From contig JAFQVV010000004.1 of the NCBI GenBank assembly GCA_017407835.1, positions 7,174 to 71,173 on the forward strand: a stretch of DNA of 64,000 bases, given 5' to 3'. A program made the translations under genes and the position numbers. The stretch is from Clostridia bacterium. Its GTDB lineage: Bacteria > Bacillota > Clostridia > Oscillospirales > CAG-272. This document shows positions 1 to 64,000 of the stretch, piece after piece. The notes below the pieces were generated by a model. That model saw only the letters and a list, made by a program, of their open reading frames with translations, was not told where the DNA came from and did not search any database. The first letter of the stretch is position 1. Every line of letters begins with the position of its first letter.

Positions 1-59
1 GAACCGCCTGTGTTGGCAGCAGTATCGGCACCTGAAGTTAAAAGGAAAGGGGTAAACAT
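1..59 (-). CDS. hypothetical protein, N-terminal fragment running off the left edge
   Basis: ATG (revcomp of cat 57-59) follows GGAGG (revcomp of cctcc 70-74). Translates MFTPFLLTSGADTAANTGG. Only 19 codons are visible. Confidence 0.3.
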   Translation of the reverse strand, partial: MFTPFLLTSGADTAANTGG

Positions 60-138
60 CAAATTTGAACCTCCATCGTTTTCTATGACTTATATTATAC
101 CTGAACTTTGGAAAAATTGCAAGGGGTTTGGAAAAAAA

Positions 139-1191
139 TCACGCATCTTCGGGCTGATCATCGGCTGAAATCGCTTTGAGCTTAGGCGGATTTTTCGGTT
201 TGACAGCGGACAGGGGATTTTGCTCCATGGCGTGCTCCATCTGCTCGTCGCTGATGTGGGTATAGATTTGGGTTGTGTTGAGCTGCGCGTGTCCGAGGAT
301 ATCCTTGAGCACACGCACATCGACCTGCCCTGACTGATACATCAGCGTAGCGGCGGTATGGCGGAGCTTATGCACCGAATAATGGCGGCTCTCCAGCCCT
401 GCCAGATCAAGATATTTATAGACCATCCACTGCACGGTTTTGGTACTGATACGCTGATGACGGCTTGAGAGGAAGAGTGCCGGGGTGGGTGCCGCTGTTG
501 TCTTGACAGGAAGACGGTGCGGGAGATATGCGTCCAGCGCAGCGCGGCAGGCATCATTGAGATAGATAATGCGTTCCTTATTCCCCTTACCGATGACGCG
601 CATGGAGCGAAACTCGCGGTCAATATCATTCATATTGATGCCAACAAGCTCAGACAGGCGCATCCCGCAGTTGAGGAAGAGTGTGACGATGGCATAATCT
701 CGTTCTCGGGTAAGCGACTCGGTGTCCCCCGCAATGGCATTGAGCAGCATCAGGCTCTCATCCAGTGAGAGCACTTTGGGCAGCGACTTTTTGGGGCGAG
801 GAGATTCAATATTCACGGCGGGATTTTTCTCAATCAGCCCCCGCTTGACCGTGAGGTATTTGTAAAATGCCTTGATTGCCGACAGCTTTCGCGCCTTTGC
901 CGCCCAGAGGTTGGCGCGGACATCCGAGGTATACATCAAAAATTCATAGATCTGCTCGGTGGTAATCTCAGCGATTTCTTCCAGTGAGATATCACGAATA
1001 TCGAGGGAGAAAAACTCATCCGATGTAGGGGAAATTCCTCGCTCTTTGGCGCGGAGAAAGCGGAAGAAAGTACGCAGATCAAGCACATATTCGTTGACGG
1101 TGATGGGCGAACAGTTTTGAATCACCGATTTATAGCGTGCAAAATCAGCCACCGCCGAGGGCATGGTGGAAAGATCAACGGTATGCTGCAC
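139..1191 (-). CDS. tyrosine site-specific recombinase, XerC/XerD (phage integrase) family
   Basis: C-terminal catalytic motifs HKLRHTAAT and LGHAQLNTTQIYTH. GTG start lies 9 nt after AGGAGG. Confidence 0.9.
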   Translation of the reverse strand: MQHTVDLSTMPSAVADFARYKSVIQNCSPITVNEYVLDLRTFFRFLRAKERGISPTSDEFFSLDIRDISLEEIAEITTEQIYEFLMYTSDVRANLWAAKARKLSAIKAFYKYLTVKRGLIEKNPAVNIESPRPKKSLPKVLSLDESLMLLNAIAGDTESLTRERDYAIVTLFLNCGMRLSELVGINMNDIDREFRSMRVIGKGNKERIIYLNDACRAALDAYLPHRLPVKTTAAPTPALFLSSRHQRISTKTVQWMVYKYLDLAGLESRHYSVHKLRHTAATLMYQSGQVDVRVLKDILGHAQLNTTQIYTHISDEQMEHAMEQNPLSAVKPKNPPKLKAISADDQPEDA

Positions 1192-1208
1192 CGCATTTCA
1201 CCTCCTGT

Positions 1209-1839
1209 TTACAGATATGCGATCAATTTGTCCAAACTGCGTACATTGATCTCTGCGCCAACAATGGCCGGATCATAGAAGCCATCGGGATCAAAAAGAC
1301 AACCGTGCATTCCCGCACGATGCCCCGCTTGCACATCAATGTCACGGTCGCCGATCATCAGCGATTCTTCCACATTCAGGCGATTGCGCGAACAAAGGGC
1401 AAGCAAGGCAGTAGGATCAGGCTTGAGCGGAAAGTTCTCATGCATAGTCATCAGATCAGAGAAATCATCTTCAATTCCCAAATGACGCAGATAAGTCTTC
1501 ACTTCACTGCCCGAGTGGGTATAGATATAACAACGCACCCCACGAGCTCGGGCGGCGGCGAGCAATTCGGCAACGCCTGCGCAAAGTGTAATCTCCTGTT
1601 CGGTATGCTGCAGACGATATTCCTGCAGTTCGCGGCGCAGAATATCTGCTTCCACAAGCGAAGAAAAGCATTTCATCGCATGACCGAAAGAAATTTTAAG
1701 CGCCGCGAGCGTTTTTGCGGGATCAACGCTGTGCCCGCGGCTTGTCAGCGATTTCTGTAATGCTGCATTGAAGATGGGATATGTATCCCCTATCGTACCG
1801 TCAAAATCAAAAATCAGGTTCTTATACAATGTACTTTTC
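1209..1839 (-). CDS. HAD-superfamily hydrolase (phosphoglycolate phosphatase-like)
   Basis: Motif I is LIFDFDGTIGDT and motif IV is MIGDRDIDV. I shortened the ORF to the TTG start at 1839, which follows AGGAGGAA (1847-1854). Confidence 0.8.
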
Positions 1840-1905
1840 CTCCTGTTATCCGAGAATGGAATGAGAAAAGGTCTGCCGCGGCGTGAACCGAGGCAGACGG
1901 CGGAA

Positions 1906-2529
1906 TTATTTTTTTTCTCTTCCCGACATATTCGGGCGGCCGGAGGTCGGCTTGCTGTTGTCGTAATTGAGTCCAAACAGGCTCATTACACGGAAATTAT
2001 GCATTCCCGCCCAATAGCTGAGAGCTGACGTCAGCAGCGCGGGCAGTGTGATAAGCAGATAGGTCCAGCTGTAATAGTTGAGGGGATTGCCCGCCACTTC
2101 AACCGTGATCAGACCTGTATACATTCCCTCAATAAACAGCGCGATGAACTTTGCCACTGCCACGGTATTGCCTGCCCACTGATGGGACACAGCAACAGGG
2201 GTAAAAACGATGATAAGCAGTGCGAGAATAAAGTTGGGGATATTGGCCCACAGCGACATAATCAGCCCCCGCCACGGTGTAGCTTTGGCACGGCCCGCAT
2301 CGACACGAATTTTATCGCTGGCACCGACTTCCCATGTCATCGTATAAATCAAAAACAGATAGAACAGGACGGAAAAAGCACTGCAGATAAGCTGAAGTGT
2401 CGGATTTTCGGTTTTTCCCGTTGCAATCGCCAAGGTGAGTCCGAAGATGGCAATGGCAAACTGGTTGATAAACATTTTTACGATATTATAGGAATATCCT
2501 CGCCAAAATCCAATGAAGGATCCCTTCAT
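1906..2529 (-). CDS. integral membrane protein of unknown function
   Basis: 207-aa ORF with about 5 hydrophobic segments. AAGGAG RBS precedes the ATG. No family recognised. Confidence 0.65.
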   Translation of the reverse strand: MKGSFIGFWRGYSYNIVKMFINQFAIAIFGLTLAIATGKTENPTLQLICSAFSVLFYLFLIYTMTWEVGASDKIRVDAGRAKATPWRGLIMSLWANIPNFILALLIIVFTPVAVSHQWAGNTVAVAKFIALFIEGMYTGLITVEVAGNPLNYYSWTYLLITLPALLTSALSYWAGMHNFRVMSLFGLNYDNSKPTSGRPNMSGREKK

Positions 2530-2592
2530 AATAAGTACAAATCTCCTTCCGGGGAAAAGTCAAAGGCGGCACAGTGCACCGCTCTTCAGTTT

Positions 2593-2621
2593 ATTATAGC
2601 GAATTCGCGCGCCAAATGCAA
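2593..2621 (-). promoter_or_regulatory. sigma-A type promoter for the 1906-2529 membrane protein gene
   Basis: On the minus strand: TTGCAT, 17-nt spacer, TATAAT. Confidence 0.55.
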
Positions 2622-2671
2622 GGCGAAACCGACAAAATTTACACTTTGTCAATGTTATGGTCAAGTGCGCG

Positions 2672-3457
2672 TCACGGTCTGAAATCGGCGCGCAGACTGC
2701 ACTCGCCCGAAAAAACGGTACGAAGCGTCCCCGCTCCATCCCGCACAATCAGGCGGCAGGCATCGTCAATCTCCTCAACCACAACCTGCTCTCCGCCCGG
2801 CAAAAGGGTAACACATCGCCCCAGAACCAGCGAGCGGCGGCGATATTCACCGAGAAAGCGCCCTTCGGGCAGGGGAAGCATGAGATCGGCACACCGCGTG
2901 AGCAGTGCCGCACACAGATGGGGACGGATATCCTCCCCAGAAGTATCGGCAAAAAGTGACGCGGCAATCCCCTCAAGTTCGCTTGGATATCCTTCTCGCG
3001 GCGGATAAACATTGATTCCGATTCCGACAATCACCGAAGCGATCTTCCCCTCTTCGGTCAGCGTTGACTCGGTGAGAATTCCCCCCACCTTGCGCCCGTT
3101 CAGCATCAGATCGTTTACCCATTTTATCCCGACAGAGATCCCGCAAACTTCTTCAATTGCTTCGGCGGCGGCCACGGCGGCGGCAGGCGTGAAGAGAAGC
3201 CCCTCTGCCGCAGACACTTGAGGGCGCAGCAGCATACTTATATACAGCCCACAGCGTGGAGGCGAAAAGAATGCTCTGGTCATCCTTCCCCGCCCCGCCG
3301 TCTGCCGATCGGCAATCAGCACCGCACCTGTGGGCAGCTCCTGGGATGTGGCTTTCATGAGGGTATTGGTAGATTCTACGCATTCCCGAACATCAAGGCT
3401 CCACGGAGAGTCGGCGGGAAGATATCGGGAAATTGCGGCAGCGGTAAGATGAGACAT
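2672..3457 (-). CDS. birA: biotin--[acetyl-CoA-carboxylase] ligase (group I, no N-terminal HTH)
   Basis: GRGRMTRAFFSPP..GLYISMLLRP and GIKWVNDL motifs. AAAGGAGG RBS. Confidence 0.85.
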   Translation of the reverse strand: MSHLTAAAISRYLPADSPWSLDVRECVESTNTLMKATSQELPTGAVLIADRQTAGRGRMTRAFFSPPRCGLYISMLLRPQVSAAEGLLFTPAAAVAAAEAIEEVCGISVGIKWVNDLMLNGRKVGGILTESTLTEEGKIASVIVGIGINVYPPREGYPSELEGIAASLFADTSGEDIRPHLCAALLTRCADLMLPLPEGRFLGEYRRRSLVLGRCVTLLPGGEQVVVEEIDDACRLIVRDGAGTLRTVFSGECSLRADFRP

Positions 3458-3489
3458 GGTACGCCTCCTTTCATTTGGAGTTTGAGGCT

Positions 3490-3519
3490 ATTATAGCACA
3501 ACGCACTCAAACGTGTCAA
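3490..3519 (-). promoter_or_regulatory. sigma-A type promoter for birA
   Basis: On the minus strand: TTGACA, 18-nt spacer, TGcTATAAT. Confidence 0.6.
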
Positions 3520-3533
3520 GTGACGAACAGCAC

Positions 3534-3566
3534 AAGGGGTGATGCGCAATCCGCGCATCACCCCTT
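3534..3566. terminator. GC-rich hairpin downstream of the lipoprotein gene
   Basis: AAGGGGTGATGCGC-aatcc-GCGCATCACCCCTT, a 14-bp stem. The U-tract is weak on the minus strand. Confidence 0.5.
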
Positions 3567-3588
3567 ACCTTTTGCATCTTTTATGACA

Positions 3589-4419
3589 TTATGTAGGCGA
3601 TACCTGAAATAACCCTTCCAACTCGGAAAATGACTCCGCCAGCGGATAATGGCACAATGCCTTCGTGCTTACATTGTAGCAAAGCGAAGGATTGGTCGGT
3701 GGATCTACCCCCATCTGCTCGGTGTGATAGATCGTGATCAGTTCCCCCTGTTCATTCAGGTACGCACCGATGAGCCTCCCCACAGCCATGGGTGCGGCAT
3801 TCACCAAAAATTGCGGCAGAATCTGTTCAATCTCAGCCTTCACCGCTTCGGGTGAGGTGTCGAATGCCGCCAAAAGTTCGGCACAGGTCAGGACGGATTG
3901 TCCCTCCAGATCCACCACTGCGGCCGCAACAAAGGGGAATACCACATATGTTCCGGCCCGATAGGAAAGCGACGCGACAGAAAGATACTGCTCATCTGCG
4001 TAGATCAGATTTTCTCCCCGGAAGAAATTGAAATTCACCGGATAAGATTCGGTGTAATCGAGATAACGGCTGTAAAAGGGGGCATAGATCGTGTCATTTA
4101 CGGCTTCGGTTAGTGCCGCATTATCGGTAAATACCACCTTGTGCAGTACAACGTCCGCATCATGCATACCGTCATCAATCTGCGCCGTATAGGTATGGAG
4201 AACAGTATACCCGCCGGGCTCTGCCGGAATTGCGCCGTCACCGCAGCAGCCCGACACCTCGCAGGAAACATCCTGATCGGATATGGCCGGCTGCGGCTTG
4301 GCTTGTGCAGGCAGATCGGCTGTATCGGAGATATCGATATCTTGGGAAGGCACCGCATCCATCCGGCACGAGGTAAATATGACAGCAAAGATCGCCAAAA
4401 TGGCAAGGATTTTTCTCAT
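3589..4419 (-). CDS. putative lipoprotein of unknown function
   Basis: Start reset to MRKILAILAIFAVIFTSC (signal peptide plus lipobox Cys) with a GAGGAG RBS. The upstream 32 codons of the ORF lack an RBS. Confidence 0.7.
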   Translation of the reverse strand: MRKILAILAIFAVIFTSCRMDAVPSQDIDISDTADLPAQAKPQPAISDQDVSCEVSGCCGDGAIPAEPGGYTVLHTYTAQIDDGMHDADVVLHKVVFTDNAALTEAVNDTIYAPFYSRYLDYTESYPVNFNFFRGENLIYADEQYLSVASLSYRAGTYVVFPFVAAAVVDLEGQSVLTCAELLAAFDTSPEAVKAEIEQILPQFLVNAAPMAVGRLIGAYLNEQGELITIYHTEQMGVDPPTNPSLCYNVSTKALCHYPLAESFSELEGLFQVSPT

Positions 4420-4609
4420 CGGGGATTTCACTCCTCTCTTGCTTGTATAGAAAAAGACGAAAAATTCTCCAAAAAGTTCCCGCATATATGCAATCAACTG
4501 ATAAATTTTTTGCACACTGCTGCAGGGGATTTTTGCAAATTTTGCTGGACATTGGGGATATTATATGGTATAATGATAAAATGAGATATTGTCGAAAGGA
4601 AGTGCACGA

Positions 4610-5212
4610 ATGCGAATTCGCAATCTGTACCGCGGCGGGTGGTTATCCAACTGTTACCTCGTCAGCGAGGGCAGTGATGCGGTGATCATTGATCCCTCAT
4701 CCCCCACTGAAGAGATCACCGATATGCTTGCCCGAGCAGAACTGACTTTGCGGGGCATTCTCCTCACCCACGGTCATTTCGACCATATCCTCTCACTTGA
4801 CTCACTGCGTGATGCGACGGGTGCTCCCGCTTATCTCCACCATGGGGACGCCGACTTCCCCACCGATGCATCCCAAAGCTGTTATCTGACCATACTGGGG
4901 CGGGACATCCGTCACCGTGCGGCAGATGTTTTGCTGATGGGCGGCGAGGTGCTGACTTTGGGTTCAATGACCTTCAGCGTTCTGCACACCCCGGGGCATA
5001 CGGGCGGCTGTGTCTGTTACCGCTGCGAAGATGCGCTCTTCACGGGGGACACCATTTTCGCCGAGGGATACGGGCGTACCGATCTTCCGGGCGGAAATGC
5101 GATGCTGCTGCGGGAGTCACTCAACCGGCTTGCCGGGATGCAGGACGAGGGATTGACCATCTATCCCGGGCACGGTCTCTCCTGCCTTCTTGCGGATGCC
5201 GCCATGCTTTGA
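4610..5212 (+). CDS. MBL-fold metallo-hydrolase (hydroxyacylglutathione hydrolase-like)
   Basis: THGHFDH zinc motif and HTPGHTGG. ATG at 4610 follows AAAGGAAG. Confidence 0.85.
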   Translation: MRIRNLYRGGWLSNCYLVSEGSDAVIIDPSSPTEEITDMLARAELTLRGILLTHGHFDHILSLDSLRDATGAPAYLHHGDADFPTDASQSCYLTILGRDIRHRAADVLLMGGEVLTLGSMTFSVLHTPGHTGGCVCYRCEDALFTGDTIFAEGYGRTDLPGGNAMLLRESLNRLAGMQDEGLTIYPGHGLSCLLADAAML

Positions 5213-5252
5213 CCTGACAAATCAAATTTTTCACATAAAGGATTGAAACAAC

Positions 5253-6947
5253 ATGGATTACAATCGTTTAGCCGAACTGCTTTTTCCCAATGTCACCGCC
5301 ACCCCCGAGGACATGGAGAAACGCTATCCCGCCCGCGATCTGCCCGAGGGTGCCAAGGTAACCCGTTTTGCCCCCAGCCCCACGGGATTTGTTCATCTCG
5401 GCGGTCTGTACGGTGCTACCATTGACGAACGCCTTGCCCATCAGTCGGGGGGCGTGTTCTACCTGCGCATCGAAGATACCGACGCCAAGCGTGAGGTAGA
5501 GGGTGCAACCGAAAAGCTGATCAAGACACTCGCCCACTACGGTGTGGAGTTTGACGAGGGCGCTATTCTCGATGAAAACGGAAATGTGGCCGACCGCGGG
5601 GCGTACGGTCCCTACAAGCAGAGCCAGCGCGGCCCCATCTACCACGTTTTCGCCAAGAAGCTGGTAGCAGAGGGCAAGGCATATCCCTGCTTCACCACCG
5701 AGGAGGAGTACGAGGAGCTGCAGGCTGTGGACAAAAAGGCTGAGGTCAAGGCCAAGGAATGGTCCGCCGAGGCGAATCTTGAAGCACAGCAGCGCAAGCT
5801 TGCCATGCGCAGCTTCACCATGGAAGAGGTGGAGGCACATCTGGCGGCAGGTCATCCCTGGGTGCTCCGCATCCTCTCGGACGGTGACACCGAGAAGAAG
5901 GTGATCTTCACCGATCTGATCAAGGGCAAGCTGGAGATGCCCGAGAACGACGAGGACTTCGTCCTGCTCAAATCGGACGGCATTCCCACCTACCACTTCG
6001 CCCATGCCATTGACGACCACCTCATGCACACCACCCACGTCATCCGCGGCGAGGAGTGGCTGCCCAGCGCCCCCAAGCACCTGCAGCTCTTCCGCTATCT
6101 TGGCTTCAAGGCGCCCAAGTATATGCACACCGCGCAGGTGATGAAGCTGGACGAGAACGGCAACAAAAAGAAGCTCTCTAAGCGCGACATGGGGGGCAAT
6201 GTGGACGACTACACCCGTCTCGGCTACGCTACCGAGTGCGTCTGCGAATATCTGCTGACCATCCTCAACTCCAACTTCGAGGAGTGGCGGATGCAGAACC
6301 CCGACAAGCCCTACACCGACTTCCCCTTCAATATCAAGAAGATGAGCGCATCGGGCTGTCTTGTGGACTTCCCTAAGCTCAATGATGTTTCCAAGAATGT
6401 CATCTCCAAGATGACGGCAGAGGAAGTTTACGACCGCGCCTATGCCTGGGCGGCCGAATTCGATCCCGATTTTGCGGCAGCACTCGCAGCCGATCCTGCC
6501 TATGCAAAAGCGATCCTTGCCATCGGACGCGGCGGCAAAAAGCCCCGCAAGGACTTCGGTCTCTGGAGCGAGGTCAAGGGCTATATGGGCTTCTTCTACG
6601 ATCAGTATTTCTCGGTACAGGACGATGTGACCGCCGAGGGCAAATTTGCCGCAGCCGATATCAAGGCTGTATATGACGCTTTCTGCGCCGGCTTTGATCT
6701 GGCAGACGATGCAAACGCTTGGTTTGAGAAAATCAAGACCATCGCCGATTCGCTCGGCTTTGCCTCCGATATGAAGGCTTACAAGGCTGATCCCGCCGCC
6801 TTCCGCGGCAATGTGGCCGATATCAGTATGTTCCTGCGGGTTGCCGTCACCGGCAAGCTCAATTCCCCCGATATGTACACCGTCATGCAGATTCTCGGCC
6901 GCGACCGCGTGCTGGCACGAATCGGCGCGATGCGTGATGCGCTTTAA
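5253..6947 (+). CDS. gltX: glutamate--tRNA ligase (long form)
   Basis: Class I signatures PSPTGFVHLGG (HIGH) and KLSKR (KMSKS). Confidence 0.9.
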   Translation: MDYNRLAELLFPNVTATPEDMEKRYPARDLPEGAKVTRFAPSPTGFVHLGGLYGATIDERLAHQSGGVFYLRIEDTDAKREVEGATEKLIKTLAHYGVEFDEGAILDENGNVADRGAYGPYKQSQRGPIYHVFAKKLVAEGKAYPCFTTEEEYEELQAVDKKAEVKAKEWSAEANLEAQQRKLAMRSFTMEEVEAHLAAGHPWVLRILSDGDTEKKVIFTDLIKGKLEMPENDEDFVLLKSDGIPTYHFAHAIDDHLMHTTHVIRGEEWLPSAPKHLQLFRYLGFKAPKYMHTAQVMKLDENGNKKKLSKRDMGGNVDDYTRLGYATECVCEYLLTILNSNFEEWRMQNPDKPYTDFPFNIKKMSASGCLVDFPKLNDVSKNVISKMTAEEVYDRAYAWAAEFDPDFAAALAADPAYAKAILAIGRGGKKPRKDFGLWSEVKGYMGFFYDQYFSVQDDVTAEGKFAAADIKAVYDAFCAGFDLADDANAWFEKIKTIADSLGFASDMKAYKADPAAFRGNVADISMFLRVAVTGKLNSPDMYTVMQILGRDRVLARIGAMRDAL

Positions 6948-6964
6948 GAGAAAGGATATCCACC

Positions 6965-8620
6965 ATGGAAGAAATCACCAAAAACTTTATTGAAGAAGTG
7001 GTTGATGCAGACCTTGCTGCCAATCCCGACCTGAAAATTCACACCCGATTCCCTCCCGAGCCCAACGGCTATCTGCACATCGGCTCGGTCAAGGCGATCT
7101 GCATCAACACCGATATCGCCAACAATTACAAGGGGCTGTTCAACCTGCGCTATGACGACACCAATCCCGCAAAGGAAAGTGACGAATTCGTCCGCTCCAT
7201 CCGCGAGGATCTGGAGTGGCTGGGTGCTGCTCCCACCGGCGGTGTCTTCTACGGCTCGGATTATTTCGGAAAGTGCTACGAGTTCGCCGTCCAGCTGATC
7301 AAGCAGGGGGACGCTTACGTTTGTGATCTCTCCAAGGATGACCTTGCCGACTACAAGGGTACCGACCGCGCAGTGGCATCCAAGGAATCTCCTTACCGTA
7401 ACCGCTCGGTGGAGGAGAACCTTGATCTCTTTGCGCGCATGAAGAACGGCGAGTTCCCCGACGGAGCCCGCACCCTCCGCGCCAAGATTGATCCCTCCTC
7501 GGACAACCCCTATCTCCGTGATCCTGTCATTTACCGCATCAAGCATATCCACCATCACCGCCAGGGTGACGAGTGGTGCGTCTACCCCATGTATGACTTC
7601 GCACATCCCATCCAGGATGCGCTGGAGGGGATCACCCACTCCCTCTGCTCCAGCGAATTCCGCAATCACCGCCCCCTCTACGACTGGGTGGTGGACAAGA
7701 TCGGCTTCGAAAAGAAGCCTCATCAGTGGGAGTTCGGCCGCATGAACATCACCTACACCGTCATGTCGAAGCGCTATCTGCGCCAACTGGTTGAGGAAGG
7801 CTATGTGGACGGCTGGGACGATCCCCGTCTGCCCACCCTCAAGGGGTTGCGCCGCCGCGGCTACACCCCCGGTGCGCTCTTCACCTTCGTTCGCGAGGCC
7901 GGCGTGACCAACACCGACCATACTGTGGATGTTCGCCAGCTGGAGGCCTGTGTACGCGATGATCTGGGCGAGAACGCTCTCCGCCGCATTGCGGTGGCCA
8001 ATCCCATCAAGGTGATCATCGACAACTACCCCGAGGATAAAGAGGAAATTTTTGCTCTGCCCAACCATCCCCAGAAGCCCGAGCTGGGCACACGTGACGT
8101 CCCCATGACGCGGGAGATCTATATTGATGCCGATGACTTCGCCGAGGTTCCTCCTCCAAAGTTCTTCCGTCTCAAGCCCGACGGCGAGGTGCGTCTGATG
8201 GGCGGCTATATCATCAAGTATGCCGACATTGAGAAGAACGAGGACGGCTCCATCAAGTGCATCCATGCAACTGCTGACCTTGAGACCGGCAACGGCAATC
8301 CCGCAGACGGCAGAAAGATCAAGGGCACCATTCACTGGCTCTCGGCCAAGTATGCGATGCCTGCGACCATGATGCTCTACGACCGTCTCTTCAACATTGA
8401 GAACACCGCCGACGTCCCCGAGGGCAAGACGTATCTCGATTTTCTCAACCCCGACTCGCTGACCAAGATCGACGGCGCTATGGTTGAGCCTTCCCTCGCC
8501 GATGCCAAGCCCGGGGACAAGTTCCAGTTTGTCCGCAACGGCTACTACTGCCTTGACACCAAGAACCCCGGCACCTTCAACCGTGTCGTTGGCCTCAAGG
8601 ACAGTTTCCCGAAGAAGTAA
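6965..8620 (+). CDS. glnS: glutamine--tRNA ligase
   Basis: RFPPEPNGYLHIGS (HIGH) and VMSKR (KMSKS), with overall GlnRS-like sequence. Confidence 0.95.
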   Translation: MEEITKNFIEEVVDADLAANPDLKIHTRFPPEPNGYLHIGSVKAICINTDIANNYKGLFNLRYDDTNPAKESDEFVRSIREDLEWLGAAPTGGVFYGSDYFGKCYEFAVQLIKQGDAYVCDLSKDDLADYKGTDRAVASKESPYRNRSVEENLDLFARMKNGEFPDGARTLRAKIDPSSDNPYLRDPVIYRIKHIHHHRQGDEWCVYPMYDFAHPIQDALEGITHSLCSSEFRNHRPLYDWVVDKIGFEKKPHQWEFGRMNITYTVMSKRYLRQLVEEGYVDGWDDPRLPTLKGLRRRGYTPGALFTFVREAGVTNTDHTVDVRQLEACVRDDLGENALRRIAVANPIKVIIDNYPEDKEEIFALPNHPQKPELGTRDVPMTREIYIDADDFAEVPPPKFFRLKPDGEVRLMGGYIIKYADIEKNEDGSIKCIHATADLETGNGNPADGRKIKGTIHWLSAKYAMPATMMLYDRLFNIENTADVPEGKTYLDFLNPDSLTKIDGAMVEPSLADAKPGDKFQFVRNGYYCLDTKNPGTFNRVVGLKDSFPKK

Positions 8621-8733
8621 GGACGTGAGGCGCTGCCCCAACCCCGCTCAAGCCCCTTTCCCGAAAAAGGGGCTTGAGAATCCCCAAAAACTTTCACAAA
8701 TTAACGCAATATAACTGAAAGAAGGTACAGAAA

Positions 8734-10011
8734 ATGGATTACAAGATTGCCACAAAATGTGTGCAGGCGGGCTACACCCCCAAGAATGGCGAGCCCCGCA
8801 TTCTGCCCATTGTTCAGAGCACAACATACAAGTACGACTCCAGCGAAGCGATGGGAGATCTCTTTGATCTGAAGGCTTCGGGCTACTTCTACACCCGTCT
8901 GCAAAACCCCACAAACGATTACGTTGCAGCCAAAATCGCGGCACTGGAGGGCGGCGTTGCGGCGATGCTCACTTCGTCGGGCCAAGCTGCGAACTTCTAT
9001 GCACTCTTCAATCTCTGCTCGGCCGGGGATCACATCGTTGCGTCCTCTGCCATTTACGGCGGAACCTTCAACCTGATCGGTGTCACCATGAAGAAGATGG
9101 GCATCGAGACCACCTTTGTCAATCCCCGCGCCACCGCAGAGGAGCTGGAGGCTGCCTTCCGCCCCAACACCCGCGCTGTCTTTGCCGAGACCATTGCCAA
9201 TCCCGCTCTGGTCGTGCTTGACATTGAGAAGTTCGCCAATGCCGCCCACGCACACGGCGTTCCGCTGATTGTGGACAACACCTTCCCCACCCCCATCAAC
9301 TGCCGCCCCTTCGAGTTTGGGGCCGACATTGTTACCCACTCCACTACCAAGTACATGGACGGTCATGCCACCTCGGTTGGCGGTGTTATCGTGGACAGCG
9401 GAAACTTTGATTGGATGGCTCACGCCGACATGTTCCCCGGCCTCACCACTCCCGATGACTCCTATCACGGTGTCAACTATGCCAAGGACTTTGGCAAGGC
9501 TGCTTTCATCACCAAAGCCACGGCGCAGATCATGCGCGATCTTGGATCGATCCAGTCCCCCCAGAATGCGTTTTTGATCAATCTCGGTCTTGAAACACTG
9601 GCACTCCGCATGAAGCAGCACTGTGCCAATGCTGAGAAGATTTCCGCATGGCTTGCCGCCGATCCTCGCGTATCGTGGGTAAGCTACCCGGCTCTCCCCG
9701 ACAGCCCCGACTATGCGTTGGCAAAGAAATATATGCCGAACGGCACCTGCGGCGTCATTTCCTTCGGTGTTAAAGGTGGTCGTGAAGCGGCTACCCGCTT
9801 CATGGATGCGCTTCGTCTTGCTGCCATCGTCACCCACGTTGCCGATGCCCGCACCTGCGTGCTCCATCCTGCCAGCACCACCCACCGTCAGCTCACCGAT
9901 GAGCAACTGGTGGCCGGCGGTATCTCCGCCGATCTGATCCGTCTGTCGGTGGGTATCGAGGATGCCGATGACATCATCGCCGACCTGGATCAGGCACTGG
10001 CAAAGGCATGA
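8734..10011 (+). CDS. metY: O-acetylhomoserine sulfhydrylase / aminocarboxypropyltransferase (PLP-dependent)
   Basis: Cys/Met-metabolism PLP family. STTKYMDGH carries the PLP lysine. 425 aa. Confidence 0.9.
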   Translation: MDYKIATKCVQAGYTPKNGEPRILPIVQSTTYKYDSSEAMGDLFDLKASGYFYTRLQNPTNDYVAAKIAALEGGVAAMLTSSGQAANFYALFNLCSAGDHIVASSAIYGGTFNLIGVTMKKMGIETTFVNPRATAEELEAAFRPNTRAVFAETIANPALVVLDIEKFANAAHAHGVPLIVDNTFPTPINCRPFEFGADIVTHSTTKYMDGHATSVGGVIVDSGNFDWMAHADMFPGLTTPDDSYHGVNYAKDFGKAAFITKATAQIMRDLGSIQSPQNAFLINLGLETLALRMKQHCANAEKISAWLAADPRVSWVSYPALPDSPDYALAKKYMPNGTCGVISFGVKGGREAATRFMDALRLAAIVTHVADARTCVLHPASTTHRQLTDEQLVAGGISADLIRLSVGIEDADDIIADLDQALAKA

Positions 10012-10292
10012 ACGATCTGCTCCGGCTCCTGCCCTATCTGTGGCTCATGGTGATCTCTGCCGTCGCCATTGTTGTCACCATCTACGATAAGATTGCCGCA
10101 AAAAAGCTTCCCGGTCGCCGAACGCCGGAGAAAATACTGTTTTTGATTGCCTGTCTTGGCGGCTCGGTTGCCATGTATGCCACCATGCAGCTGATTCGCC
10201 ACAAAACCCAGCACAAGCGATTTATGATTGGAATCCCGCTGATTATCACAGCGCAGATCTTGGGAATTGCCGTGCTGATTCTTCTGCATTGA
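10008..10292 (+). CDS. DUF1294-family small membrane protein
   Basis: YDKIAAKK..RRTPEKILFL..GGSVAMY..RHKTQHKRF pattern. ATGA overlap with the metY stop. Confidence 0.8.
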   Translation: MNDLLRLLPYLWLMVISAVAIVVTIYDKIAAKKLPGRRTPEKILFLIACLGGSVAMYATMQLIRHKTQHKRFMIGIPLIITAQILGIAVLILLH

Positions 10293-10296
10293 GTAA

Positions 10297-10336
10297 AAAT
10301 ACGGACCGCACCAAAGGTGCGGTCCGTATTTGTTTG
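10297..10336 (+). terminator. rho-independent terminator of the metY-DUF1294 unit
   Basis: AAATACGGACCGCACC-aaa-GGTGCGGTCCGTATTT followed by a T-rich run. Confidence 0.8.
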
Positions 10337-10409
10337 TTAGTCCCCCGCTCCTACCGGGGGACTAACAAGAGAACAGGGGTGTCGTGCGCAGCGCACGACA
10401 CCCCTGTTC
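10337..10409. terminator. two further GC-rich hairpins between convergent genes
   Basis: GTTAGTCCCCCG-ctcctac-CGGGGGACTAAC (10337-10367) and GAACAGGGGTGTCGTGCGC-a-GCGCACGACACCCCTGTTC (10371-10409). Confidence 0.6.
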
Positions 10410-10450
10410 TTCATTTTGTGATTAAGTATATCTTTCTTTTTTCACACAGC

Positions 10451-12217
10451 TTACTGTGCGGGAGCAACATACTCAGTGACTGCTGTGGTGAAGCGGCCAT
10501 ATTCATCCAACTTAAGCATTCTGAAGTCAGGCATTGCACCCCAGAAGGTCTTCAAGCCGCTCAAATCATCGTGAATCAAATATGCGTCCTGATTAAAGAC
10601 AACGGGAATAACAGGCATTTCCTCAAGAAGGAGCTTTTCTGCCTCGTGAAGAAGTGCTGCACGAGCCACGATATCTTTCTCTGCATAAACCTCTTCCATC
10701 TTCGCATTGTAAGCTTCACTGTCAAAGCCTGTGCAGTGCGGAGAGGGGAGATAATCACCGCTGTCCATATCCATACCCTGACCGGAGAAGAGCTTTGCAA
10801 AGGGGGCGAGGACGGCATAAGCAGTGGCATTCAGTGCGTTTGCATCAATTGCGATTACATCGTAATCGCCCGAAGCGAAGACCTTAGAGAGCGAATCATC
10901 CTTAACAGCATCAACGCCGGAAGCAGGAGCCTGAGAGGAAAGTTCGCGGAGCGTAACGGTGAAACCGAGCTGCTCCCAAGCAGCCTTAGCCATTTCAGCG
11001 ATAGCGCGGTCGACATCATCGGCACGATGGGTAAGCGTAAACTCACCACCGGATACGCCAACAGAGGCCAACAGGCTCTTTGCCCCCTCAATATCGGCAC
11101 TCGTTGCGATCAAATCTTCACCCACCTCACGGAAGAGGTCACTGCCCGCGGTGGAATCAAAGACAGCATAAGGAACAATACCGGTTGCAGGGCGTGCAAA
11201 GACAACTTTTTCTGCAATGGCAGCACGGTCAAGGGCCATCGAAAGTGCTTTACGCACCTCTGCTTTCTCAAAGAGAGGATTGCTGGTATTGAAATAATAG
11301 GTATGCGTCGAAGCCATATCGGTCACGGTTGCGGTATCGGCATAGGCGGTACGCTGATCCAACGGAATTTCGTTGATATAGAAGAGCGTATCGTTGTTGA
11401 ACGCTTCCATTTGCTGTTCGGGCGAATCGGTAAAGTTAATCACAATGCGATAGGGATTAACCGACTTGTTGAGCACATCGCCGTCTTCTTTATCGGTGTT
11501 ACGGAAATAGTTGGCATTACGCTCAAGAATCAGCTGTTCACCGTAAACAACACGGCGAATCATATAGGGGCCGCTGGCAACGGTAGTTGCGGGTTTCTTG
11601 GACCAGTCGGTGGAACGGCTGACAATATCCTCACGCAGGGGAACCAGCGCATAGCTGGTCAAATTGAGCATGAACTGATCGTAATCAATCTTGCCTTCAA
11701 AGGTGATTTCAAGAATCAGCTCATCAACAGCTGCAACGCCAAGGTCGTCGATGGAAAGGTCGCCTTCCTTGACACCGCGGGCATTTTTGATATCATAGAG
11801 CAGAGCGCAGGCTTCATTGGAGAAGCCGGGCTTGAGAATACGCTTCCAAGCATAAATAACGTCATTGGCAGAAACATATGTAGCATCACTCCAGCTGGTA
11901 TTAGCCAATGTCAGCAGCATCTTATACTCACTCTTGACATCGTTCTCAAGGATCTCCACCTTCTCAACCAGTGCCTTCTTTACCTTGCCGTTCTCATCCA
12001 AGCGGAACAGGGGCTCATACAGCAGGCTGATTACCTTCAGTGCAGAATCATTGTTGACCGAGTTCTGCGGGTCAAAATCATAAATTTCGGTGCCAAGATA
12101 CATATTGATAAATGCACCTTTATCGTCTTCGCCCTCAAGCTTATCAATGTTGGCGCAGCCGAACATGGTTGCGACGGTAAGCAGGCAGAGCATCAGAGCC
12201 ATCAATCGTTTCATCAT
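10451..12217 (-). CDS. ABC transporter substrate-binding lipoprotein (peptide/nickel family 5, OppA-like)
   Basis: Signal peptide plus lipobox MKRLMALMLCLLTVATMFGC. About 590 aa with family-5 SBP-like sequence. Start reset to the ATG pair after GAGGAGG. Confidence 0.85.
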   Translation of the reverse strand: MMKRLMALMLCLLTVATMFGCANIDKLEGEDDKGAFINMYLGTEIYDFDPQNSVNNDSALKVISLLYEPLFRLDENGKVKKALVEKVEILENDVKSEYKMLLTLANTSWSDATYVSANDVIYAWKRILKPGFSNEACALLYDIKNARGVKEGDLSIDDLGVAAVDELILEITFEGKIDYDQFMLNLTSYALVPLREDIVSRSTDWSKKPATTVASGPYMIRRVVYGEQLILERNANYFRNTDKEDGDVLNKSVNPYRIVINFTDSPEQQMEAFNNDTLFYINEIPLDQRTAYADTATVTDMASTHTYYFNTSNPLFEKAEVRKALSMALDRAAIAEKVVFARPATGIVPYAVFDSTAGSDLFREVGEDLIATSADIEGAKSLLASVGVSGGEFTLTHRADDVDRAIAEMAKAAWEQLGFTVTLRELSSQAPASGVDAVKDDSLSKVFASGDYDVIAIDANALNATAYAVLAPFAKLFSGQGMDMDSGDYLPSPHCTGFDSEAYNAKMEEVYAEKDIVARAALLHEAEKLLLEEMPVIPVVFNQDAYLIHDDLSGLKTFWGAMPDFRMLKLDEYGRFTTAVTEYVAPAQ

Positions 12218-12286
12218 AATTTGGTGTTTCCTCCTCAACGCATAGAAAAAAATCAGCAATAAACGCAGAGCAAATGCTACCCATCT

Positions 12287-12315
12287 ATTATAGCACTAAA
12301 TGGCGCTATAATCAA
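12287..12315 (-). promoter_or_regulatory. sigma-A type promoter for the SBP gene
   Basis: On the minus strand: TTGATT, 17-nt spacer, TGcTATAAT. Confidence 0.55.
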
Positions 12316-12564
12316 TCTTTTTTGTACCCAAGATTAAACATTCGTTCTTCCGCACAAAATATTGGTATCTTTCTTGTGCAAAGTGCCACACAAAAAAAAG
12401 AGGCGCCTGCAATTTATTTCTTATATTATATCGCAATTCACCCAATTTTTCAAGACCTTTTCCAATTTTCATCGAATTTTTTCACTTTTTTCCTCAGTAT
12501 GGGAATAAAAAGAGTCAGCCGAAGCAAGCTAACACAAGCCCAACGTCAAAAAAGGAGAACTGCT

Positions 12565-13461
12565 ATGACAACCCAAAATTACACACGAACAGATCTTGCC
12601 TGTGAGGCTCGCCCCACTGCACTGCCCAAAGAAACAGGCATCCGGGCAAACGAATGGGAAGAAGACGGTATCAACATCTCCGATCTTCACATCCTTGATC
12701 GGAAAGCAGCAGAAGATTGCGGCCTTTCCTGCGGGCGTTATATCACCTTAAGCCGTCCACGTTTATGGTCACTTTCCGAAGATGTATATACATCCTTTCG
12801 GAATCAGCTTGCCGCACAGCTGAAGATGCTTGCCCGGGAAATGACAGGCCGCAGCCCGGATGCACAGTTCGGCGTATTGGTGGCAGGGCTTGGCAATCGA
12901 GACATCACGCCCGATGCCATCGGCCCCCTCACCGTGGACAAGCTGGAAGTCACCCGCCATCTTCAAAGCCATTCTCCGCAGGCATTCCGGGCGATCGGAC
13001 GCTGTATGCTGTCTGCCCTCGCGCCAGGTGTACTCGGCCAAACGGGAATTGAGACGGTTGAGCTGATTCGCGGGGCGGTAGAAAATGCACGACCGGATCT
13101 GGTAATTGCCGTGGACGCATTGGTAGCGCGCTCCTGCGAGAGACTTGCATCGACGGTACAGCTCAGCGACCGCGGAATTGCTCCCGGCTCGGGAATCGGC
13201 AACAATCGAAAGTCGATTTGTGCCGACACCGTGGGGGCTCCCGTACTCGCGCTCGGTGTTCCCACTGTGGTGGATTCATCCACGCTGGTTTACGATGCGC
13301 TTGCACGGGCAGGCATCGGCGAGATCAGTGATGAACTGCGTGAGGTGCTTGAAAACGGAAGGGGATTTTTTGTCTCTCCCAAGGAAAGCGATGTTATCGC
13401 CGCACAAATCTCCTCTCTGCTTGCCGAGGCAATTGAAATCGCCTTCACCATCGCGGCATAA
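12565..13461 (+). CDS. gpr: GPR endopeptidase (spore germination protease)
   Basis: MTTQNYTRTDLACEA N-terminus and GLGNRDITPDAIGP motif. ATG at 12565 follows AAAGGAG. The upstream part of the 395-aa ORF is AT-rich non-coding sequence. Confidence 0.9.
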   Translation: MTTQNYTRTDLACEARPTALPKETGIRANEWEEDGINISDLHILDRKAAEDCGLSCGRYITLSRPRLWSLSEDVYTSFRNQLAAQLKMLAREMTGRSPDAQFGVLVAGLGNRDITPDAIGPLTVDKLEVTRHLQSHSPQAFRAIGRCMLSALAPGVLGQTGIETVELIRGAVENARPDLVIAVDALVARSCERLASTVQLSDRGIAPGSGIGNNRKSICADTVGAPVLALGVPTVVDSSTLVYDALARAGIGEISDELREVLENGRGFFVSPKESDVIAAQISSLLAEAIEIAFTIAA

Positions 13462-13552
13462 GTGCAGCCTTCCCTGCATATATTTGAACACAGATGATCC
13501 GCTCTCACCAATATGCGGACAAGAATTCGCAGGGAAAGGTTGTGTGATCAAA

Positions 13553-14821
13553 ATGGAAGTTGACGAAAAAAAGAAAGAGCCGGATTTTACTGCAATTCCC
13601 TCTCTCCCTCCCCCGCAGAACAACGAACCTGCGCTGCCGCCGCGCAGCGCAGACAGGCTGCGGCGGGCATATGTGCTTTGGTGTGTCGTAACCATATCGG
13701 CAGCACTGGGGGCACTGTTGCTTTTGGGCATCAATACACTGGAGCGAATTCGCAGCGAAGGTGACGGATACTTGCGCACCTTATTTTTCGAGAGAATTCT
13801 CGGCGCGGGGGAGGAGAACGGTCTCATTGAGTTAATCCTCGCACAAACGCTGTACGCACGTGCCGAGCCGACTATCCTGCCCGCCGACACTGCAGCAGAA
13901 GACCTCCCGGTTGTACTGCCCGGCGAGGAAACAAGCCTCTCGCCCGAAACATCCACTCCCGCCGTGCAGGAGCAGATCGACATCTATGCCTTTGACCGAA
14001 GCCAAGTCCCCGATGGGGAGTATCCCATCCTGCCGCTTGATCTGAGTTTGGTCGAGCTGGGTTCGCTCTACATCAGCAACGAAACGACCTACACACCCGA
14101 TATTGCGGCGCTTCTGGAAAAAGAGAATATTCTCCCCGCCTACAAGCATACCAGCGCCATCGTTTACCCGCAGGGAGAGCCACTTGTACTGATTCTGCAC
14201 ACACACGGCACAGAAGCCTACTCCCCCGAGGGGGCAATTTCTTATGCTGATGCAGCCGACTATGCACGCAGTACGAATAGCGAAGAAAATGTCGTTGCAG
14301 TCGGGGAACGAATGGCGGAAGTGCTCAGGGAGCGCGGAATCCCCACCCTGCACTGCACAGTTCTGCATGACAAGGATGCTTACCGCGATGCATATCTCAA
14401 CGCCGCCGAAACCATCCGCACCTATTTGGCTCGCTATCCATCCATTCAGTATATTTTCGATGTGCACCGTGACGGGCTGATTCGCGGCGAGGCAGATTTG
14501 GTACGCCCCGTCACGCTGATCGATGGCGAAGCGGTAGCGCAAGTTATGATTTTGGCAGGCAGTGATTATAAAGGGGCTGTATTTCCCGACTGGGAAACAA
14601 ATCTTGCGTTTGCCCTTCAGCTCCGCGAGGCACTCAATGCCGACTACAATCGCCTGGCACGCCCTGTTTATCTGCGAGGAGCTGCATTCAACGAGCATTA
14701 CGGGCCGCTCTCGCTTCTGCTCGAAATCGGCGCAAGCGGAAACAGCCTTTCCGAGGCAATTCGGGCGGGTGAATTGGTTGCAGAAACACTGGCGCAAATG
14801 ATCCGCGGAGAACGTACATAA
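13553..14821 (+). CDS. spoIIP: stage II sporulation protein P
   Basis: ILHTHGTEAY, LHD..AY and FDVHRD motifs. N-terminal TM segment. Start reset to MEVDEKKK; the longer ORF overlaps gpr. Confidence 0.85.
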   Translation: MEVDEKKKEPDFTAIPSLPPPQNNEPALPPRSADRLRRAYVLWCVVTISAALGALLLLGINTLERIRSEGDGYLRTLFFERILGAGEENGLIELILAQTLYARAEPTILPADTAAEDLPVVLPGEETSLSPETSTPAVQEQIDIYAFDRSQVPDGEYPILPLDLSLVELGSLYISNETTYTPDIAALLEKENILPAYKHTSAIVYPQGEPLVLILHTHGTEAYSPEGAISYADAADYARSTNSEENVVAVGERMAEVLRERGIPTLHCTVLHDKDAYRDAYLNAAETIRTYLARYPSIQYIFDVHRDGLIRGEADLVRPVTLIDGEAVAQVMILAGSDYKGAVFPDWETNLAFALQLREALNADYNRLARPVYLRGAAFNEHYGPLSLLLEIGASGNSLSEAIRAGELVAETLAQMIRGERT

Positions 14822-14839
14822 ACCACAGCGAGGTATACG

Positions 14840-15169
14840 ATGAACGCTCCCCTTCTCTCCCGCGTCCTGTGGGGCGCATGGCGTCTGCTGCGCGCGCTCC
14901 TTGTCTCTGTATTGATTTGCGGCGGAATCACCGCACTGGGCGGCCTGTTTGGCACGATGCAGGAGATAGTCTCGCTCGACGGGGGGGACACTGTGCTGGT
15001 GGTTGGGCAGCTGAAGCTGGTTTTTCGCCAGGAATATTTGGCGGTATGCGGAGAAAAGGGGGAGATGCTGTGCGCGTCGGCAAACACGATACTTCCCCCG
15101 CTTGTCCCGGAGGCGGTCGATGCCCTCTTGGATGTTATTGCAAAAGCATTTTTCTCCGTGGATGGATGA
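14840..15169 (+). CDS. hypothetical small membrane protein downstream of spoIIP
   Basis: GAGG RBS lies 7 nt before the ATG. N-terminal TM segment LLRALLVSVLICGGITALGGLF. Followed by the hairpin at 15198-15231. Confidence 0.5.
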   Translation: MNAPLLSRVLWGAWRLLRALLVSVLICGGITALGGLFGTMQEIVSLDGGDTVLVVGQLKLVFRQEYLAVCGEKGEMLCASANTILPPLVPEAVDALLDVIAKAFFSVDG

Positions 15170-15197
15170 GGGTTGGCCGTCCTCATTTCGACACAGC

Positions 15198-15231
15198 AAA
15201 GGACACCGCAGATTACTCTGCGGTGTCCTTT
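15198..15231. terminator. bidirectional hairpin terminator between convergent genes
   Basis: AAAGGACACCGCAG-attact-CTGCGGTGTCCTTT with T/A-rich flanks. Confidence 0.75.
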
Positions 15232-15263
15232 ATATATGAAGAAATTGAATATTGTGTGAATAT

Positions 15264-15545
15264 TCAAATCAATTCATGCAGGCGTCGAACCAGAAGAAAG
15301 GCGAGTGCGGCAAGCGAAAGGCAAAGGACGGCGCCGGGCAGCAGTGCAATTACGCCGCTTTCAATTCCACAGATTACACCGAGCAAAAGCATAAAAACAG
15401 CAGCCGCACCGGTCAGACGCAGCATCCCTTGGACTTCGCTGCGCGCAAAGAAATCGATGATGCAGGTAAGCAGCAGAAAGAAACGATCGATCGCGGTGGG
15501 GGCAAGTTTGTTTTCTCTTGCGATATATGTCATGGTTCTATTCAT
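15264..15545 (-). CDS. hypothetical 93-aa membrane protein, divergent from the XRE/S24 repressor
   Basis: GGAGGA RBS lies 7 nt before the ATG (MNRTMTYIA). Two to three hydrophobic segments. Own consensus promoter. Confidence 0.6.
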   Translation of the reverse strand: MNRTMTYIARENKLAPTAIDRFFLLLTCIIDFFARSEVQGMLRLTGAAAVFMLLLGVICGIESGVIALLPGAVLCLSLAALAFLLVRRLHELI

Positions 15546-15587
15546 AGTTGATCCTCCGTTTTTCCGTTTTCGGAATTTTGTATTTGC

Positions 15588-15616
15588 ATTATAACACATT
15601 TTTCGACCGTTGTCAA
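15588..15616 (-). promoter_or_regulatory. sigma-A promoter of the 93-aa membrane protein gene
   Basis: On the minus strand: TTGACA, 17-nt spacer, TGtTATAAT (full consensus). Confidence 0.7.
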
Positions 15617-15636
15617 TATGTTTTTTCTGTTTTTAG

Positions 15637-15677
15637 AAATATTTTTTGATATTTTTTCGTTGGAATCAAAAATATTT
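15637..15677. repeat. AT-rich inverted repeat between the divergent promoters (candidate operator)
   Basis: AAATATTTTTTGAT (15637-15650) and ATCAAAAATATTT (15665-15677). The arms differ by one A/T in the homopolymer and are 14 nt apart. Confidence 0.5.
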
Positions 15678-15709
15678 TTCCGTTTCGGGAACTTTTTTGC
15701 AATTTCCTC

Positions 15710-15738
15710 TTTACAAATCGCCTGCGATGTGCTATACT
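15710..15738 (+). promoter_or_regulatory. sigma-A promoter of XRE/S24 repressor gene 1
   Basis: TTTACA, 17-nt spacer, TGcTATACT. Confidence 0.65.
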
Positions 15739-15772
15739 GTTATCAACAACGGAATTGAGGGGGATTTACACC

Positions 15773-16561
15773 ATGGATTACGTTTCTCGGCTGAAAGCCC
15801 GCAAGAGCGAACTGGGCATGACCAATGAACAGCTCTCGGCTGCCAGCGGTGTGCCGATGGGCACGTTGAGCAAATTGCTGGCCGGGATGAATGACTCACC
15901 CAAGCTGGGCAACTTGGCAGCGCTCTGCCGCACACTCGATTTATCGCTCGACTATGTCGTTTGGGGAAAGCCCGAGAACAAAAATAACTATTCCCTCTCT
16001 GGTGAGGAAATCGCATTGATTGAGCGCTATCGCACACTTGATCAGCGCGGACAGGATACCGTGGTTTGGACAGCACAAAAGCAGGCTGAATTTGCCGCAC
16101 TGCAGACCGACACCTCCGCCGCAGCGGACAAGCCCGAGCACCGCGCAGTGCGTCTGCAAACACCGTCTGTCAGCCGCCGCCGAACTGCACCGGCGCGCTT
16201 CCTTCCGCTCTACGATCTGCCGGTTTCAGCAGGTACAGGTGCTTATTTGGATGACACCAATGCGCGGCAAATCAACGTCCCCGCTGCCGCACCCGATGCC
16301 GACTTTCTTCTGCGCATCAGCGGTAATAGTATGGAGCCGAAATATCATGACCGCGATCTGCTCCTGGTGGAACGTACCGAACAGGTGCGTGAAGGGGAGA
16401 TCGGGATTTTCGTTCTGGACGGCGAGGGATATGTCAAGCAGTGGGGCGGCGATGCCCTCATTTCGCTCAACCCTGCGTATGCGCCTATCCCGATTACATC
16501 TGCCAGCAATTTGCAATGCTGCGGTCGTGTTGTCGGCCGCATGAAGGCCAAACGGAACTGA
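15773..16561 (+). CDS. XRE-family HTH + S24 (LexA/CI-like) peptidase-domain repressor
   Basis: N-terminal HTH is MTNEQLSAASGVPMGTLSKLLAG. C-terminal S24 elements are PVSAGTG, GNSMEP (Ser) and GYVKQW (Lys). ATG at 15773 follows GAGGGGGA. Confidence 0.85.
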   Translation: MDYVSRLKARKSELGMTNEQLSAASGVPMGTLSKLLAGMNDSPKLGNLAALCRTLDLSLDYVVWGKPENKNNYSLSGEEIALIERYRTLDQRGQDTVVWTAQKQAEFAALQTDTSAAADKPEHRAVRLQTPSVSRRRTAPARFLPLYDLPVSAGTGAYLDDTNARQINVPAAAPDADFLLRISGNSMEPKYHDRDLLLVERTEQVREGEIGIFVLDGEGYVKQWGGDALISLNPAYAPIPITSASNLQCCGRVVGRMKAKRN

Positions 16562-16567
16562 TCAGCT

Positions 16568-16600
16568 GGGTGAACCGCCATGCGGTTCACCCCTTTTGTT
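16568..16600 (+). terminator. rho-independent terminator
   Basis: GGGTGAACCGC-cat-GCGGTTCACCC followed by TTTTGTTT. Confidence 0.85.
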
Positions 16601-16641
16601 TCGATCTCGCAGATCCGCTTCTCGGAAATATCCGAATAATC

Positions 16642-16670
16642 TTGACAAAATTTCCCGTTCATGATAAAAT
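16642..16670 (+). promoter_or_regulatory. sigma-A promoter of the SIS-domain gene
   Basis: TTGACA, 17-nt spacer, TGaTAAAAT. Confidence 0.65.
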
Positions 16671-16745
16671 AGATGCGTATAAATTTGGGCGCGGGTGTTC
16701 TCGTGTCCGATTACGTTCAAGATTTGAGAATCGAGGTATCAAAAC

Positions 16746-17339
16746 ATGACCAACGAAGCATTAAATGCCGCTCTGCACTCCATCGAGGTGGAGGCTGCCG
16801 AAGCTGCAAATGTCGCAAAATCCATGGATATGGAGGCTTTCGGTCGGGCGGTTGACGCGCTGGCAAAGTGCCCCCGCATCATGACCTGCGCCAGCGGTTC
16901 CTCCGGTATCGCTGCAAAGAAATTCGCCCACACCCTCTGCTGCATTGAGCGCGGCGCTCAGTTCATGCCCCCCTGCGAAGCCGTTCACGGCGGTCTGGGC
17001 GGTCTGAAGAAAGAAGATGTTATGGTGATGGTCTCCCGCGGCGGCAAGACTGCCGAGCTTCTTCCCATCATTGACGTCTGCAACAAGAAGGGTGCTACCC
17101 TCATCGCCATCACCGAGAATATGGATTCTCCTCTTGCCAAGTGCGCGCAGATCATTCTGCCCCTGCAGATCGGTTCCGAGAGCGATCCCACCGGACTGAT
17201 GGCCACCGGCAGCTTTGTGGCTACTCTCGTCATCTTTGACGCACTGATCTCCGCCCTCATCGTGGAGACAGGCTACGTCCGCGAACAGTTCGGTCTCATT
17301 CATCCCGGCGGAGCTGTGGGCAACCTGCTCAACAAATAA
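16746..17339 (+). CDS. SIS-domain sugar-phosphate isomerase/binding protein
   Basis: CASGSSGIAAKKFAHTL and VSRGGKT SIS motifs. 197 aa. Confidence 0.8.
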   Translation: MTNEALNAALHSIEVEAAEAANVAKSMDMEAFGRAVDALAKCPRIMTCASGSSGIAAKKFAHTLCCIERGAQFMPPCEAVHGGLGGLKKEDVMVMVSRGGKTAELLPIIDVCNKKGATLIAITENMDSPLAKCAQIILPLQIGSESDPTGLMATGSFVATLVIFDALISALIVETGYVREQFGLIHPGGAVGNLLNK

Positions 17340-17354
17340 GTTCAGATTAACCGC

Positions 17355-17395
17355 AAATAAGCACGGAAGCCATTTTGGCTTCCGTGCTTATTTGG
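17355..17395 (+). terminator. rho-independent terminator
   Basis: AAATAAGCACGGAAGCC-atttt-GGCTTCCGTGCTTATTT. Confidence 0.85.
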
Positions 17396-17450
17396 GGCAG
17401 GATTCGCCATTTTGTGACAGAAGAATACCGAAAAAAATCGCCAAAAGCTC

Positions 17451-17479
17451 TTTACAAAATTCCAAATTTGTGGTATACT
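17451..17479 (+). promoter_or_regulatory. sigma-A promoter of tRNA-Arg
   Basis: TTTACA, 17-nt spacer, TGgTATACT. It ends 18 nt before the tRNA 5' end. Confidence 0.65.
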
Positions 17480-17496
17480 ACTCAGGTAATCAATTT

Positions 17497-17573
17497 CCGC
17501 CTTTAGCTCAGCTGGATAGAGTACCGGATTCCGATTCCGATGGTCGCAGGTTCGAATCCTGTAGGGCGGGCCA
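17497..17573 (+). tRNA. tRNA-Arg (anticodon CCG)
   Basis: Hand-folded cloverleaf. Acceptor stem is CCGCCTT/AGGGCGG, D arm GCTC..GAGT, anticodon loop TTCCGAT (anticodon CCG), and T arm GCAGG-TTCGAAT-CCTGT. Discriminator is G and CCA is encoded. Confidence 0.9.
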
Positions 17574-17575
17574 AG

Positions 17576-17610
17576 AAAAAGCACATCTGTTTAAGATGTG
17601 CTTTTTCTTT
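17576..17610 (+). terminator. rho-independent terminator after the tRNA
   Basis: AAAAAGCACATCT-gttta-AGATGTGCTTTTT. Confidence 0.85.
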
Positions 17611-17612
17611 AT

Positions 17613-17641
17613 TTGACATTTCGTCTCAACCGTGCTATAAT
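17613..17641 (+). promoter_or_regulatory. sigma-A promoter of the MATE gene
   Basis: TTGACA, 17-nt spacer, TGcTATAAT. Confidence 0.7.
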
Positions 17642-17677
17642 ATGGGATGTTATGTTCCGCGCAAAGGAGAGATCGCA

Positions 17678-19066
17678 TTGACCGAAAATTTCCGTATCAA
17701 AGATTATCTTGGCGACAGAGAGCTCTACCGCCAAATGTTAAAGATCGCCATTCCCATTTCCCTGAAGTCGCTGATCACCGTGGGCATCAACCTCATGGAT
17801 ACCATCATGCTCAGCGAAATGGGGGATGCTCAGCTGTCTGCCTCGTCATTGGCAGGACAGTTCATCACCCTATTCCAGATCTGCTGTATGGGCATCGGCA
17901 TGGGAGCAAATGTCCTCACCTCCCGCTTTTGGGGAATGAAGGAACATACTTCCCTGAAAAAAACAATCACCATCATGCTTCGGTTCCTTTTGGTGTTCGC
18001 TACCGCCTTTACCGTGGTGACGATTGCCGCTCCCGAGTGGATCATGTCCATCTACGCACCGGATGACGCAGAGATCATTGCATACGGCGCTACATACCTG
18101 CGTTGGCTGGTTCCCACTTACTATTGTATGGGACTCTCGCTGACCTGCACCATCGTACTGCGCAGCGTCGGACAGGTGAAGATCCCCTTGGCGTGTTCCA
18201 TCTTCGCCTTCTTTGTCAATGTTTTCTTTAACTGGGTATTCATCTTCGGTAATCTGGGTGCCCCTCGCATGGAAATTGCCGGTGCGGCTCTGGGTACGCT
18301 GATCGCCCGTGTGTTTGAGCTCCTCTTCATCTGCGGTTATTTCTTCTTCATCGACCGTCGCATTACATATCGTCTTCGCGATCTGACCATGCGCTGTCAC
18401 GATTTGACACGGGAATACTTCCGTGTCAGCGTTCCTGTACTGATCTCGGATGCACTGCTTGCCCTCGGAAACAATGCCATCGCCATGGTTATGGGCAGAA
18501 TTGGGCAGGCATTTGTTGCCGCAAATTCTGTGACAACGGTAGTTCAGCAGCTCAGCTCGGTGCTCACACAGGGTATCTCCAACGCCAGCTGTATTATCAC
18601 CGGGCACACCATGGGCGAGGGAGATTACAAAAAAGCACAGCGACAGGGATACACCTTCCTTTTCCTGGGCCTCGTAATCGGTTGTGTGGCTGCGCTGATC
18701 ATTTTGGTTCTGCGAACCCCCATTGTCAATTATTACGAGGTTTCTCCCGAGGCCAAGACCATCGCCTTCGAGCTGATGGATGCCATCACCGTGATTATCA
18801 TTTTCCAAGCCATGAACTCGATTTTGACAAAAGGCGTGCTTCGCGCAGGCGGAGACACCAAATTCCTGATGGTGGGGGATATTCTTTTCCTTTGGGTTGC
18901 CTCCATTCCGCTTGGATATGTGGCAGGGCTTGTCCTTCACTGGCCGCCCTTCTGGATCTACACCATGCTCAAAATTGACCAGATCATCAAGTGCATCTGG
19001 TGCTATTTCCGTCTGCGCAGCGGAAAGTGGCTCAAAAAAATCAAACCTGCCGAACAGTCGGCATAA
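17678..19066 (+). CDS. MATE-family efflux transporter
   Basis: About 460 aa with 12 predicted TM segments and MATE-like sequence. TTG start lies 8 nt after AAGGAG. The longer ORF runs through the tRNA and terminator. Confidence 0.85.
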   Translation: MTENFRIKDYLGDRELYRQMLKIAIPISLKSLITVGINLMDTIMLSEMGDAQLSASSLAGQFITLFQICCMGIGMGANVLTSRFWGMKEHTSLKKTITIMLRFLLVFATAFTVVTIAAPEWIMSIYAPDDAEIIAYGATYLRWLVPTYYCMGLSLTCTIVLRSVGQVKIPLACSIFAFFVNVFFNWVFIFGNLGAPRMEIAGAALGTLIARVFELLFICGYFFFIDRRITYRLRDLTMRCHDLTREYFRVSVPVLISDALLALGNNAIAMVMGRIGQAFVAANSVTTVVQQLSSVLTQGISNASCIITGHTMGEGDYKKAQRQGYTFLFLGLVIGCVAALIILVLRTPIVNYYEVSPEAKTIAFELMDAITVIIIFQAMNSILTKGVLRAGGDTKFLMVGDILFLWVASIPLGYVAGLVLHWPPFWIYTMLKIDQIIKCIWCYFRLRSGKWLKKIKPAEQSA

Positions 19067-19084
19067 TCAACGCAGGAGATAATC

Positions 19085-19759
19085 ATGAAAATTCAAGGTG
19101 CAATTTTTGACCTGGACGGTACGCTGGTCAATTCTCCCACAATTTGGGACGTGCTGTGGGCAGAATACGGTCGGCGATACTGCGGGGGAAAACCTTTTGT
19201 TCCCGATCACGACGATGAAGAGAAGATTCACACCACGCCTCTGCGTGAGGGGCTTGCTTTCATCGGTCAGCGCTATGGGCTGCCCGCCGACGCGGATGAG
19301 CTTTTTCGGGTAGCAAACGAGGTGTTCGTTGATTTTTACACCAACACACTCGAGGCAAAACCGGGGGCGGTGGAGCTGCTTGAAGGTCTGGCTTCTCGCG
19401 GCGTACGGATTTGCATGGCATCGGCATCGACGCGTGATATCATTGATCTTGCGCTTACCCGCTGTGGAATCGGCAAATATTTCTCGCGCATTTTCACCTG
19501 CGTCGAGGTGGGCAAGGACAAGCGCCATCCCGATATTTATCTGCGCGCCGCCGAACATCTCGGCACTCCAAAAGAAGAAACGTGGGTATTTGAAGACGCT
19601 TACACCGCGGTGATAACCGCGAAACGTGCGGGATTCCACACCGTTGCCATTTATGAGCCGGTCGAATCCAAGCAGCGGGAAATCGAGCAGATCACCGATG
19701 TCTACGTCCCGCAGGGCGAGCGATTTGACTGTGTACTTTCATATTTTGATTGGGCATAA
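19085..19759 (+). CDS. HAD-superfamily hydrolase (beta-phosphoglucomutase-like subfamily IA)
   Basis: IFDLDGTLVNS motif I, MASAS motif II, and VFEDAYTAV. Confidence 0.85.
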   Translation: MKIQGAIFDLDGTLVNSPTIWDVLWAEYGRRYCGGKPFVPDHDDEEKIHTTPLREGLAFIGQRYGLPADADELFRVANEVFVDFYTNTLEAKPGAVELLEGLASRGVRICMASASTRDIIDLALTRCGIGKYFSRIFTCVEVGKDKRHPDIYLRAAEHLGTPKEETWVFEDAYTAVITAKRAGFHTVAIYEPVESKQREIEQITDVYVPQGERFDCVLSYFDWA

Positions 19760-19766
19760 CAAAAGC

Positions 19767-19812
19767 AAAAACAGGATACCGCGCAGATCTGCGCGGTATC
19801 CTGTTTTGTTTT
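19767..19812. terminator. bidirectional terminator between convergent genes
   Basis: Perfect 34-nt palindrome ACAGGATACCGCGCAGATCTGCGCGGTATCCTGT flanked by A-rich and T-rich runs. Confidence 0.85.
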
Positions 19813-19814
19813 CT

Positions 19815-20513
19815 TTATTTTGCAGTTTCTTCGCCGCGAATCAGGGTGAAATTCCCCGAGCGAAGGGTACGGAGCAGCTGTTCATTGGTCAGGATAGGGA
19901 AATCGGTCTCAATTCCCGCACGGGGACGGTGGTGCGCATGGTGAAAATCAGATCCGGAACTTCTGAGGAGGTTAAACTTATCCGCCCACAACTCGGCGAT
20001 ATCGTTACGCGATTCTTGTTCGGGGTGGCCGTTGTAGACCTCAATTCCGTCGAGTAGCTCAGGGTCTTTGATGCGCATTCCGTTGCGGAAGGGATGCGCT
20101 TGGAAAAAGAGCATCCCCTCCTCGTGGAGTGCAGAAACAAGCTCTTTGAGGGGCATATCCATGATGTCGGGACAGGAACGCATAAATTCCTCAGTCATAC
20201 CGTAGATCAAGTAATCGTTGTCATCGGTATTGGAACGCAGCTCCATACCGAACAGTACATTGAAGCGCCCTGCGGCGGCTTCAAGCATAGTGTGGTAGCC
20301 ACGCATATAAAAATCACATTTTTCCTTCCAACTGCTTCCCTCACAGGTGAATTTTTTTCCGCCGAAGGTAAATTTGCTCATGTGGTCGGTCACAAGAACC
20401 GTGTGATAGTCCGCCGCCGCGTAAAGCTCTGCCGAATCAAAGGCAGATACCGTTCCGCAATTGCTGACCTCATCGGTGTGCAGATGGAGCTCGGTCTTAT
20501 ATTTCATCATCAT
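19815..20513 (-). CDS. PHP-domain metal-dependent phosphoesterase
   Basis: ELHLHTDEVSNCG N-terminal PHP motif and VTDHM, SDFHH histidines. Start reset to the ATG cluster (MMMKYK). Confidence 0.8.
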   Translation of the reverse strand: MMMKYKTELHLHTDEVSNCGTVSAFDSAELYAAADYHTVLVTDHMSKFTFGGKKFTCEGSSWKEKCDFYMRGYHTMLEAAAGRFNVLFGMELRSNTDDNDYLIYGMTEEFMRSCPDIMDMPLKELVSALHEEGMLFFQAHPFRNGMRIKDPELLDGIEVYNGHPEQESRNDIAELWADKFNLLRSSGSDFHHAHHRPRAGIETDFPILTNEQLLRTLRSGNFTLIRGEETAK

Positions 20514-20717
20514 CTCACTGCCCTCTGCGGAGGGCTTCCTTTTTTCTTTTTGGGGAATCACGCCCTGCCAAACATCAAAAACGGGCAATGACCATGTTTA
20601 TCATACACCATTTCGACGTGTTATGCAAGAGCAAATCTTAGCGACAAATAAATTTCATCCATCTCACCAAAATGATCGGTGGATAATCGGTGTTATTTGG
20701 CAATAAATCGGGGAAAA

Positions 20718-22575
20718 TTATTGCTTTTTTCCCGAGGTGTATTTGCCGATCTCCTCCAAAATTGCCTTTCCCCAACGATCGCATTTGGTTCTGCCGATGC
20801 CGCCGATGAGCATCAGCTCATCGGTTGTCTTGGGTTTGCGCACCGACAGCTCAAGCAGAGTCGCATTGGTAAAAACAGCATAGGCGGGGACACTCGCGCG
20901 ATCCGCCAGTTTACCGCGCAGCCTGCGCAAAATCTCGTAGAGTTTCTCATCGGGCGGTCCCGCTTCGGTCATTGTGGGCAGTGGTGTGCTCTTACCTTTT
21001 TTCGCTGCTGTGCGGTTGAGTTTGGTATGCAGCCTTGCGGTGACGCGGCGGCTGCCGCAAAGCACCTCGTCAGCACGTCTGCCCAACTGCAGAAGGGGAT
21101 ACTCGCCCGTCGTGCGGCACAAAAATTCGGCTGTGACAAGGAGCTCGATCAGCTCTCTGATCCGCGCGGCAGGAACCTCCCGCATCGCCCCCAGCATGGG
21201 CAGGTCGACTGTATCATAGCGCGCGGTGCGCTCATCTCCGCTCCCGCGCAGGAGGTTGATGATCATGCCCGTCCCCCAACGCTCGCCCGACTGCGCCACA
21301 CAGCGCAGAATCATCCGCGTTTCATCGGTAACATCGCACAATTCACCGCCGCCAAGGCAGTTTGAGCAGTTGCCGCAATGCATCTCCCCTCTCTCGCCAA
21401 AATAGCGCAGGATGAAAGCGCGCAGGCAATCGGCAGTGGTGGCGTAAAAGGTCATCTGCTTGAGGCGATCAAGTTCGCGCTCGCGCAGAATGGCACGCGT
21501 GCCCGGAGAAATCTCTTCGTTTGGCTCGCTGTGCTCAATCAAAAACTTCGCCAGCCGCACATCGGCGGGCGCATAGAGAAGAATACACCGCGCGGCACTG
21601 CCGTCACGCCCGGCACGTCCCGCCTCCTGATAGTAGCTTTCCATATCCTTGGGCATATGATAGTGGATTACAAAGGAAACATTGGATTTGTCGATCCCCA
21701 TACCGAAGGCATTGGTTGCCACCATAATGGAGGTACGATCGTAGAGAAAGCTGTCCTGATTATGAAAACGCTCGCTCTCGTCAAGCCCCGCATGATAGCG
21801 GGTTGCGGCAATCCCGTTGGCACAGAGCAGGTCGCAGACCTCTTCCACAGCTTTGCGCGTCGCGCAGTAAACAATTCCGCTCTGACCTTTCAGCTCATCA
21901 AGCAGCCTCAAAAGCGCAGTTCCCTTCTCCGCACCGGCGGCGGAAAGAACTTCAAAGCGCAGATTCGGTCGGTCAAATCCCGTTGAGATGACAAGCGGAT
22001 CGCGCAGGTGAAGCAGGCGCAGGATGTCCTCACGCACCGCCGCGGTTGCCGTCGCGGTATAGGCGCCGACGATGGGACGGCGGGGCAGACGAGCGGCAAA
22101 CTCGGCAATATCAAGATAGCCGGGACGAAAATCCTGCCCCCACTGCGAGACGCAGTGTGCCTCATCAATGGCAAGGAGGGATATCTCCGCCGAGCAGGCG
22201 AAAGAGAGAAAGGATTCTGTCAGCAGGCGTTCCGGGGCAACGTAGATCAGCTTATACATCCCACGGCGGGCATTGTCGAGGGCGCGATCAATTTGCGCGG
22301 GTGTGAGCGAGGAATTGATATACGCCGCACGGACGCCGTTCTGGATAAGCGCGCTGACCTGGTCTTTCATCAGCGAAATGAGGGGGGGAGACGACAATGG
22401 TAATGCCCGAAAGCATCAGCGCGGGGACCTGAAAACAAAGCGATTTTCCTGCTCCCGTTGGCATGACTGCCATGACATCCCGACCGTCCAGCACCGCATC
22501 AACGAGGGGCTCCTGCCCGCCGCGGAAGCTGCGGTAACCGAATACTTCACGCAAAACATCAGCTTTGGTTGGCAT
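20718..22575 (-). pseudogene. recQ: ATP-dependent DNA helicase RecQ, interrupted by a +1 frameshift in a homopolymer
   Basis: The N-terminal ORF (22288-22575) carries [10 protein letters not shown] and [12 protein letters not shown], ending ..TIVVSPP. The main ORF resumes at [10 protein letters not shown] and carries DEAHCVSQWGQDFRP and a C-terminal HRDC domain. The frames switch at G7 (22382-22388). Confidence 0.85.
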
Positions 22576-23395
22576 ACTTATCCTCGTTGTTTAAGTCAAG
22601 AAAGCGCGCGGCGTTATCATAGAGAATTTTTCTCCGCTCTTCTTCGGTCAGCGGGACGGCAAAGAAGCGGGACAGCTCACTCTCGTAGCATTTGACGGGG
22701 TAATCGGTACCGAACATCACACGGTCGGTGCCAAGGATGTGAATCAGCTCCCCTGCATAATCGGCGGTCATGGCCCAGATTGCGGAGGAAGTATCAAAGA
22801 GCACCTGCGGGTAAGCCACCAGCATGGGGGCATCCATCCATGCCTGATATCCGCCCAGATGTGCCGCAACCACCGACAGATCGGGATAGCGTTCAAGCAC
22901 ACGGACAAGGCGCCGCGCAGTCGAAAAACGGTACTGCGGGCGATTGTCCCCCATATGCACATAAAGAGGAAGCTTGCGTTTTTCCATTTCGGCATAGAGG
23001 GGCATCATGCGCGGATCGTCGATATTGATTCCCTGTATATCTGGATGAATTTTCACGCCGCGCAGGCCCATTTCCGTGATGCGGTCAAGCTCCGATGCAA
23101 AGTCGGGATAGTCCTGATGGATTCCCGCAAAGCCGACGGTGGAAAAGCCGGCTGCACGGGATTGACGCACCTGCGCTGCGATACCGTCGTTGACCTTCTG
23201 CACCTGATGGGCATTGGTTGCCACCGAAAAAAGCAAGAATCCGCTGATGTGGGCGTCAGCACCGATCTGCTCCAGCTCACGGTAGATGCCCTTTCCTTCA
23301 GGAACAAAATTGTAAAACTTGCCAAGCGCCGTCACAGCTTTTTCGGCAATTGCTTCCGGATAAGTATGCGTATGAACATCAAAAATTTTATACAT
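22559..23395 (-). CDS. amidohydrolase-family (TIM-barrel metal-dependent hydrolase) protein
   Basis: [10 protein letters not shown]-terminal metal motif. 278 aa. The 3' end overlaps the recQ start by 17 nt. Confidence 0.8.
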
Positions 23396-23466
23396 AGGAA
23401 AACTCCGTTGACTTCGGATAAATTTTATGGTAAAATGGTTTTACAAAATCGAAAGAGAGGTCAAAT

Positions 23467-23805
23467 ATGGACTGTCTGTTTTGCAAAATCATCGGCGGGG
23501 AGATCCCGTCGGCAAAAGTATACGAGGATGAGCTGGTCTATGCCTTCCGCGACATCAATCCCCAGGCGCCCGTTCACGTTCTTGTGGTGCCCAAGCAGCA
23601 CATTGCTTCGGCAGACGAAGTGACGGTCGACAACAGCGCCGCTGTTGCCGCTATTTTCACCGCGATCCCCAAAATCGCTGCGGCAGAGGGGCTGGGCAAT
23701 GGCTACCGTGTCATCACCAACATCGGTGAGGATGGATGCCAGAGTGTGAAGCATATGCACTTCCATATTCTCGGCGGAAAAAAGCTGCCCGAATCCATGG
23801 CATAA
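23467..23805 (+). CDS. HIT-family (histidine triad) nucleotide-binding protein
   Basis: HMHFHILGG histidine triad. 112 aa. Confidence 0.9.
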   Translation: MDCLFCKIIGGEIPSAKVYEDELVYAFRDINPQAPVHVLVVPKQHIASADEVTVDNSAAVAAIFTAIPKIAAAEGLGNGYRVITNIGEDGCQSVKHMHFHILGGKKLPESMA

Positions 23806-23839
23806 GGCGAATGGCGGCGTTTCCGCCGCCAAACTCGAT

Positions 23840-23876
23840 GGGGTGTCGCGCAACTTGCGCGACACCCCTTATTTTT
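23840..23876. terminator. hairpin terminator between convergent genes
   Basis: GGGGTGTCGCGC-aactt-GCGCGACACCCC followed by TTATTTTT. Confidence 0.8.
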
Positions 23877-23877
23877 G

Positions 23878-24693
23878 TTACAGCATTCCCCGCAGGCAGC
23901 TGATATAGGAAAACAGCGCGATGCCGGGCTCTGCCAGCTCGGGTGACCAGCGTTTAACCCACTCGTAGGAGAGATAGCCGTCATAGCCGATATCCCGCAG
24001 GCAATTGATGATCTCACCGAAGGGCAGATCGCCGTAGCCGGTGAGCATATATGTGATCTTACCGTTTGTACCCTTGACCGAGTCTTTGAGGTGCACATGC
24101 TTGATATATTTGCCAAGGTGCAATGCCGACTTGGCGGGCGACTCACCGCAGAAGCGGTAAGGATGGTGAACGTCCCAGATGATGCCGGAGTTGGGGCGGC
24201 CAACCCGATCAAGGAAATTGCGTGCAAGCGCGGTATTGCTGAGGAATCCGTTCGTCTCGGTTAGCAGTGTCACCCCGTGGGGAGCTGCCCAATCACAAAG
24301 CTCGCCGAACTTCAGGGCAGCACAGTCAATCTCGTCCTCGGTGGTGGTAATCATGGGTTCTGCTGTCTTTTCCATCAGCACGCGCACATAGGGAATCTCC
24401 AAGCGTTCTGCCAGCAGGACATAATCCTTGACCTCCTGCTCGGCTGCGGCAAGATCGGGATTGTTGAGCAAATAAGCACCGCCCGTCAAAATCGGGATTT
24501 CAATCCCGGTACGGGCAAGCATCTCGCGGGTTTTCTCAATTCGTGCCTGGGAGAAGGCACGAATGTGGGGAGCATACATTTCATCGGCCACACCGCGAAT
24601 CTCAACTCCTGCGTAGCCAAGGTCGGCGGCGGTAGAAATTACTTCACTGAAATGCCAATCGGGGCAAGTCAGCGTTGAAAAAGCAAGTTTCAT
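23878..24693 (-). CDS. sugar phosphate isomerase/epimerase (xylose-isomerase-like TIM barrel)
   Basis: MKLAFSTLTCPDW start and a typical AP-endonuclease-2/TIM barrel family pattern. Start reset to the internal ATG after AAAGGAA. Confidence 0.8.
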   Translation of the reverse strand: MKLAFSTLTCPDWHFSEVISTAADLGYAGVEIRGVADEMYAPHIRAFSQARIEKTREMLARTGIEIPILTGGAYLLNNPDLAAAEQEVKDYVLLAERLEIPYVRVLMEKTAEPMITTTEDEIDCAALKFGELCDWAAPHGVTLLTETNGFLSNTALARNFLDRVGRPNSGIIWDVHHPYRFCGESPAKSALHLGKYIKHVHLKDSVKGTNGKITYMLTGYGDLPFGEIINCLRDIGYDGYLSYEWVKRWSPELAEPGIALFSYISCLRGML

Positions 24694-24773
24694 GGACAGA
24701 ATTCCTTTCGTGTGAATTTGTCTGCTATTGATATTGTAGCACAATTTGCCGAATTTGTAAAGTACAAAGTCGT

Positions 24774-26438
24774 TTACGCCGTTTCAATTGCAGCGGCTTC
24801 CTGCAGGCTCAGCGCCTCGACTGCCATCTCGCGAAGCTTATACTTGAGGATCTTGCCGGCAGCGTTCATGGGGAAGCCCTCCACGAACATGACATAGCTG
24901 GGCACCTTATGCTTTGCCATGGAGCTCAGCACATAATCCTTGACCTCCTGCTCGGTCATGCTCTCCCCTTCTTTGAGAATAACGCACGCCATAATCTCCT
25001 CGCCGTAGGCCTTGCTGGGAACACCGATCACCTGTACATCGCTGATCTTGGGATGGGTATAGATGAAGTCCTCGATCTCCTTGGGATAGATGTTCTCACC
25101 GCCGCGGATAATCATATCCTTGATACGACCGGTAATCTTGTAATAGCCGTCTTCGTCACAGCAGGCAAGGTCGCCCGTATGGAGCCACCCGTCCTTATCG
25201 ATGGCTTGTGCGGTGGCTTCGGGCATCTTGTAGTAGCCCTTCATGATATTGTAGCCGCGAGCACAGAACTCGCCGATTTTGCCGGGGCCGAGGGTCTCCC
25301 CCGTCTCGGGATCGACAATTTTGGTCTCCACGCCGGGGAAACTGCGGCCGACGGTATTGACACGGCGCTCAAGGGTATCGTCGGTGGTGGTCTGCGTACA
25401 ACCGGGGGATGCCTCGGTCTGGCCGTAAACAATGGTGATTTCCTTCATGCCCATATCATCCACAACCTGCTGCATCACCTTGATCGGGCAAGGCGAGCCT
25501 GCCATGATGCCGGTGCGGAGATTGAACTTGAACTGCTTGAAATCGGGATGCTCCAGCATACCGATGAACATGGTGGGCACACCGTGGACGGCGGTGCACT
25601 GCTCCATCTCCAGCGCCTCCATAACCTTACGGGGAGAATAACGCTCAACGGGAACCATTGTGGTGGCGTGGGTGATGCTCGCCATCATGGCGAGCACAAG
25701 CCCGAAGCAATGGAAGAAGGGGACGGTGATGCAGAGCTTATCTGCAGGGGTGAACTTCATACGGTCGCCGATGGTCTTGCCGTTGTTGAGGATGTTGTAG
25801 TGGGTCAGCATAACCCCCTTGGGGAATCCCGTCGTACCGGAGGTGTACTGCATATTGACAACATCATGACAGTCGAGCCCTGCTCTCGCAGCAGCATATT
25901 CGGCGTCACTAACCGTCTCTGCCATGGCGTACAAATCTTGCCAGTTATACATCCCCGCATATCGCTCCTCATCAATGGTGATGCAGGTGCGCAGGAAGGG
26001 GAGACGGGTGCAGCTGTGATCACGCGCATCGGGCTCTGCGGCAAACTCGGGGCAGAGACGGTTGACGATATCCACATAGCTGACATCCTTGAGGCCGTTG
26101 CTCATGACCAGCACCTTGGTATCCGACTGCTTGAGCAGATACTCTGCCTCGTGAATTTTATACGCGGTATTGACAGTAACCAGCACTGCGCCGATTTTGG
26201 CACAGGCAAACAGCGTCATCATCCACTGCGGGTAATTGGTTGCCCAGATGGCAACATGATCGCCGCGCTTGATGCCCATTGCAAGAAAAGCACGGGCAAT
26301 GGTATCGCACTCGGCGTTAAATTCTCTGTATGTGCGCTTATAGTCGAATTTGTGGGTATAGACAACGGCAGGCTGATCGGGGTATTCGGCCGCGATCTTA
26401 TCCATCCATTCACCCAGTGTTGCGTTGATAAATTCCAT
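24774..26438 (-). CDS. AMP-forming acyl-CoA synthetase (medium/short branched-chain fatty-acid--CoA ligase-like)
   Basis: AMP-binding motifs YTSGTTGFPKGV, GYGQTE-like YGQTEAS, and TGDL..GRIKD. Start is MEFINATLGEW after AGAGGA. The 95 upstream codons of the ORF are the translated T-box leader. Confidence 0.9.
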   Translation of the reverse strand: MEFINATLGEWMDKIAAEYPDQPAVVYTHKFDYKRTYREFNAECDTIARAFLAMGIKRGDHVAIWATNYPQWMMTLFACAKIGAVLVTVNTAYKIHEAEYLLKQSDTKVLVMSNGLKDVSYVDIVNRLCPEFAAEPDARDHSCTRLPFLRTCITIDEERYAGMYNWQDLYAMAETVSDAEYAAARAGLDCHDVVNMQYTSGTTGFPKGVMLTHYNILNNGKTIGDRMKFTPADKLCITVPFFHCFGLVLAMMASITHATTMVPVERYSPRKVMEALEMEQCTAVHGVPTMFIGMLEHPDFKQFKFNLRTGIMAGSPCPIKVMQQVVDDMGMKEITIVYGQTEASPGCTQTTTDDTLERRVNTVGRSFPGVETKIVDPETGETLGPGKIGEFCARGYNIMKGYYKMPEATAQAIDKDGWLHTGDLACCDEDGYYKITGRIKDMIIRGGENIYPKEIEDFIYTHPKISDVQVIGVPSKAYGEEIMACVILKEGESMTEQEVKDYVLSSMAKHKVPSYVMFVEGFPMNAAGKILKYKLREMAVEALSLQEAAAIETA

Positions 26439-26478
26439 ATACAGTTTCCTCTTTTCATTTTTGCTGAATTTTATCAAA

Positions 26479-26775
26479 CAAAATAAAACAAAAATCCCCC
26501 GTCTCGGGCAGATTGCTCTGCTCGGGACGGAGGACATACATCTTCTCCGCGGTACCACCCGCGTTCCGCTTGCATCAAGCGGCGCTCTCAGGCACATACA
26601 TGCCCTATCCGATAACGGCGGAAACCGTGGCAGCTTACTTCGAGGATTTCCTCGGTTCGGTGCCAAGCGCGGCGTAAGCCTCAAAGGGAGTTTCGGTGTG
26701 TCTTCCGCAAAGCCTCGCAGCAAACGGCTTCTCTCTGGAGCGGGACCATCAACCTACTGAATCTTTGTTGACGCT
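26479..26775 (-). promoter_or_regulatory. T-box riboswitch leader (tRNA-sensing transcription attenuator)
   Basis: On the minus-strand RNA: AGUA (26758-26755), AGAGAG (26736-26731), GAA-ACU (26694-26689), and T-box sequence AACGCGGGUGGUACCGCG (26565-26548). The terminator is an 18-position stem with 2 mismatches (26534-26517 / 26512-26495) followed by UUUUUGUUUUAUUUU. Confidence 0.85.
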
Positions 26776-26794
26776 TTGTTTGATATTATCCAAT

Positions 26795-26823
26795 ATTTTA
26801 TCACAAAATTCACACACTGTCAA
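26795..26823 (-). promoter_or_regulatory. sigma-A promoter driving the T-box leader
   Basis: On the minus strand: TTGACA, 17-nt spacer, TGaTAAAAT. Confidence 0.7.
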
Positions 26824-26861
26824 GTGGTTAATTTGTCCGTATTTGGGGATTTCGGCACCGA

Positions 26862-28178
26862 TTATTTTACAAATTCTGCATAAATTGCCTGCATTGCGTG
26901 TTCAAAATCAGCTGCATCAACGCCCAAGATGATGTTCAGCTCGCAGGAGCCCTGGTCGATCATACGGATATTCACCGAGGCATCGGCGGCGGCACGGAAA
27001 ACACGGGCAGCGGTACCCTTTGCCTTAACCATACCCCGTCCCACTACGGCGATCAGCGCAAGGCCGTCCTCGACCGAAATGCTGTCGGGATTGACCTTGG
27101 TGCAAATACGGGTGAGCAGGCGATCACGGTGCTCCTCCAGCTCATGGGTATTGAGCACTACACTCATGGTGTCGATACCGGAAGGCAGATGCTCAAAGCT
27201 GATGCCCTCCTCCTCCAACACACCCAGCACACGGCGGCCGAAACCGATCTCGGCGTTCATCATATCCTTCTCAATGGTGATGACCGAGAAGCCCTTCTTA
27301 CCGGCGATACCGGTAATCACATGCTCGGTATCGTACTTGTCGGTCTCGGCTACGATCATCGTCCCTGCATCGGCGGGGGCATTGGTGTTGCGGATATTGA
27401 TCGGAATACCGGCAAAGCGAACAGGGAAAATGGCATCCTCATGGAGCACGGTGGCGCCCATGTAGGAAAGCTCACGCAGCTCCCGGTAGGTGATGGTGTC
27501 GATGGGCTGTGCATTCTTGACGATGCGGGGATCAGCCATCAGGAAGCCGGACACGTCGGTCCAGTTCTCGTAAAGATCGGCCTCGGCTGCCCGTGCGACG
27601 ATGGAGCCGGTAATATCCGAGCCGCCGCGGGAGAAGGTCTTGATGGTACCGTTGGGCATGGAGCCGTAGAAACCGGGAATGACGGCGCGGGGATGACGCT
27701 GAAGCACCTCCCGCAGGACAGCATTGGTATGCTCGCCGTCAAAGGAGCCGTCATCACGGAAGAAGATGACATTTGCGGCATCAATGAAATCAAAGCCGAG
27801 ATATTTTGCGAGAACAATACCGTTGAGGTATTCGCCGCGGCTGGCGGCATAGTCACGGCCCGAATTGTGCTGCAGTGCGGCACGAACAAAGGTCAGCTCG
27901 TCCTCGAGCGAGCAATCAATCCCCAGCTCCTCGATAATGCTGTTATACCGCGCACGGATCTGATCGAACACAGGTGTCATATCCTCACCGCGGCGCACCA
28001 GATCATAGCAGGCATAAAGCATATCCGTTACCTTGGTATCCTCGGAAAAGCGTTTTCCCGGCGCAGAGGGAACGACGTATCGACGCGTTTCGTCTGCGTG
28101 AATGATGGATGCAACCTGTTTGAAATGTTCTGCATCGGCAAGCGAACTGCCGCCGAATTTGACTACCTTAACCTGCAC
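26862..28178 (-). CDS. aspartate kinase (monofunctional)
   Basis: VVKFGGSSL N-terminal kinase motif and C-terminal ACT-like region. 438 aa. GTG start lies 9 nt after AAGGAG. Confidence 0.9.
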   Translation of the reverse strand: MQVKVVKFGGSSLADAEHFKQVASIIHADETRRYVVPSAPGKRFSEDTKVTDMLYACYDLVRRGEDMTPVFDQIRARYNSIIEELGIDCSLEDELTFVRAALQHNSGRDYAASRGEYLNGIVLAKYLGFDFIDAANVIFFRDDGSFDGEHTNAVLREVLQRHPRAVIPGFYGSMPNGTIKTFSRGGSDITGSIVARAAEADLYENWTDVSGFLMADPRIVKNAQPIDTITYRELRELSYMGATVLHEDAIFPVRFAGIPINIRNTNAPADAGTMIVAETDKYDTEHVITGIAGKKGFSVITIEKDMMNAEIGFGRRVLGVLEEEGISFEHLPSGIDTMSVVLNTHELEEHRDRLLTRICTKVNPDSISVEDGLALIAVVGRGMVKAKGTAARVFRAAADASVNIRMIDQGSCELNIILGVDAADFEHAMQAIYAEFVK

Positions 28179-28260
28179 GGATGGAATCTCCTTTTACCAT
28201 AAAATTCTTGCCCTCTCCCCGGTGGTCCGGGAAGCCTCACGGGCACACGAAAAACAAAAA

Positions 28261-28287
28261 CAAAAGGCAAGTAAAACTTACCTTTTG
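28261..28287 (-). terminator. hairpin plus U-run, probably the terminator of the upstream ABC exporter gene, nested just downstream of the aspartokinase -10 box
   Basis: On the minus strand: CAAAAGGTAAG-tttta-CTTGCCTTTTG followed by TTTTTGTTTTT (28260-28250). Confidence 0.6.
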
Positions 28288-28289
28288 TT

Positions 28290-28318
28290 ATTATATGAAA
28301 AAAAACGAATTTTGTCAA
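28290..28318 (-). promoter_or_regulatory. sigma-A promoter of aspartokinase
   Basis: On the minus strand: TTGACA, 17-nt spacer, TATAAT (perfect consensus). Confidence 0.7.
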
Positions 28319-28385
28319 GAGGGGCGCAAAAATTTCGGGATTGCGTACATCAATCCGCTCATGGTATGCTTCTTTTTGTGCATAA

Positions 28386-30374
28386 TTATTCGAAATGTTT
28401 TGCATATTCCCCGTGGGGTGGGCGATGCCCTCTCGGTAGGCGATACCCCTCTTCCCCGTCGATCGGCGTACCTTCAACATAACGCCGTGCCTGCGTAGAG
28501 AAGAGCTCGTAATATCTGCCCTTCTTTTCCATCAATTCGAAGTGATTTCCTTCTTCGATGATTCGCCCATATTCCAACACGACAATCTTTGATGCCGTGG
28601 TAGCACTGGAGAGACGGTGCGAGACAAAAATGGTCGTTTTGCCTTGACGAAGTGCATCGAACTGATTGAAAATCTCCTGCTCAGCCATCGGATCGAGGGA
28701 GGCGGTCGGCTCATCGAGGATGAGAACATCCGAATCGGCATAGAAGGCACGGGCAATCGCCAGCTTCTGCCACTGGCCGCCTGAGAGCTCAATGCCGTTG
28801 GGCTCAAAGATGCGCATCAGGGGCGTCTCATAGCCGTCGGGCAGGTCGCGGATATAACTTTCCGCATTGCTCTGCTCGGCAGCGGCGTGGATTGCCGCCT
28901 CGTCAAGCGGACGTCGGATATTACCGAAGGCGATATTCTCGGCGGCTGTCACGGCATATTTGCCGAAATCCTGGAAGAGGATGCCGTACATCGAGTAGAG
29001 ATCGGCAACATCGTAGTCACGCAGGTCGCGTCCGTCGAGCAAAATCTCACCTTCGGTTGGATCATACAAACGCGTCAGCAGCTTGATCAGGGTTGTCTTG
29101 CCTGCACCGTTCAGTCCGACAATTACCAGCGTCTGCCCCGCTTCAACCGTCAGGTTGAGATGGGAAATCACATCACGCTCGGTGCCTGGATAGCGGAAGC
29201 TGACATCACGGAACTCGATGGTATGCGGTGCACCGTGATTGACTTCAGCGGGAACATCCAGCCGCGGGAGAATGGTCTGCTCCTCTTTCATGAAGGTAAT
29301 GAGATTATCGATAAACAACGTCCCTTCGTAAATGGTTGCACTGATCGAAATCAGTGCCGCAACCCCTGTCGAGATCGAAGTCAGCGCCCCGGTATAGAAC
29401 GAATAGTCACCGATGAGCAGCTCGCCTGCAAAAACAAGATATGCGATATAGACGAAGAAGGCACAGTTCACCGCCGCTTGCAGCACTGCCAGGGCGATAT
29501 GCCAGATATTCTCCCCCACAATCAGGCGGCGAAGCCCTGCGAAATAATGTATGAAAACGGCCTTATACCGTCCGATAAAGCTATCCGAAAGCCCCAGAAT
29601 ACGGATTTCCTTCGCCATGTCTTTATTCACCAGAAGGCCTGAATAATAATTCATCTGCCGACGGTCCTTGGAACGGTGGCGTATATACGAAAAGGTCTTG
29701 CGGCGATAAACGAAATTGATGATCGCCGACGGAACCGAAACGGCAATCATCAGCACAGGCGCCAGCGGGCTGACAGCCCCCAGCACGATGATATAGCTGA
29801 TCAAACTGACCAGGCGGCTGATCATATCAAAGGTTGAGGAGAGAATCTGCACCGGGCGATTTCCCGCCTCACGGTTGGCGTTTTCCAGCCGCTCGTAAAA
29901 ATCGGGAATATCAAAGCTTGCCATATCCAGCGACTTGGCTTTCTCCATAATTTTGACCTTGATATGATTGACAACCAACTCACCCGAGACACGGGTAATA
30001 GCGGTATTGACATGGCTGACAACCTGATTGATGATGCGGTAGAGGAAAAACCAGATCAAAGTCAGCATAATGGGACGAAAGTCGGGGATGGCTCCGCCGA
30101 ATCGCGCCTCCAGTGCCAGCTGAAGTCCGTTAATAATGTCCTTGGAGAGGAAAGAGCCCACAAGGGGCATAATTCCGTTGAAGAGCGACATAAACATCAT
30201 CACGAAGAGAATCCATGGCGCCGCCTCCCAAACCAGACGGAATATATAGAGCATACGGGTGAAAAATACGCCCAGCAATTCACGCAGATAGCGAGGTACA
30301 TCCCTCGGCGATGTCGGTTTCGGCACCTTTTGATGCTCATAATGCCGCCCGCCCGGGCCCATCATCGGTCCCAT
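28386..30374 (-). CDS. ABC exporter, fused permease/ATPase (type I, MsbA-like, homodimeric type)
   Basis: N-terminal 6-TM domain. GLNGAGKTT Walker A, LSGGQWQK signature, and VLILDEPTASLD Walker B. Start reset to MGPMMGPGG. Confidence 0.85.
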   Translation of the reverse strand: MGPMMGPGGRHYEHQKVPKPTSPRDVPRYLRELLGVFFTRMLYIFRLVWEAAPWILFVMMFMSLFNGIMPLVGSFLSKDIINGLQLALEARFGGAIPDFRPIMLTLIWFFLYRIINQVVSHVNTAITRVSGELVVNHIKVKIMEKAKSLDMASFDIPDFYERLENANREAGNRPVQILSSTFDMISRLVSLISYIIVLGAVSPLAPVLMIAVSVPSAIINFVYRRKTFSYIRHRSKDRRQMNYYSGLLVNKDMAKEIRILGLSDSFIGRYKAVFIHYFAGLRRLIVGENIWHIALAVLQAAVNCAFFVYIAYLVFAGELLIGDYSFYTGALTSISTGVAALISISATIYEGTLFIDNLITFMKEEQTILPRLDVPAEVNHGAPHTIEFRDVSFRYPGTERDVISHLNLTVEAGQTLVIVGLNGAGKTTLIKLLTRLYDPTEGEILLDGRDLRDYDVADLYSMYGILFQDFGKYAVTAAENIAFGNIRRPLDEAAIHAAAEQSNAESYIRDLPDGYETPLMRIFEPNGIELSGGQWQKLAIARAFYADSDVLILDEPTASLDPMAEQEIFNQFDALRQGKTTIFVSHRLSSATTASKIVVLEYGRIIEEGNHFELMEKKGRYYELFSTQARRYVEGTPIDGEEGYRLPRGHRPPHGEYAKHFE

Positions 30375-30503
30375 ATACACACCTTTCTCCGCCGCAGCGA
30401 AGCCTTTCCCTTTACGGTTTGCATTTATTATAACACAATTTCGTTGCGCGTGCAACCATTTTTTGCCCATTCGTAAAATTTTTTATCTCTTTTCCTTCTG
30501 CAC

Positions 30504-30532
30504 TTGCAAAATGACGAATTTTGTGGTATAGT
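30504..30532 (+). promoter_or_regulatory. sigma-A promoter of the methyltransferase gene
   Basis: TTGCAA, 17-nt spacer, TGgTATAGT. Confidence 0.6.
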
Positions 30533-30555
30533 GTAAAAAAACACAAGGAGCCGAT

Positions 30556-31194
30556 ATGGATCTGCAGAAAAGAAATGAAGATATGCGCCGCTTTTTCGCC
30601 GAGCGCTGCGACGGGTATGACGATGTACACGCCGAGTTTATGCCCACAAAATCGGCAATTACCGATGCCCTGCCCGAGGGGACCGCGCGTATCCTCGACT
30701 TGGGCGCGGGGACGGGGCTGGAGCTTTTTTCGCTGTTTGCCCGTTTTCCCCTTGCAGAGGTAACAGCGATTGATCTCTGTGCCGAAATGCTTGCTCGGCT
30801 TGCCGAACGCCCCTTTGCCGATCATGTCAGGATTATCTGCGGCGATTTTTTCTCGGCTGATCTGGGTGTGGGGTATGATGCCGTCATCTCCACCTCGGCG
30901 CTGCACCACTTTGCCCCCGCCGACAAGCTGATGCTTTATCGCCGTATCTTCGCCGCTCTTCGCGCGGGTGGGCTTTTCATCAATTCCGATTATATCGTTG
31001 ACAGCAGCGAGAGTGAGGCGCGTCAATTTTCGCTCTATCGGGAGAATGATGGAACCCTCCCTCACATCGATACGCCGCTGACTGCCGAGCATGAGCATGA
31101 GCTTCTCATTGCCGCAGGATTTACGGCGGTGACGGCAGATCCCGTTGATCGCGACAACTATCTGCTCTTCCGCGCACAAAAGCCCCTAAATTAA
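30556..31194 (+). CDS. class I SAM-dependent methyltransferase
   Basis: ILDLGAGTGLE motif I. 212 aa. Confidence 0.85.
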   Translation: MDLQKRNEDMRRFFAERCDGYDDVHAEFMPTKSAITDALPEGTARILDLGAGTGLELFSLFARFPLAEVTAIDLCAEMLARLAERPFADHVRIICGDFFSADLGVGYDAVISTSALHHFAPADKLMLYRRIFAALRAGGLFINSDYIVDSSESEARQFSLYRENDGTLPHIDTPLTAEHEHELLIAAGFTAVTADPVDRDNYLLFRAQKPLN

Positions 31195-31217
31195 CTCCCC
31201 ACAGAAAGGATTATGCC

Positions 31218-32474
31218 ATGAACCCCTGCTTCTTTCCCGCCGACATTCTTCTCCCCGATTTTACCCGCACCGACGGAAGCCGCTGGGCAGTTGTTGCCTG
31301 CGACCAATTCACCAGTGAACCCAACTATTGGGCCGGGGCCATCGATACGGTCGGCGATGCTCCGTCAACCCTTCGTCTGACTCTGCCCGAGGTTTGGCTC
31401 AGCGAAGCGGAAACCCGCATCCCCGCCATCAATGCCGCCATGCACGACGCCCTGCGCGATCTGCTCATTTGCCATCCCAACCGCATGATTTTTCTCGACC
31501 GCACGCAATCGGACGGAACACATCGCCGCGGGTTGATCGGCGCGGTTGATCTTGAAGCGTATGACTACACCCGCGGTGCGCAGACCCCCATCCGTGCAAC
31601 CGAGGGGACGGTGCTTGAGCGCATCCCGCCCCGCGTTGCCATTCGCCGCGATGCACCGCTGGAACTTCCCCATGTGATGCTGCTCATCGACGATCCCGAC
31701 TGCACGGTGATTGAGCCGATTTTTGCCCGTGCAAATGAGCTTGAGGTAGCGTATGACTTTGATCTGATGCTGGGCGGCGGTCACGTCTGCGGACGCTGGC
31801 TGGATGACGGTGCCTGCCGAACGGCAGAAACCGCACTTGCCAAGCTGGGCACCGTTGAAGAAATGGAAAAGAAATACGGTGCTGCCAAGGCTCCCCTGCT
31901 GTTCGCAGTGGGTGACGGCAACCATTCACTGGCTTCTGCCAAGGCAACATATGAAGAAATCAAAGCAAAGCTCGGCGATGCGGCACTAACGCATCCTGCG
32001 CGCTATGCTTTGGTTGAGGTAGTCAATCTGCACGACAGCGGATTGAATTTCGAGCCGATTTATCGCGTTGTTTTCGGTGTCGATCCCGAAGATTTGCTGT
32101 CAGAACTGAAAACCTACGCTGCCTCGCTGAACGGCTCGGTCGAGGGGCAGAAGACCGAAGCGGTCTGGGCAAACGGAAGTGAAATCATTCCCCTGCCCCA
32201 TGCCGTACAGCAGCTGACGGTCGGCACGCTGCAGGCTTTCCTTGATACATATATCAAAACCCATCCGGATGCCGAAATTGATTACATTCACGGTGAGAGT
32301 TCACTGCGCACACTCGCAGAGCGTCCGCGGGCGATCGGTTTTCTTTTTGAGGGAATGGAAAAAGACCAGCTCTTCAAAACAGTGCTCTTTGACGGTGCCC
32401 TGCCCCGCAAGACCTTCTCCATGGGACACGCAGAAGATAAACGCTACTATCTGGAGGCAAGAAAAATCCGCTGA
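31218..32474 (+). CDS. DUF1015-family protein
   Basis: 418 aa. GDGNHSLASAKA and overall pattern are typical of DUF1015. Confidence 0.75.
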   Translation: MNPCFFPADILLPDFTRTDGSRWAVVACDQFTSEPNYWAGAIDTVGDAPSTLRLTLPEVWLSEAETRIPAINAAMHDALRDLLICHPNRMIFLDRTQSDGTHRRGLIGAVDLEAYDYTRGAQTPIRATEGTVLERIPPRVAIRRDAPLELPHVMLLIDDPDCTVIEPIFARANELEVAYDFDLMLGGGHVCGRWLDDGACRTAETALAKLGTVEEMEKKYGAAKAPLLFAVGDGNHSLASAKATYEEIKAKLGDAALTHPARYALVEVVNLHDSGLNFEPIYRVVFGVDPEDLLSELKTYAASLNGSVEGQKTEAVWANGSEIIPLPHAVQQLTVGTLQAFLDTYIKTHPDAEIDYIHGESSLRTLAERPRAIGFLFEGMEKDQLFKTVLFDGALPRKTFSMGHAEDKRYYLEARKIR

Positions 32475-32486
32475 TAATCCCCGGCT

Positions 32487-32527
32487 CTGCGCCGATTGCA
32501 CGCAAAATGCAATCGGCGCAGATTTTT
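32487..32527 (+). terminator. rho-independent terminator
   Basis: CTGCGCCGATTGCA-cgcaaaa-TGCAATCGGCGCAG followed by ATTTTT. Confidence 0.85.
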
Positions 32528-32583
32528 CAGCGCAAAAAGCCCCCTTTTTCTCGCCCGCATTCCCAAATCCGCCGAAATTCCAC

Positions 32584-32612
32584 TTGACCGCAGAGGAAAA
32601 ATGGTGTATAAT
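32584..32612 (+). promoter_or_regulatory. sigma-A promoter of the M23 peptidase gene
   Basis: TTGACC, 17-nt spacer, TGtTATAAT. Confidence 0.65.
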
Positions 32613-32655
32613 ATATGATGTATTCCCATATGCCAACACGAGCAAGGAGCTGCCT

Positions 32656-34281
32656 ATGAATATCAAAAAAATTATCATTTCTGTTCTTTGTGTCATTGCA
32701 CTGTTTATCCCCACTTATCTGGCCATTGCCAACTACGCCATGACCAAAGATGATCCCGTCAGCGCACAGCGCGTTGACCGCATGGAAATCGCAGACCCGC
32801 AGGGAGAAATCTTCAAATTTGCCGCAAGTGATGGCGGAAACGATATTGTTGCGCTCTTTGACGAGATGAGCAATACCGCGGTCAAGCGCGACGAGCTGCC
32901 CGCTCAGCTGGTCGGTCATCCGTTCTACAAGGTCACATATTACACAGGCAAAAAATCGGTGGATTACAAATATTATTTCTCGGCGGATGCGCACAATTGC
33001 TATTTCGTCGACGATATGGGTTCTGTCTACCAAATTGAACAGGCACAGGCACAAAAGTTTGTCTCCACCCCCTATGCGCTCGCCCTTTATAACACTTCCT
33101 CCGTCCCCTCTCTGGTCAGCACAGATGGTCAGACCATCGCCCCCAACACGGTCAGCTGGAGCTACCGTGCGGCAAACGGCAGCTTTATCGAAAGAAACAA
33201 TCTAACCACCGAAACCGAGACGCTGACCTATTCCATGGAGGGCGGCATTGATTTGAACTTCTCTGTTGCCCCCGACGCACTCAATGTTAAGGTTTATGAC
33301 GGCGGCACGCTGATCTACGAAGGCAGCTACGCCAATATCTCTACCATTGACCTCAGCGAATCAAAAACCCTCTCGCTTCACCTTGATGCCAACTGGTATG
33401 AGGACAGCACACGCGATTATTACGGTCATGCAACCTACCAGTTTAAGGCCGACATTGTCGCCCCCGCCGAGTTCTATCTCGGCAGAAGCGAGATTGAGCC
33501 GGGTGATTTTGTCGTTTTGACGGGTATCAATGTTGCCGATATCAGCAAGATTACCTTCTCGGCTGAACCGTCGATCAACTACACGCCAAAATTCTTTGCC
33601 GACGGCAAATATGTGCACGCACTCATTCCGATCTCGTATGAACTTGAGCACAAAGCGTACACCTTTACCATCGGTTACGGCATCACCTCGCAAACCATCA
33701 ACCTCAGCATCGCCGACAAAACCTTCGGCACGCACAATTATGAAATTTCGACAACACTGGTCAACGCGCACCGCACCCCCGCAACCATCGCGGCATTTGA
33801 GAACACCATGCGTGATGTTTACGCGGTCGCTGATTCAACCCACTACTGGTCGGGTGTTTTCCTCGATTATCGCGTCAATGATGTGATGGGCGGCATTCTG
33901 GTCACCGGTTTCGGTCGCTACCGCACCATCAAAGCCACGGGCGAGACCTATCGCATGACAGGTGTTGACTTCTACACCTATGGCTCGGTTGATGTCCCCG
34001 CCGTCAACAACGGCCGCGTCATTTATGTCGGCATGACCGATTTGACGGGTAAGACCATCGTCATTGAGCACGGTTATGGTCTCAAAAGCTGGTATTCGCA
34101 CCTGGGCGAGACAAGCGTTAATGTAGGCGATACGGTAACGACAGGTCAGGTGATCGGTAAAACCGGCAGCACCGGCTTCTTTTCCGCCACCGGTGTCAAC
34201 ATGGGCTTGACCGTCTATGATGTACCTGTCTCCCCCTATCCGCTCTGGGATTTCGGCGTGGAAATGTATTTTGAAAAATAA
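32656..34281 (+). CDS. membrane-anchored M23 (LytM-type) peptidase-domain protein
   Basis: N-terminal TM segment (IIISVLCVIALFIPTYLAIA). C-terminal IVIEHGYGLKSWYSHL..GKTGSTGF M23 motifs. Start reset to the ATG after AAGGAG. Confidence 0.8.
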   Translation: MNIKKIIISVLCVIALFIPTYLAIANYAMTKDDPVSAQRVDRMEIADPQGEIFKFAASDGGNDIVALFDEMSNTAVKRDELPAQLVGHPFYKVTYYTGKKSVDYKYYFSADAHNCYFVDDMGSVYQIEQAQAQKFVSTPYALALYNTSSVPSLVSTDGQTIAPNTVSWSYRAANGSFIERNNLTTETETLTYSMEGGIDLNFSVAPDALNVKVYDGGTLIYEGSYANISTIDLSESKTLSLHLDANWYEDSTRDYYGHATYQFKADIVAPAEFYLGRSEIEPGDFVVLTGINVADISKITFSAEPSINYTPKFFADGKYVHALIPISYELEHKAYTFTIGYGITSQTINLSIADKTFGTHNYEISTTLVNAHRTPATIAAFENTMRDVYAVADSTHYWSGVFLDYRVNDVMGGILVTGFGRYRTIKATGETYRMTGVDFYTYGSVDVPAVNNGRVIYVGMTDLTGKTIVIEHGYGLKSWYSHLGETSVNVGDTVTTGQVIGKTGSTGFFSATGVNMGLTVYDVPVSPYPLWDFGVEMYFEK

Positions 34282-34299
34282 TTCTCTCCCTTCACAAAG

Positions 34300-34348
34300 C
34301 CAATGGGGGAACCGCACAGCTTCTGCGGTTCCCCCATTGGCTTTATTC
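34300..34348 (+). terminator. rho-independent terminator
   Basis: CCAATGGGGGAACCGCA-cagcttc-TGCGGTTCCCCCATTGG followed by CTTTATT. Confidence 0.8.
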
Positions 34349-34360
34349 TCTGCCGCATAC

Positions 34361-34389
34361 TTGCAAAAAATCGCGGGATGTGCTATACT
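34361..34389 (+). promoter_or_regulatory. sigma-A promoter of the THUMP methyltransferase gene
   Basis: TTGCAA, 17-nt spacer, TGcTATACT. Confidence 0.65.
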
Positions 34390-34418
34390 ATAGCAAAACA
34401 CGCAAACGAGGAAATTTC

Positions 34419-35546
34419 ATGGCTATATACGATTTTGTCGCGACCTGTCTGTTCGGACTGGAAAAACTGCTTGGCGCTGAGCTTGACGCGCTTGGGGTAA
34501 CACGCACCGAAACAATGGATGGACGGGTTTATTTCCGTGCCGGCATGGATGCCATCCCGCGCTGTAATCTGCACCTGCGTACCGCAGAGCGCGTTTACCT
34601 GCTTCTCGGCCGATTCCCTGCCCGTACCTTCACCGAGCTCTTCGATGGCACAGCGGCACTGCCCTGGGCGGATTTTATCGGCGCTGACGATGCATTTCCC
34701 GTCAAAGGACACGCCATCCGCAGCACGCTCTATTCTGTCCCCGACTGCCAGAGCATCGTCAAAAAGGCGATTGTCAGCGCGCTCTCCCGCGCGTATGGGC
34801 AGCAATGGTTTGCCGAGACGGGTGTGAAATATCAGATTGAGTTTTTCCTCTTTAAGGATGAAGCGGCACTGATGATCGATACCTCAGGCGTCGCCCTGCA
34901 CAAGCGCGGTTATCGGCCTGCCGCAAACGCCGCCCCCCTGCGCGAAACGCTTGCCGCAGCGCTTGCCATGACCGCCCGACCGCGCAATGACGTGCTGTTT
35001 TGGGATCCCACCTGCGGCTCGGGAACCATTGCCATTGAGGCAGCTCTCCTGCAGAGCAAAACCGCCCCCGGGCTTGGGCGAACCTTCGCCGCAGAAGCCT
35101 ACCCGTGGATCCCCGCCGATCTTTGGGAGGATGGGCGTGATGAAGCCATCGCATCCATTGATGAAGATGCAGATTTTGCGGTGTGGGCATCCGACATTGA
35201 TCCTGCCTGCGTTGCACTGACACGCGAGAATGCACGGCGTGCGGGAATGTCGGCTTACCTCAAGGTGTTTGAAGCCGATGTACGCACCATCGAGAAGCCC
35301 GATTGCCGCGGAACGATTGTCTGCAATCCCCCCTACGGTGAGCGACTGATGACACCCGAGGAGGTTGAGCTGCTCTACCGTGCGATGGGTGAGCGCCTTG
35401 CATCATTTGCGCCGTGGCAGATTTATGTTCTGACCTCGCACGAGGGCTTTGAGCGTCTCTACGGGCGGCGTGCCGACAAAATCCGCCGTCTCTACAATGG
35501 CATAATTCCCTGCAATTTCTACCAATTTTTCAAGCCGCAGCGATAA
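34419..35546 (+). CDS. THUMP-domain class I SAM-dependent RNA methyltransferase (RlmL/YpsC-like)
   Basis: N-terminal THUMP-like region. DPTCGSGTI motif I and CNPPYGERL motif IV. Confidence 0.85.
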   Translation: MAIYDFVATCLFGLEKLLGAELDALGVTRTETMDGRVYFRAGMDAIPRCNLHLRTAERVYLLLGRFPARTFTELFDGTAALPWADFIGADDAFPVKGHAIRSTLYSVPDCQSIVKKAIVSALSRAYGQQWFAETGVKYQIEFFLFKDEAALMIDTSGVALHKRGYRPAANAAPLRETLAAALAMTARPRNDVLFWDPTCGSGTIAIEAALLQSKTAPGLGRTFAAEAYPWIPADLWEDGRDEAIASIDEDADFAVWASDIDPACVALTRENARRAGMSAYLKVFEADVRTIEKPDCRGTIVCNPPYGERLMTPEEVELLYRAMGERLASFAPWQIYVLTSHEGFERLYGRRADKIRRLYNGIIPCNFYQFFKPQR

Positions 35547-35557
35547 GCTGTGTGAAA

Positions 35558-35598
35558 TAAGAAGAGGCTGACGCAGTGCGTCAGCCTTTTCTTATTTG
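35558..35598. terminator. bidirectional hairpin terminator between convergent genes
   Basis: AGGCTGACGC-agt-GCGTCAGCCT with A-rich and T-rich flanks. Confidence 0.8.
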
Positions 35599-35765
35599 GT
35601 CATCATCGCCATGCTCTGCAGCATGCTGCCCACGGCATCCATCGTCTGTCCCGCACGACGTGTCATGCGGCGGACACGCATTTTGGGCGTACTGCGCACG
35701 GCAACTGCGCTCATCAAGAGCAGACCTCCCACAATTCCTGCGGCGGCGGCAGTTTTTCCGGTCAT
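35592..35765 (-). CDS. 57-aa single-pass membrane peptide with a basic C-terminal tail
   Basis: AAGGAGG RBS lies 7 nt before the ATG. Sequence is MTGKTAAAAGIVGGLLLMSAVAV followed by RSTPKMRVRRMTRRAG. Confidence 0.55.
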   Translation of the reverse strand: MTGKTAAAAGIVGGLLLMSAVAVRSTPKMRVRRMTRRAGQTMDAVGSMLQSMAMMTK

Positions 35766-35821
35766 GTTTATTCCTCCTTGGTTTTCGGATTCGTGGATAG
35801 TGTTGCCCGTCCCGTGTGTAT

Positions 35822-36160
35822 TTATGCATGCTCGGCCGCGCGATTTGTGCGGGCTGCGACCATGCACAGACCGCGCTGTTTCAAGCGAAATGCTGTCGCA
35901 CGGCTGATTCCCATCTGCGCGGCACAGCCTTCCACGCTCATCCCCTGCAGATAATGCAGCTCCAACAGAAGGCGCACATTGCCGATCGGCAGTTCGCGCA
36001 GCAGACGTTCAATCTCGCGCATACGCATCGTCAGCATCACACGCTCTCCGGGACGCTCCCGTCCGCTCTCCGTCTCTCGCAATGCTGTGGCTTTCAGCAT
36101 TTTTTCATATGTTCGATAAGCCGCTAACTGCTCGGCTGTTTTCTGTGCATTTCGCTCCAT
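35822..36160 (-). CDS. small sigma-70 region-4-like HTH protein (about 112 aa, mini-sigma/phage-activator-like)
   Basis: C-terminal LLLELHYLQGMSVEGCAAQMGISRATAFRLKQRG resembles sigma region 4.2. No region 2 is present. Start is uncertain (ATG 36160 or TTG 36199). Confidence 0.6.
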   Translation of the reverse strand: MERNAQKTAEQLAAYRTYEKMLKATALRETESGRERPGERVMLTMRMREIERLLRELPIGNVRLLLELHYLQGMSVEGCAAQMGISRATAFRLKQRGLCMVAARTNRAAEHA

Positions 36161-36234
36161 CTCCGATTCGCCCCCTGTCGCATCTCCGAATTTTCTCAAT
36201 CATATCGTTTTTTTTGATAAAAACAAAGTTTTCC

Positions 36235-36263
36235 TTGACTTTTTGCGCAAAATACGGTATACT
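36235..36263 (+). promoter_or_regulatory. sigma-A promoter of XRE/S24 repressor gene 2
   Basis: TTGACT, 17-nt spacer, TATACT. It fires rightwards toward 36359. Confidence 0.65.
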
Positions 36264-36285
36264 GTTTGTTGTATTCTTCGAGCAA

Positions 36286-36314
36286 ATTATATCGCATATG
36301 CGATTGTCTGTCAA
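36286..36314 (-). promoter_or_regulatory. sigma-A promoter of the sigma-like/peptide operon, face-to-face with the repressor promoter
   Basis: On the minus strand: TTGACA (36314-36309), 17-nt spacer, TATAAT (36291-36286). The spacer contains the palindrome. Confidence 0.7.
36291..36304. repeat. 14-bp perfect palindrome ATCGCATATGCGAT (candidate operator), plus an extra half-site ATCGCAT at 36323-36329
   Basis: Read directly. The palindrome overlaps the -10 and fills the spacer of the minus-strand promoter. It also lies in the 5' UTR of the repressor gene. Confidence 0.6.
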
Positions 36315-36358
36315 TAGCATATATCGCATTTCCGAAAAAATCGTGAGGTTGCCGCAAT

Positions 36359-36958
36359 ATGGATTACACCGCATTTGCCGCGTTGCTCAAAACGCACAAT
36401 ACCTCTGCCTACCGTGTGGCGCGTGCCACCGGTATCTCCCCGACCACCTTTGCCGATTGGAAAAGCGGTCGCTCCACCCCCAAGGCCGACAAACTTGCGC
36501 GCATTGCCGATTATTTTGGGCTGACCTTGGATATGATGATGGGGCGAGAGATCCCCCGCAATCCCGTCTCCGTCCCTATCATCGGTGAAATTCGTGCGGG
36601 ACAGCCCATCATTACCGATCAAACCCTGCTCGGCTATGCCGATGCATCCATCTCCCCCGCTGAAGCGGACGAGCACTTTTATCTGCGCATCCGCGGGGAC
36701 AGTATGCGCGACATCGGTATGGTTGAGGGGTCACTTGTCCTTTTTCGCAAGCAGCAGTACGCAGAAGAGGGGGAAATCGTTGCGTGTCTGGTTGGGGGGG
36801 ACAGTGCAACAGTGAAGCGCTTTCATCGCGAGGGAAAGGCGATTTTCCTGATGCCCGAGAACGAAAATTACTCCCCCATCGAGCTCTCAACCGTGGATTT
36901 CGAAACGGGAGAAGCCCGCATTCTCGGCGTTGCCCGCGAGATCAGGATCTCGCTCTGA
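36359..36958 (+). CDS. XRE-family HTH + S24 (LexA/CI-like) peptidase-domain repressor
   Basis: HTH is TSAYRVARATGISPTTFADWKSG. S24 elements are IIGEIRAGQP, GDSMRD (Ser) and ATVKRF (Lys). 199 aa. Confidence 0.85.
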   Translation: MDYTAFAALLKTHNTSAYRVARATGISPTTFADWKSGRSTPKADKLARIADYFGLTLDMMMGREIPRNPVSVPIIGEIRAGQPIITDQTLLGYADASISPAEADEHFYLRIRGDSMRDIGMVEGSLVLFRKQQYAEEGEIVACLVGGDSATVKRFHREGKAIFLMPENENYSPIELSTVDFETGEARILGVAREIRISL

Positions 36959-36997
36959 CGCACGCCATTTTCGATTGATCAAGAAAGGTAAACAACT

Positions 36998-38947
36998 ATG
37001 ACCAGCATTTCCGTCAACGACCTTTCCCTCTCCTTCGGCATCAAGCCTGTGCTCCAAAAGGTGTCTTTTTCGCTGGAAGAAGGGGACAAGCTCGGCATCA
37101 TCGGTGTCAACGGCTGCGGCAAATCCACGCTGTTTAAGCTGATTTTGGGCGAGCTTGAGCCGGATGAAGGCAATATTTTCTTTTCCAAAAACAAAACGGT
37201 AGGTGTTCTGACACAGGACGGCGCGTTCGAGGTCAGCGATCTCTGCGGCGACACGGTGCTTGAGCAGATGTTCACCGCATATCCCCAACACCTGCGCGCC
37301 GAGGCCCGTTTAGCCGAGTTGGAATCGGCACTGCACGATGAATCGCGCTCCACCGAGGAAACGATGCGGCTCTCGGGCGAATATGCCGAGCTATATCGCA
37401 AATACAGCGAGGGCGGCGGGCTGGAATTTCGTGGGCGGGCCGCCTCGATTCTGGCAAAAATGGGCTTCGATGCCGAGGCACAGCGGCAATCGGTTGAGGT
37501 ACTCTCGGGCGGTCAGCGCACACGCCTGGCGCTGGCAAAACAGCTTTGCGCCGAACCCGACATTCTGCTCCTTGACGAGCCAACCAACCATCTCGATATC
37601 GAGACGATGGGGTGGCTGGAAAATTTTTTGATTGATTATGCGGGCAATGTGCTGATCATCTCCCACGACCGCTTTTTCCTCGATCGCGTCACCAATAAGA
37701 CACTGCGCATCGAGCACTGCCGCGCCAAGCTGTACACCGGCGGATACACCCAGAGCGTTGCGCAATACGAAGAGGATCGCGCCATTCAGGAGAAGCATTA
37801 TCAGATCCAACAGAAGGAAATCGCGCGTCAGGAGGCATACATCGCTCAACAGCGGGCATGGAACCGCGAGCGCAACATCATTGCCGCCGAATCCCGCGAG
37901 AAGGCGCTTGAGCGCATGGTCAAGATTGAGAAGCCCCAAGCACCGCCCAAAGCCATCCGTATGCATTTTACGGCATCTGGGGAAAGCGGAAACGAAGTTT
38001 TGCGGGCGCGTGGGCTGTCCATGGCGTTCGGCGACCGCTCCCTCTTCTCGGGACTCGATTTTTTAATCAAAAAACGGGAGCGCGTGTTCATCGTCGGCCC
38101 AAACGGCTGCGGAAAATCAACGCTGATCAAGCTGATGCTGGATCAGCTCCTGCCGACGGAGGGGCTGATTGAATTCGGATACAATGTGGAGATCGGCTAC
38201 TACGATCAGGAAAACCAAAATCTCGAACCGACCAAGACCGTACTTGAGGAGCTGTGGTCGGCATACCCTACCCTGCCCGAACTTGAGATTCGTAACGCAC
38301 TCGCCCTCTTCCTCTTTCGCGGCGATGATATTGAGAAAACGGTATCGGTGCTCTCGGGGGGTGAGCGGGCCCGGCTGACGCTGGCAAAGCTCATTCTCTC
38401 CCGCATGAACCTGCTTATCCTCGACGAGCCGACCAACCACCTTGACATCAATTCCCGTGAGGCACTGGAAGCGGCACTTGAGGGGTTCGACGGAACGCTC
38501 ATCACCGTCTCCCACGACCGTTATCTCATCGACAAGCTGGCAACCCGCATTCTGGCACTCTCCCCGGGCGAGGCAATGGGGGGAGGAGATCTCTACGACT
38601 ATCGCGTCACACATGAGGGGCAGGGCTACAGCGAGCTGCGAGAGTTGATGGCGGAGCGTGAAGCGCTCTACGCCGCGGCACGCGCCGATCTGCCCGAAAC
38701 AGAGACAAACGGCGGTCGTGAGCAATATCTGCAGCAGAAGAAATCGCGCAACGATGATCGAAAAGAGAAAAAGCGCAGAGAAGCTATGGCGCGTGAGCAG
38801 ATCAAGCTTGAAGCTGAGCTGGAGGCACTGGAGAAGGAGCTGTACGGCGAGGCGGCAACCGACTATGTCCGCGCCGCCGAGATCGATGCCCGCAAGGCGG
38901 AGGTCGAGGAGCGGCTGATGGAAATTTACGAGGTGCTTGAAGGGTAA
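36998..38947 (+). CDS. ABC-F family ATPase (two ABC cassettes, no TM domain, coiled-coil C-terminus)
   Basis: Walker A appears twice (GVNGCGKST, GPNGCGKST) and the signature twice (LSGGQRTR, LSGGERAR). K/E-rich C-terminal tail. Confidence 0.9.
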   Translation: MTSISVNDLSLSFGIKPVLQKVSFSLEEGDKLGIIGVNGCGKSTLFKLILGELEPDEGNIFFSKNKTVGVLTQDGAFEVSDLCGDTVLEQMFTAYPQHLRAEARLAELESALHDESRSTEETMRLSGEYAELYRKYSEGGGLEFRGRAASILAKMGFDAEAQRQSVEVLSGGQRTRLALAKQLCAEPDILLLDEPTNHLDIETMGWLENFLIDYAGNVLIISHDRFFLDRVTNKTLRIEHCRAKLYTGGYTQSVAQYEEDRAIQEKHYQIQQKEIARQEAYIAQQRAWNRERNIIAAESREKALERMVKIEKPQAPPKAIRMHFTASGESGNEVLRARGLSMAFGDRSLFSGLDFLIKKRERVFIVGPNGCGKSTLIKLMLDQLLPTEGLIEFGYNVEIGYYDQENQNLEPTKTVLEELWSAYPTLPELEIRNALALFLFRGDDIEKTVSVLSGGERARLTLAKLILSRMNLLILDEPTNHLDINSREALEAALEGFDGTLITVSHDRYLIDKLATRILALSPGEAMGGGDLYDYRVTHEGQGYSELRELMAEREALYAAARADLPETETNGGREQYLQQKKSRNDDRKEKKRREAMAREQIKLEAELEALEKELYGEAATDYVRAAEIDARKAEVEERLMEIYEVLEG

Positions 38948-39000
38948 AATCTCATCGCCGCCGCTCATTTTCTCGTGATGCAATTCTACTGTACAATATA

Positions 39001-39033
39001 AAAAGGTCAAGGCTAATTGCCTTGACCTTTTTG
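39001..39033. terminator. bidirectional terminator between ABC-F and hppA
   Basis: AAAAGGTCAAGGC-taatt-GCCTTGACCTTTT. Confidence 0.85.
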
Positions 39034-39047
39034 GTATGATGAATGAA

Positions 39048-41132
39048 TTAAAGCAACGAGAAATTCACCACGACTGCCGCGAAAACAATAGAAACCATCG
39101 AGAGCAGCTTGATGAGAATATTGATCGCGGGACCTGCGGTATCCTTGAAGGGATCGCCGACCGTATCGCCGACAACTGCCGCCTTATGGCAATCCGAGCC
39201 CTTGCCGCCGTGGACGCCGCTTTCGATATACTTCTTTGCATTGTCCCAAGCACCGCCCGAGTTTGACATGAAGATTGCCATCAGGAAACCCGATGCGGTT
39301 GCACCTGCGAGCATACCGACAACACCCGTGCAGCCGAGAACAATACCGACAACGATCGGCACTGCAACCGCAACAACGGTAGGCAGGACCATCTCACGAA
39401 GGCTTGCCTGGGTGCAAAGGTCCACACAAGTTGCGTAATCGGCTTCTGCCTTGCCGTCCATCAGACCGACAATTTCCTTGAACTGGCGACGAACTTCCTT
39501 GACCACACTCTGCGCTGCACGACCAACAGAATTCATGGTCAGGGCAGCGAAAACGAAGGGCAGGCACGCACCGACAAAAAGACCGATGAGTACGGTGGGA
39601 TTGGTGATCTCCAGATTTGCAATTTTTTCTGCGCCACCCTCAATCGTCTTGATCTTGTCGATGTAGGATGCCATCAATGCAAGGGCGGTCAGGGCAGCCG
39701 AACCGATTGCAAATCCCTTACCTGTTGCGGCAGTGGTGTTGCCGAGCGAGTCGAGTGCATCGGTGCGCTCTCTGACCTGCTTTTCCAGACCTGCCATCTC
39801 GGCAATACCGCCTGCATTATCGGCAACAGGGCCGTATGCATCGGTTGCGAGCGTGATGCCGAGGGTGGAGAGCATACCGACAGCGGCAAGTGCGATGCCG
39901 TAAAGACCTGAAGACATATTCTCGGCGCCCCCCGATACAAAGAAAGAAATGAGCACGCAGACAGAAACAATCACGATAGGCATCAAGGTAGAGAGCATCC
40001 CCACAGAAAGACCACCGATGATGATGGTTGCGGTTCCCGTCTCGGAAGTACATGCCAAATTACGGGTAGGCTTATAGCTGTCGGAGGTATAATATTCGGT
40101 GGATTGACCGATCAAAACACCCGCAATCAAACCGGAGAGAATGGCAAAATAGATGGTCCAGTTTTCCTTACCCAGGATAAAATAAACCAACGGAAAGGCC
40201 AGAACAGCGATCAGAATCGCCGAGAAATTGGTACCTCTGGAGAGGGCACGCAAAAGCTGTTTCTGGCTTGCGCCCTCCTTTGTTCTGACAAGGAAAGTGC
40301 CCAAGACAGAGCAAACAATACCAAGTGACGCCAAAATCATGGGCAGCGCCATTGCAGTAATCGAACCGAGTGCCGCAACACCGAGTGCACAGGCAGAAAT
40401 AATCGAACCAACATAAGATTCATAGAGGTCAGCGCCCATGCCCGCAACGTCACCGACATTATCGCCGACGTTGTCTGCGATAACTGCGGGGTTTCTGGGA
40501 TCATCCTCGGGAATGCCTGCTTCTACCTTGCCGACAAGGTCGGCACCCACGTCAGCAGCCTTGGTGAAAATACCGCCGCCCACCCGAGCGAAAAGCGCCA
40601 TAGAGGATGCACCCATACCAAAGGTAAGCATAGCACCTGTAATATCCGCGGGAGAAAGATGGAAAACGAACTTCAAAAGGAAGAACCACACCGAAATATC
40701 AAGCAAACCAAGGCCGACAACGGTGAAGCCCATCACGCTTCCCGCCGAGAAAGCGACACGCAGACCGCGGTTGAGTCCCTCACGGCAAGCGTTGGCAGTT
40801 CTTGCATTCGAAGCTGTGGCAATTTTCATGCCAATGAATCCCGAGAGTGCCGAGAAGAATCCGCCCGTCAAAAATGCGAACGGAACAAACGGGGTGAGCA
40901 GCTCCAACAGTGCCATTACCCCCAGCACAACAAACATAATGACAAAGAAAACCAAAACGATCTTATACTGTCTGCGCAGGAATGCATTTGCACCCGTTCG
41001 AACAGACAGGGAGATCTTTTTCATCAAATCGGTACCTTCCGAGAACTTCATGACTTTGCGTGCTGTAATCAACGCGTACAGCAGGGCAAATACAGCCGCT
41101 GCAAATGTGAGGATCACAATCAGCTTTTCCAT
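39048..41132 (-). CDS. hppA: membrane-bound cation-translocating pyrophosphatase (K+-dependent type by motif)
   Basis: GDNVGDVAGMGADL, DNAGGIAEM and GGAWDNAKKYIE motifs. GNTTAATGKGFAIGSAAL has Ala rather than Lys in the GNTTAA position. Confidence 0.95.
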   Translation of the reverse strand: MEKLIVILTFAAAVFALLYALITARKVMKFSEGTDLMKKISLSVRTGANAFLRRQYKIVLVFFVIMFVVLGVMALLELLTPFVPFAFLTGGFFSALSGFIGMKIATASNARTANACREGLNRGLRVAFSAGSVMGFTVVGLGLLDISVWFFLLKFVFHLSPADITGAMLTFGMGASSMALFARVGGGIFTKAADVGADLVGKVEAGIPEDDPRNPAVIADNVGDNVGDVAGMGADLYESYVGSIISACALGVAALGSITAMALPMILASLGIVCSVLGTFLVRTKEGASQKQLLRALSRGTNFSAILIAVLAFPLVYFILGKENWTIYFAILSGLIAGVLIGQSTEYYTSDSYKPTRNLACTSETGTATIIIGGLSVGMLSTLMPIVIVSVCVLISFFVSGGAENMSSGLYGIALAAVGMLSTLGITLATDAYGPVADNAGGIAEMAGLEKQVRERTDALDSLGNTTAATGKGFAIGSAALTALALMASYIDKIKTIEGGAEKIANLEITNPTVLIGLFVGACLPFVFAALTMNSVGRAAQSVVKEVRRQFKEIVGLMDGKAEADYATCVDLCTQASLREMVLPTVVAVAVPIVVGIVLGCTGVVGMLAGATASGFLMAIFMSNSGGAWDNAKKYIESGVHGGKGSDCHKAAVVGDTVGDPFKDTAGPAINILIKLLSMVSIVFAAVVVNFSLL

Positions 41133-41154
41133 GATAATGCCTCCGTATGTATGT

Positions 41155-41182
41155 TTATGGTATGATGATTATCATACCATAA
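41155..41182. repeat. 12-bp inverted repeat spanning the -10 box and predicted TSS of hppA
   Basis: TTATGGTATGAT-gatt-ATCATACCATAA. The right arm contains the -10 hexamer. Confidence 0.5.
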
Positions 41183-41199
41183 TTTTCTTCGTTTGTCAA
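41171..41199 (-). promoter_or_regulatory. sigma-A promoter of hppA
   Basis: On the minus strand: TTGACA, 17-nt spacer, TGgTATGAT. Confidence 0.65.
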
Positions 41200-41313
41200 G
41201 TATCAAACAAAGTTCAAAACAAAAAAATTTCAAAAAACACAAAACAATCGGGAAAAAAGCAAATATTTCCCCTAAAAATGCAAGCCGATCTGCGTTATTT
41301 TGCAAAAAGCACT

Positions 41314-41766
41314 CTACTTTCGTTTGGATGCAAAAAAAGATTGCAGCAGCAGCAGTGCCTCATCGGCACAAACTCCCGTGCAGATTTCAACCCGATGGTT
41401 AAGCGGGTAGGCATTGAAATTAAGCAGACTTCCATATGCCCCCGCACGGGGATCGCGGGCAGCATACACCAGGCGCGGCAGGCGTGCATTCACAATTGCA
41501 CCTGCACACATGGGACACGGTTCAAGTGTGACGTAAAGGGTGCAGTCTGCCAGCCGCCAACCGCCGACGGCTCGACAGCCGGCTTCGATGGCAAGCAGCT
41601 CTGCATGTGCGGTTGCCATGCCCTCGGTCTCGCGCAAATTGTGAGCACGGGCAATTTCCTCGTCTCCGCGCACCAAAACTGCACCGACAGGCACTTCTCC
41701 CACCGATGCCGCAATCTTTGCCTCATCCAACGCAATCTGCATCCAATCATAATCGCTTCGCTTCAT
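41314..41766 (-). CDS. tadA: tRNA adenosine(34) deaminase
   Basis: HAELLAIE and PCPMCAGA zinc-binding deaminase motifs. 150 aa. Confidence 0.9.
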   Translation of the reverse strand: MKRSDYDWMQIALDEAKIAASVGEVPVGAVLVRGDEEIARAHNLRETEGMATAHAELLAIEAGCRAVGGWRLADCTLYVTLEPCPMCAGAIVNARLPRLVYAARDPRAGAYGSLLNFNAYPLNHRVEICTGVCADEALLLLQSFFASKRK

Positions 41767-41802
41767 ATGATACCTCGCTTAAACCGAAATAGATACGCCC
41801 TG

Positions 41803-42795
41803 TCATTCAAAAAAGGCGAACAGCCCTCCCAACAGCAAGTAGAACAAAATCCCGCCGCAGGCAAGCACAAAATAGACAATCATCGAAGGGCGGAAAAATC
41901 CGCGCAGCCGCTCTCTCATCGGCAATGCGGCACCAAGCTGAACCGAGATGGGGCGTGTGTTGCCCAGTCCCGTCAGCGGCAATTTCTTCCGGCGGCGTGA
42001 ACAGATCATAACGCTCAGACAAATCAGCCCCGCCAGCATAACGGCACAACAAACAATAGTATCGATCAGCACAGCTTTTCCCTCCGGCAGAGCGGCATAC
42101 CAATATTCGCTCAAAAAACCAAGCAGATTGTTGAGCATATGGGCAATGACGCAGGGCCAGATCGAGCGTGTCTCAACATAACACCAACCCAGCATGACAC
42201 CCGCCATGGTCGTATAAAAAAGCTGACCTAAGTTGCCGTGCATCAAACCGAACAAAACTGCCGAGGCAATGATGGCAGTGGTTTTGCCATAGGGCATCAG
42301 ACGTGCACAAATCAAGCCGCGGAAAAGAAATTCTTCGCAAAAAGCGGGAACCAATGACAGGCTGAGATGCAGCAGGACAAAATCCTCCGGATACCGGAAG
42401 GCAGCCATCTCAACATAATCGAGCAGATTCGCAATCCCCATTGTATCGAGGAGCTGCATAAAGAAGCTGTTGCAATATGCGCAGGCAAGGTTTATGCCAA
42501 GAACAGCCAGCACCATGGGTATAGCTTGCAGAGGAAATGTCGGCTCCATCCCCATCGGTACAGGGGTTTCCTTGCGGGACAAGATACGGAAAAGCAAGAC
42601 AGGCAGCATAAATGCAGCCAAATACAGCACAGCATAAACCAGCTCATACCCAAGGCTGTAGGTGCGATCGTCCAATGTTACGGCCAGGAGGTTGTAAAGC
42701 AACATCCCGCCGAGCATGAATACATTGATGAACAAAAGATGAAAGAGCATTGCCCATCCCAAGCGCGCACAAAGGCGGCGATATTTCTTCTCCAT
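41803..42795 (-). CDS. CPBP-family intramembrane glutamic endopeptidase (CAAX protease-like)
   Basis: EEFLFRG, FGLMH and HMLNN motifs. Polytopic membrane protein. Confidence 0.85.
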   Translation of the reverse strand: MEKKYRRLCARLGWAMLFHLLFINVFMLGGMLLYNLLAVTLDDRTYSLGYELVYAVLYLAAFMLPVLLFRILSRKETPVPMGMEPTFPLQAIPMVLAVLGINLACAYCNSFFMQLLDTMGIANLLDYVEMAAFRYPEDFVLLHLSLSLVPAFCEEFLFRGLICARLMPYGKTTAIIASAVLFGLMHGNLGQLFYTTMAGVMLGWCYVETRSIWPCVIAHMLNNLLGFLSEYWYAALPEGKAVLIDTIVCCAVMLAGLICLSVMICSRRRKKLPLTGLGNTRPISVQLGAALPMRERLRGFFRPSMIVYFVLACGGILFYLLLGGLFAFFE

Positions 42796-42892
42796 TTGCC
42801 TTCCCTCCTATCTTGATTCGGATATTTATATTGTACAGGAAAAGGCGAATACTGTCAAGGGGCAATTGGAGAGGGATAAATCGGCAAATCTC

Positions 42893-42921
42893 TTGCACAG
42901 ACACGCCGTTTCTGTTATAAT
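42893..42921 (+). promoter_or_regulatory. sigma-A promoter of the TerB-domain gene
   Basis: TTGCAC, 17-nt spacer, TATAAT. Confidence 0.6.
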
Positions 42922-42952
42922 AATAGTAAGGAAATGAGGAGGAGGGATTTGT

Positions 42953-44656
42953 GTGGCAGAAAAGAATCACCGCAGCGAGGAGCTCGACCGCTTCTGGAGC
43001 ATCGATGAACTGCTCCCCCGCAAACAAGGCGGCATGCGCACCCCGCCCCAGGCACATTCGACCGAGACGGTAGAGCTGGTTATTGATGCCCCCCACCCCA
43101 CGCGGGACAGCGAAAATCCCCAACCCGATCAGGCAAAAGCCGCCGAGGTCGACAACGGTGCGCCGCTGGTCAAGCATGACGTCCCCCTTGCCAATCTGAC
43201 TCAGCCAAGCAAAAAGCCCGAGCCGATTGACACTTATCAGCCCTCAAATTCCCTGATTCACACAGTGCGTATTTATCGCTGGCCATCGGCTTACCGGTAT
43301 TACGAACGCTTTGTGGAGGATGCGCGGCGTTATTGGCATGCTGAGGCCTCGCCATGCCCCCGTGAGCCATTCTTTTCCTATGTGCCGCAATACACACAGC
43401 TAACAGAAAATCGGTTAAATTGGTACCTGTACTGGCGAGGGCAGGTGCGTTTGGGCAACTATCCCGACTGTGACTACACCTATCTTCTGCTTTATCTGTA
43501 CGAAATTATCAATCTCGGTCAAGAGATTGAGCCGCAGGCCGGACTTTCGGCGATATGCGCACTCTGGCAAGGCTATCGCGCCCGTTATCCCCGCCTTGAC
43601 CGTTTCCTGGGTGAATGGATCTGTGACTACTGTCTGGTCCATCACCTGCCGGCCCCCGATTTTCTGCCCGATGACGCGCTCGATATCCTGATCGCCGGCT
43701 CCCCCTTCAAAGAGTTCTGGCTGAACCGTCCCGGCGAGCACAATCGGGCGTACGTCGATGCACTCATCCGCTTTGCATCCAATTACGACTATCGAAAGAG
43801 CAAATTTGCCACGGGAGAAAATCTTCCACTTTACGATCGGCATATTCCCGCTGCACTCTCTCACACCGTCGACGTTTTCTCGGCTAACCCCGACCATCCG
43901 CTGGCAGGGGGCAACCTTCAGGACAGCATTCTTTCCCGCGATGCTTTCGGCGGTGCACTCTGTGCCCACGAGAACAAATATCGCATCGAGATTGAATACT
44001 GTAGCTTTACCCGCTCGCATGAGCTGCGTTTTTTGGTCACCGACATGATCAAATACAGCGAAAATAAACTGCGCGCACATCTGGGCATCAAGTCGCGTCT
44101 GGGGCTGTATGCACTTCCTCATGAAACACGTGCAGTTCTCGATGATTACTTCGCCAAACATCTCCCCGCCCGTCAGGCAATGACGCCTGCCAAACGTGCG
44201 GAGGCCGCAGAAGAAAAGCGATATGCGCCCCTCTACGAGCCGCTCTCGACCACACTCTCTCCCCAAAATGCCGCCGCAATCGAGCAGTCTTCCTGGCAAA
44301 TGACACAGCGACTGGTCGAAGCCTTTGACGAGAAGGAAGATTCTCTGCCCGTGTCCACACCAATCCCTATGTCTGCCCTGCCCTCCGCGCCCGCAGCAGC
44401 CCTGCCCGGGACTCAAGAGGGACTTGTTGGGCAGCTGATCTCCGCTCATCTTGACGGCGTTCTGCGGGCCCTGTGCAAAGGTGATATGGTCGCCGCAAAA
44501 GCCGAAGCAAAGGCAAACGGACTGATGCTGGATGCCGCGGTCGATTTGATCAATAATGCGGCGCAGGACGCGTTTGGGGACATCCTGCTTGAAGAAAAGG
44601 AAAACGGCAGCTTCGGCATCATTGAAGATTATCTCGATGAGTTAACCGGACTGTAA
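42953..44656 (+). CDS. TerB-N and TerB-C domain-containing protein
   Basis: FFSYVPQYTQLTENRLNWYLYWRGQV..YTYLLLYLYEIINLG matches my recollection of the TerB-N pattern. The C-terminal LDAAVDLINNAAQDAFGDILLEE looks like TerB-C. GTG start follows GGAGGAGGG. Confidence 0.65.
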   Translation: MAEKNHRSEELDRFWSIDELLPRKQGGMRTPPQAHSTETVELVIDAPHPTRDSENPQPDQAKAAEVDNGAPLVKHDVPLANLTQPSKKPEPIDTYQPSNSLIHTVRIYRWPSAYRYYERFVEDARRYWHAEASPCPREPFFSYVPQYTQLTENRLNWYLYWRGQVRLGNYPDCDYTYLLLYLYEIINLGQEIEPQAGLSAICALWQGYRARYPRLDRFLGEWICDYCLVHHLPAPDFLPDDALDILIAGSPFKEFWLNRPGEHNRAYVDALIRFASNYDYRKSKFATGENLPLYDRHIPAALSHTVDVFSANPDHPLAGGNLQDSILSRDAFGGALCAHENKYRIEIEYCSFTRSHELRFLVTDMIKYSENKLRAHLGIKSRLGLYALPHETRAVLDDYFAKHLPARQAMTPAKRAEAAEEKRYAPLYEPLSTTLSPQNAAAIEQSSWQMTQRLVEAFDEKEDSLPVSTPIPMSALPSAPAAALPGTQEGLVGQLISAHLDGVLRALCKGDMVAAKAEAKANGLMLDAAVDLINNAAQDAFGDILLEEKENGSFGIIEDYLDELTGL

Positions 44657-44669
44657 AAAGGAGCTTAAT

Positions 44670-45332
44670 ATGACAAGGAAAGTAAAATATCTGCTCGGCT
44701 CGGCAATATCGGTTCTGCTTCTGTTTGTCCTCTGGACCGTGTTGGTTTTGACCGTTGACCGCGCCCCCATCGGGCCGTCCGAATCGATCGTTGGACTCGC
44801 CGCATTCAATCGCACGGTCTATGATCTCCTCTGCCCACATACCGGATGGCATCTGCTCAGCGAAGTGCTGGGCCTTCTCCCACTTGCGACGGCGGGCGGC
44901 TTTGCCCTTCTCGGTGCATGGCAGCTGATTCGCCGCCGCAGTCTGCGCGCCGTGGATCCCCATCTGTATCTTCTCGCCGCGCTTTATCTTGCCGTGGCGG
45001 CTTGTTATGTGGGGTTTGAGCTGTGGATCATCAACTACCGCCCTGTTTTAACCGACGGACTGCTTGAAGCTTCCTACCCCTCTTCACACACCATGCTGGC
45101 GATCTGCACTCTCGGCTCGGCGGCAGTGTGCTTCACCGCACGTACGGACAAGCCCATTCTCCGCCGAATCGCGGCGGGATCTGCCCTGCTTGCGGCAGTG
45201 CTCATTGTGGTGGGACGCCTGTTCTCGGGTGTGCACTGGCCAAGCGACATCATCGGCGGTATTCTGCTGGGGGTCGCGCTCACTCTCTTCTATTGTGCCG
45301 CTGATCGGGCAATCGATAACGCGAGACGATAA
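44670..45332 (+). CDS. PAP2-family membrane phosphatase
   Basis: SYPSSHT and SGVHWPSD acid-phosphatase motifs. AAGGAG RBS. Confidence 0.85.
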   Translation: MTRKVKYLLGSAISVLLLFVLWTVLVLTVDRAPIGPSESIVGLAAFNRTVYDLLCPHTGWHLLSEVLGLLPLATAGGFALLGAWQLIRRRSLRAVDPHLYLLAALYLAVAACYVGFELWIINYRPVLTDGLLEASYPSSHTMLAICTLGSAAVCFTARTDKPILRRIAAGSALLAAVLIVVGRLFSGVHWPSDIIGGILLGVALTLFYCAADRAIDNARR

Positions 45333-45337
45333 TTCAT

Positions 45338-45367
45338 GGGGAGGGGCTTTTTGAAAAGCCCCTCCCC
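45338..45367. other. GC-rich hairpin after the PAP2 gene, without a U-tract
   Basis: GGGGAGGGGCTTT-ttga-AAAGCCCCTCCCC. Confidence 0.5.
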
Positions 45368-45398
45368 GAAACTTTCATACATCAAATAAGACAAATAT

Positions 45399-45445
45399 AA
45401 CGGGTACTGCGCAAATTATCGCAGCACCCGTTTTTCGGATTTTTG
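45399..45445 (+). terminator. rho-independent terminator
   Basis: AACGGGTACTGCG-caaattat-CGCAGCACCCGTT (one mismatch) followed by TTTCGGATTTTT. Confidence 0.65.
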
Positions 45446-45492
45446 AGAGGGGACGGGGGAACTTTTTCAACAGTTCCCCTGCAGCTCATCGA

Positions 45493-46872
45493 TTACTTCT
45501 TTTTTCCCTTGCCGGCCTTGAGCATATACAGCAGCAAAGCCGCAAGATAAATACCGATCAGAAGCAGCGACAGCCAAACTGTCAGTTCGCTCTTGGCGGC
45601 AAAACTGATCAAAAGAAGGACGGGAATACCGAATGCAATCCCGAACGAACTGCCTGTGATGAGATCGTTGGATGCGGGAGTTTTCAGTTCCGGATCGACC
45701 TCGCGCAGGAGGAGAACCCCAGAGCTGATAGTACCCGTCAGCATACCGAACATTCCGAAGAACCCTTCATAAACATAATCAGGATAAAGTTTGCGGCACA
45801 TGGCAAGCAAATAAATGAAGGTCACGATGCCGCCGATGATGGCCATGGCAAGGAACGGGACCCAGTTTCCTGCGAGGTCACTGATGTTGATGCTGGCAAT
45901 GCCGGCGATGGTCATATAATCAAAAGCGAGCCCCGAGATACGGCTGAGAAGATAGTTGTTCTGATACTGATGATTCATCAGCTTGAACCGGCGCAGATGC
46001 TTGAACAGGCTTCGACAGCAAACGGCAATCAGCGAGCCGACAATAAAGTTGAAGCCCCAGAGCAGTGTGCTGACCGTCGCCGCCAGACCGGGTGCCACCG
46101 CTTCAAGCAAGCGCGTAATGCCCAAAGTAAAGAGATAGGTCAAAAGGTAGATCAATGCCACCAATGCGGCCTGTACACTGAGCTTATCCACCGACTCTGA
46201 GATCGGAATCTCATTACTGTCCTGGAAGGTATCCACTGTTATAGAGCCAGTGACATAATCTTTGTCGAATACACGGCGGATTTTCCCGCGGCGGTTGAGG
46301 ACGTTGAGATAAACCACACCCACGACGCATGCGCACAGATAACCTGCGGCAGCCAGCGAAAGGCCGAAGCTTCTGCCTCCGGTAAATCCCAGTGCCTCAT
46401 AGGTTGTGCCGACATTGTTTGCCTGCCCTGGCCCCTGTCCGTATGCCATCGGCAGCAGAATTCCGCTCGCCTTAAAGAGATCGGGCATAAAGGTATAGGC
46501 AAGCAACAGCGAAATGGCAAGTCCCACAAGCGCCTGCACCAGGTATGCACTGACAATCAGCGCACCGTTTTTACTGGCCGCCAAAGCACCTGAACGGCTT
46601 TGCTGTTCGGGAATACGCAGGGAAAGTGCGATAAATCCCAGCGCAATTGCATGATAAGTGACGACTTCAAGAAACTCAGCATCTATGCGCAGAATGCCTG
46701 TTGAACGCAGGATAAGCAGAATAAACCCCGCCAAAACCGCCGTCGGCATCAAGCTGTTGCGAATAAATGCAACCTTTTGCCGCAGCACGTTGGCCAGAAG
46801 CATCAGTGCTGCGATAATGCCCGTTTGCATAACCGAATTCCATAACTGTGTATTTGCTGCCGAAAAATCCAT
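45493..46872 (-). CDS. gltS: sodium/glutamate symporter (ESS/GltS family)
   Basis: 459-aa polytopic protein with a GltS-like N-terminus (..GIIAALMLLANVLRQKVAFIRNSLMPTAVLAGF). Sits 3 nt after the upstream stop. Confidence 0.75.
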   Translation of the reverse strand: MDFSAANTQLWNSVMQTGIIAALMLLANVLRQKVAFIRNSLMPTAVLAGFILLILRSTGILRIDAEFLEVVTYHAIALGFIALSLRIPEQQSRSGALAASKNGALIVSAYLVQALVGLAISLLLAYTFMPDLFKASGILLPMAYGQGPGQANNVGTTYEALGFTGGRSFGLSLAAAGYLCACVVGVVYLNVLNRRGKIRRVFDKDYVTGSITVDTFQDSNEIPISESVDKLSVQAALVALIYLLTYLFTLGITRLLEAVAPGLAATVSTLLWGFNFIVGSLIAVCCRSLFKHLRRFKLMNHQYQNNYLLSRISGLAFDYMTIAGIASINISDLAGNWVPFLAMAIIGGIVTFIYLLAMCRKLYPDYVYEGFFGMFGMLTGTISSGVLLLREVDPELKTPASNDLITGSSFGIAFGIPVLLLISFAAKSELTVWLSLLLIGIYLAALLLYMLKAGKGKKK

Positions 46873-46875
46873 ATC

Positions 46876-48021
46876 TTACCCCACCTTTTCCTGAAGCTGT
46901 ATTTGATAACAGTTGAAAAACCACATAAACTTCAGCGCGTTCCCACCATCGGCGACAACCAGCTCATAATAATGATGATCACACATAAACACAAGAATCC
47001 GCTGACCGTGCATAGCCAGCTGCCCGATTTGCGCCAGGGGAAATTCCATCTCGCCGCACCGCAGGGCGTCAGGTGTCATTTCCAACTCCCCCTTTGCGAC
47101 ACATTCGGCGCGATGTGACTCAACACAGAAAAGCTCTGCCTGTGGAACCGAGCAAATATATTCTTGCTCGGCAAGTGCACTGACCTGCTGCTTCTGCCAA
47201 TCGGCAAAATCTCTGACCGTTGTATACGGTGCACCCTCGAGCATCCCCTCCTCGGTATACCGGAAGGAAAGCGAGCAGTTCCGACAATGCACATGATCTC
47301 CGCTCGCCGCAAAGCTGTCTTCAGCCCCGCAGGACGGGCAGAGGAAGAGCAAGTTCTCCAGCCCCTCAGCCAGCCGTTTGCCGCGATATCGCCGGGGATT
47401 TTCCATCTGCGCAGCATAAGCATCCTCTGCCAGATCGCCCGTGATGGCGGCATAAACCTCTTCATCACTCATCTGTTTGAGCTGCTCAGGGGTATAGACG
47501 TGAACGGGGGCTCCATGGACATATCCGCGGCGGGTTTTGGCACCGCACCACATGGGGCTGGCAAAGTAGCCGCCCTTGATTTTATAGGTGACAAGACCGC
47601 AGCCTGCCGTTTTCACCAGCTTAGCCGTCGAGGGGAGAATGGGCGAGGTTCTGCCATCCCAAGAGCGTACGCCCTCGGCAAACAGGCAAACATTATGCCC
47701 TCGGCGAAGGCAGCGCAAAATCTCCAACACCGACGCGGCCGCCGATGCGCCCTTATGGCGCAGGATAGGCGCAAACGCATATCGAAGCAAGGGATAAAGC
47801 CGTTTCCAACGCGCGATGTGCTCACTGCCGACAAAATACATCTGTCGCGAGAAACTCGCCCCGACCATGAGCATATCATAATCGGTCACATGATTGGAGA
47901 TAACCAGATAATGATCGGGAAGCTGTTTGGGCTTTTCGTATGTATACCCGAATTTCCACTTCAAAAATGCAATCACTGGTGGTCGAAGAAGCCAATAAAA
48001 GAAGCGATGGCGTTTTTTCAT
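46876..48021 (-). CDS. lysophospholipid/glycerol-3-phosphate acyltransferase-family protein with a C-terminal zinc-ribbon region
   Basis: HX4D motif is NHVTDYD. CPSCG..CRNC forms a Cys4 cluster. Start reset to MKKRHRF after AAGGAG. Confidence 0.8.
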   Translation of the reverse strand: MKKRHRFFYWLLRPPVIAFLKWKFGYTYEKPKQLPDHYLVISNHVTDYDMLMVGASFSRQMYFVGSEHIARWKRLYPLLRYAFAPILRHKGASAAASVLEILRCLRRGHNVCLFAEGVRSWDGRTSPILPSTAKLVKTAGCGLVTYKIKGGYFASPMWCGAKTRRGYVHGAPVHVYTPEQLKQMSDEEVYAAITGDLAEDAYAAQMENPRRYRGKRLAEGLENLLFLCPSCGAEDSFAASGDHVHCRNCSLSFRYTEEGMLEGAPYTTVRDFADWQKQQVSALAEQEYICSVPQAELFCVESHRAECVAKGELEMTPDALRCGEMEFPLAQIGQLAMHGQRILVFMCDHHYYELVVADGGNALKFMWFFNCYQIQLQEKVG

Positions 48022-48148
48022 ACAACTCTCCTTGCAGCACAGGATCAAGACGTTGAACTCGCAACAATACAATTATATACAGTATACATCCACAAGTAAA
48101 ACGGGAGAATAACAAAACATGAATTTTTCGTGAACGATATTGTTTGCG

Positions 48149-49015
48149 TCACTTTTTTCGCCAAAATCGCGTGCCGTCTGAGCAATATATCAACCGTCCG
48201 TCGCGATCGGTACGCCCAACGGCAATTCCGCGTGCAAGCAATGCATCGATCGTGCTGCGTGCCGGATGACCGTAATCGTTCCCCGCCCCGCAGGAGATAG
48301 CAGCAAAGCGCGGTGTGACTGCCTCCAACAGTGCGGCCGACGTAGAAGTCGACGCGCCATGATGCCCGAGCTTGAGCAGATCAACATCCAGCGCATCATC
48401 AGACCAGGCTCCAAGCAGTGCCGTCTCTGCCGCCAGTTCGGCATCTCCCATCAAAAGTGCGGAGGTGTTTCCGCAAGTAATACGGGTGATGATGCTTGCA
48501 TTATTTGTTTCGCCATCGAGTGCCAGCGGCCCCAGAAACTGTACCTCCGCCTCGCCGATGGAAAAACGCTCACCAACCTCCGCAATCCGCACAACTGCGC
48601 CTGTTTCGACGGCTGCTGTGAGCAGTTTGGTGAAATTTTCGTCATCGCTGTCGATGGCAGGCAGATAAAGGCAGCTCACCTCCAGACCGTATAGAACGGC
48701 ATCGGCACCACCGATATGATCTTCATCGGGGTGTGTACAAATAAAGACATCTATCCGCTTGATCCCCATGCTGTGCAGAAAAGCGTTGAGATACTCCTCT
48801 GCCATATTTGTTCCTGCATCAATCAGCAAGATCTGCTCGGCACTGCGGACCAGGATAGCATCTCCCTGCCCCACATCAAGCACATGGATCTCCAATAAAG
48901 CCGGACGTGAGAAAAGTGAGGCGGAAATTAAAATCGCACAAAAAAGCGTCGCCATGCAAAAAGCAAGGCGACGCCAATTGAAGCGATCAAAGCCTATACG
49001 ATCGCTCATCTTCAT
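48149..49015 (-). CDS. membrane-anchored MBL-fold hydrolase (ComEC/Rec2 C-terminal lactamase-domain-like)
   Basis: N-terminal TM segment. VLDVGQGDAILV and HPDEDHIGG motifs. Confidence 0.8.
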   Translation of the reverse strand: MKMSDRIGFDRFNWRRLAFCMATLFCAILISASLFSRPALLEIHVLDVGQGDAILVRSAEQILLIDAGTNMAEEYLNAFLHSMGIKRIDVFICTHPDEDHIGGADAVLYGLEVSCLYLPAIDSDDENFTKLLTAAVETGAVVRIAEVGERFSIGEAEVQFLGPLALDGETNNASIITRITCGNTSALLMGDAELAAETALLGAWSDDALDVDLLKLGHHGASTSTSAALLEAVTPRFAAISCGAGNDYGHPARSTIDALLARGIAVGRTDRDGRLIYCSDGTRFWRKK

Positions 49016-49018
49016 CGA

Positions 49019-50602
49019 TTACACAGATTCACTCGCCGCACTCGTTGCACGTGCTTTTTCAAAATCAGCCTGAATCTCAGCAGAAGGAGCGGGGGTAATC
49101 AACGATACAACGACGATCACAAGGGAAGACAGGACAAACGCGGGGAAGAGCTCATAGACACCAAAGATGCCGCCGATGGGCTTAATGAGCAGATTCCAAA
49201 CAAAGACCATGACGCCGCCCGTCAACATACCGGCAACAGCACCTGCGCGCGTTGTACGCTTCCAGAAGAGCGAGAAGAGGAGAAGCGGACCAAAGGTGGC
49301 ACCAAAGCCTGCCCATGCAAAGGAGACGACCTGGAAAATCACGCTGTCCTCATCCAGTGCGATGAGAACACCGATCAGGGTAATGGCAAGCAGAACAACG
49401 CGGGAAACCCACATAACGCTCTTGTCACTTGCCTTTTTATTGAGGATACCCTGATAGATATTTTTGGAAACGGCAGATGCCGCAATCAACAGATAGGAGT
49501 CGGAGGAAGAAATGGTTGCGGCAAGGATGCCTGCCATGACCACGCCGGCAAACAGGGCGGGAAGCAAACCCTGCGACAGGGTGATAAAGACATTTTCCGC
49601 ACCACTCTTGGTCAACAGAGCAGCCTCGGTCGGATAGAGCGTACGGCCGAGCACACCGATCATCACGGCGGCGAAAAGCGAGATCACCACCCACACCGTT
49701 GCGATGCGTCGGGAGAGCTTGAGTTCCTTTTCATGACGGATTGCCATGAAGCGAAGCAGAACCTGAGGCATACCAAAGTAGCCAAGTCCCCATGCCATGC
49801 AAGAAATAATCGACAACGCGCTATAGACGTTGGGTGTACCGAACTGTGCCACACCGTCCACAACGGTCTGTACGCCGTTTGCATCAACGGTGGGCGAAGC
49901 AGTTGTGAAGAAATTCCAGAAACCGTCGATAGCCTTGGCGTTTTCAATGACAACACCGATACCACCCGCGCTGACCGTACCCACGATCAACACAACCGAC
50001 AGTGCGCCGATCATGACCAGTGCCTGCATGAAATCAGACACACTCTCTGCCAAGAATCCGCCGAGGAAGGTATAGAGGATGACAAACAGTGCACCGATAA
50101 TCATCATGGTTTGATAATTTGCATCAAAAAGGCTGGAAAAGAGCTTGCCGCAGGTGACGAAGCAGGAAGCAGCATATACAGTGAAGAAAATCAAAATAAA
50201 GAGCGCGGCGATGGTCATGATCACCTTTTTCTTCTCGCGGAAGCGTGCGGAGAAGAAATCGGGCAGTGTAATGGCATCTCCCGCAATGGTCGAATAACGG
50301 CGCAGGCGGCGGGCAACCACCAGCCAGTTGATATATGTACCGACAGCCAGACCGATTGCAGTCCATGCAGCATCGGCAATACCGCACCAATATGCGACAC
50401 CGGGCAGCCCCATCAAGAGCCATCCCGACATATCCGAGGCTTCAGCACTCATGGCAGCAACCCAGGGACCGAGCGAACGGCCGCCCAGAAAATACTCTTC
50501 ACTGCTGCGGTTGGCACGTTTTGCAAAATAGATACCGATAAGCGTAACAAGCAGCATATACGATACCATGGCAACAAGATTCAAAATCTGATCAGAACTC
50601 AT
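49019..50602 (-). CDS. putP: sodium/proline symporter (SSS family)
   Basis: EEYFLGGRSLGPWVAAMSAEASDMSGWLLMGLPG signature region. Start reset to MSSDQ after AAGGAGG. Confidence 0.9.
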   Translation of the reverse strand: MSSDQILNLVAMVSYMLLVTLIGIYFAKRANRSSEEYFLGGRSLGPWVAAMSAEASDMSGWLLMGLPGVAYWCGIADAAWTAIGLAVGTYINWLVVARRLRRYSTIAGDAITLPDFFSARFREKKKVIMTIAALFILIFFTVYAASCFVTCGKLFSSLFDANYQTMMIIGALFVILYTFLGGFLAESVSDFMQALVMIGALSVVLIVGTVSAGGIGVVIENAKAIDGFWNFFTTASPTVDANGVQTVVDGVAQFGTPNVYSALSIISCMAWGLGYFGMPQVLLRFMAIRHEKELKLSRRIATVWVVISLFAAVMIGVLGRTLYPTEAALLTKSGAENVFITLSQGLLPALFAGVVMAGILAATISSSDSYLLIAASAVSKNIYQGILNKKASDKSVMWVSRVVLLAITLIGVLIALDEDSVIFQVVSFAWAGFGATFGPLLLFSLFWKRTTRAGAVAGMLTGGVMVFVWNLLIKPIGGIFGVYELFPAFVLSSLVIVVVSLITPAPSAEIQADFEKARATSAASESV

Positions 50603-50637
50603 ATAGTCCTCCTTAGAATCATTTTGTCCGTATGGAC

Positions 50638-50665
50638 TTATCACTTTAGCGCAAAAAAGTGATAA
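50638..50665. repeat. 10-bp inverted repeat in the putP 5' UTR
   Basis: TTATCACTTT-agcgcaaa-AAAGTGATAA, located 36-63 nt upstream of the putP ATG. Confidence 0.45.
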
Positions 50666-50700
50666 TGTAGTTTATGTAAGAATAATTATATCATAGAAAT

Positions 50701-50757
50701 AAAAAAAAAGAAAGAGAATTTTGCAAAAAAATGAATTTTTTTGCAAAATTCTCTTTC
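50701..50757 (-). terminator. very strong rho-independent terminator (22-bp perfect stem)
   Basis: GAAAGAGAATTTTGCAAAAAAA-tgaa-TTTTTTTGCAAAATTCTCTTTC. On the minus strand it is followed by U9 (A9 at 50701-50709). Confidence 0.85.
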
Positions 50758-50790
50758 CGCGGGAAAGAAGATCAATATTCCGTGCAATGT

Positions 50791-50985
50791 TTAAGCATTT
50801 ATATTCTCATCGGCACTCCAACAATCTGACGGAAGCGGCATAAAATCAGCTTCCCACAGCTGCCCGGTCGGCATCAGCAAAACATCGGAATGCAGATTCA
50901 GCAGGTTGTCGAGACACCTCGGCGTAATCCTCGCAAAGCAAAGCATGAAGGCATTGCGGCTCTCTTTTGGCGCAAACGCCATCAC
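50791..50985 (-). CDS. possible 64-aa protein translationally coupled to the upstream isomerase gene
   Basis: GTGATG start overlaps the TGA of the upstream gene. The ORF lies between that gene and the 22-bp terminator. No recognisable motif. Confidence 0.25.
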   Translation of the reverse strand: MMAFAPKESRNAFMLCFARITPRCLDNLLNLHSDVLLMPTGQLWEADFMPLPSDCWSADENINA

Positions 50986-51830
50986 AGCACAGCAAGCTTT
51001 GCTTCAAGGAAACGAGCCGCCTCGGCAATATCCCTTGCGGGATCGTCGCCAACCTCACGCTCGATGGTCAGGAAGCCGCGATAATCGATCTCATCCAATG
51101 CACGGAGGTAGTTATCGAAATCTACGCCGCCCCGGCCCAAGGGAAGCTCAACAAAGGCCTTGCCCGCACGAATGGCATCCTCGATGCCCTCATACAAGCC
51201 TGCGACATCACAGCCCTTGAGCTTAACGCCGTCCTTGGCGTGGGTGTGGACAATGTAATCCTTGAGGGTATACACAGCGCGCACAGGATCATCCCCCGTG
51301 ACCATCACAAAGTTAGCGGGGTCAAGGTTGACCGCCACACCTCTCGAACCAAGCGAATCGAGAAAATCGCGCAGAATTACCGCCGGCTCGGGACCTGTTT
51401 CGATAGCAAAATGCGCGCCGAGGCTGTCGGCATACTCCGCCAACTCAGCACAAGCTGCCTGCATAATGGCATACTGCTCGCAGGATTTATCTTCGGGCAC
51501 CACGCCGATATGCGTGGTCACAACATCGGTTTCCAGGTCGCAGGCGAGATCAAGAATGCGTTTAGACTTTTCGATGAGCGAGGGATTGAGTTCGGGGTTG
51601 GTAAATCCCTTGCCCAAATCGCCGCAAATTGCCGAGAAAACAAGTCCGTTGGATTTGACAAAATCAAGCAGATCCCGGCGTGCCGAGGGTGTCAGATTTT
51701 CAGGCGCATAATCTCCGCGCGTCGCGTACATCTGCAGTCCCTTTGCGCCAATGGCCGCCGCACGGCGAATCGCTTCGTGCATTTCACAGCGGAAAGAATC
51801 CACCATAACACCAATGGGAAATTGATACAT
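50982..51830 (-). CDS. sugar phosphate isomerase/epimerase (xylose-isomerase-like TIM barrel)
   Basis: MYQFPIGVMVDSFR start. The family pattern is similar to 23878-24693. Start reset to the ATG after AGAGGGA. Confidence 0.8.
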   Translation of the reverse strand: MYQFPIGVMVDSFRCEMHEAIRRAAAIGAKGLQMYATRGDYAPENLTPSARRDLLDFVKSNGLVFSAICGDLGKGFTNPELNPSLIEKSKRILDLACDLETDVVTTHIGVVPEDKSCEQYAIMQAACAELAEYADSLGAHFAIETGPEPAVILRDFLDSLGSRGVAVNLDPANFVMVTGDDPVRAVYTLKDYIVHTHAKDGVKLKGCDVAGLYEGIEDAIRAGKAFVELPLGRGGVDFDNYLRALDEIDYRGFLTIEREVGDDPARDIAEAARFLEAKLAVL

Positions 51831-51878
51831 AACAGTTCCCTCTCTTGAACAGATAATACGGAATTTTCCGTTGATTAC

Positions 51879-51907
51879 AGTATACTTGATTTTTTGATTT
51901 TTTGCAA
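51879..51907 (-). promoter_or_regulatory. sigma-A promoter of the isomerase gene
   Basis: On the minus strand: TTGCAA, 17-nt spacer, TATACT. Confidence 0.6.
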
Positions 51908-51924
51908 GCCATCCGAAAAAAATT

Positions 51925-51965
51925 CCCGAAAAAAGCAACAGGACTGCCGCAGATGCGGCAGTCCT
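51925..51965 (-). terminator. rho-independent terminator of the cmk-plsC-ispH/rpsA operon
   Basis: On the minus strand: AGGACTGCCGCA-tc-TGCGGCAGTCCT followed by GTTGCTTTTTT. Confidence 0.85.
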
Positions 51966-51983
51966 TCGTGTCATTCTTTTTAA

Positions 51984-54011
51984 TTATGCCTGAGCGTCGT
52001 CGGAGTAGACGAGCTCATCTGCTTCGGCAGCGGGCTCCTCAACCACTTCAGCTTCCTCGAGCAGTGCGCGGATGGACAGGCTGACGGTGTGCTTTTCCTC
52101 GTTGATATCGATGATCTTTGCATCAACTTCCTGGCCGAGAGCGAGAACATCTGCGGGCTTCGCAATGCGCTCCTTGGCGATCTGGGAAATGTGGATCAGA
52201 CCATCAACACCCTCAACAATCTCTGCAAATGCGCCGAAGGGCATCATGTTGACCACCTTAACGGTTGCAACATCGCCGATGGCATACTTGTTGGTAAAGA
52301 TATACCAGGGATTGGACTCAGCGGTCTTGTAGCCCAGCGAGATGCGCTTCTTCTCAGCATCGAAATCCTTGACATAAACAGTCAGTGTCTCGCCGATCGA
52401 AACAACATCGGCGGGGGACTTGATGCGTGCCCAGGACAGCTCGGAGGTATGTACCATACCGTCTACGCCGCCGAGGTCAACAAATGCGCCGTAGGTCGTC
52501 ATGCTCTTGACCACGCCGGTGTACTGCTTACCGATCTCGATCTCTGCCCAGAAAGCAGTCTCGCGTGCCTTGCGCTCCTCACGGAGAACAGTACGCATCG
52601 AGCCGTAAGCGCGGTGCTGACGATCCTTGATCTCAATGATCTTGAAACGAACGGTCTGGCCAACGAGTGCGGTCAGATCGCCATCCTTCGGCACGCCGGT
52701 ATGTGCGCCGGGGATGAATACGCGGTTTGCGTTGGTCAGCGCGATCACGCCGCCCTTCACAGCCTCAACGATCTTGCCCTCAAGGACAGTATCGTTTGCC
52801 TGTGCATCGACGATCATCTGCCAGTTCTTGTTGGCGTCAACCCGCTTCTTGGAGAGGGTTGCCACGCCATCGAGATCGCTGACGCGAATAACGAAGGCTT
52901 CGATTTCGTCGCCAACCTTGTACTGTTCGGTCAGCTTTACAGAAGGATCATCGGTGATCTGATCGGCAACAATGATGCCGGTGACCTTGGCGCCCAAGTC
53001 AAGCTGCAGCTCGCTGTTCGTAACCGAGGTTACGATGCCTTTAACGGTGTCTCCTGTATTTAAAGTGATGAGAGATTCTTCGAGCATTTGTGCAAAATTT
53101 TCGCTCATGGTTTTATATACCTCCTCTATTATGCCGCCCGGCGTCGATGCACCTGCGGCTATTCCCAGCCGAGCAAACGGCGGAAATGGCTTAGTTTGGC
53201 GCAGCTCATCCGCCGTTTCCACCAGGCGGGTATCTGCGCAGTTTGAACGGCAAATTTCGTGCAGCTTGGCGGTATTGGAGCTGTGTTTGCTGCCAATGAC
53301 CACCATGCCGTCACATTCGCGGGAGAGCTTTTCGGCCTCCTGCTGGCGAATTTCCGTAACACTACATATTGTATCAAAAATAATCGGATTTGTACAGTAC
53401 TTTTTGAGAATTTTAATTGACTTTTTCCATTCCGACAATTTTTGTGTCGTTTGTGCGGCAATTGTGACCTTCTTTTTGTGCAAATCGCCCAAACCATTTC
53501 GGCACAATGCCGACTCCAGGCTTTCCGCATCCGAAAAAACGCGTCCTTCTCCCAAAACATAACTCATAATTCCCACAACTTCGGGATGCTGTTCGGCTCC
53601 GATGAGCAAAAACAAACAATCTTCGCCCGAATTTTCCGCCGCGATTTGCTGTACTTTTTTCACATAGGGGCAGGTACAGTCCTCGATACGGAAATGGGGA
53701 TTTTCATTCGCCAGCTCGCGCAGTGTATTCTCCACATCGCGCTCAACGCCATGTGCACGGATAAGCACAGTCACGGGACACGCGGCATCGGCATCTCGTG
53801 CCAGTGCGGCGGCTTCCTCGGCGGTAACGATACGCACCCCTCTCGCCTCGATGCTCTCCTGATAGACGCGGTTATGGATCAACTGCCCAAGCGTGCAGAT
53901 ACACGCTCCATCAGCTGCCCCGTCCAGCAGGGATGCCAAGCGGTCGGTCGCTCGCTTGACGCCGAAGCAGAATCCCGCATTTTTGGCGATGCGAATTCGT
54001 ACATCAGACAT
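51984..54011 (-). CDS. ispH: bifunctional 4-hydroxy-3-methylbut-2-enyl diphosphate reductase / ribosomal protein S1-domain fusion
   Basis: N-terminal IspH (MSDVRIRIAKNAGFCFGVKRA, about 290 aa) followed by four S1 repeats (e.g. QYTGVVKSMTTYGAFVDL and VATVKVVNMMPFGAFAEI). Confidence 0.9.
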   Translation of the reverse strand: MSDVRIRIAKNAGFCFGVKRATDRLASLLDGAADGACICTLGQLIHNRVYQESIEARGVRIVTAEEAAALARDADAACPVTVLIRAHGVERDVENTLRELANENPHFRIEDCTCPYVKKVQQIAAENSGEDCLFLLIGAEQHPEVVGIMSYVLGEGRVFSDAESLESALCRNGLGDLHKKKVTIAAQTTQKLSEWKKSIKILKKYCTNPIIFDTICSVTEIRQQEAEKLSRECDGMVVIGSKHSSNTAKLHEICRSNCADTRLVETADELRQTKPFPPFARLGIAAGASTPGGIIEEVYKTMSENFAQMLEESLITLNTGDTVKGIVTSVTNSELQLDLGAKVTGIIVADQITDDPSVKLTEQYKVGDEIEAFVIRVSDLDGVATLSKKRVDANKNWQMIVDAQANDTVLEGKIVEAVKGGVIALTNANRVFIPGAHTGVPKDGDLTALVGQTVRFKIIEIKDRQHRAYGSMRTVLREERKARETAFWAEIEIGKQYTGVVKSMTTYGAFVDLGGVDGMVHTSELSWARIKSPADVVSIGETLTVYVKDFDAEKKRISLGYKTAESNPWYIFTNKYAIGDVATVKVVNMMPFGAFAEIVEGVDGLIHISQIAKERIAKPADVLALGQEVDAKIIDINEEKHTVSLSIRALLEEAEVVEEPAAEADELVYSDDAQA

Positions 54012-54627
54012 CGCAGGTATCCCCCAATCGGCAGATTTCCGCAAAAATCATCTGTGCTGCCTGCGCAAATCCGCTGCTTCCCGCAGCATCGGTTGCCAGC
54101 GCTGCAGGCATGATCGGTTCACCGAAAATGACATAGATCGGACGGAAGAGAGCATAGCGATTTTTCTTCATTTTAATGCAAACGGGGATGACGGGCGCAT
54201 CGGCACGCATAGCAATGAGTGCGGCGCCATGTTTGGGTTTGGTTTCCCGCAGATCCACGCCGGCGTAGCGGTGACCTTGGATAAAGATACCGATGCTTTT
54301 TTTGTCCTTGAGCAACTCAATCGAACGGCGGACAGCACCGACATCGCCTGTACCGCGGTCAACGGGATAGGCGCCGAGGGTACGGATCAGCGATGCCAGC
54401 AGCGGAATGCGAAAAAGCTCCTTTTTCGCCATGTAGTGCACCTGCGTGATGGCAGACGCCGCAATCATCACGGGATCAAGCAAACCGAGATGATTTGCGC
54501 AATATAAGTAGCCGCCCTCGGTCGGCAGGTTTTCCCGACCGATGACGCGAATACGGAAGAGACGAAGAACCGCACGCGCCAGAAGCGCGTGCGCCTTCTC
54601 GTAGAAATTCTTCTTTTTTGCCATCAC
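54004..54627 (-). CDS. plsC: 1-acyl-sn-glycerol-3-phosphate acyltransferase
   Basis: HX4D motif is ANHLGLLD. Also FIQGHR. Start overlaps the cmk stop. Confidence 0.85.
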   Translation of the reverse strand: MMAKKKNFYEKAHALLARAVLRLFRIRVIGRENLPTEGGYLYCANHLGLLDPVMIAASAITQVHYMAKKELFRIPLLASLIRTLGAYPVDRGTGDVGAVRRSIELLKDKKSIGIFIQGHRYAGVDLRETKPKHGAALIAMRADAPVIPVCIKMKKNRYALFRPIYVIFGEPIMPAALATDAAGSSGFAQAAQMIFAEICRLGDTCDV

Positions 54628-55313
54628 TTGGCCTCGCCAACGGAAACGCCCGTCTTCTCCTTCACCAGCGCAAGCACATAGTCCACGCTCTGCTCCAGTG
54701 TCATTCCCGTATTATCGAAGTGTACAGCATCGTTCGCTGCCACGGCTGGGGCAACGGCACGGCCGCTGTCACGCGCATCACGCTCATTCATTTCGGCAAG
54801 TACCGCCTCAAAGGTGGTATCTATTCCCTTCTCACGCAACTCAAGGCAGCGGCGCTCGGCGCGGCACTCAGGGGAGGCAGTGAGAAAAATTTTCACCTGT
54901 GCATCGGGCAGAATCACGGTGCCGATATCCCGTCCGTCCATGATTACGCTTGTTTTGCGCGCGATATCCCGCTGGGTATCGAGCAGGAAGTTGCGTACGG
55001 GCGGATGAACCGAGACTGCCGAGGCATAATGGGACATCTCGGGGGTGCGGATGGCGTCACCAACCCGCTCGCCGTTGAGATATACCTGCTGACCGCCGTC
55101 CTCGTATTTAATCTCAAGGGAAATGCCGGGCAGCAGCGCTGCGACAGCGTCCATATCAGCGGGATCGGTATCATGACGGCGGACATAAAGTCCAATCGTA
55201 CGGTAAAGTGCGCCCGTATCCACATAGACAATACCAAGCTGCTTGGCAACCGCACGGGCGATGGTACTCTTCCCTGCGCCGCCGGGACCGTCAATGGCAA
55301 TATTAAGAAGCAT
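54624..55313 (-). CDS. cmk: cytidylate kinase
   Basis: NIAIDGPGGAGKSTIA P-loop. Start reset to MLLNIAIDGP. Confidence 0.9.
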   Translation of the reverse strand: MLLNIAIDGPGGAGKSTIARAVAKQLGIVYVDTGALYRTIGLYVRRHDTDPADMDAVAALLPGISLEIKYEDGGQQVYLNGERVGDAIRTPEMSHYASAVSVHPPVRNFLLDTQRDIARKTSVIMDGRDIGTVILPDAQVKIFLTASPECRAERRCLELREKGIDTTFEAVLAEMNERDARDSGRAVAPAVAANDAVHFDNTGMTLEQSVDYVLALVKEKTGVSVGEAK

Positions 55314-55342
55314 AGTGAACAGTTCCTTTCTTTTTGTATCGG

Positions 55343-56590
55343 TTATGCGCCCCATGCGGCGTGCTCGCCTGCCAGGACTGCGGTGGAAAAAGCAATCTGC
55401 AGATTATAGCCGCCTGTATACGCATCCAGATCAAGCAGCTCTCCCGCAAAATAAAGTCCGGCGATTCGCTTTGACTGCATAGATCCCGGATCAACCTCTT
55501 TGAGCGAAATCCCCCCCGAGGTGATAATCGCCTCATCGATCGGACGAAAGCCGCGCAGGGGAATGGCGAAACCTTTGAGCAATGCACCGAGCGCGAGCCG
55601 CTCTTCGCGGGTAATCAGATTGACTTTTTTGCGCGGATCTATCCCCGATCGTTCGATGATGACGGGAATCAGTTTCTGGGGAAGCAGATCGTCCATGGCA
55701 TTGAGAAAGTCGCGGTTGGCATATTTGGCAAAATCAGCGAGCAGGCGGGCATCGAGCGCTTTGGCATCAAGCGCCGGCTTAAGGTCGATCACCGCCGAAT
55801 ATTTTCCGGGGGCAATATCCCGAATATGCGCCGAAGCCGACAAAATCATGGGACCGGTAAGACCGAAATGGGTAAACATCATCTCGCCGAAATCGTCATA
55901 AACAGTTTTCCCGCTCTCGGCGGCAATCATGCGCAGGGCAACATTTTTGAGCGAAAGTCCCTGCAGGCGGCGGCAGACGGAATCATCTGCCACGATCGGC
56001 ACAAGCGACGGGAGAAGCGGAGTGACGCTGTGACCGAGCGCACGGGCGAAACGATGTCCGTCTCCGTCAGAGCCTGTAGTGGGGTAAGAAACTCCGCCCG
56101 TGCAGAGGATAACTGCGTCAAACCGATAGGTTCCGTCGGCAGTTCTGACACCGCACACCGCACCATCTTCGGTGCAGATCTCGGTCACGCGGCGGTAAAC
56201 GATATGCACACCTGCCTGCCGCAGATCGGCGGCAAGTGCGGCAACCACATCGGCGGCCTTGTCCGAGACGGGAAACACGCGCCGCCCGCGCTCAACCTTG
56301 AGCGGAACGCCGAGTGCTTCAAAATGCGTCTGTGTATCATCGGGCGAGAAGCGGGCAAGCGCCGCGTAGAGGAAGCGGGCATTGCGAGGGACAGCTTCCA
56401 TAAATTCAACCGTGGTGCAGGCGTTGGTGAGGTTGCACCGTCCTTTCCCCGTGATGCGCAATTTTTTACCGAGACGGCCTTCATTGCGTTCAAACAGGGT
56501 AACATCGGCACCATTGCGAGCGGCAACAGCTGCTGCCATCATGCCTGCGGCACCTCCGCCGACCACGGCTATGCGGCGAATCTCATCCAT
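55343..56590 (-). CDS. FAD-dependent oxidoreductase, HI0933/YhiN-like flavoprotein
   Basis: IAVVGGGAAGMMAA dinucleotide-binding motif. C-terminal GLYFAGELLDLDAYTGGYN. Start is ATG 56590, overlapping the rpiR-like stop; an alternative start is 56608. Confidence 0.85.
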   Translation of the reverse strand: MDEIRRIAVVGGGAAGMMAAAVAARNGADVTLFERNEGRLGKKLRITGKGRCNLTNACTTVEFMEAVPRNARFLYAALARFSPDDTQTHFEALGVPLKVERGRRVFPVSDKAADVVAALAADLRQAGVHIVYRRVTEICTEDGAVCGVRTADGTYRFDAVILCTGGVSYPTTGSDGDGHRFARALGHSVTPLLPSLVPIVADDSVCRRLQGLSLKNVALRMIAAESGKTVYDDFGEMMFTHFGLTGPMILSASAHIRDIAPGKYSAVIDLKPALDAKALDARLLADFAKYANRDFLNAMDDLLPQKLIPVIIERSGIDPRKKVNLITREERLALGALLKGFAIPLRGFRPIDEAIITSGGISLKEVDPGSMQSKRIAGLYFAGELLDLDAYTGGYNLQIAFSTAVLAGEHAAWGA

Positions 56591-57449
56591 GGGCTTTCTC
56601 GTAGACATCGTACTCGTCCCAGATGCCTTCAAGACGGCGGAAGAGGACATCCAACTCTTCCTGTTTTTTCATCGACACGGCAGCAATCATGGCATTGATC
56701 AGACTCAGGGGCGCAACGAGCGAATCGACGAATGAAACCATATCGCTCTGCGCAGTCAGCAGCTCATCGGCATACTGAGCGATGGGCGAGAGTGCGGTAT
56801 CGGTAATGGCAATGATATTCGCTCCCGCTTCACGGGCGTATTCAACGGCGTTGATGGTTCGCTTGGAGTAGCGCGGGAAGCTGATGGCGATCATCACATC
56901 ATCGGCACCGATGCGCATAATGCGCTCGAACATTTCGCTGCCCGACGTGGTCTGAACGAACTGCACATTATCAAAAATCATCTGGAAATTCCGGCTCAGG
57001 AAAGAGGCAAGCGACGCCGAGGAGCGGACGCCGATGATATAAATGCGGCGAGCGGCAAGAATTTTATCGATGGCGGTATTGAACACTTCGCGATCAACCA
57101 GATCAAGCGTATGACGGATACGCTCAGCATCCGACATCAGCACTTTTTCCAGCATATCGCCGTCACCGATGAGATTGTTCGCCACCTCAATGCGCTGGAA
57201 GGAGGTCAGCTTGGTGCGGATAAGCTCCTGCAGAGAGCGCTGCAGCTCGGGATAGCCCTCATAGCCAAGCTCAATGGCAAAGCGGACAACCGTGGACTCG
57301 GACACGCCGACAAGCCCGCCGAGTTTGGATGCCGTCATATATGCCGCTTTTTCATAGTGCGCCAAAATATAGTTTGCGATCTGCTTCTGCCCCTTGGAAA
57401 ATTCGGGCATTTGCGTTTGAATCAACGTCAATAAATTCTGTTTTGCCAT
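56583..57449 (-). CDS. MurR/RpiR-family transcriptional regulator (HTH + SIS)
   Basis: N-terminal HTH is ..MTASKLGGLVGVSESTVVRFAIELGYEGYPELQ. C-terminal SIS domain. Confidence 0.9.
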   Translation of the reverse strand: MAKQNLLTLIQTQMPEFSKGQKQIANYILAHYEKAAYMTASKLGGLVGVSESTVVRFAIELGYEGYPELQRSLQELIRTKLTSFQRIEVANNLIGDGDMLEKVLMSDAERIRHTLDLVDREVFNTAIDKILAARRIYIIGVRSSASLASFLSRNFQMIFDNVQFVQTTSGSEMFERIMRIGADDVMIAISFPRYSKRTINAVEYAREAGANIIAITDTALSPIAQYADELLTAQSDMVSFVDSLVAPLSLINAMIAAVSMKKQEELDVLFRRLEGIWDEYDVYEKAHG

Positions 57450-57464
57450 TTTTCCATCCTGTTC

Positions 57465-57485
57465 TTATGCACGGTCAGTGCATAA
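57465..57485. repeat. 8-bp inverted repeat in the rpiR-like 5' UTR (candidate operator)
   Basis: TTATGCAC-ggtca-GTGCATAA, located between the -10 box (57522-57527) and the ATG (57449). Confidence 0.45.
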
Positions 57486-57521
57486 TCCTTGATTGGTTTT
57501 GCGCAATGCAAAGTTAAATAT

Positions 57522-57550
57522 ATTATACGCCAAGCAAGCAAAAAAGTCAA
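57522..57550 (-). promoter_or_regulatory. sigma-A promoter of the rpiR-like operon
   Basis: On the minus strand: TTGACT, 17-nt spacer, TATAAT. Confidence 0.65.
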
Positions 57551-57642
57551 GAAAAAGCCTCAATTTTGCGAAGAAAAAAGAAAGGTCTTGGGCTGCAAAA
57601 TAAAATAAACACAGTTGAGCGGAAGAACGGAAGAATCCGCGC

Positions 57643-57671
57643 TTGACAAGCCTGTATTTTTCGCGTATAAT
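57643..57671 (+). promoter_or_regulatory. sigma-A promoter of the small-protein/hydrolase operon
   Basis: TTGACA, 17-nt spacer, TATAAT (perfect consensus). Confidence 0.7.
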
Positions 57672-57701
57672 CAAAGCAATGTCAGCGAAAGGATACCACT
57701 C

Positions 57702-57986
57702 ATGATTCGTTATCTTCTTCCCTGCGAAGGCAAGTTCTGCCACGCCAATCTTCACGCGCACAGCACCGACTCGAACAGGCAGACCGATTCGACCTTTACT
57801 GCGGCAGTCAACAAAAATATCTGCCGCATAAATAACGCGGGATTTCTCACCATCGGCAATCAATGGCTGCGCAGTGCCGTCTTCACCAAGGCTGCATTTC
57901 CACCGGACGAGAAGGTGGAATTCATCACCGTTACCCTGACAGACAGCGAGGGGCACCGCGCTGTTTCCCAGGCATACAGAATGTGA
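57702..57986 (+). CDS. 94-aa hypothetical protein with a PHP-like N-terminal motif
   Basis: ATG follows AAAGGA. The N-terminus YLLPCEGKFCHANLHAHSTDS resembles the HxH..S.D start of PHP phosphoesterases, but the protein is far too short for the fold. Confidence 0.45.
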   Translation: MIRYLLPCEGKFCHANLHAHSTDSNRQTDSTFTAAVNKNICRINNAGFLTIGNQWLRSAVFTKAAFPPDEKVEFITVTLTDSEGHRAVSQAYRM

Positions 57987-57996
57987 GGCAGCCTTT

Positions 57997-58944
57997 ATGT
58001 GGATTGTTTTTATGATACTTGCGCTGCTGATCGTTTTGTCGGCGGCACTGATCATCGCCCGCTGGGCATTCGGGCAGGCATTCGCGCCGCCGAGAGGAAT
58101 TGATCCGCTGGCACTGCCCGAGGGTGAGCAATACCAGCGTGAACGTGTACGCATGGAGAAGATGATTGCCGAAATGGCCGCCATTCCTTACACGGAAATT
58201 CGCATGACTGCACGGGACGGCACACCTCTTTTCGCCCGATACTACGCGGTACGGGAAGGCGCCCCCCTGCAGATTCAAATGCATGGCTATCACGGAAGTG
58301 CCATTCGTGATTTCTGCGGCGGCGGAAAGCTGGCAATCGAAGCCGGGCATAACATTTTGATTGTCGATCAGCGGGCGCAGGGGCAAAGCGGCGGGCGAGC
58401 CATCACCTTTGGTGTTCTTGAACGCTTTGATTGTCTGGACTGGATCAACTACGCCAATGACCGTTTTGCACCGCCCTGCATCCTGCTCTACGGCGTGTCG
58501 ATGGGTGCCGCCACCGTACTGATGGCAAACGGGCTTGATCTGCCTGCCAACGTCCGCGCCGTCGTTGCCGATTGCCCTTACTCCGCCCCTTACGCCATTA
58601 TCGCCCGTGTATGCGGCGAGCGCGGCATTCCCCAAAAGCTTGCCATGCCCTTTGTTCGGCTCGGCGGCATATTATGGGGTGGATTTGACCTTTGTTCCGC
58701 CGCCCCGGTGGAGAGCGTGATGTCGGCAAAAGTCCCGATGCTGATTTTCCACGGCGAGGACGACCGCTTCGTCCCCTGTGAGATGAGCCGCGAGATCGCC
58801 CGCCACGCCGGCAATCACTGCCGGCTGGAGACATTCCCAAACGCGGGACATGGGTTAAGCTTTATCGAAGATTTCCCCCGTTACGCGGCGGCAATCGAAC
58901 AATTTCTCGCCGATTGCGGCGTGGAAACACAGAAGACAACATAA
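57997..58944 (+). CDS. alpha/beta hydrolase with an N-terminal membrane anchor
   Basis: N-terminal TM segment MWIVFMILALLIVLSAALIIA. Nucleophile elbow YGVSMGA. C-terminal D and H (GEDDRFV, AGHG). Confidence 0.85.
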   Translation: MWIVFMILALLIVLSAALIIARWAFGQAFAPPRGIDPLALPEGEQYQRERVRMEKMIAEMAAIPYTEIRMTARDGTPLFARYYAVREGAPLQIQMHGYHGSAIRDFCGGGKLAIEAGHNILIVDQRAQGQSGGRAITFGVLERFDCLDWINYANDRFAPPCILLYGVSMGAATVLMANGLDLPANVRAVVADCPYSAPYAIIARVCGERGIPQKLAMPFVRLGGILWGGFDLCSAAPVESVMSAKVPMLIFHGEDDRFVPCEMSREIARHAGNHCRLETFPNAGHGLSFIEDFPRYAAAIEQFLADCGVETQKTT

Positions 58945-58956
58945 AAATTGAAAAGG

Positions 58957-59000
58957 AAAGCAGCGGAAGATGTCATTTTTCATCTTCCGCTGTTTTGTTT
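58957..59000. terminator. bidirectional terminator between convergent genes
   Basis: CAGCGGAAGATG-tcattttt-CATCTTCCGCTG followed by TTTTGTTT. Confidence 0.8.
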
Positions 59001-59754
59001 ACATGTTTCGAACGATCGACCACGTTCGGCTTCGCCCCTGCGGCTCGGCCGGCTGCAGCAAGCCGAGAGCACAGAAGAGCTTGATCACGGTGTAACTTTG
59101 CCGCGAGGTCAGGCGGCACTCTGCGGCAAACTCTCGCGCAGTAAAGCACGCAGGCAAACCATCGGGCAAAAGGGCAGCAAAATCCTTCTGCTCTCGAAGA
59201 ACTTCCTCGCCGAGCAGTGCGAGCGGAATCCGCTCGCACCGCACCGAGCCGCGCTTGCGGTCGTGGCTCCAGCCGTTGAGCAACCGATAATCCTCCACCT
59301 CAAGCAAGGGAAAGACAAACTGCAAGCGATCGTTTGGCAGCAGATCGGCAAAATAGATCAACTCATCTGCTTCGTCAATCAACCGTCCCTTTTTCGGGGA
59401 GCGATGGCGGGGAGAAAGGCTCCCATCGACGGGATCAACCCAAAGAATCCATTTGCGGACGAAAATCGGATGCACCACGGTGACGCGATAATCTGTCTCG
59501 CGCAGATAAAAGGCGATTTTATCCTTGAGCGGATAAAGCCCTCCTGTTTGAATCTCGATAATCTCATCCTCACGCAGAATATCGGCGATATAGCTGCCCA
59601 CCTTCTGCTCGTGCCGCGTTTCGTCAGCTTCGTAATAGGATTTCAGCACGCGGTGGAGACGCTTTTCGGCGAGTGTATTGATCCCTCCGCCTTGGGGTGC
59701 AGCTGCATTGGCCGCCTCGGCGCACAAGCGGGAAAAATATGCGGCATCAATCAT
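58999..59754 (-). CDS. hypothetical protein, possible restriction-endonuclease-like (PD-(D/E)XK, CoiA-like core) fold with a C-terminal HTH-like region
   Basis: EKRLHRVLKSYYE..GSYIADIL..EIIEIQTG resembles nuclease-fold core strands (tentative). ATG at 59754 sits 1 nt after the ABC gene stop. Confidence 0.55.
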   Translation of the reverse strand: MIDAAYFSRLCAEAANAAAPQGGGINTLAEKRLHRVLKSYYEADETRHEQKVGSYIADILREDEIIEIQTGGLYPLKDKIAFYLRETDYRVTVVHPIFVRKWILWVDPVDGSLSPRHRSPKKGRLIDEADELIYFADLLPNDRLQFVFPLLEVEDYRLLNGWSHDRKRGSVRCERIPLALLGEEVLREQKDFAALLPDGLPACFTAREFAAECRLTSRQSYTVIKLFCALGLLQPAEPQGRSRTWSIVRNM

Positions 59755-59755
59755 A

Positions 59756-61633
59756 TCAGGTGGCGAATCCCGCAAATTGGTTGCGGTAAAGGGTGGCATA
59801 TTCCCCGCCCTGTGCCAACAATTCCTCATGATTGCCCGACTCACAGATAATACCGTTTTTGAGTACAATGATCGTATCGGCATCACGAATGGTGGAAAGT
59901 CGGTGGGCAATAATTAAACTGGTACGGTTTTTCATCAGCGAAACCATTGCCTGCTGAATCTGCATCTCGGTGCGGGTATCAACCGAGGAGGTTGCCTCGT
60001 CGAGGATGAGGATTTTGGGATCGGCAAGAACGGCGCGCGCAATGGCGAGCAGCTGACGCTGTCCCTGGCTGAGATTGCTGCCCGATTCTGCCAGCTGTGT
60101 ATCATATCCTGTGGGGATTCGTTCGATGAAGATATCGGCATTTGCGGTATCGGCGGCAGTGCGCATCTCTTCGTCGGTTGCATCGAGACGGCCGTATTTG
60201 ATGTTGGCGCGGATGCTGTCCGAGAAGAGCACGGTGTCCTGCAGAACAATACCGATCGAACGCCGCAGCTCTGCCTTTGGAATATGGCGAATATCCACGC
60301 CGTCGAGCAGAATCTGTCCGCCGTCGATCTCATAGAAGCGGGTGAGCAGGTTGACCACCGTCGTTTTGCCCGATCCGGTCGCACCGACGATGGCGATCTT
60401 TTTGCCTGCATCAACCGTGAAATCGAAATCGCGCAGGACGGGTTCTCCCTCAACATAGGAGAATTTGACATGACGGAACTCAATTCGCCCTCTCAGTGAT
60501 ATGGGATTGAGTGCGGACGTTCCCTCATCAACTTCGTCGGGGGTATCAATGATCTCAAAAATTCTCTCGGCACCTGCTATCGCCGTCAGAATTTGCGCAT
60601 ACTGATTGGCAATTTCGTTGATGGGGCGGGAAAATTTCTTGGAATACTGCAGAATGGACTGGATATTACCGATGGAGATATTCACCCATGCAACGGGATT
60701 GATGATAAACAAACCGCCGAACGTCGCGATCAGCAGGTAATTGAGGTTGCCGATGATGTTCATGCAGGGGCCCATGACGCCGCCCCAGATCCGCGCACGG
60801 ATACTGACATGGCGCAGGCGTCGGCTGACATCCTTGAAACGGTCAACTGCCTCACCCTCTCTGCCATAGGCCATCACGGTTTTGTAGCCGATGACCATCT
60901 CTTCAACCTGACCGTTCAGCTCACCGAGCAGCTTCTGCTGGGCGACAAAATATTTGCGCATAAACTTGGAGAGGGTGGTTGAAACAAGCAAGGTCAGCGG
61001 AATGGTCACAAATGCGATCAGCGTCATCACCCAGCTGTAGCGCAGCATCATGATCAGTGCGCCGATGACGGTCAGCACGCTTGAGAAAAGAGAGGCGATC
61101 GACTGCGCGATGGTATTGGAGACATTTTCAACATCGTTTGTCATACGGCTCATCAGATCGCCGTGCTTGTGGTTATCCACATAGCTGATGGGCAGGCGGG
61201 TAATCTTTGCAAACAAATCGTTCCGCAGGGTGTGAACGGTATTCTGGGAAAGACGTGCTGCCAGAAGTCCCTGGAAATACGTCATCAGCGACGAGCAGGC
61301 AAAGATTGCCGCCATGGTGCCAAGCAGGAAGAAGAGCCTTTCAAAATCAACGGTAATACGCCCCAGTTCCTCGTCAAACACAATGGTATCAATGGCAGCG
61401 CCCTGCAGCGCCGGTCCCGCAAGTTCGAGAACGGTGACCAAAAACATCACCGAGAGAAGGGCAAGGAGAATATTGCGGTTAACCCCGATATACTTGATCA
61501 GACGGCGAATGGTTTTCCAGAGATGCTTGGGCTTCTGCACATTCATGCGCGCCCCCATCGGTCCGCCCGGACCGGGACCTCGCCCAGGTCCCATGGCTGG
61601 ACGGTTCTGCGGTTGCTGTTTAGACTGATTCAT
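59756..61633 (-). CDS. ABC multidrug-type exporter subunit (permease + ATPase), canonical catalytic site
   Basis: GATGSGKTT Walker A, LSQGQRQLL signature, and ILILDEATSSVD Walker B with the catalytic Glu. G/P-rich N-terminal tail. Confidence 0.9.
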   Translation of the reverse strand: MNQSKQQPQNRPAMGPGRGPGPGGPMGARMNVQKPKHLWKTIRRLIKYIGVNRNILLALLSVMFLVTVLELAGPALQGAAIDTIVFDEELGRITVDFERLFFLLGTMAAIFACSSLMTYFQGLLAARLSQNTVHTLRNDLFAKITRLPISYVDNHKHGDLMSRMTNDVENVSNTIAQSIASLFSSVLTVIGALIMMLRYSWVMTLIAFVTIPLTLLVSTTLSKFMRKYFVAQQKLLGELNGQVEEMVIGYKTVMAYGREGEAVDRFKDVSRRLRHVSIRARIWGGVMGPCMNIIGNLNYLLIATFGGLFIINPVAWVNISIGNIQSILQYSKKFSRPINEIANQYAQILTAIAGAERIFEIIDTPDEVDEGTSALNPISLRGRIEFRHVKFSYVEGEPVLRDFDFTVDAGKKIAIVGATGSGKTTVVNLLTRFYEIDGGQILLDGVDIRHIPKAELRRSIGIVLQDTVLFSDSIRANIKYGRLDATDEEMRTAADTANADIFIERIPTGYDTQLAESGSNLSQGQRQLLAIARAVLADPKILILDEATSSVDTRTEMQIQQAMVSLMKNRTSLIIAHRLSTIRDADTIIVLKNGIICESGNHEELLAQGGEYATLYRNQFAGFAT

Positions 61634-63362
61634 GTGCTTCCCCTCCCTTCTTCATCTGCGATTGATAGATATCCTGGTAGGTGGGACTGATACGCATCAG
61701 CTCATCATGGGGCGCACAGTGAAGAATGCGGCCATCTTTTTCGATAACGGCAATGCGGTCGGCACCCCGCACGCTGGCGATGCGCTGTGCGATCATGACC
61801 ACCGTCGTATCCTGCAGGCGTTCGCGCAGCGCAGCGAGCAGCTTTGCCTCGGTGGCAAGGTCAAGCGCCGAGGTACAGTCATCAAGAATGAGAATCTCTG
61901 GGCGGCGAACGAGTGCACGTGCAATCGACATGCGCTGCTTTTGCCCGCCCGAGAGGGATGCTCCTTTCTCGGCAATGAAGGTATCGTACCCTTCATTGAA
62001 GCCTTCGATAAAGCCGGATGCCTGCGCGGTCTCGGCGGCATCTTTGATCTCCTCGATGGTCGCGTCCTCCTTGCCCCAGCGGATATTGTTGGCAATGGTA
62101 TCCGAGAAAAGTTCGCTTTTCTGCATCACAAAGCCAATCTTGCGGCGAAGTGCGGCAAGATCCCACTCGCGAACATTGCGTCCGTCCACACACACCTCGC
62201 CCTCAATTGCATCGTAGAATCGAGGAATCAAGTTGACAAGCGAGCTTTTGCCGCAGCCTGTTGCACCGATCACAGCGAGCGTTTCACCGCGGTGAACCTC
62301 AAGATTTATATCCGACAGGACGGGCAAGCCCGCGGTTCCGGGATAGCGGAAGGATACATGGGAGAAGGTGATACAGGGATAACTGCTCCCTTTGCCCTGG
62401 GATGCATCCCCACTCTTGATCACAGGATCGCTCTCCAGCACCTCGACAATGCGTTTGCTGGATGCCGAGGAGCGGGAAATGCTGTTGAACATCATGCTGA
62501 CCATCATCACCGAGCTCAAAATCTGTGTCACATAAGTAACCGCAGCCATAATATCGCCGGGCTGAAGCAGCTGCGCCCCGGCCTGTTTGCCGCCGATCAA
62601 AATAATGGCAATAACGGTAAAGTTCATAATCAGCATCAGGATCGGACCGATAATTGCCATCAGCTTGAGCACATAGAGATTTGTGTCGCGCAGCTCACCA
62701 TTGGCTCGGCCGAAACGGTCTTTTTCGTAATCCTCCCGCACATATGCTTTGACGACGCGCATACCGCCGACATTCTCCTGCACAACCGAATTGACGCGGT
62801 CAAGCTTTTTCTGCACAACACGGTAAAGCGGACCTGCCTTTTTGAGTATAAGCAGGATCAGGCAAAGCTGAATTGGCAAGGCGATGACCAGTGCCAGTGC
62901 GAAGCTGGTATTCATCGATACTGCCATGATGATACCGCCCACAAAAAAGATCGGGGCACGCACAAACATCCGCAGAATCATCGATACCAAATCCTGCACC
63001 ATGCTGATATCATTGGTCAGGCGGGTCACAAGCGAGCCTGTGGTGAACTTATCGGTCTGCTCAAGCGAGAGTCCCATCACGCGGCTGTACGCATCGACAC
63101 GCAGATCATGACCGAAGCTCTGCGAAACGTGCGTTGCTGTGACGGCGCAAAGAAAGCCCATCGCACCGCCGAGAATAACCAAACCAAGCATCAGCAGACC
63201 GGTTTTGATGATCAGCTCCATGTCGCCGCCCAATACACCTTCGTCGACGATGCGGCTCATCAATTTCGGCTGCAGCAAATCGATAACGACTTCGCCGACC
63301 ATCAGCAGCGGTGACAGCACGGCGAGAAGCCAATACGGTTTTAAATATTTAATCAATTTCAT
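61620..63362 (-). CDS. ABC multidrug-type exporter subunit (permease + ATPase), degenerate catalytic site
   Basis: GATGCGKSS Walker A and LSGGQKQRM signature. Walker B is ILILDDCTSALD, with Asp in place of the catalytic Glu. Start reset to MKLIKYLKPYW. Confidence 0.9.
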   Translation of the reverse strand: MKLIKYLKPYWLLAVLSPLLMVGEVVIDLLQPKLMSRIVDEGVLGGDMELIIKTGLLMLGLVILGGAMGFLCAVTATHVSQSFGHDLRVDAYSRVMGLSLEQTDKFTTGSLVTRLTNDISMVQDLVSMILRMFVRAPIFFVGGIIMAVSMNTSFALALVIALPIQLCLILLILKKAGPLYRVVQKKLDRVNSVVQENVGGMRVVKAYVREDYEKDRFGRANGELRDTNLYVLKLMAIIGPILMLIMNFTVIAIILIGGKQAGAQLLQPGDIMAAVTYVTQILSSVMMVSMMFNSISRSSASSKRIVEVLESDPVIKSGDASQGKGSSYPCITFSHVSFRYPGTAGLPVLSDINLEVHRGETLAVIGATGCGKSSLVNLIPRFYDAIEGEVCVDGRNVREWDLAALRRKIGFVMQKSELFSDTIANNIRWGKEDATIEEIKDAAETAQASGFIEGFNEGYDTFIAEKGASLSGGQKQRMSIARALVRRPEILILDDCTSALDLATEAKLLAALRERLQDTTVVMIAQRIASVRGADRIAVIEKDGRILHCAPHDELMRISPTYQDIYQSQMKKGGEAHESV

Positions 63363-63363
63363 C

Positions 63364-63846
63364 TTAAATTTCCCGTTCACTTTCCAATGCGCACAACATA
63401 TTATCACGCATTTTGGTCAATAATTGCAGCAGTTCTTCCTGTTCTGCCTCGGTAATCCCTTCCATCAAAATCGCATCATTGCTTTTGAGGCGGGCAATCG
63501 TGGCTCGGTTGAGCGCGTGCCCCTTTTCCGTCAGGTACACATGAATGGCGCGAAGATCGTCGGCATCGGTTTCTCGGCGAACAAAACCGCTTTGCTCCAA
63601 TTTTTTCAATGCAACACTCACGGTAGGCGGCTTGAGCAGGGTTGCCCTCACCAAATCGAGCTGCGTGCAGCCTTCCATATGAGACAGCACACGAAGAAGC
63701 ATGCGGCAGCTGCTCTGGGTTTGCAGCGGCTCGGTGGTGGTACGGCGCATTCGCTCATCAAAAAGACGAGAAATCTCGTTGACCACCATCGGAACAGTCG
63801 GACGAAAATTCTTTTTCGAATCGGGCTGTGGCATAGTATCCTCCAT
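63364..63846 (-). CDS. MarR-family transcriptional regulator
   Basis: 160 aa with a winged-helix region (..CTQLDLVRATLLKPPTVSVALKKLEQSGFVRRE). First gene of the ABC operon. Confidence 0.9.
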   Translation of the reverse strand: MEDTMPQPDSKKNFRPTVPMVVNEISRLFDERMRRTTTEPLQTQSSCRMLLRVLSHMEGCTQLDLVRATLLKPPTVSVALKKLEQSGFVRRETDADDLRAIHVYLTEKGHALNRATIARLKSNDAILMEGITEAEQEELLQLLTKMRDNMLCALESEREI

Positions 63847-63870
63847 ATAATTAGTTTACTAACTAATTAT
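63843..63870. repeat. 12-bp perfect inverted repeat overlapping the marR start codon (candidate MarR operator)
   Basis: ATATAATTAGTT-tact-AACTAATTATAT. The left arm includes the ATG (63846-63844). Confidence 0.55.
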
Positions 63871-64000
63871 ATGAATATTCCGTCCCGTTGTCAAGCTGTT
63901 TCATGATTTGTTTACAAGATATTCCGAATTTGGCGGCTTGAAAAAAAACTGTCACACATGAAAACGAACCTGCAATGGAATAGTAATGACTGTGCATGAC

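Follow-up and report, generated by a model that had tools for sequence, protein, structure and literature searches.

The locus lies in a 64 kb window (the whole 64,000-nucleotide stretch of DNA analysed) and carries genes on both strands around a short control region (Table 1). The plus strand encodes a repressor and an ABC-F ATPase; the minus strand encodes a protein with a sigma-70 region 4-type domain, referred to here as mini-sigma, and a small membrane peptide. Every sequence feature of the preliminary description of this locus was recovered at the same coordinates, and comparative data show that these features are conserved.

Table 1 Features of the switch locus (positions are those of the window)
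Feature	Position	Strand	Basis or remark
Bidirectional intrinsic terminator	35555-35597	both	21-nt inverted repeat, 95% complementary, T-runs on either strand
Membrane peptide gene, 57 aa	35592-35765	-	ORF call; orthologs; AF2
Conserved non-coding motif GCATAA-N14-GGCAACACTAT	35797-35827	-	between mini-sigma stop and peptide start
Mini-sigma gene, 112 aa from ATG	35822-36160	-	Sigma70_r4_2 match, AF2 model
Probable third operator O3, GTCGCATCTCCGAA	36177-36190		two mismatches to family consensus
Repressor-ABC-F promoter P_rep, TTGACT-17-TATACT	36235-36263	+	promoter scan 10/12; predicted start near 36270
Mini-sigma/peptide promoter P_sig, TTGACA-17-TATAAT	36314-36286	-	promoter scan 12/12; predicted start near 36279
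Operator O1 (predicted), perfect palindrome ATCGCATATGCGAT	36291-36304		exact sequence; conserved offset
Operator O2 (predicted), ATCGCATTTCCGAA, 14 bp	36323-36336		just upstream of P_sig -35
Repressor gene, 199 aa, XRE-HTH + S24 self-cleaving type	36359-36958	+	profile matches, LexA alignment
ABC-F ATPase gene, 649 aa, Uup-like architecture, C-terminal coiled coil	36998-38947	+	NCBIfam

The repressor matches Peptidase_S24 (1.6e-24), HTH_3 (6.6e-8) and HTH_26 in Pfam; its best PHROG match is phrog_4, 'transcriptional repressor' (3.4e-29). Alignment with E. coli LexA locates the cleavage site at A80-G81 (IRAGQP), the serine at S115 (GDSM) and the lysine at K153 (VKR), which we take to correspond to A84-G85, S119 and K156 of LexA. 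The two domains, the IRAGQP segment and the Ser and Lys residues originally read from this protein are all there. The four residues are invariant across 8 repressor orthologs (dN/dS 0.05-0.10) and, judged by its sequence, the repressor is cleavage-competent. A canonical LexA acting at a Cheo box was rejected, since the lexA model TIGR00498 aligned over positions 79-202 only, with 100 bits against a cut-off of 110.95, and the Firmicute SOS box CGAAC-N4-GTTCG is missing from the intergenic region. The window holds a single one-mismatch match to this box, no more than chance would give, and it falls inside the mini-sigma coding sequence. The N-terminus is of XRE type and no canonical LexA winged-helix domain was found there. 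The combination of an XRE/CI-type HTH with Peptidase_S24, an Ala-Gly site with a Ser/Lys dyad and palindromic operators (predicted binding sites) that overlap the target promoter is that of the CI/HdiR type. Induction through RecA and the SOS response had been assumed for the locus. The S24 fold does not imply RecA dependence: HdiR is RecA-dependent, whereas its HTH-S24 relatives IrvR and PrlP are RecA-independent and self-cleave upon other stresses (PMC7101444, PMC12273997), PrlP responding to acid, oxidative, osmotic and heat stress (PMC12273997).

Metagenome loci were collected from the repressor side, giving 36 with enough flank, many of them from human gut samples. Mini-sigma is divergent from the repressor in all 36 and the ABC-F gene lies directly downstream in 33. 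The latter had been taken for a housekeeping flank; it is part of the unit. The encoded protein scores 458 bits against the NCBIfam ABC-F family, above the cut-off, and aligns with Uup over its full length at a score below the cut-off of that model. The gap to the repressor gene is 39 nt here, and in a scan of 35300-37200 the stretch from the start of the repressor to that of ABC-F was free of promoter-like and terminator-like sites. The two genes also adjoin in the same orientation in L001, L018-L020 and L025 (gaps of 34 nt in L001 and -4 to 15 nt in the others), and the repressor promoter is kept ahead of ABC-F even where the repressor gene is missing. The ABC-F gene is probably co-transcribed with the repressor.

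The AF2 model of mini-sigma (pLDDT 95) consists of an N-terminal helical hairpin (residues 2-32 and 37-55) followed by a sigma region 4-type HTH (61-111). Pfam Sigma70_r4_2 matches at 1.5e-7 (31.4 bits; gathering cut-off 25.7), DUF1492 gives 20.9 bits (gathering score 21.5), and the PHROG matches are PHROG 36 (2.1e-9) and PHROG 248, 'transcriptional activator'. Matches to the model in the PDB span sigma4 only (SigD4, SigE r4 and SigR r4, rmsd 1.5-1.9 Å). Full-length fold matches come from BFVD and are phage proteins of 122-124 aa (TMq 0.74-0.79); matches of lower TM are phage proteins annotated DUF1492 or Sigma-70 region 4. Overall, the fold-matching phage proteins are 120-145 aa long and annotated Sigma70_r4, DUF1492 or 'transcriptional activator'. 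There was no Sigma70_r2 match, the model has just the hairpin ahead of region 4, and ECF models align only by their C-terminal third. All 53 relatives of mini-sigma are 88-178 aa long; the weakest by sequence (L024, L026) come from phage contigs, where their genes immediately precede terS, the position of Ltr activators (PMC3753634). Because region 2 is missing and the whole fold matches phage activator-type proteins, the models indicate that mini-sigma is a small DNA-binding protein like the phage late activators (LtrA/LtrB type) and no true sigma factor. The initial reading of 'sigma-70 region 4 alone' was right about region 4, which both the profile match and the AF2 model contain; it overlooked the hairpin, and the implied sigma factor falls with the lack of region 2.

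A ribosome-binding site (AAGGAGG, 35773-35779) stands 7 nt from the ATG of the peptide gene. The AF2 model of the peptide (pLDDT 73) has two helices, the first hydrophobic (residues 2-24, mean Kyte-Doolittle about 2.2 by hand calculation) and followed by an invariant Pro27, the second amphipathic and rich in Arg and Met (27-56). The ribosome-binding site, hydrophobic helix and Arg-rich tail proposed at the outset are borne out. Seven Arg/Lys residues occur within 14 residues past helix 1, from which the positive-inside rule predicts a cytoplasmic C-terminus. Orthologs are 67-84% identical with a very conserved tail, and dN/dS is 0.07-0.18 with saturated dS. Only 8 representative relatives were found among 1.84 billion proteins. 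The peptide has no Pfam or NCBIfam match and one insignificant PHROG match (E 0.043, function unknown); no holin family, BhlA/UviB included, was matched in Pfam, NCBIfam, PHROG, phage records or IMG/VR.

About 8 of 31 distinct related loci carry the peptide. In other lineages a Cys-rich small ORF (MCxICxxxxCPxxCP) precedes mini-sigma, and about one in three distinct loci lacks both. The two small proteins are uncharacterised and clearly subject to purifying selection; the peptide is accessory, though selected. The idea that a small membrane peptide is the only output of the locus does not survive this count, set against mini-sigma in 36/36 loci. Pairing of mini-sigma with the peptide reaches a distant peptide homologue (L027), and one other distant homologue stands alone, with no mini-sigma. 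In the non-coding motif between the two genes, GCATAA and GG[CT][AG]A[CA]ACTA are invariant in 6 loci, in two of which GCATAA is clear of the stop codon. The motif is unique within the window, matches -10 and -35 elements poorly and gave no conserved RNA structure in RNAalifold (3 trivial pairs); it may be an internal promoter or a site for protein binding.

The promoter scan returned exactly the two face-to-face consensus promoters originally proposed; about 10 bp separate their predicted start sites. Six perfect TTGACA-17-TATAAT promoters were observed in the window where none was expected; perfect promoters are not rare in this genome, so P_sig is real yet not exceptional by itself. It scores 12/12 in 9 of the 10 first-round loci. 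The face-to-face pair is present in 36 of 41 distinct metagenome upstream regions, with P_sig at 12/12 in 32 of those 36. The -10 hexamers are 13-22 nt apart in most loci (13-16 in 30 of the 36 metagenome regions, 29-57 in the rest). With -10 hexamers 13-16 nt apart the transcripts barely overlap, and promoter occlusion rather than convergent collision would therefore be expected in most related loci.

The 14-bp palindrome first picked out as a candidate operator, O1, is exact and holds a fixed position in related loci. It fills the -10-proximal part of the P_sig spacer and touches the -10; 24 metagenome loci, as well as L001, L011, L018 and L019, have an operator at the equivalent offset (+5 from the -10 hexamer). 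A half-site described at 36323-36329 is present, but as part of a full second 14-bp operator, O2. It lies 32 bp from O1 centre to centre, a spacing of 31-32 bp being conserved, and its equivalent offset (+36 or +37) occurs in 23 metagenome loci. The operator consensus is TTCG[CG]AwwT[GC]CGAA. In degenerate form, at up to 1 mismatch, it matches O1 and O2 only within the 64 kb window, and a global regulon has no support from this search. Operator sites are present in the switch region of all 7 first-round loci with a repressor gene; none was found, at up to 2 mismatches, in the three repressor-less ones (L013, L016, L017). This co-occurrence supports O1 and O2 as operators that track the repressor and are its predicted binding sites. 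O3 lies within the mini-sigma 5′ UTR, upstream of the repressor promoter, and similar sites are found in the mini-sigma 5′ UTR of L001, L011 and L005. It is a probable third operator, the evidence being weaker than for O1 and O2.

A scan of genome collections with strict mini-sigma patterns returned only 3 species and so gives too narrow a picture of the distribution, which proved wider once the search started from the repressor. Some relatives have lost the repressor and the operators and kept the remainder. Such lineages (L013-L016) retain a perfect, operator-free P_sig and there mini-sigma and the peptide are probably expressed constitutively, which argues against a toxic or strictly damage-specific output. 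Repressor, mini-sigma and peptide genes are all under purifying selection with saturated dS. Taken together, the comparative data indicate that the locus is a real regulatory switch of phage type, chromosomally fixed and kept in uncultured gut Clostridia. PADLOC gave no match for mini-sigma or the peptide, a marginal HTH match for the repressor and only generic ATPase matches for ABC-F, and a known anti-phage defence system was rejected on this result. No known RNA element was found in the UTRs (Rfam).

Gene content, cleavage residues, promoter geometry and operator positions are all present and conserved; what we infer is binding by the repressor, the signal for induction, interference between the two transcription units, and the targets on which mini-sigma and the peptide act. 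The explanation we favour, and regard as reasonably probable, is a chromosomally fixed, phage-derived switch of two operons. P_rep would drive the repressor and then the ABC-F ATPase; P_sig would drive the Ltr-type mini-sigma and, in this lineage, the membrane-anchored peptide. Polymerase on either promoter would exclude polymerase from the other, and each transcript would cross the opposing promoter. In the repressed state, repressor dimers on O1 and O2, three helical turns apart, would shut P_sig, with O3 probably taking part. The operators fall at about +21 to +66 of the repressor transcript, an arrangement that would dampen the repressor's own operon too. On induction, self-cleavage at A80-G81 would remove the repressor; the trigger is most likely RecA filaments after DNA damage, though another stress is possible. 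The stronger P_sig would then fire, and occlusion and collision would lower transcription of the repressor and ABC-F. Mini-sigma would regulate transcription without serving as a sigma factor, and may target the motif downstream of its own gene or the switch region.

A prophage or ICE remnant that is decaying and serves no host function, in which a CI-like repressor, a late activator and a holin-like peptide happen to lie beside unrelated housekeeping genes, would account for the phrog_4 match of the repressor, the matches of mini-sigma to PHROG regulators and activators, its viral whole-fold matches and its distant relatives upstream of terS. We consider this highly improbable. The same genes and chromosomal context recur across lineages with saturated dS and low dN/dS, and the linkage of repressor and mini-sigma is complete in the metagenome loci. 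GC content is flat across the locus, no terminase lies near it, and the neighbours called in relatives included no integrase, terminase or structural genes. Neither mini-sigma nor the peptide had a tblastn match in 50,697 phage records; IMG/VR yielded only two mini-sigma relatives, at 34% identity, and none of the peptide. The prophage remnant was rejected on these searches, the flat GC and the synteny kept in relatives, and the earlier view that the locus is not the edge of a prophage stands. Alternatively, mini-sigma and its small partner could be a regulator and its antagonist: the peptide as a membrane-tethered partner, or the Cys-rich protein as a zinc-binding one, would sequester or modulate mini-sigma in an anti-sigma-like manner, and the switch would mainly tune ABC-F, with mini-sigma as a Cro/Cox/Apl-like second regulator on the shared control region. 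The pairing extending to L027, the different small ORF preceding mini-sigma in other lineages, the near-universal ABC-F linkage and a likeness to the P2/186-type repressor with its small HTH antagonist all fit, and most structures neighbouring the sigma4 domain in the PDB are complexes of sigma4 with an anti-sigma factor. Neither partner ORF is present in about a third of distinct loci, however, one distant peptide homologue does without mini-sigma, and the intergenic region yielded no binding site for mini-sigma. The partner-less loci and the lone homologue weaken an obligate sigma/anti-sigma pair in particular, and we judge the antagonist arrangement unlikely.

The locus might instead be an SOS checkpoint, with the repressor as a local LexA analogue, the peptide as a damage-induced division inhibitor or membrane growth brake (YneA-, SosA-, SidA- or TisB-like) and mini-sigma merely amplifying its expression. 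Single-TM division inhibitors of Gram-positive bacteria are mutually dissimilar in sequence and typically encoded divergently from lexA (PMC6851548); the hydrophobic helix, the very conserved tail and the low dN/dS of the peptide, and the conserved motif just upstream of its gene, are in keeping with such a role. Against it, most related loci lack the peptide though the whole switch is otherwise kept, and the repressor-less lineages retain the peptide behind an operator-free perfect promoter, which is hard to square with a potent inhibitor. The predicted cytoplasmic C-terminus also differs from SosA, whose C-terminal part is extracellular (PMC6851548). We hold a checkpoint to be quite unlikely, and retain the phage-derived two-operon switch as the best explanation.

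S24 phage-type repressors have been recruited to small host regulons before: HdiR (Lactococcus/Streptococcus), IrvR (S. mutans), PrlP (S. suis) and the non-canonical LexA of Bacteroidetes are chromosomal HTH-S24 regulators (PMC8565304, PMC7101444, PMC12273997). They resemble the present repressor in domain architecture: a CI-like HTH with an S24 domain, an Ala-Gly site and a Ser/Lys dyad, in a local, chromosomal regulator of phage ancestry. For none of them has an operon that includes ABC-F been reported, nor a direct target of sigma4 type or conserved face-to-face promoters of consensus sequence, and the PrlP motif (CCTGAAWCT) differs from the operator found here. Members of the Ltr superfamily (LtrA, Sigma70_r4; LtrB, DUF1492; also RinA, ArpU and LtrC) are activators of about 100-145 aa with a C-terminal sigma region 4-like HTH, expressed only once the phage repressor is removed (PMC3753634). 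Mini-sigma shares their small size, C-terminal sigma4-like domain and, with the viral members, the predicted fold. Unlike them it is chromosomal, has no terminase or late operon, is predicted to be directly under the repressor and is paired with ABC-F and, in some lineages, with the membrane peptide or the Cys-rich ORF. In P2/186-type switches a repressor and a small HTH antagonist act across face-to-face promoters. Here too, two strong opposed promoters span a short interval, operators overlap one of them, and interference or occlusion would be built in. The P2/186 repressors, however, are not XRE and S24 proteins of this family, no phage cargo is present here, and the close -10 hexamers make occlusion likelier than collision. 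As with the lexA-linked SOS division inhibitors YneA, SosA and ChiZ, and with SidA/DidA, a small single-TM protein is encoded in an operon divergent from an S24 repressor and under its predicted operators (PMC6851548, PMC4211646). In contrast to these proteins, the peptide is the second gene behind a regulator, has a predicted cytoplasmic C-terminus and is missing from most loci. Region 2 is present in both UviA and TcdR, which are complete sigma factors. The likeness first drawn to UviA/UviB and TcdR/TcdE, a damage-linked regulator with sigma homology (the damage link being predicted here) next to a small membrane protein, fails for both proteins: mini-sigma has no region 2, the peptide has no Pfam family and no holin-family match, and the locus has no toxin or bacteriocin gene.

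Literature searches turned up no HTH-S24 repressor described in linkage with either ABC-F or a sigma4 protein, and the switch is apparently undescribed so far. What is unusual is that a whole switch (repressor, operators, face-to-face promoters and a regulator of late-activator type) is fixed in the chromosome, kept across deep divergence and tied to an ABC-F ATPase. A more far-reaching reading, which we put forward only tentatively and think doubtful, is of an ancient phage immunity switch, domesticated as a host circuit in gut Clostridia, that toggles between the Uup-like ABC-F with the self-cleaving repressor and the sigma4-type regulator with lineage-specific small partners (the Met- and Arg-rich membrane peptide here, a Cys-rich and possibly metal-binding protein elsewhere). 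If true, the domesticated switch would link DNA damage or other stress directly to translation-factor control, and sigma4 regulators gated by membrane or metal would form a class of their own, new to science. The locus could serve as a handle on uncultured gut Clostridia and show how stress is coupled to translation-factor expression. It is compact, with about 200 bp of control DNA; the natural gaps between -10 hexamers, from 10 to 57 nt, allow occlusion to be tested against convergent interference, and lineages that lack the repressor and operators are natural controls.

We note four features that the preliminary description had passed over: the probable third operator, the conserved motif that separates mini-sigma from the peptide gene, the link of ABC-F to the repressor operon, and the bidirectional terminator. 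The terminator scan places a stem at 35587-35565 on the minus strand, and the terminator is common to the peptide operon and a convergent RlmL-like gene.

Five genes were found between positions 34380 and 38947 from the ORF list and the raw sequence of the window. A 199-aa XRE-HTH + S24 protein (the repressor) is encoded on the plus strand, and a 112-aa protein (the mini-sigma) and a 57-aa membrane peptide are encoded on the opposite strand; the annotations of these three in the Clostridia metagenome-assembled genome are 'helix-turn-helix domain-containing', 'sigma-70 family' and 'hypothetical'. The ORFs, promoters and palindrome reported in the preliminary description were all recovered at the positions in the table. 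The module lies between an RlmL-like THUMP methyltransferase gene and a Uup-like ABC-F gene. In E. coli, rlmL and uup adjoin each other as well, which raises the possibility that the switch entered an old rlmL-uup pair. A terminator scan and a search for inverted repeats located one terminator that serves both the convergent methyltransferase gene and the operon of the peptide. Rfam matches in the window were confined to a T-box leader (26520-26780, minus strand, 93.3 bits) and a tRNA gene (17497-17570, plus strand).

Features of the switch locus, with other perfect promoters of the window and Cys-rich ORFs of related loci
Feature	Position	Strand	Remarks
RlmL-like THUMP methyltransferase	34380-35546	+	388 aa as longest ORF; 375 aa from the probable start at 34419
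Bidirectional terminator	35555-35597	both	21-nt inverted repeat, T-runs either side
Peptide	35592-35765	-	57 aa
GCATAA-N14-GGCAACACTAT motif	35797-35827	-	non-coding, between mini-sigma stop and peptide start
Mini-sigma	35822-36160	-	112 aa
O3, probable third operator	36177-36190		counterparts in mini-sigma 5' UTR of close relatives
Repressor promoter	36235-36263	+	TTGACT-17-TATACT, 10/12
Operator O1	36291-36304		palindrome ATCGCATATGCGAT, exact
Mini-sigma promoter	36314-36286	-	TTGACA-17-TATAAT, perfect
Operator O2	36323-36336		second 14-bp site, 32 bp from O1
XRE-HTH + S24 repressor	36359-36958	+	199 aa
ABC-F ATPase	36998-38947	+	649 aa
Other five perfect promoters	15588, 17613, 28290, 57643, 63866		TTGACA-17-TATAAT
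Cys-rich ORF, locus L017	4701-4967		
Cys-rich ORF, locus L018	4707-4943		inside listed ORF
Cys-rich ORF, locus L019	4765-5004		
Cys-rich ORF, locus L020	4820-5047		

A promoter scan returned exactly the two facing promoters described earlier. The palindrome ATCGCATATGCGAT is exact as claimed and, as predicted operator O1, sits in the spacer of the mini-sigma promoter beside its -10. The supposed additional half-site is present but is not a half; it belongs to a full 14-bp site, predicted operator O2, directly upstream of the -35 of the same promoter. Both operators fall within the predicted 5' UTR of the repressor/ABC-F transcript, and their conserved consensus, TTCG[CG]AwwT[GC]CGAA, is accompanied by a conserved recognition helix in the repressor. 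The 12/12 mini-sigma promoter is real, yet not unusual in the window, since six perfect TTGACA-17-TATAAT promoters occur there against none expected from shuffles. Textbook sigma-A promoters are unusually frequent in the source organism (6 perfect in 64 kb).

Related loci were collected from both sides of the switch. Among the first-round loci, found from the mini-sigma side, L001-L012 keep the trio together with its flanks, so the locus is not the edge of a prophage, a possibility raised in the preliminary description. The divergent neighbour of the mini-sigma homologues is always an ABC-F gene, even at ~30% identity (L017-L020, L025), and the repressor gene, where present, lies directly upstream of it on the same strand. 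Given this adjacency, the short gaps (-4 to 15 nt in the ~30%-identity loci, 34 nt in L001 and 39 nt in the window) and the absence of any promoter- or terminator-like site between the two genes in a scan of the window, repressor and ABC-F look like one operon. ABC-F, with a linkage that is kept in relatives, is thus no mere housekeeping flank, as had been assumed. The sub-lineage L013-L016 has no repressor gene and keeps both promoters, the mini-sigma and the peptide, with the rightward promoter directly before ABC-F; these loci serve as natural 'repressor-deleted' controls. The two examined, L013 (2680-3500) and L016, lack the operators and retain both facing promoters with a 41-nt gap. In the first-round loci examined, predicted operators are present with the repressor gene and absent without it.

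Scanning metagenomes with the repressor alignment is an independent test of the module. It yielded 80 loci, with 52 full or nearly full-length matches (50-66% identity), many of the loci being from human gut samples. A divergent mini-sigma homologue lies within 900 nt in all 36 loci having at least 800 nt upstream, and ABC-F follows on the same strand in 33 of the 36 having at least 400 nt downstream. The face-to-face promoter pair was detected in 36 of 41 distinct upstream regions, and within these the mini-sigma promoter is 12/12 in 32 and the repressor promoter in 26. Counted from the mini-sigma promoter's -10 hexamer, 24 regions have an operator at +5 and 23 have one at +36 or +37; O1 and O2 of the window stand at exactly these offsets. 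The two -10 elements are 13-16 nt apart in 30 regions and 49-57 nt apart in 6, whereas the window has 22 nt between them and the first-round loci have 10-41 nt; in all variants each promoter is inside the transcribed region of the other. The transcripts barely overlap in the common 13-16 nt form, and mutual exclusion of RNA polymerase is therefore likelier than collision. The peptide and a Cys-rich ORF vary, which leaves the promoter pair, the operators and the genes for repressor, ABC-F and mini-sigma as the constant parts.

Pfam identifies Peptidase_S24 (1.6e-24) and HTH_3/HTH_26 in the repressor. Comparison of the S24 domain with E. coli LexA structures places the cleavage bond at A80-G81 (IRAGQP), and the alignment gives S115 (GDSM) as nucleophile and K153 (VKR) as general base. 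Eight orthologs (60-85% identical) carry these four residues without change, and by sequence the repressor is cleavage-competent. The protein is no canonical LexA: the equivalog model for lexA covers the C-terminal half only, with a score under the cut-off, and the N-terminus is XRE/CI-type by Pfam. No Firmicute SOS box is present in the intergenic region. Its place is among chromosomal HTH-S24 regulators of phage type, such as HdiR, IrvR, PrlP and those of Bacteroidetes (PMC8565304, PMC7101444, PMC12273997). SOS would most likely be its input, although self-cleavage need not be RecA-dependent in the group, as with IrvR and PrlP (PMC7101444, PMC12273997).

The sigma region-4 likeness of the mini-sigma, earlier suggested from sequence, is supported by a Pfam match to Sigma70_r4_2 (1.5e-7, above threshold). 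In its AlphaFold2 model (41-sequence alignment, pLDDT 95), residues 2-32 and 37-55 form a long helical hairpin, after which come three helices. Matches in the PDB are confined to the last 55-60 residues and are sigma region 4 domains (SigD4, SigE r4 and SigR r4; rmsd 1.5-1.9 Å, TM 0.6-0.8 on the target); the best sequence match among solved structures is the sigma4-like YlxM/UPF0122. No counterpart of sigma region 2 was seen in the model or the PDB comparison, and all 53 relatives found are 88-178 aa. In a comparison with predicted viral structures, phage proteins match the fold over its whole length. Two of 122-124 aa score highest (TMq 0.74-0.79); further matches, of up to ~145 aa, are labelled Sigma70, Sigma-70 region 4, DUF1492 or transcriptional activator. 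The PHROG matches are transcriptional regulators and activators, DUF1492 scores slightly below the Pfam threshold, and the genes of the most distant sequence relatives, on phage contigs (L024, L026), have the small terminase gene directly downstream. LtrA (Sigma70_r4) and LtrB (DUF1492) are late-gene activators of Gram-positive phages, and they agree in position and description with these phage-contig relatives (PMC3753634). On these grounds we read the mini-sigma as an Ltr-type DNA-binding regulator and not a sigma factor. The analogy with UviA/TcdR fails for a protein that lacks region 2 and appears Ltr-type instead.

The peptide is more conserved than the mini-sigma (orthologs 67-84% versus 43-65% identical) and is a real gene, as its dN/dS is 0.07-0.18 at saturated synonymous sites (pS ~0.65). 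It is modelled as two helices: helix 1 (2-24) is hydrophobic (mean Kyte-Doolittle ~2.2 by hand) and is followed by an invariant Pro27, and helix 2 (27-56) is Arg- and Met-rich and amphipathic. Seven Arg/Lys directly past helix 1 predict a cytoplasmic tail. With 7 Met among 30 residues, helix 2 is unusually rich in Met, a composition conserved in orthologs. When 1.84 billion representatives were searched exhaustively with a profile, only eight relatives (55-75 aa) emerged, one distant member again following a mini-sigma gene (L027) and another standing alone; Pfam, NCBIfam, PHROG, phage records and IMG/VR gave no holin, toxin or other family match. Among 31 distinct metagenome loci the peptide occurs in ~8 and the Cys-rich ORF in ~7, with both in one and neither detected in 11. 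The peptide is therefore a lineage-specific accessory and not the only output of the switch, as had been proposed. Distant loci have no peptide and carry instead the small Cys-rich ORF upstream of the mini-sigma; it is also found in L036, L044, L057, L061, L063 and L064, the last with the peptide too. The ORF is ~55-90 aa, begins MCxICxxxxCPxxCP or MCxxCxxxxCPxxCP and often has a second CxxC pair. Its product may be a metal- or redox-sensing partner. The GCATAA-N14-GGCAACACTAT motif next to the peptide gene is unique in the window and invariant in six loci, in two of them without stop-codon overlap. No RNA structure was found in the motif, which could serve as a promoter within the operon or as a site bound by the mini-sigma.

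We suggest that the repressor, bound to its operators, would shut the mini-sigma promoter and partly roadblock its own operon. Self-cleavage would free the perfect mini-sigma promoter, which would outcompete the facing promoter, the weaker of the two at 10/12 in the window, and lower transcription of repressor and ABC-F; the mini-sigma would then work as a regulator. Ltr activators act on the promoter immediately downstream of their own gene, and the conserved motif just downstream of the mini-sigma gene is, speculatively, a candidate target.

A role of the peptide as division inhibitor or membrane effector would fit the lexA-linked YneA/SosA precedent (PMC6851548). That reading is weakened by the accessory status of the peptide and by the repressor-less lineages, which keep it behind an operator-free perfect promoter. 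Variable small partners and near-universal ABC-F linkage (33/36 metagenome loci) fit a possible regulator/antagonist pair, in which the mini-sigma would act as second regulator in a bistable switch that controls ABC-F. An inert prophage remnant is excluded by conservation and selection.

Each component of the switch is of a known kind. What we have not found described is the fixed combination, a HTH-S24 repressor + ABC-F operon set against an Ltr-type regulator with a conserved consensus promoter pair and fixed operators; literature searches gave no account of such an operon facing such a regulator. Likewise, there appears to be no report of how widely the module occurs among uncultured gut Clostridia.

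Elsewhere in the window, at ~15755-16561 on the plus strand, is another gene of the XRE-HTH + S24-like type (tblastn with E. coli LexA, E 2e-8), and its product carries the motifs 'VSAGTG', 'GNSM' and 'VKQW'. It faces a hydrophobic ORF of roughly 93-111 aa (15264-15599, minus strand) with a perfect TTGACA-17-TATAAT promoter (15588-15616, minus strand) at its upstream end. The 15264-16561 region has the same design as the repressor/mini-sigma locus.
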